Of a stretch of DNA of 46,807 nucleotides, positions 1-46,807 are shown in pieces (the stretch's first letter is position 1; the number at the start of each line of letters is the position of its first letter). This DNA is from a virus. Both the position numbers and the translations under genes were made by a program. The notes below the pieces were generated by a model, which did no database searches, had not been told where the DNA came from, and saw nothing but the letters and a program-made list of their open reading frames with translations. The DNA lies in IMG/VR virus record IMGVR_UViG_3300038435_000067, positions 1 through 46,807 of that record; one strand, given 5' to 3'.

Positions 1-99
1 ATATAGAATATAAATGGAATATATTAGTTGAGGCTTTATCGTTAGATGCCAATAAGGAGCGCATAAAACATTTAGCTCAAAAGTGGGGGTGTAATAATA
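1..99. repeat. Terminal direct repeat, identical to 46709-46807 (circular closure or terminal redundancy)
   Basis: The first 99 nt (atatagaatataaatgg...gggtgtaataata) recur exactly as the last 99 nt of the window. Confidence 0.95.
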
Positions 100-338
100 A
101 AAACGCGGATAAATACGCCAAATATATAGGTATATGTTTAAAAATGGATGGCAATAAATGGTGTGCATATTTAACATCGTTTGTTAATATCCAAGAATCA
201 CCAATAGGATTTGGAAATAATGCATTAGAAGCATTTGCGGCTTTATGCAAAGAATTGGGGCATAAAAAAGGTAAAAGAAATCCGACTTTTAAAGATTCGA
301 TAGAACGATTAAAAAAGATGAATTATGAAAATATTTAG
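3..338 (+). CDS. Hypothetical protein, 3' part of an ORF that wraps across the contig ends (continues 46582-46807; 154 aa on the closed circle)
   Basis: The frame of the listed 144-338 ORF stays open back to base 3. It is the same frame as the ATG at 46582 once the 99-bp overlap is collapsed (465 nt in total). Confidence 0.6.
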   Translation: MEYKWNILVEALSLDANKERIKHLAQKWGCNNKNADKYAKYIGICLKMDGNKWCAYLTSFVNIQESPIGFGNNALEAFAALCKELGHKKGKRNPTFKDSIERLKKMNYENI

Positions 339-368
339 CTTAATTGGGTATTTAATGGGTATTTTGAT

Positions 369-839
369 ATGAAACATATACTGGATATGTGTTGCGGCAG
401 CAGAATGTTTTGGTTTGATAAATCAAATGCAAACACAATATTTATTGACAATCGATATTTATTTACAACATTATGCGATGGGCGTAAATTAGAAATTAAC
501 CCAGATTATTTTGCTGATTTTAGGGATTTGCCGTTTGATGATAATACATTTTACTTAGCGGTTTTTGACCCACCACATTTAATAAATGCGGGTGATAAAT
601 CATGGTTAGCGCTTAAATACGGCAAGTTGCAAAACACTTGGCAAAATGATATTAAATTGGGTTTTGATGAAGCTATGAGAGTGCTAAAGCCCTGGGGAAC
701 ATTGATATTTAAATGGAATGAGGAGCAGATTAAGCTCAAAGAAATATTAAAATGTACACCATATAAACCATTGTTTGGTGATAAACGAAATAAAACTCAT
801 TGGTTAGTATTTATGAAAGAAGCAGACAATGAAGCCTAA
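369..839 (+). CDS. SAM-dependent DNA amino-methyltransferase (orphan, N6-A or N4-C type)
   Basis: 156 aa. N-terminal motif-I-like LDMCCGSRMFWFD and catalytic tetrapeptide DPPH (VFDPPHL). No adjacent restriction gene. Confidence 0.7.
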   Translation: MKHILDMCCGSRMFWFDKSNANTIFIDNRYLFTTLCDGRKLEINPDYFADFRDLPFDDNTFYLAVFDPPHLINAGDKSWLALKYGKLQNTWQNDIKLGFDEAMRVLKPWGTLIFKWNEEQIKLKEILKCTPYKPLFGDKRNKTHWLVFMKEADNEA

Positions 840-1308
840 AGCTCGCAAATGGATAGAGGTTGAGCGTTATCAACAATTTGTTACTACGAATGAAGATTAT
901 ACAATTTGGATTGATAATTTGTATGATATAAATGATGAACTAATTCATTCTGATAAAGACATAAGTGCTTTAAAAGCGTATGCACAGGAAAAGTATCAAA
1001 TGAAAACATATGAGGAAATAATAACAAAAAATCCTAATGCCGCTTTTTTTGTTGGAGAAGATGAATATTATTGTTGTAACGAAGATGGTTATTCACTTAT
1101 TGAAAATCTTAGAGACAATTATATTGCAGCTTGGGAAGAAACACCCAAAGTATATTTAGCCGTAAATAAACGAATAGCTACAGAAGAAGATTTTAAAAAC
1201 TCCGAATATTATTGTAATAATTTTGATGTAGGGGATGTTATTTGCGATAAGGGAAAAGAAATTAATATTGACAACTTATGGAAAGAGTTACAAAATGAGA
1301 ACATATGA
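829..1308 (+). CDS. Hypothetical protein (C-terminal half paralogous to the next gene)
   Basis: 159 aa, overlaps its neighbours in the co-oriented early operon. Shares KTYEEII-NPNA-FFV and EINIDNLWK blocks with 1295-1660. Confidence 0.6.
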   Translation: MKPKARKWIEVERYQQFVTTNEDYTIWIDNLYDINDELIHSDKDISALKAYAQEKYQMKTYEEIITKNPNAAFFVGEDEYYCCNEDGYSLIENLRDNYIAAWEETPKVYLAVNKRIATEEDFKNSEYYCNNFDVGDVICDKGKEINIDNLWKELQNENI

Positions 1309-1660
1309 AGAAATTATATTAGAGAACCCAAATGCAACATTTTTTGTGCATAACGATACTTCTGTAGTTTTTGAGCTTGACAATTGTTTACTAGATTGCG
1401 AAGAAAAACCAAATGTTTACGTTGCCATTGCCAATTTATTATCTCTAAATGCTAAAGATTTATTTGAAAATATTGAAGATCAATTAGTAGATTATGCTTA
1501 TGAAGATTGGGCATTACCATATGATGATGAAGACGTAAAGGCTCTGCAAGAATGTATTGATAAAATTCTTTTGAAACATGAAAATTATAATACTGTTTAT
1601 ACGATAGGTGAAGAGATTAATATTGATAATTTGTGGAAGAAGATACATAATGAGGATTAA
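1295..1660 (+). CDS. Hypothetical protein (tandem paralog of 829-1308)
   Basis: The internal ATG at 1295 (MRTYEEIILENPNATFF) is preferred over the track start at 1235. The same N- and C-terminal blocks occur in the upstream gene. Confidence 0.6.
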   Translation: MRTYEEIILENPNATFFVHNDTSVVFELDNCLLDCEEKPNVYVAIANLLSLNAKDLFENIEDQLVDYAYEDWALPYDDEDVKALQECIDKILLKHENYNTVYTIGEEINIDNLWKKIHNED

Positions 1661-1868
1661 GTTTAATTGGAGGGATATTACCGAAAACTTAAGCACTCCT
1701 GCAGAAGATTATGGTTATTCGTGTTCTCGTGAAGATAATGACTGGATTCCGTGTCATGGTGACGATAGTATCTGCGATAGAAAATATTTAATGAAATTTG
1801 AAGCTCAAAGAATTTGCGAAAACCATTTTACAAAATTTGTAGAGGAGAAATTTAAAAATGACAACTAA
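1650..1868 (+). CDS. Hypothetical small Cys-rich protein
   Basis: ATG at 1650 (MRIKFNWRD) overlaps the upstream stop by 11 nt. The C-terminal motif CENHF is shared with two nearby ORFs. Confidence 0.5.
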   Translation: MRIKFNWRDITENLSTPAEDYGYSCSREDNDWIPCHGDDSICDRKYLMKFEAQRICENHFTKFVEEKFKNDN

Positions 1869-2220
1869 ACAAGAAATTATTGATACACTTAATCTTTTGA
1901 AATCTTATATTACAGTGAATTATTCAGAAGATAAAGACATTGATCCAAAATATATTTGTATCCAACTGAGGGATTTAATTAATGCGATCAATGATTATAA
2001 ACCAAAAGTTAAACCATTAAAATGGCGAGAAAGTCAATTTGGATTGATTTCTGAAGATGGGTATTATAGTATAATAAAGTTAAATACAGGTAGCTTAGAA
2101 TATAGAATTAGTCATGATATGCAAGAGTTACCAAATAATCCACATTACACTTTAGAATCAGCGATGGCAGCTTGCCAACATCATTATGAACAAGATATTT
2201 TAAAGGCGCTTGAATTATGA
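1858..2220 (+). CDS. Hypothetical protein
   Basis: 120 aa, GAGGAG about 10 nt upstream of the ATG. C-terminal motif CQHHY. Confidence 0.6.
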   Translation: MTTKQEIIDTLNLLKSYITVNYSEDKDIDPKYICIQLRDLINAINDYKPKVKPLKWRESQFGLISEDGYYSIIKLNTGSLEYRISHDMQELPNNPHYTLESAMAACQHHYEQDILKALEL

Positions 2221-2579
2221 AAAAACAAATAACAAAAGAAGAATTACAAAAACTTATAGACAATTTTGATGTTGGTAGATTTTGGGATAATATACGTAAT
2301 AATCCACATTTGGAACTTTTAAATCTGGGTGTGCTTAACCAATATCAAAAACAAGATTATAAATCATTACTTAATTCACTAAGCGTATTTCAAGATTCGA
2401 ATAGTAAGGATGTATACTGGCATTATGATGATTCATCCAAAAAAAAATATATATGTTTAAGAGCAATTCATAGTAAAAATATTGCTGCATACGATAACAT
2501 TTTAGTTTGTGATATTAATGATTTACAAGGTATTGAGAATTGTGTTCAATTTTTAAGGAGTAAAAAAAATAATGAGTAA
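2217..2579 (+). CDS. Hypothetical protein
   Basis: 120 aa, ATGA start/stop overlap with the upstream gene. Confidence 0.6.
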   Translation: MKKQITKEELQKLIDNFDVGRFWDNIRNNPHLELLNLGVLNQYQKQDYKSLLNSLSVFQDSNSKDVYWHYDDSSKKKYICLRAIHSKNIAAYDNILVCDINDLQGIENCVQFLRSKKNNE

Positions 2580-2715
2580 GTGGAATTATTATCATAAAGA
2601 TGAAAAATACTCAACCGATTGGCAACATGATATTTGTTTATCGCAATATCGCAAAGCACATGAAGTATTAGGATTTTGGGCTAAATTTGTGTTGTGGCTG
2701 AAGGGTAAATTATAA
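2572..2715 (+). CDS. Hypothetical small protein (47 aa, below the ORF-track cutoff)
   Basis: Hand-translated as MSKWNYYHKDEKYSTDWQHDICLSQYRKAHEVLGFWAKFVLWLKGKL. Fills the 2579-2718 gap exactly, with AAGGAG upstream. Confidence 0.45.
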   Translation: MSKWNYYHKDEKYSTDWQHDICLSQYRKAHEVLGFWAKFVLWLKGKL

Positions 2716-2717
2716 TT

Positions 2718-2987
2718 ATGGTTAAAATAAAAGAAGTAAAATTTAAAGAAAAAGATTCATTTTTTAAAGGATGGGGGCGATCTGAACCTATCATTATTAA
2801 CAATCGTGTATCATTTTTTTATAGGATAAATAAAACCAAGCATTCAATTAGTTTTATGATTAAAGAGGGTCATACTAAGATAACTGAACTTGATTTAATA
2901 AAAAATGAGTTTAAAACCATTCCTGGAACTGAGTTAATATGCCAGCAACATTTTGATAATTTTGTAGGACATTTTTATGACATTTGA
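2718..2987 (+). CDS. Hypothetical protein
   Basis: 89 aa, tightly packed with its neighbours. C-terminal motif CQQHF. Confidence 0.55.
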   Translation: MVKIKEVKFKEKDSFFKGWGRSEPIIINNRVSFFYRINKTKHSISFMIKEGHTKITELDLIKNEFKTIPGTELICQQHFDNFVGHFYDI

Positions 2988-3279
2988 AGAACAAAAACAG
3001 GCTGCTATGAAATCAATCTTAAATGATGATCAAATTGATAGTTATGCTAAACAAAAAACAGTAAATTTGATTAATAATTTGGGAATGCCATTTACGAATA
3101 TACTACTATACCGAGAAAATATTGTCAAGGGTAAAGTTTTATGGATAGGAAGTAGTGCTGTTTCTACTGAATATGAAAGGTGTGTTATTCCAGGATCAAC
3201 TATTTCAATAATTGCAGATAAATTAATGAATGAAGATCACGCTTATGTTTTAATGAAAGTGAAGGTGAAAAATGAGTAA
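2977..3279 (+). CDS. Hypothetical protein
   Basis: 100 aa, overlaps the upstream gene by 11 nt. Confidence 0.55.
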   Translation: MTFEEQKQAAMKSILNDDQIDSYAKQKTVNLINNLGMPFTNILLYRENIVKGKVLWIGSSAVSTEYERCVIPGSTISIIADKLMNEDHAYVLMKVKVKNE

Positions 3280-3430
3280 AATATATGTATTAGTTGAAAT
3301 GACAGATAAGAATGGAGGTTGGGAATCACGAAATATTGCGGCTTCTTTAGATAAAGAAAAAATTATTAAAATGATTCCAGAAATAACACCATATTCTATA
3401 CAATATGGAATACAAACATTTGAGGATTAA
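3272..3430 (+). CDS. Hypothetical small protein (52 aa, below the ORF-track cutoff)
   Basis: Hand-translated as MSKIYVLVEMTDKNGGWESRNIAASLDKEKIIKMIPEITPYSIQYGIQTFED. GAAGGTG lies upstream and the ORF fills the gap. Confidence 0.45.
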   Translation: MSKIYVLVEMTDKNGGWESRNIAASLDKEKIIKMIPEITPYSIQYGIQTFED

Positions 3431-3433
3431 GAA

Positions 3434-3652
3434 ATGATTAAACTTTTAATAGGACTAGGATTTTTAGTAGGAATAGTGGCATTTTTAATTTTTATTTATT
3501 CCTTTCCTACTATAGGTATTATTGTAATATTTATACCTTGTTGCTTTTTAATATGCATGTTGGCTTATTGCATTGGAGATGATATAATGTTTGAATATAA
3601 ATGGGGAAAAGCTATAAGAAAATTAAGAAAAGGTGCAAAATATGATAAGTGA
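3434..3652 (+). CDS. Small membrane protein (two hydrophobic helices)
   Basis: 72 aa. Hydrophobic stretches LLIGLGFLVGIVAFLIFIY and GIIVIFIPCCFLICMLAYCI. GAGGA lies 8 nt upstream. Confidence 0.6.
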   Translation: MIKLLIGLGFLVGIVAFLIFIYSFPTIGIIVIFIPCCFLICMLAYCIGDDIMFEYKWGKAIRKLRKGAKYDK

Positions 3653-3953
3653 AAAACAATATCAACAAAAAATTGATTCTTTAGAAACTCAAATTTATAA
3701 GATAACCGATGAAAATATATTTTTAAAAAAATCTTTTTTAGAAATTAAAGATGATTTAGTCAAAGCATTGGACAAAATAATTTTATTAGAAAGAGTAAAC
3801 ACACTTTTAAATGTTAAAGCTATAAAATGCGATGGATTAGAAAAATATAATCGCAAATTATTAGTTAAAAATGTAGCTTTGTGGGCTAAAAATGAAGAGA
3901 TAACTATTGAAAATCAAGAATTAAAAAATAGGATTAAATTGTATGAACGATAA
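3642..3953 (+). CDS. Hypothetical coiled-coil protein
   Basis: ATG at 3642 with an AGG-type SD 8 nt upstream is preferred over the GTG at 3633. Heptad-like, K/E/L-rich sequence. Confidence 0.55.
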   Translation: MISEKQYQQKIDSLETQIYKITDENIFLKKSFLEIKDDLVKALDKIILLERVNTLLNVKAIKCDGLEKYNRKLLVKNVALWAKNEEITIENQELKNRIKLYER

Positions 3954-4113
3954 AGACTTTTTAGATGTATGCGCAATGATTGCAATGCATGCAATGATAA
4001 CAGCAAAAAATTACAGACTCCCCAAGATGGGAGAAATGCAAGAAGATTTGATTGCAGAAGATAGTTATAGTTTAGCTAAATCAATGTTGAAGGAAAAAAA
4101 GAAAAATGACTGA
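3943..4113 (+). CDS. Hypothetical small protein (56 aa, below the ORF-track cutoff)
   Basis: Hand-translated as MNDKDFLDVCAMIAMHAMITAKNYRLPKMGEMQEDLIAEDSYSLAKSMLKEKKKND. Overlaps both neighbours in operon style. Confidence 0.45.
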   Translation: MNDKDFLDVCAMIAMHAMITAKNYRLPKMGEMQEDLIAEDSYSLAKSMLKEKKKND

Positions 4114-4480
4114 TTTTGAAAAAACAAAAGTTAAATTACACATACTTGTTGAGAATTTAAGTGAAACATCATTAATGAATAAAATATATTATGCAACGAG
4201 TTATTCCTCATATCAAAATAACATTGATTTATTAAAACATATTCTTGAAACTTGTCAAAAAGAAAAAGAGCTAACACTTGAAGAGAAATTACAGGAATTG
4301 GGATTTAAACCGTGGGAACATCTTATTAGTGGTCTCAATTACTTAACAAATGGAGAAAGTATATCAATACGTTATGATTCTTATAGTTCACGAGGAGCAG
4401 TTTGTAAATTTTCACGATCAGAGGAAAAACTTATTATAAAATGTGCCAAATTTTTGAAGGAACTGGCTAATGAAAATTAA
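4106..4480 (+). CDS. Hypothetical protein
   Basis: 124 aa, AAGGAAA upstream. Confidence 0.6.
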   Translation: MTDFEKTKVKLHILVENLSETSLMNKIYYATSYSSYQNNIDLLKHILETCQKEKELTLEEKLQELGFKPWEHLISGLNYLTNGESISIRYDSYSSRGAVCKFSRSEEKLIIKCAKFLKELANEN

Positions 4481-4739
4481 TATTAAAGAAACAATAGAAC
4501 GTACTGATACTGGCGATATAGTTAAATTAGAATTTGATCAATTTCAATATTATATCAAATTTCATCTTACAGATAATATGGAAAAAAGCTATGAAGTTAG
4601 AATATATGATTATGATTCTTTTGATTCTATTATACTGTACGCTTCTGATAATTTACACAGTGCAATTTCTTTTACGCGTAAACATATAAATTTAGAAGTA
4701 ATTAAATATTTAAAAGATCATTATGGAGTAGAATTATGA
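4470..4739 (+). CDS. Hypothetical protein
   Basis: 89 aa, GAAGGAA upstream, overlaps the upstream stop. Confidence 0.6.
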   Translation: MKINIKETIERTDTGDIVKLEFDQFQYYIKFHLTDNMEKSYEVRIYDYDSFDSIILYASDNLHSAISFTRKHINLEVIKYLKDHYGVEL

Positions 4740-5017
4740 ATGAAGTATTAACATTATGGGATTATTGCTTAGAAAGTAATCACTGGGAAGTTGTAAAATC
4801 TGAACAACATATTCGACATAAAACATTAGATATTAATATTATGCAAGAATATGTGTTTAATTACAATATATTTTTTAACACACATAATGAAAAAGGTTTT
4901 AGAGTCAAAATAATTGAAAAATCTTTACACATTGATGATCAAATTAGATTATTAACTATGTTTATTGATATTTATGGAAAGAAAACAAATGCCGATCAAT
5001 CGCACTTTTTATTATAA
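4736..5017 (+). CDS. Hypothetical protein
   Basis: 93 aa, ATGA overlap with the upstream gene, GGAG upstream. Confidence 0.6.
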   Translation: MNEVLTLWDYCLESNHWEVVKSEQHIRHKTLDINIMQEYVFNYNIFFNTHNEKGFRVKIIEKSLHIDDQIRLLTMFIDIYGKKTNADQSHFLL

Positions 5018-5201
5018 ACCAATTATTGATTTTTTAAAAAAGAAAAAAAATCAAACAGTAACAAGAAATGATTTATATAAATTCATTGTTGAAAATTTTG
5101 GTGTTAAAGAACCTCGCAAAATAGTAGAAAAAATTAAAAAAATGGGATATGTAGTAGAAAATATCGAAATATCTAGAACTATTAGCTTAAGAGATATTTA
5201 A
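4989..5201 (+). CDS. Hypothetical small basic protein
   Basis: Start uncertain: ATG at 4989 with GGAAAG 7 nt upstream is preferred, with alternatives ATG 4974 and TTG 4965. The stop at 5199-5201 is firm. Confidence 0.5.
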   Translation: MPINRTFYYKPIIDFLKKKKNQTVTRNDLYKFIVENFGVKEPRKIVEKIKKMGYVVENIEISRTISLRDI

Positions 5202-5202
5202 C

Positions 5203-5559
5203 ATGCAACACGGTGAATCTAAAGAACAAGCATCATTAATGTATTGGGCAGCCTTAGCAACACAAACGTACCCCGATTTAAAATGGTTGCACTGTTCGTT
5301 AAATGGTGTTAAATTAACCGCAGTGCAAGCCAAAATAGCTAAAGGGCAAGGAATGAAGCCAGGGATTGCAGATTTATTTTTGCCCGTTAAGCGTGGCGAA
5401 TATTCTGGGTTTTTTATTGAGATGAAATACAACAAAAATAAATTAACTAAAGAACAACAGGAATTTTTAGAATATGTAAAATCTCAAGGATTTTTGACAG
5501 CTGTATGTTATGGATGGTTTGAAGCTAAAGAACTATTGATTAAATATCTCAATCAATAG
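5203..5559 (+). CDS. VRR-NUC domain nuclease
   Basis: 118 aa. GIADLFLP...GFFIEMKY matches the PD-(D/E)xK core (D...ExK) of VRR-NUC proteins. Size is typical for the family. Confidence 0.7.
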   Translation: MQHGESKEQASLMYWAALATQTYPDLKWLHCSLNGVKLTAVQAKIAKGQGMKPGIADLFLPVKRGEYSGFFIEMKYNKNKLTKEQQEFLEYVKSQGFLTAVCYGWFEAKELLIKYLNQ

Positions 5560-5965
5560 TTTTGCCCGCTTGAAACTCAGCTAAACTTAATCCATTTGTG
5601 AATTGCAAGTGGGGTAAATCTTTAATTGTTTTCCAATCACCGCCCCATTCTAGCCCTAAACTTTTGCCAATTTGTCCACATTTGATAAATAAAAGGGTAT
5701 CATTCCAAATTGCTTTACTTTCGAGTGTCGGACAAAAATCAAAGGCAACTCTAAAATTATGAAAAGATTGGCCAGCTTTAGCATTTGTTACAATTTTGCC
5801 TGGAGTTGTACGACCTTGGGCGTATAATGCATTTTGAGATTCAAAATCTCTATAAGTACTCGTAATTATAACTGTGATGCCGTCGTCTTTACATTTTGCA
5901 ATAAATTGATTGCATAAGACTTGCATTTTAGGGTGCAAGTCTTTTATATCTCGGGAATTAATCAT
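5549..5965 (-). CDS. Endolysin, peptidase M15 family (VanY / L-alanyl-D-glutamate peptidase-like)
   Basis: 138 aa. The Zn-ligand pattern SFHNFRVAFD (SxHxxGxAxD-like) and a downstream DLPH histidine are present. It is the last gene of the lysis cassette. Confidence 0.8.
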   Translation of the reverse strand: MINSRDIKDLHPKMQVLCNQFIAKCKDDGITVIITSTYRDFESQNALYAQGRTTPGKIVTNAKAGQSFHNFRVAFDFCPTLESKAIWNDTLLFIKCGQIGKSLGLEWGGDWKTIKDLPHLQFTNGLSLAEFQAGKTID

Positions 5966-6225
5966 TAGCCACTTATATTAACCCAAGCAGCAGATTGGCT
6001 TTCTGGTTTAACTCCAACGATCGGAGTGCTTGCTCCACTTGTCATATATACTTTACTATTTTGCGATTCAAAAACAACTTGTGCAATTCTGTTACTTGAA
6101 TTTGCAATTGGTTGTGTATTGTATTTACCCGTAGTACTCCAAGTACCTACATACCACATTTGATAGTTTACTGCAATGGCTGCAAATGTAGCCGCCGTTA
6201 AAATAATTGCTAATAGTTTTTTCAT
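5965..6225 (-). CDS. Small secreted or membrane-anchored protein in the lysis cassette
   Basis: 86 aa. N-terminal signal-like MKKLLAIILTAATFAAIA. Lies between the spanins and the endolysin. Confidence 0.55.
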   Translation of the reverse strand: MKKLLAIILTAATFAAIAVNYQMWYVGTWSTTGKYNTQPIANSSNRIAQVVFESQNSKVYMTSGASTPIVGVKPESQSAAWVNISG

Positions 6226-6247
6226 TTGTTATCTCCAAAAAAATAAG

Positions 6248-6826
6248 TTAATTTGCTGGAATTTTACCATATTTTTGCAATATAATGTTATAATTTATTG
6301 CAGAATCATTGATATAATCAATTAATAGATTGCACCGAGTGGCAATTATTTCGCATTGTTGGGCATAATCATTGATTCCTGCCGCTGCATCACTAGGTCT
6401 GATATATTCTTGAGTTGGTTTTTTTGCATCAAATCCTTTGGCGGCATTGGATACGCTGGGCATTCTATTGCCACTTGCGAGGCGCAGCCAGTAAGGAGTA
6501 ATGCGATTATCCAAGTTAAGTTTATCTCGATTATTAGCAATTTCAATTTGTGCATTTTTATAATTAATTCCGATGGTATTTAATTGTTCATTCAATGTTT
6601 GAATTGCCGACTCTCGCAGTAGCATTTGATTTTGTAATTCTTGATAAGCCAAATTTTTACTAATAATCTGAGCTTTTTGCTGATAAGTAAGCAATTTGAG
6701 ATTAGTTATTGAATTTTGTAAAATTGTGATATTGTGTTTTAATGTGGCACAATAACTAATCCCAATTGCAATTATACCACCAAACAATATTTTTCGCCAA
6801 TTATTTATTATCAGACTGATTATCAT
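6248..6826 (-). CDS. i-spanin (Rz-like)
   Basis: ATG at 6826 with AAGGA 9 nt upstream. One N-terminal TM helix (ILFGGIIAIGISYCATL) followed by a long coiled-coil periplasmic region. It contains the o-spanin ORF in another frame. Confidence 0.7.
   Translation of the reverse strand: MIISLIINNWRKILFGGIIAIGISYCATLKHNITILQNSITNLKLLTYQQKAQIISKNLAYQELQNQMLLRESAIQTLNEQLNTIGINYKNAQIEIANNRDKLNLDNRITPYWLRLASGNRMPSVSNAAKGFDAKKPTQEYIRPSDAAAGINDYAQQCEIIATRCNLLIDYINDSAINYNIILQKYGKIPAN
6346..6555 (-). CDS. o-spanin (Rz1-like lipoprotein), fully embedded in the i-spanin gene
   Basis: 69 aa in a different frame inside 6248-6826. The signal sequence ends in the lipobox LLTGC. The short mature part is proline-rich (ECPAYPMPPKD). 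Confidence 0.7.
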   Translation of the reverse strand: MHKLKLLIIEINLTWIIALLLTGCASQVAIECPAYPMPPKDLMQKNQLKNISDLVMQRQESMIMPNNAK

Positions 6827-7058
6827 TTGATTTATCCTTTTGATCGGGTTTAAATCTATTAAAAATAACACATATTGCACCTACAAAAATAGGTACTAAT
6901 CCTTGTGTTAATTCGGCGCTTGTAAGTACATTATGAATCATAGTGTGGATGTCGGCGTAAAATGAATATCCAAACCACCCCATAATTACAAAACCTATCC
7001 ATGTCGTCAATTGTCGCCACCCGTATTTTACAAAGGTTTTAGGCGTATGAATAATCAC
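6801..7058 (-). CDS. Holin candidate (two TM helices, charged C-terminus)
   Basis: 85 aa. Hydrophobic segments TWIGFVIMGWFGYSFY and GLVPIFVGAICVIF, then the KDKSNDNQSDNK tail. Located directly upstream of the spanins. Confidence 0.55.
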   Translation of the reverse strand: MIIHTPKTFVKYGWRQLTTWIGFVIMGWFGYSFYADIHTMIHNVLTSAELTQGLVPIFVGAICVIFNRFKPDQKDKSNDNQSDNK

Positions 7059-7441
7059 ATTATCCGCCTTTCTCTTTCCATGTGTCTATCTCTCTCTAGT
7101 TCAATAATTCTTTCTTGATCGGCTGCAATCAATTTAGATAATATTTCTTGATGTGATCGTATACCACGTAAATCATGTTCAATTTTATCATTTTGATTAC
7201 AAATATTTGCAACATTAGTATCAGTTTTTGCTTGCTGAATTTGTATTTCAGTTAATTTATCTGTAACTCTTGTAGCCACATCTGCAACCTTATTACCCAA
7301 TTCATCAATTTTTTTGCCATTTTCTTCATTGTTTTTTGTGTTATTTTTTGTTGTCAACCAATAAACACCCAAATAAAAAATAAATGTAGCAATTGATATT
7401 AATGCTCCGGTATCTAATGTTAGATTATCTGTTGGAGGCAT
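7055..7441 (-). CDS. Membrane-anchored coiled-coil protein
   Basis: 128 aa. N-terminal TM helix (ALISIATFIFYLGVYWL) followed by a charged helical region. ATGA overlaps on both sides. Confidence 0.55.
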   Translation of the reverse strand: MPPTDNLTLDTGALISIATFIFYLGVYWLTTKNNTKNNEENGKKIDELGNKVADVATRVTDKLTEIQIQQAKTDTNVANICNQNDKIEHDLRGIRSHQEILSKLIAADQERIIELERDRHMERERRIM

Positions 7442-7848
7442 TATATCATCACTCTATATCTTAACATCCATAACAAAGTATAAACCGCCATTGCAATATC
7501 TAATAATACAAAAATAAATTGTAATTTTGTCGGATTAGCTTTATAGTCAATAATATCTTCGATGGTATAGTATAAATTTCTGGCCAATAAAAATATAGCA
7601 ATACAATATGTTAAATTTCCTAATAGACCAAAAAATGATTTATCAATCATAAACAAAGTGATAATCAAAAAAGGTATAGAAAGTAATGCTGTAATTATGT
7701 TAATGGGCGCAAACCACCATTTCAATTTAAAAACTTCTAATCCATCTATCATAATATACTCACCAAGCACGTTACCTAATAATGTCCAACGCACAGCAGT
7801 GTACCAAGTAAACATTATTAAACCTAAAATATTATATAAATATATCAT
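7441..7848 (-). CDS. Polytopic membrane protein (about 4 TM helices)
   Basis: ATG at 7848 with AAGGA upstream is preferred over the TTG at 7872. Strongly hydrophobic throughout. It is the first gene after the tail fibre. Confidence 0.5.
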   Translation of the reverse strand: MIYLYNILGLIMFTWYTAVRWTLLGNVLGEYIMIDGLEVFKLKWWFAPINIITALLSIPFLIITLFMIDKSFFGLLGNLTYCIAIFLLARNLYYTIEDIIDYKANPTKLQFIFVLLDIAMAVYTLLWMLRYRVMI

Positions 7849-7864
7849 AATTAAAAATCCTTTC

Positions 7865-9871
7865 TTAACCAAGAAATGTAACGGTACAATTAGTGGTGTA
7901 AAGATTTAAGCCACCAGTTCCGGCTATCCAATTACCTGATCCAGTTGCATCAAACTGAACCTGAAATTGTCCACCCTCGGGAAATGAAACTGTTGAATTA
8001 ATTATTCCGGTATCACTTCCGCCTTGATTGGCAATTGGAATACTATACGCAAATGTACCATTGACTGGCAATACAACTAGCCGTACATTACTAACAGTAC
8101 CCGTAGTTGCTAAACCTTGGAATTGAATTGAATAAATACCATTAAAGGGTAAAGTAAACGTACCGTTAACACCGTCATATAAATGAGGTATTCCACTACC
8201 CACTATTGTATCAAATAACAATGCTTGATTAGTGCCCGTGGTGTAATTTAAATCATTCATTAATGCAATCAATTGGGTAACTGGATTTGCTCCAATGCCT
8301 TCATTTATAATTTCTTTTTCAAACTGGTTTAAACCTATTGCTAAATCATTTTGTGTAACTATTTGATTATTGCCAGCTTCTCCGATAACTTGTGGAGCAT
8401 AACCCCAAAATGTAAAATATGCATTTTGAGTACCTGCTGTATTATTTGACATAAAGCCAAAATTACCATATACCGGAGTAACCCATTTTGCTGCAACTGG
8501 GGCAGTAATTGAATTCCATGTCAAAGTATAGGTAGCGCTATCTGGCTCAGATACAAGGCCTTGTGCGCCTGCCGTTGAAAAACCGTCTGACGTCAATAAT
8601 AAAAAAACTCGATTAATTGCATCATAAGCCGCACCAGTCCATACTTCTGAACTTGGCAAAGGATTAGAAGAGCCATCAGTCCATACAGTATTGTAGTCAA
8701 AATACATGTAACTTGTTGTTGGACTGCCGCTGGTATCAATTAATAGCACAATATTTGGACTAGCGCACATTTTAGCCGATGTATATGTTGTGATAGGCAA
8801 AGTAGAAGATGCCTGCCATGTTCCTGCATTAGTAACACTTTGTGCTGTATTACCACTAGCTAACGATACAGCTAAAAAGAGAGGGGCACCATTAGTACCA
8901 AAAAAATTGGAAACAAAACACACATTATTATAGTCATCAGCAGTCGGCAAAGAAACAGGTATCCAATTGTTACCATCCGCTGATACGGTTGATTGCCCAG
9001 TGTTACCCACAGCAACAAAATAGCCTGCTCCAAAAGTAATATCATTAATTGAAGTAATACCCGTATCTGGGAAATAATTAGACCAAGTTACTAAATCAGT
9101 GGAATATGCATAAGTTCCATCTCCACCAACGATAACCCATACACCGTTACCGTAAACTATTCCGACTAAATCTACACCCAATGCATTGATTGGCGTACCT
9201 GTTATCCAAGTTCTACCATTATTTAATGTATATGATAATACTCCTGTGCCATCGGCTTCAGGAGTACATACTAAAAATAATCCATTTTGGCCAAATGCAG
9301 AAAATGCATAAGTTGCGTTTGGGGGTGAATCAGTTAGTTGATTAAATGTCATAATAGCAGAATGAGAAGTTAATGCAATAGATGTAGCAGGGTTTATCAA
9401 TTGAAAAACGGCACCATCATAAACAAGATAAGAAATTCCATTTGTTACTAAATCACCTGTTGCCACAGATTCTTGATTAGTTAAAATAATAGCTTTGGCG
9501 CCTGTCGTACCAACTGTAATAAATGGACTTGTCGTTAAATTAGAATTAGCGATTAAAACTTCAAATTGCATTCCAGTCACTAATGAACCAACTGCTGGGT
9601 CTGGAGTTATGACATAATTATCCGCACTACCCGTATCTACGGCATATGTAAAAGCTTGATTTTGAATATCTTGAGGTGTAACGCTTCCTCCGCCGACTGC
9701 TGATAAGTCTACAGATAAGGTTTGTGTGCCAGAGTCATAAGATGATGAACCATTTTGCACTATTGTGTCATCGCCAGACGTAACAACTAACGAAGTTGCA
9801 CCACCTGAACCACCGCCTCCAGAACTTGGATTTGGGTATATATTTCCGCCATTTGGATATGTGTTACTCAT
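7865..9871 (-). CDS. Long tail fibre / receptor-binding protein (Gly-rich N-terminus, Asp-box-like repeats, C1q/TNF-like C-terminal domain)
   Basis: ATG at 9871 with GGAG 8 nt upstream (the track start at 9889 is TTG). It carries the tail-fibre block FTYAVDTGSADNYVITP...VTNGISYLVYDGAVFQL and repeats such as YSTDLVTW and VSADGNNW. The C-terminus GTFTLPFNGIYSIQFQG...CTVTFLG resembles C1q jelly-roll signatures. Confidence 0.7.
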   Translation of the reverse strand: MSNTYPNGGNIYPNPSSGGGGSGGATSLVVTSGDDTIVQNGSSSYDSGTQTLSVDLSAVGGGSVTPQDIQNQAFTYAVDTGSADNYVITPDPAVGSLVTGMQFEVLIANSNLTTSPFITVGTTGAKAIILTNQESVATGDLVTNGISYLVYDGAVFQLINPATSIALTSHSAIMTFNQLTDSPPNATYAFSAFGQNGLFLVCTPEADGTGVLSYTLNNGRTWITGTPINALGVDLVGIVYGNGVWVIVGGDGTYAYSTDLVTWSNYFPDTGITSINDITFGAGYFVAVGNTGQSTVSADGNNWIPVSLPTADDYNNVCFVSNFFGTNGAPLFLAVSLASGNTAQSVTNAGTWQASSTLPITTYTSAKMCASPNIVLLIDTSGSPTTSYMYFDYNTVWTDGSSNPLPSSEVWTGAAYDAINRVFLLLTSDGFSTAGAQGLVSEPDSATYTLTWNSITAPVAAKWVTPVYGNFGFMSNNTAGTQNAYFTFWGYAPQVIGEAGNNQIVTQNDLAIGLNQFEKEIINEGIGANPVTQLIALMNDLNYTTGTNQALLFDTIVGSGIPHLYDGVNGTFTLPFNGIYSIQFQGLATTGTVSNVRLVVLPVNGTFAYSIPIANQGGSDTGIINSTVSFPEGGQFQVQFDATGSGNWIAGTGGLNLYTTNCTVTFLG

Positions 9872-9872
9872 C

Positions 9873-10271
9873 TTAATAACTCCGATCAACTAAAAGATTA
9901 ATATATGCTGCACCTGTAATTCCCGTGCAAGTAATATCTAGTGATTCTACAATTCCGTAAAATTGTAAAATACAAGCTGATGCAATATTTATGCTATCAG
10001 TGGGGGTAATATCGGTGGAATATGGTGCATCATCTGCAGCAAAAGCCTTTATTTGTATAGTTCCTGACAATCCTGTTTTTATAACTGTTAATTTAGTTGG
10101 AACGTACAATCCATTTTCTAATTGTGTCACCTCATTATAAAAGCAAGCAGTAATTTGATTTTGAAATTGTGTATATCCAGCATTTCCGTTGATAGGACTA
10201 GTCTTTATAAAATAATTTTGATTTGGATTTAATAAAGTTCCATCTGCTGCTAATAAAATATTTGTTCTCAT
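9873..10271 (-). CDS. Hypothetical tail-fibre-module protein
   Basis: 132 aa, lies between two fibre-module genes. No motif recognised. Confidence 0.55.
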   Translation of the reverse strand: MRTNILLAADGTLLNPNQNYFIKTSPINGNAGYTQFQNQITACFYNEVTQLENGLYVPTKLTVIKTGLSGTIQIKAFAADDAPYSTDITPTDSINIASACILQFYGIVESLDITCTGITGAAYINLLVDRSY

Positions 10272-10279
10272 TTTTTCTC

Positions 10280-10801
10280 CTATTTTGAAAATATTAAGCG
10301 AGTATTTTGTCTTATATTGTTAAAGTCCGATAGAATAGCATTGAGTTGCACTTGTTTATTATATGTAGTAAAATCTAAATTATTTAAGTACATAGCAACT
10401 GTTAAACTCATATCATAAGGTGTTGTATATACAAACAAATTTGCATATTCAGCTTTTAATAGCGATATTGCAAAACCATTTATTTGAGTTATACTATAAT
10501 TTAATTGATTTTGTATATTTTCAAAAAACAAATTTGTTTGTGTTTCGACATTTGCCATCAAATCTGCTTCGAATGCGCTACATAAATCAATATATTCTTG
10601 AATTTGGGCATTAACTTGACTTTCATTTAAATTAAAAATAAATTCTGATGCAGGCAGTAATAAAGTATAATCTATTACATATTTGTTTAATTCTTGATTT
10701 GTATAAACGGTTTGATTTATACGTTGATAAAAATAAGCCCTCATTGACAAATAAGTATTTAAAATTATAGTTAGCGAATTAATAATTGCCGTTGTATTCA
10801 T
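10280..10801 (-). CDS. Hypothetical tail-fibre-module protein
   Basis: 173 aa, ATGA overlap with the upstream gene. Confidence 0.55.
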   Translation of the reverse strand: MNTTAIINSLTIILNTYLSMRAYFYQRINQTVYTNQELNKYVIDYTLLLPASEFIFNLNESQVNAQIQEYIDLCSAFEADLMANVETQTNLFFENIQNQLNYSITQINGFAISLLKAEYANLFVYTTPYDMSLTVAMYLNNLDFTTYNKQVQLNAILSDFNNIRQNTRLIFSK

Positions 10802-11511
10802 AGTCCACCTATCAGATTTCCGCCTATTGCTCGCGTGGCAGAAATACTACCACCAATTGAACCAATAGCGTTTTGGGTTCCAATAAAATATTTAGATATT
10901 TCACTAATTACTGTAGTATTAATACTTCCGGGATCTAAATGCGTAATGTCAGAAGTTAAAAATGTTACTTCACAAATCATGCAATTTAAACTATCAAATG
11001 TATAATTAATATCAAAAGATACTGGTAAAACGTTCATTACTTTTTGATAAAACGGATGAGTTAAAACCCCTAATCCGCCAACACTATTATTAAATAAAGC
11101 TTGAACAAAATTACGCATTGCAGATTGATACATTGTGCCAGCAAAAACCACATTAAATGTTATATTTTGTGATCCTACCCCAAGATCAACAGGTACATCA
11201 TAATTGGCAAATGGTACTCTATTTAATACGTATTTTCTCCTGATTGATTCTCGAATTCCCTGACTGTATAAGCTTGTGTTAAATAATGAAACATTTGGAT
11301 CAATACTACTATTACCAGTAAATAAATTAAATGCACTAACAGCACCTTGCACGTATTGTTCAATCGGCACTTGTTGATTATTAACTACCATAAATGAGAC
11401 AGTAGAATTATTAGGATTTGTATAACTGGCATTATTCATTTGCCAATTAAAAATTCCCGATAAATATGCTATTTGATTTATGCTATTTAATGCACTTATT
11501 GCATTTGCCAT
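10798..11511 (-). CDS. Hypothetical virion protein
   Basis: 237 aa, directly downstream of the short tail-fibre gene. Confidence 0.55.
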   Translation of the reverse strand: MANAISALNSINQIAYLSGIFNWQMNNASYTNPNNSTVSFMVVNNQQVPIEQYVQGAVSAFNLFTGNSSIDPNVSLFNTSLYSQGIRESIRRKYVLNRVPFANYDVPVDLGVGSQNITFNVVFAGTMYQSAMRNFVQALFNNSVGGLGVLTHPFYQKVMNVLPVSFDINYTFDSLNCMICEVTFLTSDITHLDPGSINTTVISEISKYFIGTQNAIGSIGGSISATRAIGGNLIGGL

Positions 11512-11513
11512 AA

Positions 11514-12584
11514 TTAATTACCTATAGCCATCCAAAATAAATCATTATCTGAGATTGCCGCAACATTTGAAAATATGTTTAAAGTTGAAGTACTCGCAAA
11601 TCCTGCGGTCTTAATCATAAATCCCGATGCACCACTATTATCAATAGCAGAAGCAGAATAACCAGCATTTGGAAAGGTAAGAGGTAGTGTTACACTAACG
11701 CTACTATTACCATTTAAGATCGTGGCTTTGCCCCATTGTATAATTAAACCACCAGGTAAAATTTGATATCCATTAGCAATAATATTTTGATTTTGTGTAA
11801 AATCATCTGTAACCAAAACATTATTAGATGTTAATGCTGGTAATGATCCAGGCCAAAATAAAGATGTTCTACTTCCGGAATTTACTTGTAATGTAAACTG
11901 TTCTACACCAGCTAAAGAAGTTACTAAGCCTACGGTGCTGGAATGTGAAGTAGTATTTACTTGGGTATATATTTTTGCATCATTATTTGTGGAAATTTCT
12001 GTGGTTGTCAAAACAACAGCTTTATTACTTGGAACGGTAGAAACTTGATTTAAAACGGTGCTATCATCGCTATTTACAATAAAGCCTCCCGCTCCACTAA
12101 TTGTTACAGTATTAGTAAATGTATCATCTGTTATATCTGGATAGTAATTTAAAAAATTTCCATATCCACTGATAACACCAGAATTTATTTGTACTACCAT
12201 CACATCAGTTACAGGATCAACACTTGCAACAAATAAATATTCTGTGGGAAAAGTATAATTGGTTTGTGTTGGAGATGTTGGAGTTATGGTATAACGAGCG
12301 ACAATAAAACCATCCCCAGTTACTGCTATAGTTGCGCTAGGTGCATTGCCAAAAATACCAGTATCGTAAGGCAAAAATCCATAGGTAGCATCAGGAAACC
12401 TAAACGACCCTGCCCCTACTGTTACATCTCCCATACTTTGAGATATTGCACCGATATTTAAAATGCATGGCGCCTGCTGTTGTGTTAAATCTGTGAATCT
12501 TGCATATAAATCTTGCGTAAAATTATTCATTTGTAATGCTGTTACGACTTGTCCTATATACCAATATGATTGTTGATTATCCAT
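11514..12584 (-). CDS. Tail fibre protein (short fibre)
   Basis: 356 aa. The C-terminal block GYQILPGGLIIQWGKATI...LFWMAIGN resembles the conserved C-terminal domain seen in many phage tail fibres. It follows the baseplate genes. Confidence 0.65.
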   Translation of the reverse strand: MDNQQSYWYIGQVVTALQMNNFTQDLYARFTDLTQQQAPCILNIGAISQSMGDVTVGAGSFRFPDATYGFLPYDTGIFGNAPSATIAVTGDGFIVARYTITPTSPTQTNYTFPTEYLFVASVDPVTDVMVVQINSGVISGYGNFLNYYPDITDDTFTNTVTISGAGGFIVNSDDSTVLNQVSTVPSNKAVVLTTTEISTNNDAKIYTQVNTTSHSSTVGLVTSLAGVEQFTLQVNSGSRTSLFWPGSLPALTSNNVLVTDDFTQNQNIIANGYQILPGGLIIQWGKATILNGNSSVSVTLPLTFPNAGYSASAIDNSGASGFMIKTAGFASTSTLNIFSNVAAISDNDLFWMAIGN

Positions 12585-12594
12585 GTTTGATCTC

Positions 12595-13584
12595 CTATAC
12601 GGTTGCTACATATGCCACAATATTTAAAGGATAATCATTTGTTCCTAAAAATTGTGTGCATTTATTAAATAATGTGCGCGGGTCATTTTTATAAGTAAAA
12701 CCAATAAGTGTAAATCCATCGGTTGTGGGGTCTACAATATTGCTAAAAGTCACTATATTACCTATATCTGCTCGACTTATTCTTAAAATTAAATTTGTAA
12801 TTTCTTGCTTAAATTCGTCACTAAATGTACTGCTATTATATATTGTCCATCCTAAATTATAGATAGCCGGACTAAATCCATCCGGTGCTAAAATGGTTGT
12901 TGAATCAAGTTCTGTAAGTCCAGGAACTCCCAAATTCCAATAGCCATCTACGCTGAAGACATTGTCATCAATATAAACCGGACTACTAACACCTAACCGA
13001 TACCAAATGTATTCGCTAATTGCCAATTCCAAATCATAACTATTTAATGCCACGGTATTTAACGAACTAAACCATAAAAATAATCCTTCGGTATCATAAT
13101 TATTGCTTAGTAAACCAACAGTATCATTATATTCAAATTCTAATTGTGGTGAATATGCAAAAGAATAAACTTGTTCGGCAACATTGAAATATTGTGCATA
13201 ATAATCGTCTATCATTGCCGCACGTGCACCAAAATCTTGACCAACAACTGTTTCTGTGGTAATGTCATTAAATATACCCTTAGGAATTTTTTGTACTAAA
13301 GAAGCAAAATTATTTGGGATTTGAGGTTGTCTGATTCCATTCAAATAAATTAAACCTATATATTCGACAGTGTCAAATGTTCCTGTAACCAGAATAGAAA
13401 TTGGGTTTAAATCATTAATTATTATCAAATTTGGTTGTTGAAGCGTAACATTTCCGTACATTGTTTTTAGTGATGTAATTGTAACTTCATTAAATGTATT
13501 GTCATCTAATATTACCGTCATATAAATTGGTATTGAATTGCCTATTAGAGGTAAAGTATTTATTGAAGTTGATACTGTTGTCAT
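12595..13584 (-). CDS. Baseplate/tail protein (position of P2 gpI / XkdU-like)
   Basis: 329 aa, immediately downstream of and overlapping the baseplate J-like gene. Called by synteny only. Confidence 0.4.
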   Translation of the reverse strand: MTTVSTSINTLPLIGNSIPIYMTVILDDNTFNEVTITSLKTMYGNVTLQQPNLIIINDLNPISILVTGTFDTVEYIGLIYLNGIRQPQIPNNFASLVQKIPKGIFNDITTETVVGQDFGARAAMIDDYYAQYFNVAEQVYSFAYSPQLEFEYNDTVGLLSNNYDTEGLFLWFSSLNTVALNSYDLELAISEYIWYRLGVSSPVYIDDNVFSVDGYWNLGVPGLTELDSTTILAPDGFSPAIYNLGWTIYNSSTFSDEFKQEITNLILRISRADIGNIVTFSNIVDPTTDGFTLIGFTYKNDPRTLFNKCTQFLGTNDYPLNIVAYVATV

Positions 13585-14855
13585 ACTGCTGTTACCACTA
13601 TATCACTGTATTCAGTTATATCATATGTATAGTAAACATTAACCGCGGAATAATCTAAATTTGGAACCGCTATATCACTGTTACTTGTATTTATGTTTGT
13701 CAATACTTGAGCTAAAATTCCATTTGTTGCAGATAATTGTGTATTTAATGCATAAATTATACTATCCGTTGTTATGTAATTTTGCCCTGCTATATTAACA
13801 CCGCCAAATGGCTGATTACAAATAGCCCTTCTAGTTTCTCTTTGAATTAATTGTTCTACGGTTAAAGTCACTGAAATTGGATTTCCTGCGTTATCCTGGG
13901 ATGTAATAGTTATCGGGGTTGCTAATGTATAACCCTCGACTAAGGACACAGTTAGATTAAATAATGCCATTCCGCTAGTAGCTAAATAAGTAATAGTGGT
14001 TCCAACTATAACAGTTAATCCAACCAATCGTTGAGATTGAATATATGTATTAGCATTATCTATTACATCCGTGCCAGCTTCTCTGCTATATCCAACAAAC
14101 GTTGTAGCAGGCAATAATCCTTGATTTAATTGATATTCGGTAATTGCTGTGCCAACTAAAACAAAAGCCCCTAAAATATTGACAGAATTAATAACAATAA
14201 AATCTGGCTCTATAATTGCAAATGTAACAGATGGAGTTGGTAATGTACTGTTTGATTGTAAACAAAATTCAAAATAATCGGTGGTTCGTGATCCGCCCTG
14301 TGGCACTCTAACTGATTGTAATGTTCTGGCAATACAACTTTGATCTGATTCTAATAATTGACCATTTGTACTAGTTAAAACAATTACTGTAATAGCATCG
14401 CTTGTTAAATGATTATTTTTAGGTTCGATGTAATTATTTCCTGGCTGAATTGCGTATAAAGTCAAAACAGTAGTGTCATCTGGTATAGTAACTTCCTGCA
14501 ATGTTTGATATTGATTGCCTGTGTCGCTATCAGTAAATACAGTATTTATTGGTATAGTTACTGGCACAGTGCTAGTTACATTGGTATTAATAGTGCCATA
14601 TGTTTGACCGCCTCTAGCCGTTAAACCTCGAGAATACAACCATAAATCACATTGATTACCTTGTGCGTTTTGCACATAAATTGAATTTTGGATTAAATTT
14701 AAATTTCCGTACAAATCTAAAAATGTTGCTGCCATAGCTCCGGCTTGTATTGACCAGTAAGTATTAGGTGCAAATGCATTAATTTGCGAATTTTGTGATT
14801 GTAAATAATTTAAATAATTATTTTGTAAAGAAGCAATTGTTACTGTTACAGTCAT
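13581..14855 (-). CDS. Baseplate J-like protein
   Basis: 424 aa. The N-terminal pattern (AQGNQCDLWLYSRGLTARGGQTYGTI...VTIPINTVFTDSDTGNQYQT) fits the Baseplate_J family layout. Synteny W-J-I-fibre. Confidence 0.6.
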   Translation of the reverse strand: MTVTVTIASLQNNYLNYLQSQNSQINAFAPNTYWSIQAGAMAATFLDLYGNLNLIQNSIYVQNAQGNQCDLWLYSRGLTARGGQTYGTINTNVTSTVPVTIPINTVFTDSDTGNQYQTLQEVTIPDDTTVLTLYAIQPGNNYIEPKNNHLTSDAITVIVLTSTNGQLLESDQSCIARTLQSVRVPQGGSRTTDYFEFCLQSNSTLPTPSVTFAIIEPDFIVINSVNILGAFVLVGTAITEYQLNQGLLPATTFVGYSREAGTDVIDNANTYIQSQRLVGLTVIVGTTITYLATSGMALFNLTVSLVEGYTLATPITITSQDNAGNPISVTLTVEQLIQRETRRAICNQPFGGVNIAGQNYITTDSIIYALNTQLSATNGILAQVLTNINTSNSDIAVPNLDYSAVNVYYTYDITEYSDIVVTAV

Positions 14856-14865
14856 TATGTAGTCC

Positions 14866-15228
14866 TCATGGATTAGTCCACGTTAAATTTATCGGGTTAT
14901 TTTCTTGATCTAAAGCTGATATTTTTATAGTAATGAAACTTAATGTTTGCGGTATAGTCGTTACTGTCAAATTGGATATTAATTGTTGAGGTATCATAGT
15001 TAATGTATAAGCCGCAACAACAATATTATTAATTGCGTTTAGATTCCAACCACCACGAGGAATGCCAGATAAATAAGGAATTAAATCACTTTGTAAATTT
15101 GAATTATATATACAATTATACGCACTAACGGTAACAGTCATTTGCGTTTGTATATCTGGCGCAGCTTGCAATAATCCACGATCGGTTAAAACAAGATCGC
15201 CATTTTTGATTAATGGTGATTGTGTCAT
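14866..15228 (-). CDS. Baseplate wedge protein (gpW/gp25-like position)
   Basis: 120 aa, directly upstream of the baseplate J-like gene. Called on size and synteny only. Confidence 0.4.
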   Translation of the reverse strand: MTQSPLIKNGDLVLTDRGLLQAAPDIQTQMTVTVSAYNCIYNSNLQSDLIPYLSGIPRGGWNLNAINNIVVAAYTLTMIPQQLISNLTVTTIPQTLSFITIKISALDQENNPINLTWTNP

Positions 15229-15246
15229 TCTTAGCGTTTCCCAACG

Positions 15247-16623
15247 TTATGATTTCCAGTACCCTGTTATTGATCCTAATGGTGTGGCATTAAAATTTAA
15301 ATAACTTCCTGCTGTACTATAACTGCGGGTACATGTTGCAATTATACCAGATTGCATATCACAGCTTTGAATTTTTATTATAGTACCTAAAACTGAACCC
15401 ATATTTTGCTGTATACTGATATTTGGATCATCTAATGATATTAAACCTTGTAATGTTGCATAATCATTTAAAGAAGCCGCAAGTTCTTTTGCTGTTAATA
15501 ATGCTTGATACGATGCGGTTGCGCTTTCCTGCGCTCCAAATTGTTTTGAACTTAACATATATTTATCTGGATATGCCAAATAACCACTTATTACTTCTGC
15601 TACCGTAGGATCGGTTATAATATTTTCATTTATTTGTGTAGTGCCCAGTAAACCCGTAAACCATCCTGTAGTTGCCAATTGATTAATCCTGGGATAAAAT
15701 TGTGGATTAGGGGTATAACTTAATAAATTAGTATTTACATTTAGAGCAACTCCTAGACTAGGAGATAACATATTATAGTTACTAACAACACTAGGCGTTA
15801 AAGCAGCGTTATCACCATATTCATATTCCAATAACGGCACTGTAGGCGTTGTATCATTTGTTTCTGTATCGTTAAATTGATTTGTTAAATCAACATTAAA
15901 AGGAGCTGCAATTGTAGAATCTAATTGTCTAATATTGATTATTCCATTTTCTGATTGATATAGCACAACATTATTAAAATCAATACTGGCACGCAATACG
16001 CTATCTCTGCTTTGTCCTGATGATGCCATAATAAAAACGCTATTACTTAAATCACTTACATTGACATTTTGATTAAAAAATGAAGAATAATCAGTATTAC
16101 TTATCATGTAATTAATCAATGATTGACTTGTAATATTTTGCACAACACCGCCAGCTAATACGGCTTGAATATTTATTCCGGTTAATTGTTGCATTTGTAA
16201 TGCTTGGTTATTATCAAATAAAACTGGTGTACTCGTAAGTTGAAATATACTGGGTGCTAAAGTAGCAATTAAATATATTCCGCCCATTCTGCTATTTTCA
16301 GTCATTGGGATTAATTGATATTTACACGTCAATAATACACCTTGAAATACAATATCTCCATTGTCTGTTATTTCTACGGGTTGGCCACTTCTCAAAACAT
16401 TAGATTGATCGGGTGGTTCATCCATGGATAATATCATTAACGACGTAACTGCACTACTCACCAATGAATAATTTAAATTTGCCGCAATAAATTGATAGGG
16501 AGAATCTGGTGTAATTTGATTTTGCAAAGTATCTAACGAATTAAATACATAGCTATTATCAATTTGCCCATTTGCATTAACTGCATTCGGGCGCGGATAA
16601 ACATTAATAACTAAATTTCTCAT
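15247..16623 (-). CDS. Baseplate hub candidate (gpD / Mu gp44-like position)
   Basis: 458 aa, lies between the tape-measure/SLT genes and the wedge genes. Called by synteny only. Confidence 0.4.
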   Translation of the reverse strand: MRNLVINVYPRPNAVNANGQIDNSYVFNSLDTLQNQITPDSPYQFIAANLNYSLVSSAVTSLMILSMDEPPDQSNVLRSGQPVEITDNGDIVFQGVLLTCKYQLIPMTENSRMGGIYLIATLAPSIFQLTSTPVLFDNNQALQMQQLTGINIQAVLAGGVVQNITSQSLINYMISNTDYSSFFNQNVNVSDLSNSVFIMASSGQSRDSVLRASIDFNNVVLYQSENGIINIRQLDSTIAAPFNVDLTNQFNDTETNDTTPTVPLLEYEYGDNAALTPSVVSNYNMLSPSLGVALNVNTNLLSYTPNPQFYPRINQLATTGWFTGLLGTTQINENIITDPTVAEVISGYLAYPDKYMLSSKQFGAQESATASYQALLTAKELAASLNDYATLQGLISLDDPNISIQQNMGSVLGTIIKIQSCDMQSGIIATCTRSYSTAGSYLNFNATPLGSITGYWKS

Positions 16624-16796
16624 TTATTATGTGGCTTATAACCTGACATGCGTTCAACCACTGCCGTGGCTACAGCATACGGATTTGTTGCTCCGGACTT
16701 TTTAGCATTCTCTTCTACTTTTTTAAAAGTATGTTCTGCTTTTTCTTCTTTTACGCCTGTTTGTTTAACAACATCTTTGATAAAATTTGATGGCAT
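16620..16796 (-). CDS. Hypothetical small protein (58 aa, below the ORF-track cutoff)
   Basis: Hand-translated as MPSNFIKDVVKQTGVKEEKAEHTFKKVEENAKKSGATNPYAVATAVVERMSGYKPHNK. A strong AAGGAG lies 7 nt upstream. ATGA overlap with the 458-aa gene. Confidence 0.65.
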   Translation of the reverse strand: MPSNFIKDVVKQTGVKEEKAEHTFKKVEENAKKSGATNPYAVATAVVERMSGYKPHNK

Positions 16797-16807
16797 AATT
16801 TGCTCCT

Positions 16808-17149
16808 TTAATTAAAACCCTTAGTATAATTTACGGTAATAGGACTCAATTGTCGCTCCCCTCTCAACACTCTATCCATTACAGTTTCTCCTTCATTGTA
16901 TGCTTGCAATGCTAATTTCCAACTTCCATAATGTTCATAATTATGTTTTAAATATCTTGCGGCAACTGTAATATTTTCTTGGAACCGTTCTGGCTTGGTA
17001 GCTTCGCTATAAGGCAAATCACTATATTTTTTCCAAATTAACCTGCTTACTTGAGCTATCCCGGCAGAATATCCGCTTCTATCCATTCCAACATTTGGAT
17101 TACCTCTTGATTCATTCCAAACTAATCGTTCTAACGCATTTCTATCCAC
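16808..17149 (-). CDS. Lytic transglycosylase (SLT domain) tail lysin
   Basis: WNESRGNP...YSAGIAQV matches the SLT catalytic E-S and GLMQ-like motifs. The only canonical start is GTG at 17149, but the frame is open and domain-like for 24 more codons upstream (see findings). Confidence 0.7.
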   Translation of the reverse strand: MDRNALERLVWNESRGNPNVGMDRSGYSAGIAQVSRLIWKKYSDLPYSEATKPERFQENITVAARYLKHNYEHYGSWKLALQAYNEGETVMDRVLRGERQLSPITVNYTKGFN

Positions 17150-17196
17150 ACCTATTTTAGCGGCAACATTGCTAATGGCAGCCTGTACATCTGCCT

Positions 17197-18933
17197 TTAA
17201 GGCTTTGCAGCAGGAGAAACCTTACTACCCTGCGCACTTGGAGGGTGTGAAACAATATTGCGAGCAAGAGTATTTAAATTAGCTCCTAATTGACCAGGAA
17301 ACACACTTTGTAATCCTTGTCCTGCGATATTAACAATTTGCGCTGTTACACTCATGTTTTGCACATTTTTTAATCCATCGGTAATTGCACCAATGACACC
17401 TTGTGCAGCTTCCTGACCCGGCGATAATGATGAATCAAGTCCAGCTTTTCCACCTAAAGTATTTACTGCCGCTTTGCCTTGCAATGTGGATTGTAAAGAT
17501 GCGGGCGTAAAAGTACCAGTGGCTAATGCTAACCCAAGCTGCGCACCTAATTTGCCATGTTGAAAATAATCTTGTATTTCTTTAGTATATTTTTCTCGTG
17601 ATGCTTTACTACCCACAAAACTACCAGTACGCAATGTTTCATTCACATTTAAACCAAGCATTCCGCTTAATGCTTGATTGCGGTAAAAATCACTATATCC
17701 CTGATTTGCATATCTGCCAACATTTCCGGCAATTCCGGGATTAAATTGTGATTGATATGCTAAGTTTGCAGCTTGGTTTTTGTCATATCCAATTGCCATC
17801 AAATTTAAAGTATTTTGTAATGTACCGCTATCAAAACCTTCGCCAAATCTTTTACGAGCTTGTTTAATTTCTTCTGAGAATTGTTCTATATTTTTACCTG
17901 ATATAGCAGTATATTGTGCAGATTGTAAAGTTAATTTACCGAATTCACCCACAGCAAACCCAGCTTTTAAGAAATTTTGCGCCACATTATTAAGATCGCC
18001 AGTTTTGCCCCGATCAAGTGGATTAGTGTTTAAATTTGGTACTATACCATTTAATATAGCATTATAGTTTTGCGAGCCACGATAACGGTTTTCAAATTCT
18101 TGGGCTAATGGTACGCTAATTGCTGCACCTCCAGTAATTTGTGATGAAGCAATTTCTTGTTGAGACATTTTTAAACCAAAGCGACTAAATCCAGTACGCC
18201 ATTGCGATACTGAAGCATTAGCCTGACTTGTGGCCAAAGCTCGTTGCTGAAGCATTTGTTCCTCTGTTAAAGCGTTACCGCCTGCAGCAAAATACTTACC
18301 AGCCTCATACCCACCAAGTGTAGCAGCTCCCTTAGCTATTAAACGACCTGTTATTGATGCTGCCGCAGCACCAGCAGCCGGAGATTTGGTTATGAAAGTA
18401 GCAATCCCAGCAGCCACCGCAGCACCAGCAGCTTCATAATTTGCACTATGCTCGTTTTGACGCCTATTTTTTTCAATATCAAAATAAGAACCAACATAAT
18501 TGCCAAATTCTTGATTTGCACCACCTTGAATACCCGCAGCAGCAAATGAGCCACGACTTGTAGCTCTGGCAATTATTGCGGTAGTTTCAGCTCCGGCATA
18601 CCGAGTAGCCAATACTGTAGCGCCAGCCAGCGCACCAGTCATCAATGAACTACCCATACGATTACCAATTAATTCAAGTTTTTTAGATACTGAATTATTA
18701 TAATCATTGACCGCTTTTTCAAAATCTTTACTTATTTGTTCAAATGGCTTTTGCACCATTTCATAAGGGCTTTTGATATTGCTTGGTGCGTTCGATGATT
18801 TACTAGCGGCATTAGCCAATTTATCTAGTGTGGAATTTAATTTTTGTAAAATACCAATTAAATAATCGTTGCTTCCGTTTGCGCCACCAGTGCTATTTGA
18901 GCCTTGATCAAAACGTATATTAATATCAGCCAT
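17197..18933 (-). CDS. Tail tape measure protein
   Basis: 578 aa, Gly/Ala-rich with helical segments. Lies between the chaperone-position gene and the baseplate genes. Confidence 0.7.
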   Translation of the reverse strand: MADINIRFDQGSNSTGGANGSNDYLIGILQKLNSTLDKLANAASKSSNAPSNIKSPYEMVQKPFEQISKDFEKAVNDYNNSVSKKLELIGNRMGSSLMTGALAGATVLATRYAGAETTAIIARATSRGSFAAAGIQGGANQEFGNYVGSYFDIEKNRRQNEHSANYEAAGAAVAAGIATFITKSPAAGAAAASITGRLIAKGAATLGGYEAGKYFAAGGNALTEEQMLQQRALATSQANASVSQWRTGFSRFGLKMSQQEIASSQITGGAAISVPLAQEFENRYRGSQNYNAILNGIVPNLNTNPLDRGKTGDLNNVAQNFLKAGFAVGEFGKLTLQSAQYTAISGKNIEQFSEEIKQARKRFGEGFDSGTLQNTLNLMAIGYDKNQAANLAYQSQFNPGIAGNVGRYANQGYSDFYRNQALSGMLGLNVNETLRTGSFVGSKASREKYTKEIQDYFQHGKLGAQLGLALATGTFTPASLQSTLQGKAAVNTLGGKAGLDSSLSPGQEAAQGVIGAITDGLKNVQNMSVTAQIVNIAGQGLQSVFPGQLGANLNTLARNIVSHPPSAQGSKVSPAAKP

Positions 18934-18969
18934 TTTCTTCTATTCTTTGATAAATTATCTTTAAGAAAA

Positions 18970-19593
18970 TTAATTGCTCGTAACGGATTTTGTTATCTTC
19001 TCCAGGTGATTGCAATAATTTAGCAGATATAAACTGGTTGCTAATAATTTCTTGCGCTCGAATTCTTTCAATGCCTCTGGCTTTTTTTTTATGATTTCAA
19101 TCAATGCCTCCACTTCATCAATTGGGAGGTCGCTTGGTTTAGTCATAGCCAAAAGATCAAACTCAATATATTCATTAAACATTTCTTCTAGCATTGCATA
19201 GGGTAACATTCCGACATCTTCTTCGCTCCAAATTTCTTTTCCGTCCGTTTTAAATGGAGATGGAGAAAGAGCTTTGGTAACAATTTTAATCATTTCTAAA
19301 TATTTCAAATTAAAATCTTCAAAACACTCATCTTTTTTAGCAAGGGCCATTACTTCTTTTCTAATCGAATTTTGTTCATGGCCAGTCAATAATCGAAATG
19401 TCCATTCTATCCCATTCAAAGTAAACATCTTTTGGGTATGCGCTCCAATTGTGATATTATCTAACATCGCATTGTAACGCATTAATGCTTTATGATTAGT
19501 GCCACTCGAATTAGAATGTAAATCCTTTTTTTGTGGCTCAATAGGTACATTTTTGATATTTTTAATTGTATCCAAAACTTCCTGTTTATTCAT
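18970..19593 (-). CDS. Tail assembly chaperone candidate
   Basis: 207 aa, immediately upstream of the tape measure gene. Called by position only. Confidence 0.35.
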   Translation of the reverse strand: MNKQEVLDTIKNIKNVPIEPQKKDLHSNSSGTNHKALMRYNAMLDNITIGAHTQKMFTLNGIEWTFRLLTGHEQNSIRKEVMALAKKDECFEDFNLKYLEMIKIVTKALSPSPFKTDGKEIWSEEDVGMLPYAMLEEMFNEYIEFDLLAMTKPSDLPIDEVEALIEIIKKKPEALKEFERKKLLATSLYLLNYCNHLEKITKSVTSN

Positions 19594-19970
19594 TATGCAT
19601 TACCCGCAAAAGCCGTCCACACTGCAGAAGCGGCAGTATTTGCAGTACATAAATATGCATCACCACTACCAGTATCTAACCATAAAGTACCAACTGCATA
19701 TCCTTGAGTTTTATCATTACTTGAAGTAGGTGCAGAATCAAAATGCACCGAACCAGCCTGTAGTAGTGTCCATCCAGCATCATTTGCCGGATGAGTACCC
19801 ACAACCGGAGCACTTGCCCCGTTTGCAAACCACGTACTCCCAGCATCGGTAACTAATGGTAGTGATACATAATTAAGTCCAATTGCAGCAGCTCCAGTAA
19901 TTGGCACAGCCGCATAAGTGGTAGCATTATCCCATGCTCCCTGAGGGTTTAAAAAAGATGTTTTATTCAT
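19593..19970 (-). CDS. Hypothetical virion protein between tube and chaperone genes
   Basis: 125 aa, Ala/Gly/Thr-rich, with a fibre-like C-terminal block GTLWLDTGSGDAYLCTANTAASAVW. Confidence 0.5.
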   Translation of the reverse strand: MNKTSFLNPQGAWDNATTYAAVPITGAAAIGLNYVSLPLVTDAGSTWFANGASAPVVGTHPANDAGWTLLQAGSVHFDSAPTSSNDKTQGYAVGTLWLDTGSGDAYLCTANTAASAVWTAFAGNA

Positions 19971-19980
19971 TATTTTACTC

Positions 19981-20403
19981 CTATAAATTACTTGAGGTTA
20001 CTGCATTAAATGTACAATCTCTAGTCATAACGTCGCCTTCACCGGGTGCGGCAATAGTTTGATCAGTAGGGTCTACTCCGGTAACTGCAAAATCCGGAGC
20101 TATTTGTGCGCCTGCGGATAATGAAACTGGTACTACCGTAAATGTCGCATTTGGGTTTGCAGTGCAGAATGTACGCCAATTTATATATTCATCCAAATTG
20201 GGCATTAATTCAGTCCACGACATTGCATCAATCATAGAGTTACCAACTGTTTTACCTGCTGGATTGCCCGTAGGTGTCATGCCTTGCTGAACTTTGGTAT
20301 TATAACGCGCACTTATCCTAAAATTACGAATTTGACCATTGGGTAAATATTGTATGCCATTTACATAAACCTCAACCCGATCATAAAAATATTGTGTAGC
20401 CAT
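19981..20403 (-). CDS. Tail tube protein
   Basis: 140 aa, directly downstream of the sheath gene, which is the canonical sheath-tube order. Confidence 0.6.
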   Translation of the reverse strand: MATQYFYDRVEVYVNGIQYLPNGQIRNFRISARYNTKVQQGMTPTGNPAGKTVGNSMIDAMSWTELMPNLDEYINWRTFCTANPNATFTVVPVSLSAGAQIAPDFAVTGVDPTDQTIAAPGEGDVMTRDCTFNAVTSSNL

Positions 20404-20405
20404 TG

Positions 20406-23312
20406 TTAAACTCCTGTATTTGTATTAGTGTTAGATGTGTTAAATTGAAATAATGAACTAAATACATTAATCAATATGTTGGCACCATTAAGCTGCGGTA
20501 TAATTTGGCATGGTATGTAAGCATCAACTTGATTAGGATTTGTTTGATCTTGAGTAACACTTACTAAATTTTGATAAGCTTCTACATTTTCCACAACACC
20601 CAAAAGTTGACCTGCATTGAGAATTGCAATAATACCACTTCTAAATTGTCTAATAAATTGTGGTGAAATTAAAGCACTTCCGGCATTATTTGGCAATACG
20701 CTAATGGTTTGATAATATTGAGCCACTTGTTGTTTTAACCAACGTACACAATCCCATATATGAGTATATCTAAATTCAATGTCCGGAGTGGTTGTATTTG
20801 GTATAGTAGTTTGCGTAGTGTTAGATTGTAAAATTTGCACCAAACCGCTGGAATTAGGTGCTAATGGTAACCATCCTTGATTAACAGCAATATCACCTGT
20901 ACCACCTTGTGTAGATTGATAGCTAGTAGTATTTGCAATGCTAGAAATCGGTAAATGATTAATTGTAGAACCACCAAGTGACGGATATGGAGTATCACCA
21001 TTTGCTAACATGTACATAACAGCACTTGTTACACGTCCACCTGCCACAGTACCAGCATCATTTTCATAAGGAATATTACCAAATTGAGCTACATAAGGAT
21101 ATGTAACTAAAATATTTTGATAATTGTTTCTATTTGGCAAAGTTGAAGCTTGAGATGGCAACACTGAAATATTACCAGCAGCGCCATAAGTCAAGTAATG
21201 ATTATTTAATACTTGATTCGGATTATTTATTGCTGTAATACCATTATAAAACGCTGCCTGTGTGGTAGTAATTTGTGACAATGTTGTAATTGGGAATTGC
21301 AAGACTGCACCGTACAAATTAATATTGTCAAGATAATCAAATGCACTTAAAGTATTATCTAATGATACTGCAATAGTTCCAAGTGTGTTAAATCCACCAA
21401 CTACATCAATTAAATTAATTACTCCAGTTCCACCACTGTCAGTAGGATTAATAGTAAATCCAGCAAATACAGCTGTTGCCGTTGTAGAGCCAGCATTCCA
21501 TCCTATACCGTCATATGAGGCAATTATACCACTAGGATAACCAGCTAAATAAATATTATTTGCATATAACACTGTTACATATGCTCCAGTAGCGCCAGCA
21601 CCCGTTGATAATGCCCAAGTTGTACCATTTGCAGAATGATAAATTCCAACTCCACTACCAGCTATTAATGTAGTGCCATTAGTTGCTAACGAAGTAAATG
21701 ATCCTGTTGTTGCGCCTGTCGTAATTGTCCAAGCTATACCATTTGTGGAATAATAAATGCCCACGCTTGTAGCGGCAACCCATACATCCAAAGTCGAATT
21801 AAAAGTAATTGCTTTAATATTTAGAGTTGTCAAATTACTTGGAGTAAAAGTTGTTCCATCAGTTGAATATACTATACCAGTTGTATTCCCGCCCAATTGA
21901 AATAATCCATTAGCAAAATATGCAGAGAAAAAGCCATCTGTACTTAATGTTAAAGCTGCAAAAGTAATACCATCTGTTGAATTATAAGCATCATCTCCAG
22001 CAGTAACAGCAACCCATACGCCGCCAGATGTTCCTACACCATAAGTAACTGCTGTAAAACTTGCATTATCATCACCAGAACACCCAGTCCAAGTAATACC
22101 ATCACTTGAATAAAATAAACCCGCCGTACTTGCAGCAACCCATTTAGTATTTGCAAAATTCACGTCAGTAAAAGTTCCAGAATTTACAGAACTTACCGTC
22201 CATGATGAACCATTTACAGAATAATAAAGTCCGGCATTTGTTGCTGCAACGTAAACAGAACCATTCCAATAAAATTTATTTATTGTATGAGTAGTAATAT
22301 TTGAAGATGTCCAATTTACGCCATCGCTTGAATAATCTATGCCTGCGCTGTCAGCACTTCCACGTAAAAATACCCCATTAGCAAAATAAAGTATTTGAGT
22401 AGAATCACTTGGCAATGTTACAGTTTGAGTTAAAGAACTTTCGCCATATTGAGTAGTTGGCAAGTAACCAAAATTAGTCAAATTAGCAATATAATATTGT
22501 GGTAAACCGCTAGTTAAACCCGATTCGGTAAGGATAGTATCTGTTTCATTGGTTAATAATGTTACATCACCACTAGTATATGTATACGTTAATGTAGCAG
22601 TAGAACCAGATACTTGCACTGAGTCAGGCGCAGGCAAATTAAACGGCGTAGGATTTGCATTAATGGTGGTATCTCTGTCACTTAATATTGATAGATAACT
22701 TGAAGGAGTTCCTTGCGTTGGAGGTGTGGCAGATAATGCAGTTTGGTAATAATCCCAAGTCATCAAAGTAATAGGGTCTGAGATATTAGGATCAGGATAT
22801 TGAACATTATTTAATCCAGATAATACCATTGGGTCGCCACTATCGCCAGCCGTTACAAATGCTATATTGCCTTGAATAGTTAATTTAGCTTGTCCTGAAT
22901 CAATTACTGCTGATACGACTGCTCCATTTAACATATCTTGACTTAGAATACCAGCCAATGCAAATCCAGTTAATTGAGTAAACCCAGCAGGAATACTAGT
23001 CCAAGTTAATACAGTTTGAGCGCCTACATTTGCCACAGTTGTGGGAGCTGGCAAATCTAGAGTAAAATTAATACCAATTGATGTAACTAAACCATAATAT
23101 GCTAAATAATTCGTAGCCGCAGTTCCGCCAGCAAATGAGGGTACTTGAATTGGTTTATATAGGTCAGGCTGTGAAAAACCATTTTGAGATAAAATTAATT
23201 TACCTCCGGTATTTCTTTGACCTATCAATAATGTTTGCTTACTTGTTGAACCCGATGTTGGGTTTGGCGTAAGTTGCGTGTTGATAATTAAATATCTCAT
23301 AAAAGAATTCAT
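20406..23312 (-). CDS. Contractile tail sheath protein with a large repeat-domain insertion
   Basis: 968 aa. Sheath-like N-terminus (LLIGQRNTGG) and C-terminal domain (DIEFRYTHIWDCVRWLKQQV...IPQLNGANILINVF). Residues ~307-606 hold eight ~38-aa repeats of the form YYSxDGxxW. Confidence 0.75.
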   Translation of the reverse strand: MNSFMRYLIINTQLTPNPTSGSTSKQTLLIGQRNTGGKLILSQNGFSQPDLYKPIQVPSFAGGTAATNYLAYYGLVTSIGINFTLDLPAPTTVANVGAQTVLTWTSIPAGFTQLTGFALAGILSQDMLNGAVVSAVIDSGQAKLTIQGNIAFVTAGDSGDPMVLSGLNNVQYPDPNISDPITLMTWDYYQTALSATPPTQGTPSSYLSILSDRDTTINANPTPFNLPAPDSVQVSGSTATLTYTYTSGDVTLLTNETDTILTESGLTSGLPQYYIANLTNFGYLPTTQYGESSLTQTVTLPSDSTQILYFANGVFLRGSADSAGIDYSSDGVNWTSSNITTHTINKFYWNGSVYVAATNAGLYYSVNGSSWTVSSVNSGTFTDVNFANTKWVAASTAGLFYSSDGITWTGCSGDDNASFTAVTYGVGTSGGVWVAVTAGDDAYNSTDGITFAALTLSTDGFFSAYFANGLFQLGGNTTGIVYSTDGTTFTPSNLTTLNIKAITFNSTLDVWVAATSVGIYYSTNGIAWTITTGATTGSFTSLATNGTTLIAGSGVGIYHSANGTTWALSTGAGATGAYVTVLYANNIYLAGYPSGIIASYDGIGWNAGSTTATAVFAGFTINPTDSGGTGVINLIDVVGGFNTLGTIAVSLDNTLSAFDYLDNINLYGAVLQFPITTLSQITTTQAAFYNGITAINNPNQVLNNHYLTYGAAGNISVLPSQASTLPNRNNYQNILVTYPYVAQFGNIPYENDAGTVAGGRVTSAVMYMLANGDTPYPSLGGSTINHLPISSIANTTSYQSTQGGTGDIAVNQGWLPLAPNSSGLVQILQSNTTQTTIPNTTTPDIEFRYTHIWDCVRWLKQQVAQYYQTISVLPNNAGSALISPQFIRQFRSGIIAILNAGQLLGVVENVEAYQNLVSVTQDQTNPNQVDAYIPCQIIPQLNGANILINVFSSLFQFNTSNTNTNTGV

Positions 23313-23323
23313 GTTTTGTCTCC

Positions 23324-23923
23324 TTAAACAACAATAACAGGGTTTAAATTTGTATCTAAAATAGCAATTTCTTCTAAAAGCGCTTGTGCTGCTACATAAA
23401 TTTGTTCATCTGGACTTGTAATATCAAAACCACCTTTTTGCAATTCCTGCTGATAAGCGAGTAAATCTACTTTATAATCCATTTCTATTCTAACTACTGA
23501 TTCTTTTGCATAAACACGAGTATAATCAGTCGAACACTCTTTTCCAATCCAAAACAACCCAGGCATAAATTGCTGGCAATAAGTAGTAAAATCCAAATTT
23601 AAATTCATCAACTGAATCAAATTAGCAATTTGGATAACATTTTGTGCTAAATCAACTCTTTGCTCTTGCAAACTAAAATGCAATTCAAGGCAAATTTTTC
23701 CATCTTGCGAATAGGCAAAACTATTTTTTTGCGATTTAAGCGGATAACAAAAAATACCCGGTCTTTGTTTACTCGCTAAATCGTCTTTAATATATGGATA
23801 TTGCGCAGATACAAATACTTGTTTAGTCCATACATTTACATTAGTCATGTAATCAACAATTAAAAAACATAACTGATTATCAATACCTTGCGTTAAAGGT
23901 AAAGCTTGAGTTAAACTCGTCAT
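23324..23923 (-). CDS. Neck / tail-terminator-position protein
   Basis: 199 aa, immediately upstream of the sheath gene. Called by position only. Confidence 0.4.
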   Translation of the reverse strand: MTSLTQALPLTQGIDNQLCFLIVDYMTNVNVWTKQVFVSAQYPYIKDDLASKQRPGIFCYPLKSQKNSFAYSQDGKICLELHFSLQEQRVDLAQNVIQIANLIQLMNLNLDFTTYCQQFMPGLFWIGKECSTDYTRVYAKESVVRIEMDYKVDLLAYQQELQKGGFDITSPDEQIYVAAQALLEEIAILDTNLNPVIVV

Positions 23924-24387
23924 GTAAATTTCCTAATAATTGCTTGCACTAATTTATCTTCAATCCATTTCATATCGGTTGCACTTAAATTTTTAAAATT
24001 TCGAGCTGGCACTGATTGAATATTAATTTTATTTCCCCTTACACTCACATAAGGATCGACATTTCCACCTGTTTGTAATACATCGTATTTCGATTCGGTA
24101 AAATGTTCCGTTTCTGGAATAGTTAAAGTTAAAATTGTTTTGGTGGCTTTAGGTTTCAAATCCCAATTTTCTGGGTTTTCTAATTCGCTACGTAAATGCC
24201 CGGTATCCTGCAAAGGAATATCAAAACCTTTATCTTTTATAACTTTAGGGCTATTCCCTTGCCATCTTTCATTATCGTTAAACTGTCCATCATTTTCAAA
24301 TCTATTCCATTGCAATTCTGCAATTATTTTTTGCGTTTCTTTTTCACAAAAAATCATTATTTCAGTAATAAACTGCTGCAACGTCAT
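23920..24387 (-). CDS. Virion morphogenesis / HK97 gp10-like neck protein
   Basis: ATG at 24387 (MTLQQF), 1 nt after the upstream stop, is preferred over 24456. The motifs LQDTGHLRSEL and VPARNFKNLS fit the tail-completion/morphogenesis family pattern. Confidence 0.5.
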   Translation of the reverse strand: MTLQQFITEIMIFCEKETQKIIAELQWNRFENDGQFNDNERWQGNSPKVIKDKGFDIPLQDTGHLRSELENPENWDLKPKATKTILTLTIPETEHFTESKYDVLQTGGNVDPYVSVRGNKINIQSVPARNFKNLSATDMKWIEDKLVQAIIRKFT

Positions 24388-24388
24388 T

Positions 24389-24949
24389 TTAATGCGGCGT
24401 ATATGTACCTGTAATTGCCAGGTTTTTGTTGTCACTAATATACGTTTGATCAGCAATTACATTACTATCATCGGGTAATGGGGGAGTTGCAAATGCAATA
24501 CCACTTTCATCGGTGCCCGAGGTAACTCCCGTGTGCACGTGCGTACCTAAATAATTGATAATTTCAACTAATAAATTTAAAATATCCGTTATTACGCCGT
24601 TAGTACTTTGCCCCATCATGGCATTTTCTTTATTCGATAAACCCACTGGCTGCATGTAAATCCCGGCATTTGCTGTAAAGTTATACCAGCTTTGTGAATA
24701 AGTTGCTATTTCTCCAGCATTTATACTAAATTCACTATCAGTAATTGCATTATTAAACCCTGTCATCATTACTTGAGTTGGTGACTGTTGTTCAATATTA
24801 ACTAACTGCGTTGGCAATGGCACAGACATAATGCCATAAGGGCTATACTGTTCAACTAAATTTGTATATGCGTTAATTGTACTTGTTTTTAATTCAACCA
24901 AGACACGCCCATTAGTTCCAAATGATGCGCTGCTCATTTCTGCTATCAT
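24389..24949 (-). CDS. Mu gp45-like baseplate spike candidate (atypical location)
   Basis: 186 aa. SPYGIMSVPLP and AGEIATYS resemble the PYGfsS-P and GE-a-Y blocks of Mu Gp45/gpV spikes. A C-terminal HVH (LGTHVHTG) resembles spike-apex HxH motifs. Confidence 0.35.
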   Translation of the reverse strand: MIAEMSSASFGTNGRVLVELKTSTINAYTNLVEQYSPYGIMSVPLPTQLVNIEQQSPTQVMMTGFNNAITDSEFSINAGEIATYSQSWYNFTANAGIYMQPVGLSNKENAMMGQSTNGVITDILNLLVEIINYLGTHVHTGVTSGTDESGIAFATPPLPDDSNVIADQTYISDNKNLAITGTYTPH

Positions 24950-26496
24950 GATTGCATACCTCTGGTGCGAGTAAAGTTAGAATTTATACCTTTGTTATCC
25001 GCATTATTATCTATAATAGGGTTATTATAAGATTCGATCGAATCTTCAGTAATATCAAGCATTGCGGCAATTGCTTTTGGTTTTAATCTAATGCCTTGAC
25101 TCAACAATGAGTTAAGTTTATCTAGATTTAATGCTATATCTTCGGCAACATTATCAGTGACTTCAAAACTACCAAAATCTTCCTGTTCGTTAAAATTTAG
25201 TTGTAACATTGGTTTTACAACTTGATCAATCATGCAATTACGAAGCATTTCACACATTGATGCTACATTTCTGCCCAATAAATCCTGTTGTGTTTTACCT
25301 AATGCGTAACTTCCTTTATCTGATAATCCGGCTAATTCTCCAGGGAATAAAATGGATGTAAGCATCATTTTGTCAAAATATTCGCTAACAGCTACCAAAT
25401 CTTGTAAATTAGCAGTGCTATCCATTTTGTCCATTATTACAGATTCTTTTGTACCTCTAAATAATAGATAAGAATTTCCACCGCCTGCTACACCTAAATT
25501 TTGTAATGCAAATTCGGTTTCTTGAAACACATCGTAACCACTCGGGTCATTTGCTTGATTAGGGTCAATAATAACCACAGGTACAGGAGAAGCTTTATAA
25601 TTAGCGCCATTATGTAATATTCGATTCATGTCTGTTCGCACTAAGTATGCATCATAAGCCGAACGTAATAGGCTACGTCCATAAGGAGATGTTAAACCAT
25701 CTAATCCTTTATAAGCAAAATGCACACATTTATTTTTAGGTATAATAACTGTACCGATAGGCTGTGCCCATACAGTACGCCATGGATAATCAAAATCGCC
25801 ACGTGAAGCATATGGATTGGGAGTTACTTGACCATTTGGGCCCACAGCATTAAACGATAATAAGTTGCCATAACCTACCCATAAATTATTGAAATAATAT
25901 TGTATAATACCATCATCTTTTAAATGACCTTGAGAATCCACACGATAAATAATAGATTGTGCTGGACGAGGTTCAATGTCTGTTATGTAAACATGACGTC
26001 CATCACTTTTATATTTTTTTTCACCAACAAAGAATCCAGCCCACCAAGCAGTTTGCATATCGGTTAATATTTCATCAAATGAACGATCTAAACCGTCAAA
26101 CATCTTCTGAGTATAATCTTGATATTTTTTGTTTTTATGTTGAAATGAACCAAATTCATTTTTAATTAAATTATTTAAAATGGTTAAGCCAGCCGACAAT
26201 ATGGGCTGCGTATAAACCATTTTTTGAAATTCAGAAATACTAACTGATGACGGATTAGTAATTAAATCACTGAATAAATTAAATTGATATGGATTTGCAG
26301 TACCGACAACGCCTTTTTCCCCATCATTAACAATGAGGTTTTCGTTCATTCCTTGAAATTCATCAATAACCGTGCTAATTTCAAAACGTGGCTTTGGTGA
26401 TCTAACTTGAGTGGTTTTTTGCTTTGTGTTAGTCAACATTTCCGAAGGAACTTTTGTTGGCGTATTTCTTGGTTTTACAGTATTAGTAATTGTCAT
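24946..26496 (-). CDS. Portal protein candidate
   Basis: About 516 aa from the ATG at 26496, which forms an ATGA overlap with the upstream stop (alternative ATG at 26523). It is the only portal-sized head-module protein, but it lies downstream of the capsid gene rather than after terL. Confidence 0.45.
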   Translation of the reverse strand: MTITNTVKPRNTPTKVPSEMLTNTKQKTTQVRSPKPRFEISTVIDEFQGMNENLIVNDGEKGVVGTANPYQFNLFSDLITNPSSVSISEFQKMVYTQPILSAGLTILNNLIKNEFGSFQHKNKKYQDYTQKMFDGLDRSFDEILTDMQTAWWAGFFVGEKKYKSDGRHVYITDIEPRPAQSIIYRVDSQGHLKDDGIIQYYFNNLWVGYGNLLSFNAVGPNGQVTPNPYASRGDFDYPWRTVWAQPIGTVIIPKNKCVHFAYKGLDGLTSPYGRSLLRSAYDAYLVRTDMNRILHNGANYKASPVPVVIIDPNQANDPSGYDVFQETEFALQNLGVAGGGNSYLLFRGTKESVIMDKMDSTANLQDLVAVSEYFDKMMLTSILFPGELAGLSDKGSYALGKTQQDLLGRNVASMCEMLRNCMIDQVVKPMLQLNFNEQEDFGSFEVTDNVAEDIALNLDKLNSLLSQGIRLKPKAIAAMLDITEDSIESYNNPIIDNNADNKGINSNFTRTRGMQS

Positions 26497-27086
26497 TGAG
26501 ACCACCACCAACCAATAGGCCATCCACCGCTAAAATTAGTTTGTGGATTAGTTAATTGTCTATCAGTATAATTACAAGCTCCTAATCTACCGCTTGTAAC
26601 AGAACGTCTATATCTTCTTTTAATTCCACCATCGACTAAAGGTTGCAAACCTGTTAAAACATATTTATAGCCACCATTTGGCAATAAATCCACTAACCGA
26701 TTAATTATTTTTGCATATTCTGTGGCAAAATCTTTTTGAAAAAATGATAATGTTCTACCTTCTTCATCCGTATTGCGGGCAATAAATGCACCAATTAATT
26801 GTATAGATGCTTGATAAACAAACATATTGTAAATAATGTTATACGTATAAGGAGGTAATGTAGTCCAATCACCGCCAGATATGGTAATCAATGCGGGATC
26901 AGTAACATAATATGGTGATAAATCTTCTAATGCCAATGATTCGCCAGCAGCGATCAGTGCATTAGCTTGAGATGTTGGGATTCCGGTAGAATCCGTATCA
27001 GATACTAAAATTTTATCAGTGCCAATTAATGGCTTGATATTTGTATCATAATCAATATATTGTGGTGATGGAACTGGTGCGCCCAT
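26493..27086 (-). CDS. Hypothetical head/connector protein
   Basis: 197 aa, first gene after the capsid gene, with a Trp-rich C-terminus (GGWPIGWWWSQ). Confidence 0.5.
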   Translation of the reverse strand: MGAPVPSPQYIDYDTNIKPLIGTDKILVSDTDSTGIPTSQANALIAAGESLALEDLSPYYVTDPALITISGGDWTTLPPYTYNIIYNMFVYQASIQLIGAFIARNTDEEGRTLSFFQKDFATEYAKIINRLVDLLPNGGYKYVLTGLQPLVDGGIKRRYRRSVTSGRLGACNYTDRQLTNPQTNFSGGWPIGWWWSQ

Positions 27087-27191
27087 GTTTTGCCCCCGTG
27101 TTGCAATCTCTGCAACATAAGTTTAGATTTAAGTTATTATAACACATCTAGTAATAATCACTATAAAAAATTAGGGCGCATAGCCAGTTAA

Positions 27192-28586
27192 TTATACGTT
27201 ATCGTATAAACTCGTCAAAACAAAATTTGCTTCTGGCATATAAACAGCCGGAGAACCTGCCAAAGCAGCTACAATATCAAGTCTATTAACTGTGTCTGCA
27301 TTGTTTAAATTACGGTTAAATACACCAGTAAATAGCCCCATTGAAGGTGCGTCAATATTTGGATCAACTTGATTATATGTTAAATGGAATGCACCAACTT
27401 GTCCACCCATTGGTGTCAAATCAAGCAATACATATAAATAACCACGTGGTACAAAGAAATTTTGTGCACTATTTGGATCAGTTGCATCATTAGGAGTTAC
27501 TTTAGTTGTTCCATCTGGATTTTGACCAACCCATACATCATCATCAGCAAGTAATGGAAATTCAAAACTAGGTGCATAATATGCATTAAGTTCTTTGACC
27601 ATATCACCGATTTGTACTTCTAATTTTTTGTTACCCAAAGATGTACCAGCAGCCATTAACAAATTAGTAGTTGCTTTAACATTTGGATGATTCATAATAG
27701 CTTGTAAATCCGCACCGTTACATACTAATCCACGAATATATCTACGATATTTTAAGAAAATTGGATTATTTAAAATATTTGTAAATGCAATAAATGGATT
27801 GTAAAGTGGGTCAGTATTTGAATAAGTAACTGAACCATCAGCATTTAATGTACCAAGAGGTTCGTACATTGCAACATAATTTCCACTTGGAATATTAGAA
27901 GCAATAGTACCGCCTGCATAACTAAAACCATTGAAAAATATAGCTTGATTTAGCAAATATTTTTTACGAGTCATGGCTTGAGTAACCATATTTACAGAGT
28001 TATATGCAACTAATTGACCAATACCACGATCATCAAAAGAAGTATTACCACGTTTACGGGCAAACATAATATCTTTTGAATTTAGCATTGTGCGACCACC
28101 CCATAAACCTGGTTGAAATATTAAACCATAAGTATCTAAGTTTCTAACAGTAGGTAAAGTAGCGCTATCGCTTCCAAATTCTGGCAAAATACCAGTATTA
28201 CCAACGATACGATCTACTAAAGATTCATACATCGGTAATGATTTATCTGGAAATGCTAAAGATAAGATAGTGTCTTTTTCAACAGATGATCCAACTTCCT
28301 GAATTAACATATTTAATGAGCCAAATGTCCAGTTACCAATTGGGGCAGTTTGTCCATCAAATCCAGCAAACTCAAGACCTCTAATTGTTGATTCACTCAT
28401 TTGTAAACCTTCAGCCAATTTCATTCTTAAATCTATAGCTTTTGCACCTTTTGTTAATTGAGGTATTTTTCTTATTGCTTCGTTAAACTCTAAACATTTC
28501 ATTACAACCTCTTGGTGTTTAGCTGAAATATCAGTCTTTAACTGAAACTTATGTTCTGGCAATTCTGTATGTTCTATACGTTCCAT
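27192..28586 (-). CDS. Major capsid protein candidate
   Basis: 464 aa. Follows the protease-scaffold, charged scaffold-like and 176-aa genes and is followed by an intergenic gap. Called on position and size; the fold was not verifiable by eye. Confidence 0.55.
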   Translation of the reverse strand: MERIEHTELPEHKFQLKTDISAKHQEVVMKCLEFNEAIRKIPQLTKGAKAIDLRMKLAEGLQMSESTIRGLEFAGFDGQTAPIGNWTFGSLNMLIQEVGSSVEKDTILSLAFPDKSLPMYESLVDRIVGNTGILPEFGSDSATLPTVRNLDTYGLIFQPGLWGGRTMLNSKDIMFARKRGNTSFDDRGIGQLVAYNSVNMVTQAMTRKKYLLNQAIFFNGFSYAGGTIASNIPSGNYVAMYEPLGTLNADGSVTYSNTDPLYNPFIAFTNILNNPIFLKYRRYIRGLVCNGADLQAIMNHPNVKATTNLLMAAGTSLGNKKLEVQIGDMVKELNAYYAPSFEFPLLADDDVWVGQNPDGTTKVTPNDATDPNSAQNFFVPRGYLYVLLDLTPMGGQVGAFHLTYNQVDPNIDAPSMGLFTGVFNRNLNNADTVNRLDIVAALAGSPAVYMPEANFVLTSLYDNV

Positions 28587-28597
28587 GTTTACGACTC

Positions 28598-29128
28598 CTA
28601 ATATGAGAAAATTGTTTCAGTTGAACCGCTAGAGTTCATCGTTTGTGATTGCACGCAAGTAACACCCACTGTAGTAGTTACTGCAGTATTAACTACGGCA
28701 GTATCTGTTGCAGGAGTTCCACCAGCATATAAATATTGTTGTCTTAAAACCCAACCTTGTAGTGGCGTAGCAATTTGTAAAGAGCCAGGAAATGTTGTAC
28801 CAATTGCTAAAGGCGCTTTAAGTCCAGCGTCGCAAATAACAAATCCATTCCATTTAGCCTGTCCTGTATCACTTGATGCAGGGTCAAAATTAACCAATGC
28901 TCCTGCTGTTAAACCAGCAAAACCACCAGAGCCATCGCCAGCAGCACGTGCAAGCATTTGACCATTGTAATAGCCGAGCACGGTGTTAGTGCTTGGTAAT
29001 AGTTCTTGACTAGGTTCACCTGATGTAGTAGTAAATTTACCGCCAGCGATAAAAGATGTTCCTTGTTTTGTCCACAATGTGACGTTGGAGACGGTATATA
29101 AAACCGTACCGTTGATAGGTAATTCCAT
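28598..29128 (-). CDS. Hypothetical head protein (decoration-protein position)
   Basis: 176 aa, Gly/Thr-rich, directly upstream of the capsid gene. Confidence 0.45.
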   Translation of the reverse strand: MELPINGTVLYTVSNVTLWTKQGTSFIAGGKFTTTSGEPSQELLPSTNTVLGYYNGQMLARAAGDGSGGFAGLTAGALVNFDPASSDTGQAKWNGFVICDAGLKAPLAIGTTFPGSLQIATPLQGWVLRQQYLYAGGTPATDTAVVNTAVTTTVGVTCVQSQTMNSSGSTETIFSY

Positions 29129-29140
29129 AATTATTGCTCC

Positions 29141-29458
29141 TTACTTCTTTTTACTAAATTGTTTTTCGCACATATCAAGGATTTTTGCAAAACCTTCTTC
29201 AAGTGCCACCATTCTGCTATCAATGTCTTTAGTGTGTTCACTAAATTTGCGACTAAAGCGTTCTGAAAAGTCTTTTTCTTTCTTTTCTTCTTTGGCTTTT
29301 TCTTTTTCTTCCTCAGACATTTCTTTTTTACCACTATTTTCTTCTTTAGTGATTTTCTTTTCTTCTTCTTTTTCATTTTCGCGTTCTTTAGCTTCGCGAT
29401 CCTCTGCCTCTGCAAATTGTTTAACTATTTTTTCGGCACGTGATAAATCTATTCTCAT
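29141..29458 (-). CDS. Highly charged K/E-rich scaffold-like protein
   Basis: 105 aa, ATGA overlap with the upstream protease-scaffold gene. It is the most plausible of three overlapping ORFs in a low-complexity purine-rich stretch. Confidence 0.5.
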   Translation of the reverse strand: MRIDLSRAEKIVKQFAEAEDREAKERENEKEEEKKITKEENSGKKEMSEEEKEKAKEEKKEKDFSERFSRKFSEHTKDIDSRMVALEEGFAKILDMCEKQFSKKK

Positions 29459-30633
29459 TCGATTTCTCCTAATTGTAATTGTTTAAGTTGGTTTTTAATA
29501 TCTTTCGATTTCTGGATATACTCAGCAAGCTGTGTATCTTTTAATTCGCAATCTTCAGTTGATTGCGGTTCGCCTAATTCAATTTTTAAATATTTAGATA
29601 AAATTTCTGGCGAATGTTCTGCTAATTCTAATAAATGTTTTAACTCTTTGATACGAGTTTCTTCAAATGATTGGGCTTGATTAATAATTTCAATTTGTTG
29701 TCTTGGAATTTCTGTTTGTGATTGTTTTGCTACATCGTTATTTTTTTGGTATTTTGCAATAATGTTATTAATCATCATTTCAGATGCATCAACTTTTTCA
29801 GGATGACGTTGTGTACCAATCATTAACCCAAGATCAATGCTTGGCAAAGAAGTTTCCATCATTTCCAATAAGCCACGATTAGGTTCTGTAATTAATTTTT
29901 CATATTTCCATGGTGGAATTTTTCCAGTTTTTATCATACGTGACAATATCATGTGATTTGGAATAATAACTTCTTCGAGTTGACGTTCTTCAAATTGCAA
30001 TGAATTCATTTTTTCGGCAAATTCTAATTCTTTGTTTTTAGAATTATTTACAATTGCAGAATTTTTAGCTTTTTTCTTTTTGTTTTTTTTGGTTTCTTTT
30101 TCGCTCATCATTAAACCACCATGTGGAGCGGCTTCATTAATGACAAAACTTACCTCTTTGATTGAACCATCTTCGCGAATACCCACAGAAGTATTGCGCA
30201 ATAGATCACCATTAATTTTTTCTTTGGCATCTGGGTCTTTAATAACCGCATCAGCAATTAAGGATTGAATACCGTCGATTGATTCGATACGCAATAAACC
30301 CTTAAGATGTCCTACAGTATCATCTACATTAGATGTATCATGATTTTTGATAATCGGTATTACTTCAACATTTTCGAGTGGTTTAGACCAAAAAGATTTT
30401 AATTTGGCAAAAGGAGACATGTAACGCTTTTTAATCCAAGCGTTAGTTTTTTCAAGGGTGTCGTTTAAAAAATCAGCATCAATATTTACAGGTGTGCCAT
30501 TTTTATCTTGTATATTACCTAATTCATACAATAATAATACTGGCACATGTATATCATGCGTAGCAAATTTACCATATTTCTGTAATTGATCGCTTGTAAC
30601 TTCACGATCATGTTTTACATAACTGATTGACAC
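29455..30633 (-). CDS. Prohead protease fused to a coiled-coil scaffold region (HK97/XkdF-type)
   Basis: 392 aa, GTG start with GGAG 8 nt upstream. IKEVSFVINEAAPHGG resembles the EVSLV-x-PA motif of S78-type prohead proteases. The C-terminal half is charged and helical. Confidence 0.55.
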   Translation of the reverse strand: MSISYVKHDREVTSDQLQKYGKFATHDIHVPVLLLYELGNIQDKNGTPVNIDADFLNDTLEKTNAWIKKRYMSPFAKLKSFWSKPLENVEVIPIIKNHDTSNVDDTVGHLKGLLRIESIDGIQSLIADAVIKDPDAKEKINGDLLRNTSVGIREDGSIKEVSFVINEAAPHGGLMMSEKETKKNKKKKAKNSAIVNNSKNKELEFAEKMNSLQFEERQLEEVIIPNHMILSRMIKTGKIPPWKYEKLITEPNRGLLEMMETSLPSIDLGLMIGTQRHPEKVDASEMMINNIIAKYQKNNDVAKQSQTEIPRQQIEIINQAQSFEETRIKELKHLLELAEHSPEILSKYLKIELGEPQSTEDCELKDTQLAEYIQKSKDIKNQLKQLQLGEIE

Positions 30634-30685
30634 TATTCTTACTCCGAGGCGTTATCACAACGTCTTGATGTTAATTATTGCCACA

Positions 30686-30715
30686 ATTGTAGCATGTTAT
30701 TTTATTACAGTGCAA
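30686..30715 (-). promoter_or_regulatory. Candidate promoter for the protease/scaffold/capsid genes
   Basis: On the - strand: TTGCAC (30715-30710), 18-nt spacer, TG-n-TACAAT (30691-30686), about 50 nt upstream of the GTG at 30633. Confidence 0.35.
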
Positions 30716-30752
30716 ATATTTTTAAGAAGTGTACCTTCAAATAGGGTAATTG

Positions 30753-30761
30753 TGGTATAAT
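30753..30761 (+). promoter_or_regulatory. Candidate extended -10 promoter for the opposite-strand moron gene
   Basis: TGgTATAAT at 30753-30761 with a poor -35, about 85 nt upstream of the ATG at 30848. GAAAGGAA is the SD. Confidence 0.35.
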
Positions 30762-30847
30762 TAATTATTATATTTGTTTAATAATTTATTCAATTTTTAA
30801 CCAAATATAATAAATTTAATAATTTTCATTTTTGAAAGGAATTTTTT

Positions 30848-31264
30848 ATGAAAAAGTTATTATCTATTATATTATTTACATTATTTTCTTTTAGTTTTGC
30901 TGCTCCCGATCCGGTTACTGGCTTTTATTTAATGTTTACGCCTTCAGTGATTCCAGATATAAGTATTTCACAAAATCAATTTTCTTTGTTTCAAGTAGGC
31001 CCAGGAATAAACTCTTTACCATTGGGTTCGGGAAGAATAATAGTATCAGTCTATTTAACAAATCCTGATGTTGCAGAATTAGTTTATAACAATGGCAATC
31101 AATCTCGCCCTGGTACCTGTGTGCTTAATTATTCAGGTTTTAGAATTGACAATAGTTCGTGTAAATATGCTCTGGTAGGATTGCAACCGGGTACAACTCA
31201 AGTAGTAATCGGTTCGATAGATTATGGTCAAACTATTAGTAATGTTGTTACAATTACCCCTTAA
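30848..31264 (+). CDS. Secreted protein (Sec signal peptide), moron on the opposite strand within the head module
   Basis: 138 aa. MKKLLSIILFTLFSFSFA-AP looks like a signal peptide, and the mature part is beta-rich. It is the only + strand gene between 5560 and 40500. Confidence 0.65.
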   Translation: MKKLLSIILFTLFSFSFAAPDPVTGFYLMFTPSVIPDISISQNQFSLFQVGPGINSLPLGSGRIIVSVYLTNPDVAELVYNNGNQSRPGTCVLNYSGFRIDNSSCKYALVGLQPGTTQVVIGSIDYGQTISNVVTITP

Positions 31265-31268
31265 TCTG

Positions 31269-31949
31269 CTATCTAAATTTTGAAGCCCAACAGCGACAGT
31301 TATAATCCTGTCCTACATGATAACCGCCCGTTTCTTTGGGCGGTTCAAACAAAGAAACCCAACGAAAATTCATACGAGCATGAGTCGGTCTTACGCGACT
31401 ATCCATTTGTGTATGCCATTGATATTCTGTGTATCCCTGAGATATAGCATTAGCAAATAAAAACTCCCGTACATTGCCAATGGTTGACATTGTTGTAAAT
31501 AATACAATTTTATCTTCAGTATCTTTTGCTATTTTATGTACAAATTCAGTGCTAAGTTGATCGGTGTAACTATAATTTTGTTCTAAAACTGAAAGTTCTA
31601 TGAATTTTTGTTTTATGTATTCCGTTGTAACGTTTAACATCTCATCGTTTGCAATAACGAGTTGATTTTCTTTTTTATCATTTTGATAACTGGTAACAGG
31701 TTTAATCAATGAGCTGGCCAATTCATCAGCTTTCGCGACATATTCAGCATTTATATCTTGTATTGTTCCGAAATTTTCAATACGCCAAAATTTAAAAACT
31801 TCATCAATTTTAAATTTTGTTAAATTTTGGATACTATTAAGCTCTAACAATAATGCACTAAAAGGTACAAGCAATTCATCGGCATATTGATTTTCATAAC
31901 GCATTGATTTTGGATGATAATTGCGTATTTTTTTTATATTGTTATACAT
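31269..31949 (-). CDS. Head morphogenesis protein (Mu F / SPP1 gp7 family)
   Basis: 226 aa. The C-terminal DSRVRPTHARMN ... GQDYNCRCW is the hallmark of the gp7/F-like minor head proteins. Confidence 0.75.
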   Translation of the reverse strand: MYNNIKKIRNYHPKSMRYENQYADELLVPFSALLLELNSIQNLTKFKIDEVFKFWRIENFGTIQDINAEYVAKADELASSLIKPVTSYQNDKKENQLVIANDEMLNVTTEYIKQKFIELSVLEQNYSYTDQLSTEFVHKIAKDTEDKIVLFTTMSTIGNVREFLFANAISQGYTEYQWHTQMDSRVRPTHARMNFRWVSLFEPPKETGGYHVGQDYNCRCWASKFR

Positions 31950-32089
31950 AATAATAACCCAATAAAGATACCAATAAAAAATAGAAAATATCTACTAAAT
32001 TTGATAGTTTGATCAAATGCATTTATTTCATTTTTAAATTGTTTAAGTTTATAATTAGCAAATTTTTCAATGTGTTTGATTTTTTTCAT
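31934..32089 (-). CDS. Hypothetical small membrane protein (51 aa, below the ORF-track cutoff)
   Basis: Hand-translated as MKKIKHIEKFANYKLKQFKNEINAFDQTIKFSRYFLFFIGIFIGLLLCITI. Its start overlaps the terL stop (TAATG) and it fills the terL to F-like gap. Confidence 0.45.
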   Translation of the reverse strand: MKKIKHIEKFANYKLKQFKNEINAFDQTIKFSRYFLFFIGIFIGLLLCITI

Positions 32090-33549
32090 TACATTAATCC
32101 TAGTCCGTGTTTACGTGGTTGTTGTACTGGTTTTTTAACAAAAATGCTAACCTGAGCGCGTAAATTAATTTGCGAACTCAATCCATAAGCTAATACATCA
32201 ACCTGATCATCATGAGGCATTGTTTCACCGTCCATTAGTGCATGTTTTAAATCTGCACGAAAACATTCACATTCTTCAAAAAATTTAGCGGCCCAACTTG
32301 CTTCGACTGGCACATTTACAAATCCACACTTAATTATACCAAGCCCATCATTTAAACGTAGGAATTTATCTTTTTCCGGTATCAGTTCGAAAACGGGAAT
32401 ACCTTTGCGAGGCAACCGCTGCATCATACCTATACCGCATGCGCCTCGTTCAACATTTATCCCTTTAATGCTTAAATGTTTCCATTGATGCCATTTATCA
32501 ATAATTAATTGTTCTAAATCTGGCTCTTCTAATTTAACCCGTACCCAGTCAATTATAAAAAACTTGCCTTCTTCAATTTTAGATTTAGCAAATAAACCTA
32601 ACACACTATAATCGTTAGCTTCTTTGGTTCTGCTTGCACCATCTAAAACAAAATAAAACTCTTTAAAATAGCCCGGAATAGCAAACTTTTCTTGTGGGTC
32701 AAATCTATTAAAGTCATTACGATTAAGTACAGCCCCAAAATCTGCATAGCTAATATTCCAGTTGCCGCCTAATAATCTTTCTCGTTCAACTTTATTCTGA
32801 GATTTCAAAGAACTGAGATAATTGGGATCGGTTTCAAGTAAAATTTTATTATCATAAATACTAGCCGGAATAAACGTAAAACTTCGAGGACGTGCGCCAG
32901 AATCCCATTCTAGATCACTATAATATTCTCGCAAATCCTCTGGGGTATCTGCCCAAATTGGTTTATCGTCTTGAATCGTAAAATATTTAATTACTCCACT
33001 GCGTTCTTGAATGGCCAACCCCGTGTCTGGGTTAATCCACCAATCAATCCAACGTCTAACCCAACTATCTTTATCAGGATTACAGGTAGCTCTAACATAT
33101 GGTTTAATTCCACACGTTGAACGATTACGAGATAATAAGTATGTAAATTGTTTTAAACTGAAATGCGTTACTTCATCAAATCCAAGAAAACATATTTCTG
33201 TTCCTTGATATTCATAAATTGTATTATCGTTCATCAAATGTGCAAATTTAATAGTAGCGCCGGACGGGAACTTCCAATCCAATTGTTGTTCGCGTGGAGT
33301 TGGTTTTATGAAAGGAGGTAATTTATTATAGAGTTCTTGAGAGGCATCCCATAAGCCACCTGGGCTACGAATTTCTACTCCGCTGCGACGAAATGTAAGA
33401 GCTTTAAATCCTTTTACATTATAATGTCTTAAGGGTTCCATGATTAATGCATGAGTTTTACCCCCACCAGCTTGCCCACCATAAAGAGCAATATCAGCTT
33501 TACATGCCAAGAACTTTTCTTGGGGACCTGGTTGTGGGCTTATGATCAT
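32089..33549 (-). CDS. terL: Terminase large subunit
   Basis: 486 aa. Walker A is YGGQAGGGKTHA and Walker B-like is ICFLGFDEVTHF. The C-terminal nuclease region has an acidic HDDQVDVLAY. Confidence 0.9.
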   Translation of the reverse strand: MIISPQPGPQEKFLACKADIALYGGQAGGGKTHALIMEPLRHYNVKGFKALTFRRSGVEIRSPGGLWDASQELYNKLPPFIKPTPREQQLDWKFPSGATIKFAHLMNDNTIYEYQGTEICFLGFDEVTHFSLKQFTYLLSRNRSTCGIKPYVRATCNPDKDSWVRRWIDWWINPDTGLAIQERSGVIKYFTIQDDKPIWADTPEDLREYYSDLEWDSGARPRSFTFIPASIYDNKILLETDPNYLSSLKSQNKVERERLLGGNWNISYADFGAVLNRNDFNRFDPQEKFAIPGYFKEFYFVLDGASRTKEANDYSVLGLFAKSKIEEGKFFIIDWVRVKLEEPDLEQLIIDKWHQWKHLSIKGINVERGACGIGMMQRLPRKGIPVFELIPEKDKFLRLNDGLGIIKCGFVNVPVEASWAAKFFEECECFRADLKHALMDGETMPHDDQVDVLAYGLSSQINLRAQVSIFVKKPVQQPRKHGLGLM

Positions 33550-33566
33550 TTTTAGTGCTTTAAAAA

Positions 33567-34691
33567 TTACTCTATAATAAAATAGTCTTTGTCTTGTGGT
33601 CTTACCTGAAAAGCAGTGACAATGCCGTTATAATTATGATATTCTCCATTTTCATACCAAAAAATATTTGCGAGATTGTCTTTGGAGCATATTTTATAAC
33701 CTTTTTTGGCTAATTTAATGGCTTCCACAAAATCAAAATATTTTCTTTTTTTTCTTTTTGATTCTTTATCTTCTGATTCAAATGATTCAATTAGTCTTAA
33801 AGCATCTGCATAATACCAGTCTTCATATGTAGTAGGTAAAAAATGTATTTTAACAAAAAATTTATCACCCCCCATTATTTGATGTATCGTTCCTTTAAAG
33901 CCCAGAGTAGAACCAAATTTTTTACCAATTGGAAATCCAATAATTTCCACCCTATCATTTAATTTAAATTTTGCTTTTTCTACTTCTTTTGGCTTTTTCT
34001 CATCCACTTTTTCTAATTGATCCGGCTTAAAACTCCATACATTAGCAATAGGATTTTTTTTAGTGTAACATTTTTTTGGTAAATCTGTAACAAATAGCTC
34101 ATCAGAAAATGGAATAAACGAAATTACCCCATATTTACCAATTGCGCTTTTTACTCCATATTCTTTAACTACCGTTTGGTTTGTTAATTTAACATAAGCA
34201 TCAGACAATATTTTGACTTTATCGCCTACTTTGAAATTAATGTTACTTTCATCTTCTACTTTAACAAAATAACCGCCTATATCGCTAACGGTAATAAATG
34301 CAGTTTTATGCAATTCTTGATATATCCCGAAATCTTTAGTAGTTATAAATATTTTATCATAATTTATATTTATTATATGATAGACTTCATTAGCAAGCCA
34401 TTTATCCCCAGAAGCTCCTACCCATCTAAATTTATCGCCAATTTTAATATCTATTTTGTCAGCCGTCGGAGATTTTTCAGCATCACGTTTGGCTGAACAT
34501 TTTGGACATAAACAATTTTTTTCTTCTTTTTCGATTTTTTCTATTTCTTTTAGTAAATCATTAAAAATTTTCAAAAAATCTTTTTTAGGTTTCACGTTTC
34601 TATCCTTTTTAAAACATTTAAAATTAAAAGCGTCAAGAGTAAGCAACAATAAACATATTGCCCAGATTATGATAGCCCATGTAGGTATCAT
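33567..34691 (-). CDS. Membrane-anchored protein with three SH3-like repeats and a DUF2829-like C-terminus
   Basis: 374 aa. N-terminal TM helix (WAIIIWAICLLLLTL) and CxxC (CPKC). Three repeats start IKIGDKF, FKVGDKV and FKLNDRV. The C-terminal FDFVEAIKLAKKGYKI...DYFIIE resembles the DUF2829 N- and C-terminal patterns. Confidence 0.5.
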   Translation of the reverse strand: MIPTWAIIIWAICLLLLTLDAFNFKCFKKDRNVKPKKDFLKIFNDLLKEIEKIEKEEKNCLCPKCSAKRDAEKSPTADKIDIKIGDKFRWVGASGDKWLANEVYHIININYDKIFITTKDFGIYQELHKTAFITVSDIGGYFVKVEDESNINFKVGDKVKILSDAYVKLTNQTVVKEYGVKSAIGKYGVISFIPFSDELFVTDLPKKCYTKKNPIANVWSFKPDQLEKVDEKKPKEVEKAKFKLNDRVEIIGFPIGKKFGSTLGFKGTIHQIMGGDKFFVKIHFLPTTYEDWYYADALRLIESFESEDKESKRKKRKYFDFVEAIKLAKKGYKICSKDNLANIFWYENGEYHNYNGIVTAFQVRPQDKDYFIIE

Positions 34692-34708
34692 TTATCTAAC
34701 ACCTTCCT

Positions 34709-35008
34709 TTAAATTATTATATTGCTATTTTCATCAAAAATCTGTAATATTTTTTCAATAGAAATTTCCGTCACAAGTTTTTTGTTTTTAAAATCATAAC
34801 GTTGTGTGAAATTAATTAATGCTTTTATGATTTTACCCTCAAATTTTTGTGCTTTAACACCTAAAAAATCTTCATCTTTTACTGTGACACACAAAAAATT
34901 ATTCCCGTCTCTTATTCCCCATGAACCAGAATCAGCATCAAAAATCATATTTATATATGCAAGAATAACGCATTCACTATGATGAGAAGAATATTGCATA
35001 AAATACAT
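34709..35008 (-). CDS. Hypothetical protein
   Basis: 99 aa. Its ATG directly abuts the upstream stop. Confidence 0.55.
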   Translation of the reverse strand: MYFMQYSSHHSECVILAYINMIFDADSGSWGIRDGNNFLCVTVKDEDFLGVKAQKFEGKIIKALINFTQRYDFKNKKLVTEISIEKILQIFDENSNIII

Positions 35009-35509
35009 TTATTTGTCCCTTCCATTATCAGGTAAATAAAATTGAATTCCTTCGCTTTTTTCATTTTCTTCATTGGGTTTTAGATTCAGCAATTCAGGAG
35101 ATTGTCCAATTGCTGCCAAATCTGGGATAGTGGCTTTCATCCTACTTGTCATAATGATACGTTTAAACGGATCAGGTTCAGCTAAAGTATCTCTTAGATT
35201 TTTGATATTGAGATTTACCACACCTTTTTTATAAGTATTCAAAGATTTACGAAGCTGTAATATTTCGTCCAACTGTTCCTGAACTGCGGAAAACTGCGAC
35301 TCAGAAAGTGATTCAGCAATTTCGCTAATTTTTTCTTTAATAACAGTAACTTGCTGTTGTAATTTTTGAGTCCATTTTTCACGTTCTTTTCGTGCTCGGA
35401 TAGTGCTTTCTGCAATTAAATATTCTTTGGATAAATTCCACGTACTCTGACCTAATTCATATTTGGTTTTAATTTCTTGCCAAAAAGATTCGGGTTTATG
35501 TTTAGCCAT
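35009..35509 (-). CDS. Terminase small subunit candidate
   Basis: 166 aa. N-terminal HTH-like segment (LGQSTWNLSKEYLIAESTIRARK) followed by a coiled coil. It lies upstream of terL but is separated from it by two genes. Confidence 0.4.
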   Translation of the reverse strand: MAKHKPESFWQEIKTKYELGQSTWNLSKEYLIAESTIRARKEREKWTQKLQQQVTVIKEKISEIAESLSESQFSAVQEQLDEILQLRKSLNTYKKGVVNLNIKNLRDTLAEPDPFKRIIMTSRMKATIPDLAAIGQSPELLNLKPNEENEKSEGIQFYLPDNGRDK

Positions 35510-35514
35510 GATAA

Positions 35515-35925
35515 TTAATCTCTTAAAGATTGAGAGCTTTTTTTGTGAGTAAGTATTGGTTCTTCAATCACAGAAAATCTTGATACTTGCCGTGTTGATT
35601 TGTCATCTTCTTTAAGATGTCCATGTTTAATTGCATCTGCCATTTCGAAAGGTTGTGGTCTACCCATTTTATCTTTGTAATTTTCAATAAAAGTACTAAT
35701 AGTTATTTTGTCATTTTTATGAGCCTCAAAATACCAATTTGGTACATCTACAATATCACCCATTTTTACATCACGCATTTCATATTCCGAGCCTGCCAAT
35801 AAACGTTGTTGATAGGATTTAAAATCATTATATTTCATTTTTTTCATATTTTCAACATGTTCCGAATAAATTTCATCCGGTATCATATGTACAGATGTTG
35901 TAACGTTAAATTTTACTTTTTTCAT
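35515..35925 (-). CDS. Hypothetical protein
   Basis: 136 aa, co-oriented and tightly packed with its neighbours. Confidence 0.55.
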   Translation of the reverse strand: MKKVKFNVTTSVHMIPDEIYSEHVENMKKMKYNDFKSYQQRLLAGSEYEMRDVKMGDIVDVPNWYFEAHKNDKITISTFIENYKDKMGRPQPFEMADAIKHGHLKEDDKSTRQVSRFSVIEEPILTHKKSSQSLRD

Positions 35926-35937
35926 GGCGCAGCTCCT

Positions 35938-36225
35938 TTATTTTAAATTAGAAATTGAATCAAATATTAAATTACCTTTAGCAAACTGATCTTTAGTGCC
36001 GGATACAGTTTGTTCTACAAGTCCGTCAATAGTGTATTGTGCTTCTTGTTGCATATTTCTTTTCACATTTTTTTCTTCTTGAATTACAATACCTTTAATC
36101 AAATTAATACTCATTCTAGTACTGGCCTCGCCCATGAAAATTACATCAATTATTGTATTTGTTTTAATTTTGTTATAAATATCACTGGGTAGATATATTT
36201 TATTTGGGCTTTGAGTTATAAACAT
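35938..36225 (-). CDS. Hypothetical protein
   Basis: 95 aa. Its start overlaps the stop of the ParB-MTase gene. Confidence 0.55.
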   Translation of the reverse strand: MFITQSPNKIYLPSDIYNKIKTNTIIDVIFMGEASTRMSINLIKGIVIQEEKNVKRNMQQEAQYTIDGLVEQTVSGTKDQFAKGNLIFDSISNLK

Positions 36226-37445
36226 TATTTATTTTCCAATATAGCTGTTTTGCCTGTAATTTTTTCCCATCTTGCAATTATAACATCGCAATATTTTGGG
36301 TCAAGTTCCATACTATAATTTATTCTATTTGCTTTTTCACACGCAATAAGAGTGCTACCAGAACCACCGAATAAATCTAATACAATATCTGACTTTTTGC
36401 TACTGTTAGCAATTGCAATGTCAACTAAGGCCACAGGTTTTTCGGTTGTATGAATTTTTTCTGTAGGCGCTAATTTTTGCACAGACCAGACATCTTGTTG
36501 CGAACCGTGCGCTGCGTAACTTTCAGCATTTCGTTGTGAATAAAAAATAAACTCATGATTATTTCGATAGTGTCCAAATCCAAGACTCATCCATTCTTTA
36601 TTCCAAATTATCCAAGCATCAATTTTTAAATCAATTTCATTAAATGCTTGTAAAAAAATAGGAGCACACTTCCAATTATTGCACACATAAAAAGGAGCAT
36701 TTTCATTACAAACTATTAATAAATTAGCAAAAACATCCAATAAAAAATTGGTTAATTCTTCAGGGTTTAAATCATCGTTTAAAATCATTGTCATTTGTGG
36801 ACGAATCTTTTTACTTCTCATTCCCGTGCCAGCAGAATATTTAACTCCGTAAGGTGGGTCGGTAAATACCATATTTGCCTTATTTCCGTTCATTAACTTT
36901 TCAACATCATCAATCATTGTGCTATCTCCGCACATAATACGATGATTACCTAATAACCATACATCTCCATATTTGGTTTTTGGTTCTTGAGGTATTTCCG
37001 GAATAAAATCTTCATTTTCTAAAGTCTGCAAAGCATCATCAGAATTATCAGCAAATGGTAATTCCATGCCCCAATCAAGTAATAATTCAGTATCCCATTC
37101 GTTTGCTAATAAGTCAAAATTCCATTGGCCATATTCCAAATTATCTTTAACGATAAACTCATTTATTTTGTCTACAGACCAATTAACAACATGACAAGGC
37201 GCATGAGTATACTCAAGATGTTTTAACGCTCGCAAACGTTGATTGCCGCCAATTACTACGTATTTATCTTCTAAAGCCACAACAACCAAAGTGCGAACTT
37301 CGATCATTTCCGGAAAGTTTTCAATTGATTTAATTGCTTTGATAAATCCATCTTGCGTTAAATCACGGGGATTTTGTTTAACCCCTTCAATTTGTCCATC
37401 ATTTTGCTGTAAAAGCTTTATGTCAATGAGTTTAGCTTCAATCAT
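36225..37445 (-). CDS. ParB-like nuclease domain fused to a DNA amino-methyltransferase
   Basis: ATG at 37445 (MIEAKLIDIK), overlapping the upstream stop. ParB box VIGGNQRLRAL, MTase motif IV FTDPPYGV and SAM motif LDLFGGSGST. Confidence 0.8.
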   Translation of the reverse strand: MIEAKLIDIKLLQQNDGQIEGVKQNPRDLTQDGFIKAIKSIENFPEMIEVRTLVVVALEDKYVVIGGNQRLRALKHLEYTHAPCHVVNWSVDKINEFIVKDNLEYGQWNFDLLANEWDTELLLDWGMELPFADNSDDALQTLENEDFIPEIPQEPKTKYGDVWLLGNHRIMCGDSTMIDDVEKLMNGNKANMVFTDPPYGVKYSAGTGMRSKKIRPQMTMILNDDLNPEELTNFLLDVFANLLIVCNENAPFYVCNNWKCAPIFLQAFNEIDLKIDAWIIWNKEWMSLGFGHYRNNHEFIFYSQRNAESYAAHGSQQDVWSVQKLAPTEKIHTTEKPVALVDIAIANSSKKSDIVLDLFGGSGSTLIACEKANRINYSMELDPKYCDVIIARWEKITGKTAILENK

Positions 37446-37821
37446 TATCAGATTCTTTAAAACGCATCGTATCAATCTTGTGACTGCGATACATTTTACA
37501 TACGTCTTTTCGATTATCAATTGCTAATGATATTGATTCACCTAATGCCAGAATTTTATTCAGTAAAACCTCTTTAATTTCGACATCATCATCAGTATCG
37601 GTATCAATATCATTGTAATAAAATGAATTAATAAATGTTATTTTGTTTTTTTTAAGCAAACCAGTAATTTTTTCATAATCCTGTTGATTTAATTTGGCAG
37701 CAGTAATCAAACATATTTTATATTTTTGTTCAGCATAACCCCTTAAACAATCAGCAACAACATCATTAATTTGTTCGTTTTCGTTTAAAAGTGTACTATG
37801 AAGATCACATAAAATTATCAT
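37438..37821 (-). CDS. HAD-superfamily phosphatase-like protein (variant motif I)
   Basis: 127 aa. MIILCDLHSTL (DxHxT rather than DxDxT), ICLITA and AIDNRKDVCKMYR resemble HAD motifs I-III of phage 3'-phosphatase-like proteins. Confidence 0.3.
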   Translation of the reverse strand: MIILCDLHSTLLNENEQINDVVADCLRGYAEQKYKICLITAAKLNQQDYEKITGLLKKNKITFINSFYYNDIDTDTDDDVEIKEVLLNKILALGESISLAIDNRKDVCKMYRSHKIDTMRFKESDND

Positions 37822-38243
37822 TTAAAAATTTCCAATTGTAAAAGATAAAAATTATTTAAAAATGTTTCTAATTTGAAAATAGGTAAACCACATTCAATTG
37901 CAAGCTGCATTTCTTTTTCACAAGTTGGATGTAATGATGAATCATAAGGTGCATACACAAAAACATCAGCACTAGTTAATTGATGATAAGAATATTTTCG
38001 TGCTTGCTGCAATGGTTTAATCGCTAAAGCAGGATCAAAACTATCAACTTGAACTAATCCAGAAAATAAGGAACACAGATCATTTAAACGTTTAATGTTG
38101 TATTCAATAATTGCTGGTTCAATTCCTCGCATTGGTTGACACAAAAAAATGCGTTTTTTTGGTTTTATTTCTTCTGAAATATTTGTTGCAGCAACTTTTT
38201 CAGAAGCAACTGATTTATTCACAATTTTTTTTGGTCTTGCCAT
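37818..38243 (-). CDS. Nucleoside 2-deoxyribosyltransferase-like / DUF4406-like protein
   Basis: 141 aa. IFLCQPMRG and ADVFVYAP...EKEMQLAIECGLPIF fit the Rossmann-like pattern of that family. Confidence 0.3.
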   Translation of the reverse strand: MARPKKIVNKSVASEKVAATNISEEIKPKKRIFLCQPMRGIEPAIIEYNIKRLNDLCSLFSGLVQVDSFDPALAIKPLQQARKYSYHQLTSADVFVYAPYDSSLHPTCEKEMQLAIECGLPIFKLETFLNNFYLLQLEIFK

Positions 38244-38548
38244 TATACTTCACCAATAATGTTGCCGCTTGGTTCGTGGGTAGAAGTATCTGGTTCTTTT
38301 TTTAGATTTTCATCTTCAATTTGTGTATTTTTGGCAATTTCGGCTAATTCTTCAGGTGTTAAATCTCTAGGTGCAACAGTTTGAGAATCAAGTAAAAAAC
38401 GAGCCATTCCACCTGCGGGTTGAGTCAATTGAGAATCTTCTCCGTGTGTAACTTTGATCACAAGTCTATTGTCTGCCAAAAGAATTTTAGTAAAAACCAG
38501 ATTCGGTATTGTTGTTTCGTTTACAGCTAACACTTCAGTTATTTGCAT
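38243..38548 (-). CDS. Hypothetical protein, first gene of the long leftward unit
   Basis: 101 aa. The SD AAAGGAAA and ATG at 38548 lie 18 nt after the leader terminator U-tract. Confidence 0.6.
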   Translation of the reverse strand: MQITEVLAVNETTIPNLVFTKILLADNRLVIKVTHGEDSQLTQPAGGMARFLLDSQTVAPRDLTPEELAEIAKNTQIEDENLKKEPDTSTHEPSGNIIGEV

Positions 38549-38566
38549 AATTTTTTTCCTTTAGTG

Positions 38567-38603
38567 AAAAAAAAACCCCACTCTATAATGAAACGAAGCG
38601 GGG
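38567..38603 (-). terminator. Intrinsic terminator in the leader of the long leftward unit
   Basis: The - strand RNA reads CCCCGCUU-12 nt-GAGUGGGG (8 bp including 2 G-U pairs) followed by U9 (38575-38567). An A-run/T-run on both sides makes it potentially bidirectional. Confidence 0.7.
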
Positions 38604-38610
38604 TTTTCTG

Positions 38611-38660
38611 TTGAATGCGTACATTCAATTCGCTCGTTTCATAATGCAAATTCAATGTAC
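38611..38660 (-). promoter_or_regulatory. Leader RNA alternative hairpins A and B
   Basis: Hairpin A pairs GUACAUUGAAUU (38660-38649) with AAUUGAAUGUAC (38630-38619), 11 of 12 bp. Hairpin B is UUGAAUG-UACG-CAUUCAA (38628-38611). They share the segment 38628-38619 and so exclude each other. Confidence 0.55.
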
Positions 38661-38667
38661 AGACTGC

Positions 38668-38696
38668 ATTATAACCAATGTTTTTGCATTTGTCAA
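38668..38696 (-). promoter_or_regulatory. Consensus sigma70 promoter of the long leftward unit
   Basis: On the - strand: TTGACA (38696-38691), exactly 17 nt, TATAAT (38673-38668). A ~40-nt A-rich tract lies upstream (plus-strand T-rich 38698-38737). Confidence 0.75.
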
Positions 38697-38875
38697 ATTT
38701 TTTTTAATTTTGTTTTTAATTTTTTTATTTTTTGAATTTAACCGTTTAAACGCTCTATAAGCTTTTCATTTTAGCCTGGATATAGTAAGATACCACACCA
38801 CCCATTAAAACTTAACCTACACCCCAAGAAATCGAAATAAACAACATATAGGGTTATGAGTTAAAGTCTGTAAAA

Positions 38876-39793
38876 TCAAATTTGTTGTTTTTGTCGTTTT
38901 TCAAACTCTTCAGATTCGATCACGTGATTTCTGTGTGCAATTAACGAATTGCCGTACAATCGAACATTTTTGCTGTCAGTAATGATGCGCTGTCGTGGCT
39001 TTACTAATGCCCGATAGTTTTGTCCCGTCAATAATGCGTCTTCAATGTCTAGCGCTTCATTTGCCCATTTGTGTAACGTGATTATGGTTGTGCGTATTTG
39101 GTGTGGTTGTAAAGAGGGTTTAGCCAAAATGTAACCGTAGATCATGTCCCATTCAGCGTTAGTAAACTTTGCGTTTTGTTCTTTTGCTATTTTTTGCCAA
39201 CAGTCAAAACTTTCATTTGCCATTTTTTTGATGTAAGGAGGTGTTTCCAAATTTTGCGGAGGGGGTGTTTCCGAAGTCGCGCGCATGCGCTGTACTTGTA
39301 CTACTCTTTCTCTTTCTCTCTCTCTTTCTCTAGGAGCGTTACATTCGTTACAATCACTTGTTACCTGATCGTTACCTTCTGTTACATGTAACGAATGTAA
39401 CGCGTTACATTCTGCATTTGCCTTCTTGCGAAGCCTATATTTTGCAACCCTTTCCGAAGAATCATCATATTTACCAATGAGTTTAGGTACTTCAATAAAG
39501 AAAATTGTATTGTTATCAACATCTTGCATTAAATTTGTGCTTCGTAAAAAACTGACAGCCATTTTTAAATTATCTACCTCTTCATCCAAAATTAATGCCA
39601 ATTCTTCTTCAATTTTTGGCTCTAAATTTTGAAATTCATAGTGACCTTCAGTATTAACTGTGAGCAACATTAATTTCTGATAAATGATCAAATATTTGTC
39701 CCCACCCGCAATTTTTCGCAATTTTTTTACTGCCGGAGAACTAAAAAAATCCACCTTCAATTTCAACCAATTATTTTTTTTATTATCGTTCAT
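38876..39793 (-). CDS. Replisome organizer / replication initiator (phage_rep_org_N-like)
   Basis: 305 aa. The N-terminus NWLKLKVDFFSSPAVKKLRKIAGGDKYLIIYQKLML fits the replisome-organizer N-terminal domain pattern. The central linker overlaps the repeat-rich ori candidate. Confidence 0.7.
   Translation of the reverse strand: MNDNKKNNWLKLKVDFFSSPAVKKLRKIAGGDKYLIIYQKLMLLTVNTEGHYEFQNLEPKIEEELALILDEEVDNLKMAVSFLRSTNLMQDVDNNTIFFIEVPKLIGKYDDSSERVAKYRLRKKANAECNALHSLHVTEGNDQVTSDCNECNAPRERERERERVVQVQRMRATSETPPPQNLETPPYIKKMANESFDCWQKIAKEQNAKFTNAEWDMIYGYILAKPSLQPHQIRTTIITLHKWANEALDIEDALLTGQNYRALVKPRQRIITDSKNVRLYGNSLIAHRNHVIESEEFEKRQKQQI
39304..39331. repeat. 28-nt polypyrimidine (CT-rich) tract, polypurine on the coding strand
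   Basis: ctctttctctttctctctctctttctct, encoding RERERERER in the initiator linker. Confidence 0.9.
39338..39412. other. Candidate replication origin: GTTAC iteron cluster with palindromes
   Basis: Five direct GTTAC(A/C) copies at 39338, 39347, 39360, 39371 and 39381 (9-13 bp spacing). There are also two inverted GTAAC copies at 39388 and 39397 and a sixth direct copy at 39404, a 12-bp palindrome GTTACATGTAAC (39381-39392) and a perfect 20-bp palindrome GAATGTAACGCGTTACATTC (39393-39412). Confidence 0.5.
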
Positions 39794-40209
39794 CTTTTAA
39801 ATCCTACCATTTTATAATTGTCTTTTTCTGATTTTTCGCCACCTGGTTCAATTGGTTTAAAAAATTCTTTGGTGTCTTCATTCCAACGCATTCCAGCATC
39901 TTTCATTGCCATTACAAAATCTCGTTTATCTTTAAATTTTTTATCATTTACTTGGCAAATAGGACAACCCAACCATTTTATTGCGCCAGAAGGAAATCGA
40001 TGTAATTCGTTATCAAAATAACGTTGATGACGTTGACAAAAATCATCAATTTTAGTATCAAGAATATGCGGGATTTTAAAAGTAATCTTATCTTTTTTAC
40101 AATTTTTAAAACCATCTTCTTTTTGACAATTTTCATGACCTCTATGCCACACTTGCATTGTTATTTCATGTTCTAAGGTTTTAAAGGGATTTTCAAGATT
40201 TTTGGACAT
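39790..40209 (-). CDS. Cys/His-rich (Zn-binding-like) early protein
   Basis: 139 aa. HRGHENC...NCKK and GCPICQ clusters. It is the first gene of the short leftward unit, with GGAG 8 nt upstream of the ATG. Confidence 0.6.
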   Translation of the reverse strand: MSKNLENPFKTLEHEITMQVWHRGHENCQKEDGFKNCKKDKITFKIPHILDTKIDDFCQRHQRYFDNELHRFPSGAIKWLGCPICQVNDKKFKDKRDFVMAMKDAGMRWNEDTKEFFKPIEPGGEKSEKDNYKMVGFKR

Positions 40210-40224
40210 TATGGAGGCTCCATT

Positions 40225-40269
40225 AAAAAACCCTATTCATCACAAGGTACTAGCAAGTAAGAAATAGGG
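40225..40269 (-). terminator. Leader terminator-like hairpin of the short leftward unit
   Basis: The - strand RNA reads CCCUAUU (40269-40263), a 25-nt loop, AAUAGGG (40237-40231), then U6 (40230-40225). The ATG at 40209 follows 15 nt later. The stem is short and the loop large, so it is weaker than the 38567 terminator. Confidence 0.45.
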
Positions 40270-40285
40270 CTATTTAAAAGGTTAT

Positions 40286-40323
40286 ACACCAATCAACAGC
40301 CTAGTACGCCACACATTGGTGTG
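40286..40323 (-). promoter_or_regulatory. Leader RNA alternative hairpins of the short leftward unit
   Basis: Hairpin A pairs ACACCAAU (40322-40315) with AUUGGUGU (40293-40286), 8 bp with a 21-nt loop. The overlapping hairpin B is CACAC-CAAU-GUGUG (40323-40310). Confidence 0.5.
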
Positions 40324-40334
40324 CAACAGACATT

Positions 40335-40364
40335 ACTATAACTCAAAATATATCCAATTGTCAA
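40335..40364 (-). promoter_or_regulatory. Leftward early promoter
   Basis: On the - strand: TTGACA (40364-40359), 18-nt spacer, TATAGT (40340-40335). It lies back-to-back with the rightward promoter at 40420. Confidence 0.6.
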
Positions 40365-40419
40365 ATTAATAATATATTGCATTGCACAACAGAAAGTTCA
40401 AAATAAATGCAAAAAAGAT

Positions 40420-40449
40420 TTGACACTTGAATACCTGATGTGGCATAAT
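40420..40449 (+). promoter_or_regulatory. Rightward early promoter P1
   Basis: TTGACA (40420-40425), 18-nt spacer ending in the extended -10 element TGg, CATAAT (40444-40449). Confidence 0.7.
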
Positions 40450-40459
40450 ACAGTCATAG

Positions 40460-40480
40460 GTTGGCAAATTGGTTGCCAGC
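40460..40480 (+). promoter_or_regulatory. 5' leader hairpin or palindromic operator downstream of P1
   Basis: GUUGGCAA-AUUGG-UUGCCAGC (8 bp including one G-U, 5-nt loop), starting about +5 from the predicted start. No U-tract follows. Confidence 0.55.
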
Positions 40481-40503
40481 AAAAACAAAATGAGGTAATA
40501 AAA

Positions 40504-40884
40504 ATGAAAACATTCAACAATCAAACAAATACTTACAAAATTTTCAATTTAATTGATATTAATGGCATCAATTGGGTGGGTGATTTTATTGGCAATACTG
40601 GCGCTTTAAATGATGGCCAATTTAATTGGGATGACGAATTAGATGCCTATATTTGTGATAATGATACTTACGATTGGTGGCAAAATGCTATCAAAAAACA
40701 ACAATGGATCACAAATACTGAACAGGAAATTAAACAACAAATTACAGATAATGTAAAATATGATAATTTTATTAATAATTTTATACAATGTGGAGATAAT
40801 GATTTAGAAATGAGTTTAATGTTACAAATTGATTTTTTAACAAATTTCGCAACAAATAATAATTTACAAATTCAGGAGATTTAA
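40504..40884 (+). CDS. Hypothetical acidic early protein, first gene of the P1 operon
   Basis: ATG at 40504 with GAGG 8 nt upstream. The track start at 40420 is the TTG of the -35 hexamer and is rejected. 126 aa, D/N/Q-rich. Confidence 0.6.
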   Translation: MKTFNNQTNTYKIFNLIDINGINWVGDFIGNTGALNDGQFNWDDELDAYICDNDTYDWWQNAIKKQQWITNTEQEIKQQITDNVKYDNFINNFIQCGDNDLEMSLMLQIDFLTNFATNNNLQIQEI

Positions 40885-40885
40885 A

Positions 40886-41089
40886 ATGACAAATTTAACA
40901 GAATTTAAAGAAACATTAAGACAATATTACAATGATTGCATAGCTGAAAGACACCACAAAATGAAAAGATTAGCAGATGCGTATAATTTGCCACGCAAAC
41001 GTTATGAAAAAGCGTTTGCGTTGGGTGAAAAATTATTTAAAACTGAACAAATGCGTGCACAAACTTATCTTAATGAAAGGTTAAAATGA
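40886..41089 (+). CDS. Hypothetical small basic helical protein
   Basis: 67 aa, AGGAG upstream. Confidence 0.55.
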   Translation: MTNLTEFKETLRQYYNDCIAERHHKMKRLADAYNLPRKRYEKAFALGEKLFKTEQMRAQTYLNERLK

Positions 41090-41152
41090 AAACTTTAGAA
41101 GATTAGTAGGATTGGGAATTTCATATTTGGGATATTTTGGAGATAATAAAGA

Positions 41153-41371
41153 ATGATAATAATTGATACTTGCGATAAATGCAAGCATTTTAATAAAAAA
41201 CTTTGGGACGAAACCGACGGTTATAGTCATGAATATTGTTATTATGGTATAGATTGTTCCCCCAATTTTGGATGCATTGATTGGGAAGAAAAACCCAAAG
41301 ATGATAGCAGAATAAAAGCACTTGAAGAAAATGTTGCAAAAATTCTTAATATGTTTTTGGAGACAAAATAA
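41153..41371 (+). CDS. Hypothetical Cys-rich small protein
   Basis: 72 aa. CDKC ... C-x-C pattern. GGAG upstream. Confidence 0.55.
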   Translation: MIIIDTCDKCKHFNKKLWDETDGYSHEYCYYGIDCSPNFGCIDWEEKPKDDSRIKALEENVAKILNMFLETK

Positions 41372-41646
41372 TGATAAAAATTGAAAAAATAGAAACTGAT
41401 TTGACTGTTGAGGATATTTTAGAAAAATATTCGGAAATTTTATTTGAGAAAATAGGGCTTCCATTTATGCGTGGTGAGCTTTCGACTGTAATGTTAATTG
41501 CGGATGTGGAAAGTTTAATAAAACTAGATTTAAAAAATATCGGAATAGACACAATACAAGGAATAGCAATTAATGTAATTAAAATTACAGATGCGTTTAT
41601 TGAAAGATTATACTTATCAATAAAACTAGCAAATGAAAAGGTGTAA
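41371..41646 (+). CDS. Hypothetical protein
   Basis: 91 aa. Its ATG overlaps the upstream stop, with GGAG upstream. Confidence 0.55.
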   Translation: MIKIEKIETDLTVEDILEKYSEILFEKIGLPFMRGELSTVMLIADVESLIKLDLKNIGIDTIQGIAINVIKITDAFIERLYLSIKLANEKV

Positions 41647-41648
41647 TT

Positions 41649-43340
41649 ATGGATAAAATAATTTTAAATGAAAATACCTTATTTTTGGATACTGAAACTA
41701 CTGGATTAGATAGTAATGCAGAAATATGCGAAATAACTATAATTGATCATAATGGTTTACCATTAATAAATACTTTGATTAAACCAATTAAACCAATTCC
41801 AGAAGAAGCCATTAAAATACATGGTATCACTAATGAGATGGTAAAAGATGCGCCCAGTTTTTCAGATATTTATTTTGAATTATTAAATATTCTTTTTTTA
41901 AAAAAAATTATAATTTATAATGCAGATTATGATTTACGTTTATTGAGACAATGTGCTGATTTAACTGGGGTGCATCATAAATCACGTGAACCATTTGAAG
42001 CAGTACAAGGTAACAGTATATGTGCCATGAAATCATATCAACAATTCACTGAATCCAATAAATGGACTAAACTTACTAAAGCATGCGAACAAATGAAAAT
42101 TGATGTGTCTGATATAACGGCTCATAGAGCATTGTCAGATTGTATAATGACTTTAAGATTAATTAAAGCCATTAATTCAAAACTCGATTTAATGGTAGCT
42201 GGCACAGAAGTAAAATACATCGGGAATGACCAAAAATATTATGGCAAAATGGGAATTTTTGAACGCATGATCAGTAATAGTTCGGCGGCTAAAATTAAAA
42301 TTGACAATATAATGGCAATCTTTGACATATCAAATCTGATTGCAATTGATGAAAAGGAACCAAACAATATGACAACTCAACCAGAAATTATTACAAATAA
42401 TCAATTAACTTCAGAAATTAAATTTGATATAGTTTTTAAACAGCCAGAAATTAATTTTGATGAAGAACAATTTAAGGCTAGTATTAATGACGTAATAGCA
42501 CCCGTGAAAGATTTGGGGGATAATCCAACAAAAGAAGTATTAACTGAAACGCTGGCTAAATTACGTAAATTTCAAAAAGAAATTAGCGATAGACGTATTG
42601 CAATTGTCAAAGAAATTAAACAGCCAATTACTGATTTAGAATCTAAAATCAAAAAAGGTGATGCCGAAATTGAAACTTACATCAGTAAATACGATGCATT
42701 ACTTAAAGTTATCGAAGCTAAAACTAAAGCTGTAAAAAAAACAGAAATTGATTTAATGATCACAAAATATATTGAATCTAATAAATTAAACAAAATTTAT
42801 GCAGAAAAATTGACGTTTTTAGATGAATATTATTTGGTGAAATGGTCATTTGAAAAAATAGCTATAGATTTGGATAAAAGAGCGGCAGAACTATTTAAAC
42901 AGCAAGATTATGAGCGTATACAATTAGAGCTTAAGAACACGCAAATTGAAAGCCGAGCGCGTTTAATTGAACAGCTTAATGCAGAATATAATCTTGAATT
43001 TAAATATGCAGCTTTACCGATTGATAATTATGATGATTTAGCAGTTAAACAACATTATATTAAGACTAGATCTACTCTTGATGAAGCACAAAAACAAAAA
43101 TTAGCTGAAAAACCGATAACATCACAATTTGAACAAGCGGCAAAAGTAACGGCTGAACTTGATGCAATTGCTGAAGTTTGGACTCATTCAAAAAATGAAG
43201 AAGTTTTTCCGAAAACTGAATCTGATTCACCTTATTTAATATATCAAAATTTACGTCTTGGTGCAGCTAATCAATCATTAATAATGCAAGCTGTTGCAAA
43301 ATTAAAAGCTGATGGTTTGAATGTGGAGTTTATAAAATGA
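41649..43340 (+). CDS. DEDD (DnaQ-like) 3'-5' exonuclease fused to a long coiled-coil DUF1351-like region
   Basis: 563 aa. The exonuclease motifs are Exo I FLDTETTGLD, Exo II IIYNADYDLRLL and Exo III AHRALSDC. The C-terminal ~330 aa are charged and helical. Confidence 0.7.
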   Translation: MDKIILNENTLFLDTETTGLDSNAEICEITIIDHNGLPLINTLIKPIKPIPEEAIKIHGITNEMVKDAPSFSDIYFELLNILFLKKIIIYNADYDLRLLRQCADLTGVHHKSREPFEAVQGNSICAMKSYQQFTESNKWTKLTKACEQMKIDVSDITAHRALSDCIMTLRLIKAINSKLDLMVAGTEVKYIGNDQKYYGKMGIFERMISNSSAAKIKIDNIMAIFDISNLIAIDEKEPNNMTTQPEIITNNQLTSEIKFDIVFKQPEINFDEEQFKASINDVIAPVKDLGDNPTKEVLTETLAKLRKFQKEISDRRIAIVKEIKQPITDLESKIKKGDAEIETYISKYDALLKVIEAKTKAVKKTEIDLMITKYIESNKLNKIYAEKLTFLDEYYLVKWSFEKIAIDLDKRAAELFKQQDYERIQLELKNTQIESRARLIEQLNAEYNLEFKYAALPIDNYDDLAVKQHYIKTRSTLDEAQKQKLAEKPITSQFEQAAKVTAELDAIAEVWTHSKNEEVFPKTESDSPYLIYQNLRLGAANQSLIMQAVAKLKADGLNVEFIK

Positions 43341-43636
43341 AAATACAAGATTGGGAAATCAAAGAAGGCGCTATCTTAGCTAAAAGTGCAATAAAACCAA
43401 CATTTACATTACCTTCGTGTTTTGTAGGTGAGTATTATGACTCCACTCACAAATCTTTTGTTGTTATTTTTATTGGCGGCCACAGAGAAGAATTTATTTA
43501 TGAAATCGACGATCCTCAGGCTGAAATTGATTATGATTCAATTGTTATTAATAGCGAATTACCTCAATCGTTTACTCAAAATGAGGTGATAGATGAGTGG
43601 AAAGGAGAATATACCGTTTCAAGAAATAAACTATAA
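43337..43636 (+). CDS. Hypothetical protein
   Basis: 99 aa, ATGA overlap with the upstream gene. Confidence 0.55.
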   Translation: MKIQDWEIKEGAILAKSAIKPTFTLPSCFVGEYYDSTHKSFVVIFIGGHREEFIYEIDDPQAEIDYDSIVINSELPQSFTQNEVIDEWKGEYTVSRNKL

Positions 43637-43656
43637 ATGTTTCACATGAAACATTT
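43635..43656 (+). terminator. Palindrome / weak terminator candidate at the end of the P1 operon
   Basis: AAATGTTTCA-CA-TGAAACATTT (10-bp arms) followed by a T. The stem is AT-only, so its strength is doubtful. Confidence 0.3.
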
Positions 43657-43698
43657 TGCACCGCACAACAAAAAGTTTAAAATAAATGCAAAAAAGAT

Positions 43699-43728
43699 TT
43701 GACATCTGAATACCTAATGTGGCATAAT
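43699..43728 (+). promoter_or_regulatory. Rightward early promoter P2
   Basis: TTGACA (43699-43704), 18-nt spacer with TGg, CATAAT (43723-43728). Confidence 0.7.
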
Positions 43729-43738
43729 ACGGTCATAG

Positions 43739-43759
43739 GTTGGCAAATTGGTTGCCAGC
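43739..43759 (+). promoter_or_regulatory. 5' leader hairpin or operator downstream of P2
   Basis: Identical to the hairpin at 40460-40480. Confidence 0.55.
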
Positions 43760-43783
43760 AAAAAACAAAATGAGGTAATAAAA

Positions 43784-44053
43784 ATGAAAAATCAAGATTT
43801 ACAAAAATTTATGGATGAATCCTTGGCTCGTGCTAAATTAAACTTTAAATTTAGAAAAAGTATTGAAAAACAATTCGGTTTCAAAAATTTGGCTATATGG
43901 TTTTTATCAAATAATCCTCAAGATATAATTGTAAAAGTTGAATCAAATACCGAAAATTTAGCTATTTTTAATAAAACACCTATCAAATTTATACAAAATT
44001 TTTTATTAAATGAATTTAATCATGAAGTTAAAGACATTGGCTATTCAATTTAA
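43784..44053 (+). CDS. Hypothetical protein, first gene of the P2 operon
   Basis: ATG at 43784 with GAGG 8 nt upstream. The track start at 43748 lies inside the leader hairpin and is rejected. Confidence 0.6.
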   Translation: MKNQDLQKFMDESLARAKLNFKFRKSIEKQFGFKNLAIWFLSNNPQDIIVKVESNTENLAIFNKTPIKFIQNFLLNEFNHEVKDIGYSI

Positions 44054-44064
44054 AGGAGATAAAA

Positions 44065-44250
44065 ATGCTTAAATATGTAACAATTTGCGACCAGCGTTAT
44101 AATTTAGAGGCTTTACAAGCTAAATATGAGACTACTAGCATTAAATTGCTTGCTCGTTATGTAGATGCTGAACAACATCAAGATAACGAACGTATACGCT
44201 TTTTAAGCCAAGTATGCGGGCACGAATGTACTACTGACACAATTAATTAA
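44065..44250 (+). CDS. Hypothetical small protein
   Basis: 61 aa, AAGGAG upstream. Confidence 0.55.
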   Translation: MLKYVTICDQRYNLEALQAKYETTSIKLLARYVDAEQHQDNERIRFLSQVCGHECTTDTIN

Positions 44251-44263
44251 GAGGTAACAAAAA

Positions 44264-44479
44264 ATGAATTTAGAAAACTATAAAAATATTAATAACTCAC
44301 ATAAATCGTATCAATTAATTGATAGCAAAAAAGGCACAATCATTTTAGATAAAGATTTTAAAAATGACAAAACAGCAATTAAATATATTGAAAAATTATA
44401 CAACGGAAACGTTGCACAAGGATTGTACATTGAATCAGCAGATTGTGATTTTAATACATCTATAATCAAAAAATATTGA
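44264..44479 (+). CDS. Hypothetical small protein
   Basis: 71 aa, GAGG upstream. Confidence 0.55.
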   Translation: MNLENYKNINNSHKSYQLIDSKKGTIILDKDFKNDKTAIKYIEKLYNGNVAQGLYIESADCDFNTSIIKKY

Positions 44480-44496
44480 TAATAAGGAAATAAAAA

Positions 44497-45333
44497 ATGA
44501 AAACAGAATTATTAAAATTATCATTTAAAGATTATTGCGATATAGATGCAATAAACTCAAGCAAACTAAAAGATTTTTTTGCTGATCCAAAATTATTTTA
44601 TAAAACGTACATTACAAAAACCGTTGAAAAACCAGAAGAAGAACGTCATTTTGTTGTTGGTAGAGCAATACATTGTTTGGTTTTAGAGCCAGAAGAATTT
44701 AATAAAAATTTTATGGTTGGTGAGAGGCGTAAAAGCACTAAACTTGGTGTTGCAAATCATGCTATAGCTCAAGACTCGGGATTATCATTGATTAGTGAAG
44801 ATGAGCATTTATTGTGTCAATCCATAGCAGCCGAATTGCCGGAACAGTACGAATGGAGTAAATATCACAGAGACGCTTTAAATATTTATAGCGAAATTGT
44901 TATTTTGTTAGAATTGGAAAATGGCATTAAATTAAAAGTTATGCTTGATCGTTGCATAGAGCATGCTGATGTTGTTTATGTAGATGATATTAAATCAACG
45001 TCAAAAAATAACGATAGTGATTTTGATGATGCTATAGCAGAATATGATTATTTACTACAATTTGCTTTTTATAAATATGTAGTAGAACAACATTTTGGCA
45101 AGCCTTGTATTTTTAGATTTGTATTTTGTAGCAAAAATGAACCGTTTAATATAGCTTTTATACGAATGAATGATACACAAGCTGACACCGGATTTAAAGT
45201 TGTAGATTATGCTCTTAGTAAGTACGTACACGGACAAAAAACTGGAGAGTGGTACAATCCACAAGTATACGAGCGAGAGGCTATATTACCAGCTTATAAG
45301 ATGAAAAAATATTTAACATTTTTAGGAAATTAA
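44497..45333 (+). CDS. PD-(D/E)XK family exonuclease (RecB/YqaJ-like recombination exonuclease)
   Basis: 278 aa. The D...DDIKS core (VVYVDDIKST) and a downstream QFAFYKY (QxxxY) motif are present. It is paired with the annealase gene. Confidence 0.65.
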   Translation: MKTELLKLSFKDYCDIDAINSSKLKDFFADPKLFYKTYITKTVEKPEEERHFVVGRAIHCLVLEPEEFNKNFMVGERRKSTKLGVANHAIAQDSGLSLISEDEHLLCQSIAAELPEQYEWSKYHRDALNIYSEIVILLELENGIKLKVMLDRCIEHADVVYVDDIKSTSKNNDSDFDDAIAEYDYLLQFAFYKYVVEQHFGKPCIFRFVFCSKNEPFNIAFIRMNDTQADTGFKVVDYALSKYVHGQKTGEWYNPQVYEREAILPAYKMKKYLTFLGN

Positions 45334-45336
45334 ATT

Positions 45337-46176
45337 ATGAATGAATTACAAGTTACTAATACAAAAACAGAAGTATCAGAGAAAAAATACTTTACTCTTT
45401 TACCTCAAAATCTAACTGAAGCTACAGAACTAGCAGAACGCTATTCAAAATCTGGCATGGTTCCAAAAAACTACGTTAATAATCCTGGGGCTATTTTGGC
45501 TGCGTGGGATTTTGGCGGTAGCTTGGGACTTGGTTTAATGCAATCGTTACAGGGGATTGCAGTAATAAATGGGATGCCAACGTTGTGGGGCGATGCGGCT
45601 CTAGCTGTAGTTATGGCAAGCGGTCAATTAGAAGATATTGACGAATCAATAGCCGGACAATGTACAGTTATTAGAAAAGGTAAAAAACCTAAAACTACCT
45701 ACTTTAGTATGGAAGATGCAGCATTAGCAGGATTAACAAAAAAAGAAGGCACTTGGAGACAATACCCGAAACGGATGCTACAAATGCGCAATAGAGCATT
45801 TGCATTACGTGATAGCTTTGCAGACATATTAAAGGGTATGCAGATAGCTGAAGAAGTACAGGATTATGTTAATCCTTATCCAAATGCTTTAAATGTAGAA
45901 CCAAAGAAATTTGAAAGTGTTTTATCATCTGCTCCTTCAGTTAATAATGTTGAACCACAATTACCGGAAACTAATTTATCTATTGATGAAATGAATGAAA
46001 CTTTAGAATTGCACACTAAGATTAGAGAGTTACGTAAATTAAAAGACGATGTAATTAGGGTACAATTCAAAAATCCTGATGATATTGCAAATATGGATGC
46101 TGTGATTGATGGTGGCTTTGTTGGTAAAACATTGCAAGATTTGCGAGACCAAGCGGATTTTTTGATTAATTTATAA
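45337..46176 (+). CDS. RecT/Redbeta-superfamily single-strand annealing protein
   Basis: 279 aa. TWRQYPKRMLQMRNRAFALRDSFADILKG resembles the conserved PKRML...R block of lambda Bet-like annealases. It is adjacent to the exonuclease gene. Confidence 0.7.
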   Translation: MNELQVTNTKTEVSEKKYFTLLPQNLTEATELAERYSKSGMVPKNYVNNPGAILAAWDFGGSLGLGLMQSLQGIAVINGMPTLWGDAALAVVMASGQLEDIDESIAGQCTVIRKGKKPKTTYFSMEDAALAGLTKKEGTWRQYPKRMLQMRNRAFALRDSFADILKGMQIAEEVQDYVNPYPNALNVEPKKFESVLSSAPSVNNVEPQLPETNLSIDEMNETLELHTKIRELRKLKDDVIRVQFKNPDDIANMDAVIDGGFVGKTLQDLRDQADFLINL

Positions 46177-46195
46177 ATAAAATGCGACCTTGCAT

Positions 46196-46233
46196 ATGTC
46201 GGAATTAATGAAATGTTACCTCATCATTCCCAC
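46196..46233 (+). repeat. Partial copy of the tRNA-like element
   Basis: It shares TGTCGGAAT with the D-arm side of the downstream element. It also shares CCTCATCATTCCCAC with that element's 3' end (13 of 15 matches to CCTCACCATTCTCAC at 46389-46403). Confidence 0.5.
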
Positions 46234-46287
46234 AAGAATGTTTTTAAAAAACCGAGTAATTAATTCAACGTAAAATATGCAATCAAT

Positions 46288-46402
46288 GGGAATGTGTCGG
46301 AATAGGTAGACGAATTGCGGGATTATCCTTACGCTTTATGGGTTGGGGCATTTGAAATAATATAAATATAATCATGTGAGGTGCAAATCCTCACCATTCT
46401 CA
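46288..46402 (+). pseudogene. Degenerate tRNA-like element (type-II Leu/Ser-like D-arm, T-arm and acceptor stem, aberrant 62-nt centre)
   Basis: The acceptor strand GGGAATG pairs with CATTCTC (7 bp including one G-U). The D-arm TCGG-AATAGGTAG-ACGA closely matches E. coli tRNA-Leu. The T-arm is (G)TGAGG-TGCAAAT-CCTCA(C). No anticodon stem-loop can be drawn, G replaces the near-universal T55, and the length is 115 nt. Confidence 0.4.
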
Positions 46403-46445
46403 CTATTTGTAAACCATTTTTTTAATTTTTAAAGGAATAGACAAA

Positions 46446-46544
46446 ATGATAAAAATGCCACCACCAAGCCCTTGTAAACACGGCACACCAATAGATGAAC
46501 CGTGTCCTTATTGTGAAGAAGAATATAGTATAAAAGGAAGTTAA
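46446..46544 (+). CDS. Hypothetical 32-aa Cys-containing peptide
   Basis: Hand-translated as MIKMPPPSPCKHGTPIDEPCPYCEEEYSIKGS. AAAGGAA lies 9 nt upstream. It is very short, hence the low confidence. Confidence 0.3.
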   Translation: MIKMPPPSPCKHGTPIDEPCPYCEEEYSIKGS

Positions 46545-46581
46545 AATTATGCACAGGAACATTTAAAGAGAGGTGTAAAAA

Positions 46582-46807
46582 ATGATTAACGGATGGTATT
46601 ATTTACATGCAAATGGGAATTTAATTTATAAACCCAAGGATAATAATACTTGCTCTGATATGAGAGAAAATGTGTTTGTACGTGCTATATGGCCAGTTAA
46701 TACATCAAATATAGAATATAAATGGAATATATTAGTTGAGGCTTTATCGTTAGATGCCAATAAGGAGCGCATAAAACATTTAGCTCAAAAGTGGGGGTGT
46801 AATAATA
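46582..46807 (+). CDS. Hypothetical protein, 5' part of the ORF that wraps across the contig ends (continues at 100-338)
   Basis: ATG at 46582 (MINGWYYLHANGNLIYKP...) with AGAGGTG upstream. The frame is still open at the end of the window and is in phase with 3-338. Confidence 0.6.
   Translation, partial: MINGWYYLHANGNLIYKPKDNNTCSDMRENVFVRAIWPVNTSNIEYKWNILVEALSLDANKERIKHLAQKWGCNN
46709..46807. repeat. Terminal direct repeat, identical to 1-99
   Basis: Exact 99-nt identity read from the sequence. Confidence 0.95.

Follow-up and report, generated by a model that had tools for sequence, protein, structure and literature searches.

Complementary loops in a hairpin-terminator leader of an uncultured phage suggest a recurrent RNA attenuator cassette

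Results

Genes and features at the locus

The window, by which we mean the whole stretch of 46,807 nucleotides that was analysed, is a phage-like genome of about 46.8 kb with about 32% G+C. Compared with reference phages, the identity of its large terminase reaches 40-47% at most, and a nucleotide search with the region gave no match among reference phages. PHROGs recognised no integrase or repressor among the window proteins scanned, and no lysogeny genes were found in this phage. A leftward unit on the - strand runs from a promoter at 40364 through the genes of a 139-aa cysteine/histidine-rich, zinc-ribbon-like protein (ATG 40209) and a 305-aa replisome organiser (PF09681, E = 2.8e-20) to a 327-bp gap, directly downstream of the organiser, which holds the leader studied here (unit A). 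Behind this gap follow the genes for a 101-aa protein (ATG 38548-38546) and a 141-aa protein, neither of a known family, a HAD/PNKP-type phosphatase and then a ParB-N6-methylase, two small unknown proteins (95 and 136 aa) and, last, a weak small-terminase candidate, the large terminase, the virion genes and an endolysin. A preliminary description of this DNA had regarded unit A as the gate to the virion and lysis genes; these do lie farther down the unit, but the genes nearest to the leader are the two unknowns, the phosphatase and the methylase, the small-terminase candidate coming about 3 kb later. Moreover, two promoter-like sites downstream of unit A that match 11/12 positions, at 36304 and 35855, could on their sequence bypass the gate.

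Checked on the - strand, every element listed in the preliminary description proved to be present at its coordinates. The promoter P_A (38696-38668) is a perfect TTGACA (38696-38691) and TATAAT (38673-38668) separated by a 17-nt spacer; both hexamers are identical in two related contigs (L031 and L034), and this is the sole 12/12 promoter site between 33 and 46.8 kb as well as the sole exact TTGACA-N16-18-TATAAT of the whole window. An A-rich tract (38739-38697, - strand) occupies the UP-element position upstream of the -35 hexamer and is not conserved, L034 having about 13 nt of it and L031 none. The sequence TACATT at about +2 to +7 matches a -10 element at 4/6 positions, which is a resemblance only. 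The predicted start, G38660 or U38661, is the first base of a hairpin, H1 (38661-38618, - strand), that would form the 5' end of the RNA. RNAfold pairs 38661-38646 with 38633-38618 in 15 pairs with one G.G mismatch, closing a 12-nt loop (AUUAUGAAACGA) at -15.8 kcal/mol, so that the hairpin described earlier as 11 of 12 bp around an 18-nt loop is present but longer than was thought. Within its loop lies a segment, L1 (38642-38634, - strand, AUGAAACGA), complementary to the loop of the terminator. A second hairpin proposed for the same region, hairpin B (38628-38611, - strand, UUGAAUG-UACG-CAUUCAA), is likewise present and, as an alternative use of the H1 3' arm, excludes H1, although it is weak (-4.6 to -5.1 against -15.8 kcal/mol).

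The terminator hairpin T (38609-38570, - strand) has a core of CCCCGCUU (38603-38596) and GAGUGGGG (38583-38576) that is extended by A/U pairs, with an energy of -18.6 kcal/mol, or -12.2 kcal/mol for the core alone. It has the layout of an intrinsic terminator, in which a G+C-rich stem is followed by a run of nine U (38575-38567, - strand), the unusual trait being its large loop of 12 nt. Because this loop exceeds the limit of 8 nt of a standard terminator scan, T was missed by that scan, and it was recovered by our own scan for hairpins followed by U runs (core -12.2 kcal/mol). The terminator and U9 tract of the preliminary description are thus confirmed, as is the distance of 18 nt from the U run to the ATG, an interval in which AAGGA (38561-38557, - strand) precedes the ATG at 38548-38546 of the 101-aa first gene. 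The terminator loop carries L2 (38596-38588, - strand, UCGUUUCAU), complementary to L1 and without a second copy in the window. Counted with the flanking bases, AUGAAACGA-GCG pairs with CGC-U-UCGUUUCAU over 12 bp with one bulged U, just as the preliminary description had counted.

The 95-nt RNA has a minimum free energy (MFE) of -34.9 kcal/mol, shuffled versions having -15.8 +/- 2.8 kcal/mol (z = -6.76), and 0/200 shuffles were as stable. A perfect 9-nt match between the two loops arises in about 0.1% of shuffles of the unit A loops. Two other features were considered and rejected. A leader peptide (MKRAN in the window, MYRNG in L034) has no Shine-Dalgarno sequence, and the two ATGs lie 5 nt apart in the alignment; and the pairing of the leader segment AUUUGCAU with the start-codon region of the first gene, present in the window, is lost in L034.

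Relatives of unit A

The 101-aa protein encoded behind unit A has just three other clusters among 5.8 billion proteins. The contigs that carry family A comprise L031 and L032, with a near-identical leader, L033, a fragment with the 3' arm of the terminator only, and L002 and L034 (a 45-kb contig), which hold the sole diverged leader, at 77% amino acid identity in the downstream gene. Exact or degenerate patterns built from the hairpin-B block, from the arms of the terminator and from one arm joined to the loop were scanned for in viral, genome and metagenome collections; these scans returned the same small clade, chance matches and ordinary terminators, and no further family A leaders. Covariation in family A hence rests on two diverged variants, the leader of the window and that of L034/L002.

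The leader of L034 retains the promoter hexamers, H1, T, the hairpin-B block and every spacing. In the uppermost part of H1 a G-C pair is replaced by A-U and a C-G pair by U-A, amounting to one or two double compensatory changes, and in the loop-loop helix two A-U pairs are replaced by G-C and U-A, both by double changes, with a further G-U to A-U change, all positions remaining paired. The preliminary description had proposed examining covariation in its three pairings. Compensatory changes in L034 support the conservation of two of them, H1 and the pairing of its loop to the terminator, whereas the 19-nt block that contains hairpin B (AATTGAATGTACGCATTCA) is identical in L034 and shows no changes.

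Recurrence of the design in the same genome and in other phages

The scan for hairpins followed by U runs also flagged a terminator-like hairpin at about 40268-40225. It belongs to a second leader of the same phage, unit B (40364-40222, - strand), which heads the upstream replication operon. The promoter P_B (40364-40335, - strand, TTGACA-18-TATAGT) is followed by an H1 (40327-40281, - strand) with a 7-nt apical loop, GUACUAG (40307-40301), and by a terminator hairpin (40277-40223, - strand, CCCUAUUU/AAUAGGG, with U6 at 40230-40225), whose apical loop carries CUAGUAC (40253-40247), the complement of the H1 loop. The end of this terminator and the ATG at 40209, the start of the 139-aa gene, are 15 nt apart, with GGAG in front of the ATG. 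Units A and B have the same fold design and are unrelated in sequence, save for TCTGT after the -10 hexamer. This last motif is common to units A, B and D, and is not in C or E. As a single sequence, unit B shows loop complementarity and not covariation. It is absent from L034, and L155 and L157 carry a different leader at that site; judged from these three contigs, the cassette is dispensable at a given site.

Searching by protein homology with the replisome organiser and the 139-aa protein, and not by RNA, we found the cassette upstream of replication operons in three more sequence families (C, D and E). The MFE structure of each is two hairpins with 6-8 complementary loop bases, the second hairpin being followed by U6-U7 and then by a ribosome-binding site. 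In family C the H1 and T loops are GGGAUG and CAUCCC (L063), UGGGGCA and UGCCCCA (L072), GUGGUGGA and UCCACCAC (L067 and L152), GUGGGAAG and CUUCCCAC (L156), and GUGGGAG and CUCCCAC (L154). Family D, a single sequence that shows complementarity and not covariation, has AUGGUAAG and CUUACCAU (L068). Family E has AGUGAUAG and CUAUCACU (L075 and L083), GUGGUUC and GAACCAC (L078), and GUGGUUC and GAGCCAC (L077), the last with one U.G wobble in place of U-A. Over all families there are 11 distinct loop pairs of 6-9 complementary bases each, with differing sequences. The terminator loops measure 12-26 nt in a simple stem reading, and loops of this size might by themselves lower termination. In units A, B and E, H1 begins with the purine found 7-8 nt after the -10 hexamer.

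Units B, C, D and E precede operons of the replisome organiser, family E directly so, and unit A follows that gene. When replisome-organiser loci were surveyed, 5/79 had a terminator-like hairpin in the 400 nt upstream, each of the five with the kissing design. In a sample taken by homology to the zinc-ribbon-like protein, three of five new loci had it, adding two new loop pairs, the other two being L155 and L157 with their different leader. None of five cultured phages with replisome organisers (0/5) had the design, and a nucleotide search with cassettes C and E gave no match among reference phages.

Covariation in the loop-loop helix

Double compensatory changes are concentrated in the loop-loop helix, which holds nine of the 12 found in families A, C and E. 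In family E it has all three, with none in 30 stem pairs; in family A it has two of three, as counted; and in family C four of five, the unpaired cells in that helix coming mostly from L072 and L063, in which the register is shifted by one alignment column. L075 and L078 are 89% identical overall, and every double change between them lies in the kissing helix. Families A, C and E each combine a predicted H1 and T, a U tract, at least six complementary loop bases and covariation in the helix between them.

Shuffling the loops gave P of about 0.001-0.003 per instance. A search for two-hairpin leaders by MFE parsing missed known cases, and we kept from it the null distribution for unrelated loops: loop pairs taken from different leaders reach 7 complementary nt in 0.7% of pairings. 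Raw 7-mer complementarity to a terminator loop within 110 nt upstream occurred 21 times, with 12-25 occurrences in the direct, reversed and complemented controls, and is hence not enriched. When upstream matches were counted only if they fell in the loop of a hairpin with 8 bp or more, 11 reverse-complement matches remained, nine of which are the cassettes, compared to 2, 4 and 1 in the direct, reversed and complemented controls, and none was found in 418 kb of unrelated DNA. Because the raw search was unenriched, our statistics rest on structural context and on cases selected by homology.

The same comparisons bear on whether the complementary segments act as DNA, for example as an inverted half-site operator or as part of a replication origin. 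The cassette adjoins a replisome-organiser gene, an A-rich tract lies upstream of unit A and TTGAATGTACGCATTCAA is a perfect 7+4+7 palindrome. Nevertheless the A-rich tract is lost or shortened in relatives (L031, L034), the complementary segments are not the same in units A and B of one genome, nor from one relative to another, the distance between them ranges, as counted, over 43-64 bp, and in L077 a U.G wobble takes the place of a pair, which fits pairing as RNA. No iterons were found, and hairpin B was rejected as an operator, the TTGAATGTACGCATTCAA palindrome occurring once only in the genome. A role at the level of DNA is, in our opinion, highly improbable.

Loop-loop contact and terminator stem

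The preliminary description had interpreted the loop complementarity as a built-in antiterminator that dissolves the terminator stem. In this classical scheme of alternative structures, the H1 loop and the top of its 3' arm would pair with the 5' arm and loop of the terminator, the released H1 3' arm would form hairpin B, and the terminator stem could not close, leading to read-through. The nested fold so defined, which joins the loop pairing to hairpin B at its apex, is indeed the MFE structure of unit A before the 3' arm of the terminator is made (-17.1 against -15.9 kcal/mol) and likewise that of partial transcripts of L034, holding this place in some families only, family A among them; in the window the pairing extends to CGCU of the terminator 5' arm, and hairpin B, with its UACG loop, lies in the block that is identical in the diverged relative. 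At full length, in contrast, the nested fold has -19.2 kcal/mol and H1 plus T -35.0 kcal/mol, a cost of 15.8 kcal/mol, and H1, being transcribed first, would have to be melted. For C_L063, D and E, H1 is favoured over the nested fold by 3.6-5 kcal/mol already in partial transcripts. Beyond unit A, the pairing in L034 reaches no more than a single base of the terminator stem, the last of the 5' arm, and it reaches none in units B-E, where the loop match falls wholly in the terminator apical loop, 13-24 nt from the stem base; nothing equivalent to hairpin B is present in the other families, and hairpin B shows no covariation. As a general mechanism the stem-dissolving antiterminator therefore did not hold up, and we regard it as unlikely for the cassette; on these folding energies it is possible in family A only, and only transiently.

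Because outside family A the match is to the apical loop, the general mechanism would be a kissing contact rather than an antiterminator, and because the pairing sits in the T apical loop, H1 and T can coexist as a kissing complex, a contact that the RNAfold energies leave unscored. H1 and T are alike in how far the kissing segment lies from the stem base (r of about 0.6-0.7), which agrees weakly with two hairpins of matched height lying side by side in one molecule.

Proteins encoded beside the leaders

Read-through could also be controlled by a phage or host protein, Q-, N- or LoaP-like or otherwise RNA-binding, for which the kissing fold would be the site of recognition or loading. The layout matches that of lambda PR'/tR', and essential genes behind a strong-looking terminator argue for active relief. 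There is also a candidate, as the genes behind units B, C and D encode homologous small proteins that conserve a zinc-ribbon-like pattern, C..H...GC..C (C58, H61, C82 and C85). Yet no antiterminator family was matched among 30 proteins compared with PHROGs, ten of them also with Pfam, in agreement with the preliminary description, which recognised no Q- or N-like protein. The small protein has no relative in Pfam, PHROG or PDB, family E lacks it, and L034, L155 and L157 have it without unit B. In the replication operons, moreover, the early units must be read before any phage protein exists, and hypervariable loops poorly suit a protein that reads sequence. Control by a protein is accordingly a distinctly improbable reading. 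The 139-aa protein itself was rejected as a Q-like factor, its AlphaFold model being poor (pLDDT 62.7) and Foldseek giving nothing below E = 2.7; a search of IMG/VR with its family found only the known contig.

Discussion

A proposed attenuator tuned by loop-loop contact

Taking these results together, we propose with a probability of roughly 55% that unit A is one copy of a recurrent phage leader cassette, an attenuator tuned by contact between two loops. A sigma-70-type promoter would start the transcript so that its first base is also that of a long 5'-terminal hairpin, H1, and a few bases on the RNA would form T, an intrinsic terminator hairpin with a large loop and a U tract, with the Shine-Dalgarno sequence and start codon of the operon 15-26 nt farther on. 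Between 6 and 9 bases of the H1 apical loop would form Watson-Crick pairs with the apical loop of T, both hairpins and the kissing helix being held together. By default the host RNA polymerase would stop at the U tract and release an RNA of about 95 nt, the predicted positions of start and stop being drawn from the promoter and terminator sequences. The genes downstream would be expressed by read-through only, and the cassette would therefore be a transcription attenuator.

We infer that the loop-loop contact acts on termination, in that it would be the selected feature by which terminator efficiency is set or regulated. As to the direction of the effect, our guess is that the contact aids the folding of the large-looped T and that occupying either loop would relieve termination. 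Units that precede replication genes need the unmodified host polymerase at the start of infection, and in these their terminators should therefore be leaky or self-relieving. With the terminator stem untouched by the kissing helix, it could also be that an RNA product, and not read-through, is the point.

This last idea can be taken further. The terminated RNA of about 95 nt would then be the product and would act in trans on nascent or released copies of the leader, providing a dosage-dependent feedback on the operon in which the loop sequences serve as a private specificity code. Among close relatives (L075 and L078) the stems are conserved and the loops differ yet remain matched, units A and B, which lie in one genome, have loop pairs unrelated to each other, and a perfect promoter would make the RNA abundant. 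Antisense-RNA attenuators of plasmids such as pT181 and pIP501 are placed before replication-initiator genes, and it is before replication-initiator operons that units B-E are found. On the other hand, an intramolecular contact should outcompete one in trans, the matched stem heights point to contact in cis, no other target of either loop was found in the window, and neutral drift with compensation would also lead to fast divergence of the loops. Action in trans is thus somewhat unlikely, and we put forward only tentatively, with the same reserve, a class of self-recognising leader RNAs in which both kissing halves lie on one strand and contact nascent or released copies. If such leaders were real, each operon of each phage would possess a private attenuation code that senses dosage, the loops would be under diversifying selection for orthogonality, and the class would be the sense-strand counterpart of the countertranscripts of plasmid copy control and of P1/P7 c4 immunity.

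For the attenuator tuned by loop contact, which we prefer, the consequences are of another kind. The cassette consists of RNA features only and exists in at least five forms unrelated in sequence, the property preserved among them being the pairing of the H1 loop with the terminator loop. Should the contact tune termination, phages would have in it a compact and protein-free attenuator that is easily reprogrammed, and it may explain how replication and late genes are ordered in uncultured phages that have no recognisable regulators. The 11 natural orthogonal loop pairs already available would be of interest for RNA circuits.

Comparison with known systems

Promoter-proximal terminators are a classic means by which phages time the expression of their genes and, to our knowledge, those described depend on either a protein (Q, N) or a put-type RNA. 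The resemblance to lambda PR'/tR' noted in the preliminary description holds for the layout. Like lambda PR'/6S RNA/tR', unit A has a strong constitutive-type promoter, consensus in sequence, a structured leader and an intrinsic-terminator-like hairpin directly before the operon and within about 200 nt of the promoter, which would give a short and abundant default RNA with a long operon behind. The gene upstream is, however, that of a replisome organiser and not of a Q protein, the cassette also heads early replication operons, and we know of no loop-loop pairing in lambda 6S RNA. In the Stx-phage version of PR'/tR' the short RNA, StxS, is itself a regulator (PMC7547250).

With the antisense systems of plasmids (pT181 RNA I/II, pIP501 RNAIII and pAMbeta1) the cassette shares, in units B-E, a terminator leader before a replication-initiator gene and recognition by loop-loop kissing in which the loops are the determinants of specificity. 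The partner in those systems is a countertranscript from the opposite strand, by which complementarity is automatic, whereas here both partners are on the same strand and in the same RNA and the loops must co-vary. The + strand promoter-like site nearest to the unit A leader has 9/12 matches and lies at 38218-38246, about 320 nt off, and no antisense promoter was found in or close to the leader.

Closer in this respect are the P4 CI RNA (seqA/B/C) and c4 of P1/P7, where complementary segments within one leader of a constitutive promoter control premature termination or expression of the same operon, with compensatory differences between related phages as in the cassettes. Differing from these, the cassettes have no Rfam C4-type match and no evident tRNA-like processing structure, their target is a terminator loop and not a ribosome-binding site, and no lysogeny genes were found in the phage that carries unit A. 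The put RNA of HK022 likewise consists of two adjacent hairpins just after the promoter and acts in cis without a dedicated protein (PMC9378689); it suppresses terminators downstream and is itself none, while here the second hairpin is the terminator, the sequences are unrelated and the loops are hypervariable. The pRNA of phi29, again a small RNA of a phage, likewise carries two loops that are complementary to each other and co-vary among related phages, but these pair from one molecule to the next and so form a ring on the packaging motor, and the present RNA is a 5' leader in a phage that has a terminase and gave no match to Rfam pRNA. In the purine and guanidine-II riboswitches the kissing loops are conserved for the ligand pocket, as opposed to loops that here differ completely between families and also between close relatives.

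Rfam gave no matches at gathering score for the window and seven related loci, the best local score being 21 bits against cut-offs of 54-55 and the sub-threshold matches of the local search being to generic leaders only, and full-text literature searches returned no description of a terminator whose loop pairs with the loop of an upstream hairpin. The closest systems, lambda PR'/tR', antisense attenuation of plasmid rep genes and the immunity RNAs of P4 and P1, each fail at least one of the defining features that we tested. The recurrence of the design in several phages, with differing but matched loops, suggests an undescribed kind of RNA attenuator; we would place the cassette among the transcription attenuators, a known kind, with a real chance that it represents a new class of self-recognising leader RNA.

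The small protein upstream of the replisome organiser

Directly upstream of the replisome-organiser gene there is always a gene for a small protein (95 to 151 amino acids as called), located on the - strand at 39790-40209 in the window, at 3491-3913 in L034 (a diverged relative within family A), at 1146-1523 and 3630-4004 in the family C contigs L067 and L063, respectively, and at 3711-3998 in L068, of family D. Residues D55, C58, H61, W79, G81, C82 and C85 are invariant in this family, which had no relative in Pfam, PHROG or PDB. The protein is probably a replication partner that binds zinc. In L154, also of family C, the database call of 151 amino acids (3001-3456) begins within the leader hairpin; translation really starts some 75 nt further downstream, at the ATG 3' of the terminator.

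Leaders and promoters around the replication operon

Units A and B, the two promoter-hairpin-terminator cassettes of the window, carry G-TCTGT at an equal distance 3' of the -10 (38660-38667 and 40324-40331, respectively). The leader of unit D likewise begins with TCTGT (L068, about 3585), and the motif is not present in the unit C or E leaders. The closest relatives of the 139-aa small-protein gene are preceded by a third kind of leader (L157, 1040-1100; L155, about 560-650), in which an outer stem, GAUGGC/GCCAU, lies 3' of a TATAAT and encloses two small hairpins; U7 comes after this stem in L157, and no loop-loop complementarity was seen in either leader. In more distant relatives (L063, 4875-4970; L067, 2425-2510; L065 and L066) a long conserved hairpin with GUUUUUGUGGCAG at its end lies 3' of the replisome-organiser gene, with compensatory changes separating L063 from L067, and this is a structured element distinct from unit A that occupies its place.

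Between the replisome-organiser stop and the unit A promoter the window has about 180 non-coding bases (38697-38875). The A-rich tract is part of them, as is an inverted repeat that spans the stop codon (38829-38849 with 38880-38900). Nearly all of this stretch is gone from L034, where about 13 nt are left, and the 20 nt available 5' of the promoter in L031, whose leader is near-identical, are unlike those of the window. The stretch looks like a mosaic junction.

Within the genes 3' of unit A, two - strand sites match a promoter at 11 of 12 positions, TTGACC-16-TATAAT with an extended TG (36277-36304) and TTGAAA-17-TATAAT (35827-35855), and either could drive transcription into the packaging and virion genes that does not depend on the unit A terminator. 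Two rightward units are headed by copies of a promoter-leader block of about 108 bp (+ strand, 40398-40505 and 43677-43785). The block contains an extended-TG promoter (TTGACA-18-CATAAT), a small UGGCAA/UUGCCA hairpin, GAGG and ATGAAA.

L034 keeps this promoter type on the other strand (about 3060-3140) and has, in place of unit B, a 74-aa gene (3267-3491) with its own promoter, the product of which looks by eye like a helix-turn-helix protein; the same replication operon is thus controlled differently in the two phages.

Follow-up and report, generated by a model that had tools for sequence, protein, structure and literature searches.

The window analysed here is the whole 46,807-nt stretch of virus record IMGVR_UViG_3300038435_000067, to which all coordinates refer, and its features were read directly on the - strand. 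Judged from its letters, the - strand from 40364 to 40224 is a sigma-70 promoter followed by a structured leader RNA of ~103 nt. The leader stands ahead of a unit whose first gene encodes a 139-aa Cys/His-rich (Zn-finger) protein of unknown fold (39790 to 40209, - strand), and whose second gene encodes a DnaD-like replisome organiser (38876 to 39793, - strand; Pfam Phage_rep_org_N, E = 2.8e-20; phrog_5968, E = 8.6e-35). The sigma-70-type promoter (40335 to 40364, - strand) reads TTGACA-18-TATAGT, with TTGACA at 40364-40359 and TATAGT at 40340-40335, and matched the consensus at 11 of 12 positions in a promoter scan; the window has 9 sites scoring 11 or 12, against 4.15 +/- 2.0 after resampling, an enrichment of only about 2-fold. 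Transcription is predicted to start near G40327, at the base of the first hairpin (hairpin A), and the -10 box lies 5-10 nt upstream of hairpin A in all 8 related leaders described below.

Hairpin A (40281 to 40327, - strand; -15.3 kcal/mol in MFE folds) had first been described as a lower stem, ACACCAAU at 40322-40315 with AUUGGUGU at 40293-40286, enclosing a 21-nt loop. Unconstrained folding extends it to 40327-40281, with 4 outer bp, the lower stem, a 3x3 internal loop and an upper stem of 4 bp (40311-40308 with 40300-40297), leaving GUACUAG (40301 to 40307, - strand) as an exact 7-nt apical loop. The intrinsic-terminator hairpin that follows (40224 to 40276, - strand; about -13 to -15.4 kcal/mol in MFE folds) contains G+C, is stable and is directly succeeded by a U6 tract (40230-40225), as the sequence definition of an intrinsic terminator demands. 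The initial annotation had given this terminator a 7-bp stem and a 25-nt loop; the fold revises these figures to a 10-bp lower stem (40271-40262 with 40238-40229), which includes CCCUAUU (40269-40263) and AAUAGGG (40237-40231), with an A/U extension and a 4-bp upper stem (40260-40257 with 40243-40240) closing a loop of 13 nt. A simple terminator scan with loops limited to 3-8 nt did not pick it up. Its apical loop holds, by sequence and alignment, the heptamer CUAGUAC (40247 to 40253, - strand), which begins with a YUNR-type CUAG and is complementary to the heptamer of hairpin A, both being carried by one transcript, on the same strand and 54 nt apart. A further hairpin, hairpin B (CACAC/GUGUG, 40323-40310, - strand), was read from the sequence. 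The promoter, hairpins A and B, the terminator, the U6, the SD and ATG and the two heptamers of the initial annotation thus all recur at their positions on a fresh reading of the - strand.

The ATG at 40209 starts 15 nt beyond the U-run and is directly preceded by a small hairpin, AUGGAGCCUCCAU (40211 to 40223, - strand; -2.5 kcal/mol in the MFE fold), that encloses the SD GGAG (40221-40218). This small hairpin is specific to the window and is not conserved in the relatives, in which the start-codon spacing is longer. A leader peptide starting at ATG 40333 was dropped from consideration, as this codon lies 2 nt past the -10 box and hence upstream of the likely start, and another mini-ORF of the leader was dropped for lack of an SD.

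The ATG follows the U-tract by 15 nt, too short a distance for another promoter, so both genes of the unit would yield protein only from read-through transcripts, and transcription of the 139-aa gene in the window would depend entirely on reading through the terminator. The 139-aa protein has no match in Pfam, PHROG or NCBIfam, none among PDB sequences and no existing record of its exact sequence, and its AF2 model (pLDDT 78 with 20 sequences, 47 with 4 sequences) has no structural neighbour in PDB or BFVD. It has 30 distant homologues, and its conserved residues include C58, H61, H70, C82 and C85. Searching phages by tblastn returned no match for this protein, and the DNA of 38500-41700 shows no similarity to GenBank phages; the terminase of the window is only ~40% identical to those of known phages. 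IMG/VR scans with the single protein, with leader DNA patterns and with family alignments returned only contigs resembling the related locus L001, metagenome scans with two queries returned nothing for one and only a duplicate of L015 for the other, and a scan of genome contigs returned one MAG contig, L011. Among 40 ORFs annotated in the window, Pfam, PHROG and NCBIfam revealed no antiterminator (Q, N), sigma factor or RNA-binding protein.

A second instance of the design (38567 to 38696, - strand) heads the late operon. Its promoter, TTGACA-17-TATAAT (38696-38668), matches the consensus at 12 of 12 positions and stands ahead of an operon of ~33 kb running from terminase to endolysin, so the timing of this operon must be set after initiation. 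The heptamers of this 38.6-kb leader are GAAACGA (38640-38634) and UCGUUUC (38596-38590), its terminator pairs CCCCGCU (38603-38597) with AGUGGGG (38582-38576) and ends in U9 (38575-38567), and it also holds a competing small hairpin, GAAUGuacgCAUUC. The pairing of its loops extends into the terminator stem, an extension that is not conserved in L001.

Taken alone, the leader at 40.3 kb is weak evidence for a selected structure. Its MFE of -36 kcal/mol corresponds to z = -2.5, and 3 of 200 shuffles were as stable. A Watson-Crick complement of 7 nt anywhere between the domains of the two hairpins has p = 0.049, and p = 0.0012 if only the MFE apical loops are considered. A descriptor scan for two hairpins with complementary apical loops and a U-tract, run over 46.8 kb on both strands, retrieved exactly 2 sites against 0.17 in resampled windows; these are the 40.3-kb leader and the 38.6-kb late leader, each located directly 3' of a near-consensus promoter. 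This result upholds the earlier view that the two leaders share one architecture without sharing sequence. Together with the comparative data that follow, the whole-window scan places the design far beyond chance.

Eight related leaders, all from uncultured phages, were collected solely through homologues of the downstream 139-aa protein; as their retrieval relied on protein homology only, they test the loop-complementarity hypothesis out of sample. Unconstrained MFE folding of the 9 leaders yielded in each case a hairpin A with an apical loop of 6-8 nt, then a terminator hairpin and then a U-run, the terminator hairpin with U4-U7 being kept in all nine. The longest Watson-Crick match between the two apical loops of one and the same leader was 7, 4, 7, 7, 7, 6, 7, 7 and 7 nt, against at most 5 nt (mode 3) in the 72 cross-pairs of loops (Fisher p = 1.6e-17 for own versus cross). 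The heptamer itself differs from phage to phage while its complementarity is kept. In L012, L014, L015, L017 and L018, each heptamer makes up an exact 7-nt apical loop of the MFE fold, closed by a stable stem, and the two match perfectly; in the window and in L013, the complementary heptamer lies inside a larger terminator loop. The terminator loop starts with YUNR in 7 of the 9 leaders.

A module alignment of the 9 leaders was built by hand from the MFE structures. Paired cells make up 99.6% of this alignment against 58.9% in shuffles (none of 500 reached the observed value) and 33-43% when the partners were slid. The kissing helix formed by the two loops shows changes on both sides in 7 of 7 pairs while staying 100% paired, and the stems are 98-100% paired. 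The presence of 16 G.U cells with only 1 non-pair indicates a structure specific to the transcribed strand. RNAalifold also recovered hairpin A from a plain MAFFT alignment, in which the terminator halves, being of variable length, did not align; 15 of the 21 pairs of the hairpin carry compensatory changes. Outside the helices hardly anything is conserved, internal loops and linkers varying in length and sequence, and within the heptamer positions 1, 6 and 7 are semi-conserved (GNNNNAG). The leaders thus present what defines kissing loops, namely loops of ~7 nt that are fully complementary and whose complementarity is kept through sequence change, and the kissing-loop structure is very probably real and under selection. 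The significance that the initial annotation had attached to the loop-loop complementarity is therefore borne out, since it covaries in 8 independent relatives. Random-shuffle statistics, which the annotation had named as a possible refutation, are weak for the window taken alone (p = 0.049, z = -2.5), and it is the comparison with relatives that decides the matter.

Late leaders homologous or analogous to that at 38.6 kb occur in L001 (GAAACGG/CCGUUUC), L009 (CUAGAGA/UCUCUAG) and L012 (GCAAGAG/CUCUUGC), and these three show covariation too. In late-type leaders the heptamer abuts a short terminator stem. Across 57 kb of related loci, the descriptor scan matched only downstream of promoter-like boxes, retrieving the early leaders with perfect heptamers, the late leader of L001 and a new late-type leader in L012. 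In nine phage lineages, the window included, the early-type device stands ahead of the genes for the Zn-finger protein and replication, and among the phages with sequence available, four (window, L001, L009 and L012) have a late or late-type leader. Three of these (window, L009 and L012) carry both. Early and late heptamers are unrelated within one genome (GUACUAG versus GAAACGA in the window, AGCCAG versus CUAGAGA in L009); each leader is self-contained. The design is present in the 8 related leaders but not in every relative: L001, which ranks first in protein identity (72%), has no early leader and carries a 74-aa HTH gene there instead, so that the design is common but not obligatory, and L005 and L006 have an int-alpA RNA in its place. 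The covariation of the loops, the restriction of the descriptor to two sites in the window and the joint presence of both leaders in L009 and L012 support the annotation's preference for an RNA-level device over chance.

From these observations, our best overall explanation, to which we give about an even chance of being right, is a promoter-proximal attenuator leader built on kissing loops. The leader would be off by default, most transcripts stopping at the U-tract to yield a compact RNA of ~100 nt, and an action on transcription termination of the downstream genes is somewhat likely. The apical loop GUACUAG of hairpin A would pair with CUAGUAC in the terminator apical loop, and the pairing fits best as a tertiary kissing contact, a pseudoknot formed while both hairpins stay intact, a nested and exclusive antiterminator helix costing 6.6-31 kcal/mol. 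This contact would tie both hairpins into one rigid fold and might secure fast and efficient formation of the terminator; a phage factor would then recognise the fold by its shape rather than by its sequence and allow read-through. Gene linkage suggests a single candidate for this factor, the 139-aa Zn-finger protein. With terminators of unequal strength, release of the replication genes (U6, about -13 kcal/mol) might precede that of the late genes (U9). The specific role given to the contact and the identity of the factor are both doubtful and are put forward tentatively. The terminator hairpins of L012 and L014 are strong without kissing (-22 to -23 kcal/mol), indicating that the contact is not needed for hairpin stability, which counts against this proposal, as do the lack of a recognised antiterminator, sigma factor or RNA-binding protein in the window, the lack of a structural neighbour for the 139-aa protein, and the absence of the leader from L001, L005 and L006. 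Moreover, given linkers of 1-8 nt, an intramolecular 7-bp loop-loop helix would force each hairpin to bend at its internal loop.

Several other explanations have to be weighed against a kissing-loop attenuator. The terminated leader of ~100 nt might itself be the product, a stable and compact small RNA in which hairpin A encloses the 5' end, the terminator hairpin encloses the 3' end and kissing fixes the loops. It would act in trans against targets of the host or the phage, while read-through merely provides low constitutive expression downstream. We regard this as unlikely. In its favour, a start at the base of hairpin A and an end at the terminator would produce a discrete RNA in 9 of 9 leaders, the alignments display no conserved protein-binding sequence in internal loops or linker, and StxS provides a precedent, being a regulatory sRNA produced by early termination at the late promoter of a Stx phage (PMC7547250). 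However, the only strongly constrained unpaired nucleotides are the two heptamers, which pair with each other and leave no obvious seed for a target in trans, and these heptamers change completely from one phage to another, and also from one leader to the other within a genome; a read-through mechanism would still be required for the late operon. Rather improbable is a kissing contact working as a cis antiterminator or RNA-polymerase modifier akin to HK022 put, in which loop A would catch the emerging loop of the terminator and the bulky closed fold would hinder the terminator stem or modify the polymerase, with folding kinetics (Mg2+, temperature, transcription speed) rather than a protein setting read-through. 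In antisense systems, YUNR motifs go with rapid loop-loop pairing, and the YUNR-type start in 7 of 9 terminator loops would suit such a co-transcriptional decision, as would the late-type heptamers abutting a short terminator stem and the lack of a recognised antiterminator protein among the 40 ORFs. Yet constitutive action behind a promoter with 12 of 12 matches would give no temporal control, the loop pairing that enters the terminator stem in the late leader of the window is not kept in L001, and put RNAs are not known to carry a terminator or kissing loops.

The covariation is equally compatible with pairing in cis or in trans, so that loops might also pair between molecules, a terminated leader kissing nascent ones or leaders joining hand in hand into dimers or multimers. 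Termination would then track the dosage of leader RNA, and so genome copy number or time, as an RNA-only timer: leader RNA would build up while the phage genome is being copied, and orthogonal heptamers would make each leader a private dosage sensor. If this were true, replication and late genes would be timed separately without a dedicated protein antiterminator. Plasmids control copy number by kissing RNAs located ahead of replication genes, the position that the element occupies here, and the 1-8-nt linkers of the MFE structures make kissing in cis sterically demanding. On the other side, the near-equal hairpin arms (~18-20 nt) and conserved internal loops fit side-by-side kissing in cis, and the effective concentration of a loop is far higher on the same molecule; we consider intermolecular pairing quite improbable. 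Still further from likely is the classical attenuator implied by the initial annotation, in which alternative and mutually exclusive pairings, hairpin B against hairpin A or a nested GUACUAG:CUAGUAC antiterminator against the terminator, switch termination. An extended form of hairpin B reaches -7.6 kcal/mol in the window, a plausible co-transcriptional intermediate, and the 38.6-kb leader has its competing small hairpin. However, hairpin B as drawn reaches only -3.8 kcal/mol and has no conserved counterpart, intermediates in the relatives ranging from -0.1 to -5.4 kcal/mol, and forcing the nested helix in 8 leaders worsened the fold by 6.6 kcal/mol in the window and by 14-31 kcal/mol in the relatives. 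No alternative pairing that is both competitive and conserved and that overlaps the terminator was found in the leaders, and the exact 7-nt closed apical loops of L012, L014, L015, L017 and L018 are the signature of kissing, not of strand exchange; mutual exclusivity is not supported. Finally, chance hairpins with a chance 7-mer in AT-rich intergenic DNA, or inverted-repeat operators acting at the DNA level, have a negligible probability. The window alone (p about 0.05 for the 7-mer, fold z-score -2.5) would tolerate them, but they are refuted by the own-versus-cross loop test, the covariation of all helices and the descriptor scan. An operator would keep its sequence, whereas the leaders keep complementarity only, and the 16 G.U cells would become A-C mismatches on the opposite strand.

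Returning to the kissing-loop terminator leader, at the least it is a new and well-supported structured RNA family, with ~12 distinct sequences, full covariation and no entry in Rfam 15. Promoter-proximal terminators of phages are usually treated as simple hairpins overridden by a protein (Q, N) or by an upstream RNA (put). Here, the terminator loop itself is strongly selected for pairing with an upstream hairpin loop, and no antiterminator is recognisable in any of these phages. Should termination be set or gated by the kissing contact, it would be a new way of building a transcriptional timer, and a compact, sequence-programmable part that draws its specificity from seven free nucleotides. 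No description of kissing-loop terminator leaders in phages was found in the literature.

Known systems share parts of this design. In lambda-type late control, the constitutive PR' produces a short terminated leader RNA (6S, or StxS in Stx phages) ending at tR', and in Stx phages a tRNA gene follows the late terminator. The leaders resemble this arrangement by their strong constitutive promoter, an intrinsic terminator within ~100-200 nt, a long late operon and a short default RNA, and in L009 by the tRNA gene that follows the late terminator. In lambda-type control, tR' is overcome by Q (PMC6606751). Unlike that system, the window has no Q-family homologue among its 40 ORFs, its leader RNA carries kissing loops and is strongly selected for structure, and the same device also heads the early replication unit. 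In cobalamin-class riboswitches the loop of the aptamer kisses that of the expression-platform hairpin, and lysine riboswitches have L2-L3 kissing. The leaders likewise link an upstream and a regulatory hairpin by an intramolecular loop-loop helix, with internal loops that permit side-by-side helices, but they have no conserved unpaired nucleotides of the kind that form a ligand pocket, and the partner is the terminator itself.

Replication control offers comparable pairings. The kissing complexes of ColE1 RNA I and RNA II are stabilised by Rop, and other antisense systems have YUNR loops. Fully complementary 7-nt loops of free sequence, a YUNR start on one loop and the replication-control context are common to both, whereas here the two loops lie on one sense transcript rather than on a separate antisense RNA and no Rop-like protein was identified. 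In the repZ/repA leaders of IncI-alpha and IncB plasmids, a hairpin loop engages in a long-range pseudoknot close to where rep starts; this pseudoknot activates translation and is blocked by an antisense RNA. There too a leader loop pairs with a downstream complement ahead of a replication gene; in the window, by contrast, the loop pairs with that of a terminator, and the late genes have a copy of their own. The put RNAs of HK022, a phage without an N-like protein, are cis-acting antiterminators made of two adjacent stem-loops after the early promoters; the likeness to the window leader is one of layout only, two adjacent hairpins soon after a promoter. Terminator function, a U-tract or loop-loop complementarity are not known from put hairpins, all three features setting the window leader apart.

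No Rfam 15 family reached threshold anywhere in the window and nothing relevant appeared at E <= 5 in 38400-40600, nor did any family match the 8 related leaders at E <= 0.1. The int-alpA RNA (RF02996) is nevertheless comparable by position, as it lies upstream of the Zn-finger gene in L005, at the place equivalent to that of the leader, with a near-identical sequence in L006, and it ends in a stem followed by U residues. It differs by its three-way junction fold, and the window leader matched its model at no threshold tried. The int-alpA matches in L005 (44.9 bits) and L015 (38.7 bits) fall outside the kissing-loop leaders, and in L015 and L019 int-alpA is located just downstream of the Zn-finger gene.

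A complete JGI contig of 46.8 kb from an AT-rich (~32% G+C) tailed phage makes up the window, and a search with 38500-41700 found no DNA relative among GenBank phages. Its divergent control region lies at ~40.3-40.5 kb, where a rightward promoter (40420-40449, + strand) drives a long early operon that carries on at the contig start and encodes an RNase T/DUF1351 exonuclease, RecE-like and RecT-like proteins, a methylase and a resolvase, and where the leftward leader promoter drives a 139-aa Cys/His-rich protein and the replisome organiser. Beyond this unit to the left, the second leader, at 38.6 kb, lies behind a promoter with 12/12 consensus positions (38696-38668, - strand); together they head a ~33-kb - strand operon that spans 38548 to the endolysin at 5549, assigned as the late operon because it includes the terminase. 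Among the window's proteins, none was recognisable as a repressor, an integrase, Q, N or a sigma factor.

All the elements that the initial annotation had placed in the 40.3-kb leader (40364-40224, - strand) were found there on reading the sequence. Folding refined two of them. Hairpin A, the 5' hairpin, spans 40327 to 40281 (-15.3 kcal/mol); a 3x3 internal loop separates its lower stem from a 4-bp upper stem, and GUACUAG makes up exactly the 7-nt apical loop (loop A). The terminator hairpin has lower and upper stems of 10 and 4 bp and a loop of 13 nt containing CUAGUAC (loop T), followed by U6. The Shine-Dalgarno sequence lies within a weak hairpin directly before the ATG of the 139-aa gene. 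Taken alone, the window leader gave unimpressive statistics, with an MFE z-score of -2.5 and p = 0.049 for finding any complementary 7-mers across the two hairpin domains; near-consensus promoters in the window were only ~2-fold enriched (9 versus 4.15 +/- 2.0).

The decisive evidence came from uncultured phages encoding homologues of the 139-aa protein (3 close and 30 distant). Since only protein identity or protein patterns guided retrieval of the related DNA, the leaders it carries are out-of-sample tests of the initial proposal. Eight distinct leaders, from loci L009, L011, L012, L013, L014, L015 (identical in L016 and L019), L017 and L018, shared one layout: a -10 box, 5-10 nt, hairpin A, a short linker, the terminator hairpin and U4-U7. 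In hairpin A, a long lower stem is followed by an internal loop and then by a 3-4-bp upper stem capped with an apical loop of ~7 nt, and both hairpins were recovered in all eight by unconstrained MFE folding. The two apical loops are complementary within every leader, with a heptamer that differs from leader to leader: GUACUAG/CUAGUAC in the window, AUAACGG/CCGUUAU in L012, GUGUAAG/CUUACAC in L013, GAUUGAG/CUCAAUC in L014, GAGUAAG/CUUACUC in L015, GUGUGAA/UUCACAC in L017, GGAUCAG/CUGAUCC in L018, GUGGUAG/CUACCAU with one G.U pair in L011, and AGCCAG/CUGGUCU (6 bp with a bulge) in L009. Loop A follows the pattern GNNNNAG, and loop T begins with YUNR in 7 of the 9 leaders.

Contiguous Watson-Crick pairs between the MFE apical loops of the same leader numbered 7, 4, 7, 7, 7, 6, 7, 7 and 7, versus at most 5 (mode 3) in the 72 cross-pairs between loops of different leaders; per-sequence p values ranged from 4e-4 to 2e-3 (0.067 for L009), for a combined p of 1.6e-17. 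In a gap-free module alignment built by hand from the MFE structures, 99.6% of cells were paired, against 58.9% after shuffling and 33-43% with partners slid, and 25 of 26 pairs had changed on both sides; the kissing helix itself was 100% paired, with both-side changes in all 7 pairs. The presence of 16 G.U cells against a single non-pair shows that it is the transcribed strand that forms the structure. RNAalifold independently recovered hairpin A and its 7-nt loop from an unsupervised MAFFT alignment.

The initial annotation had implied a switch between alternative hairpins in this design. Its view of a real, repeated design selected at the RNA level holds, but the switch does not, and the element is better described as a kissing-loop terminator leader. 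Hairpin B, the small alternative hairpin overlapping hairpin A, has no conserved counterpart in the relatives, and a classical two-state attenuator, in which the heptamers would pair as a nested helix, is rejected by the cost of forcing that helix (6.6 kcal/mol in the window, 14-31 in the relatives). In L012, L014, L015, L017 and L018 the loops are exactly 7 nt long and stable stems close them, a hallmark of kissing complexes that coexist with both hairpins, and the arms of ~18-20 nt with internal loops in both hairpins would fit two helices that lie side by side and kiss in cis. No Rfam family matches the leader. It represents a new motif of structured RNA in an already known class of element, the phage promoter-proximal terminator leader.

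The proposal that the 40.3-kb and 38.6-kb leaders share one design was borne out by a descriptor scan that required 8 bp or more in each of two hairpin domains, heptamers within the two apical loops that complement each other, and a 3' run of U5 or longer. Over both strands of the whole window, it returned exactly two matches in total (40307/40253 and 38640/38596), versus 0.17 in resampled sequence. Across 57 kb of related loci, it retrieved only the perfect-heptamer early leaders, the late leader of L001 and, downstream of TTGACA-18-CATAAT in L012, a second leader (GCAAGAG/CUCUUGC) that had gone unnoticed before. Early and late leaders co-occur in the window, L009 and L012, with unrelated heptamers within the same genome. 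Late-type leaders also covary: the window and L001 (GAAACGA/UCGUUUC versus GAAACGG/CCGUUUC) differ by a clean A-U to G-C exchange, and the otherwise homologous terminators of L009 and L012 (CUAGAGA/UCUCUAG versus CAAGAG/CUCUUG) by a U-A to A-U exchange. A 5-codon mini-ORF without a Shine-Dalgarno sequence covers the upstream heptamer in both the window (38634-38654, - strand, ATGAAACGAGCGAATTGA) and L001 (~11413-11433, ATGTATCGAAACGGATAA) late leaders, and in L009 a tRNA gene (1841-1904) directly follows the late-leader terminator, ahead of the first late gene.

The ATG of the 139-aa gene lies 15 nt past the U-tract in the window, which suggests that this gene and the replisome organiser would be expressible only by read-through; likewise, the position of the late leader downstream of a perfect consensus promoter suggests that control of late timing has to act after initiation. 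On these grounds, both leaders can be read as attenuators that would be off by default, with the kissing fold as the putative selected and regulated state. As loop sequences vary freely, even within one genome, any trans factor would have to recognise the shape of the fold rather than its sequence. The YUNR start of loop T, the GNNNNAG pattern of loop A and the arm design of both hairpins lend this reading support.

The 139-aa protein (gene at 39790-40209, - strand) defines an uncharacterised family, for which 1.84 billion representative proteins yielded 30 matches. Among its conserved residues are C58, H61, H70, C82 and C85, as well as W79, G81 and P83 in a WxGCPxC motif, and the next gene nearly always encodes a replication-initiation protein (Phage_rep_org_N, DUF6291 or IstB-like loader). 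Its AF2 model is confident (pLDDT 78) and has no structural neighbour; because the fold matches nothing known, this Zn-finger protein, a candidate trans factor by gene linkage, can only hypothetically be given that role. An RERERERER run in the replisome organiser is encoded by low-complexity (GAGAAA/GAGAGA)n DNA (39260-39300, - strand), and a comparable stretch occurs in the related locus L007.

The leader is not obligatory for the 139-aa gene module, being replaced in L001, L005 and L006. L001, at 72% protein identity the closest relative, has in the leader's place (9777-10001) an HTH-like gene of 74 aa under a TG-extended promoter of its own, and the late leader and rightward promoter region are retained. 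In other relatives, the int-alpA RNA (Rfam RF02996) lies immediately beside the homologous Zn-finger gene: upstream in L005 (562-629) and, with near-identical sequence, in L006 (~1040-1100), just downstream in L015 (698-762), and adjoining it in L019 (~1915-1975). U residues follow its closing stem, so int-alpA may be a second terminator-like leader in this module.

The rightward early promoter cassette is present twice in the window (40405-40507 and 43684-43787, + strand, 96% identity), each copy heading a different small gene and comprising TTGACA-18-CATAAT, a 5' stem-loop (GGUUGGCAA/UUGCCAGC), a Shine-Dalgarno sequence and a first ATGAAAA. Exactly 31 bp upstream of both -35 boxes, a conserved motif, TTGTGC-NN-TGCA (40378-40389 and 43657-43668, - strand; 2 versus 0.2 expected), is probably an operator or activator site. 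It is absent from L001 and present in all relatives with the kissing-loop leader, including L009 (38-52, as the perfect palindrome TTGTGCATTGCACAA), L011 (2128), L012 (41), L013 (2294/2681/2751), L014 (80), L015 (38) and L017 (929). The -35 box of the window leader promoter matches the consensus, and no palindrome occurs there; the leader promoters of the relatives lack a TTGACA -35 box, and the -35 position is overlapped by a short palindrome whose sequence varies between phages (e.g. CTAGGGAAATTCCCTAG, CCTAAATTTTTAGG, CCTAAGGTTTTAGG, ACGGGTATATTACCCGT and AGGAAAAATTCCT). These palindromes, located at 2820-2838 in L013, ~70-90 in L009, ~165-182 in L014, ~2226-2243 in L011 and ~112-124 in L015, are possible regulator sites.
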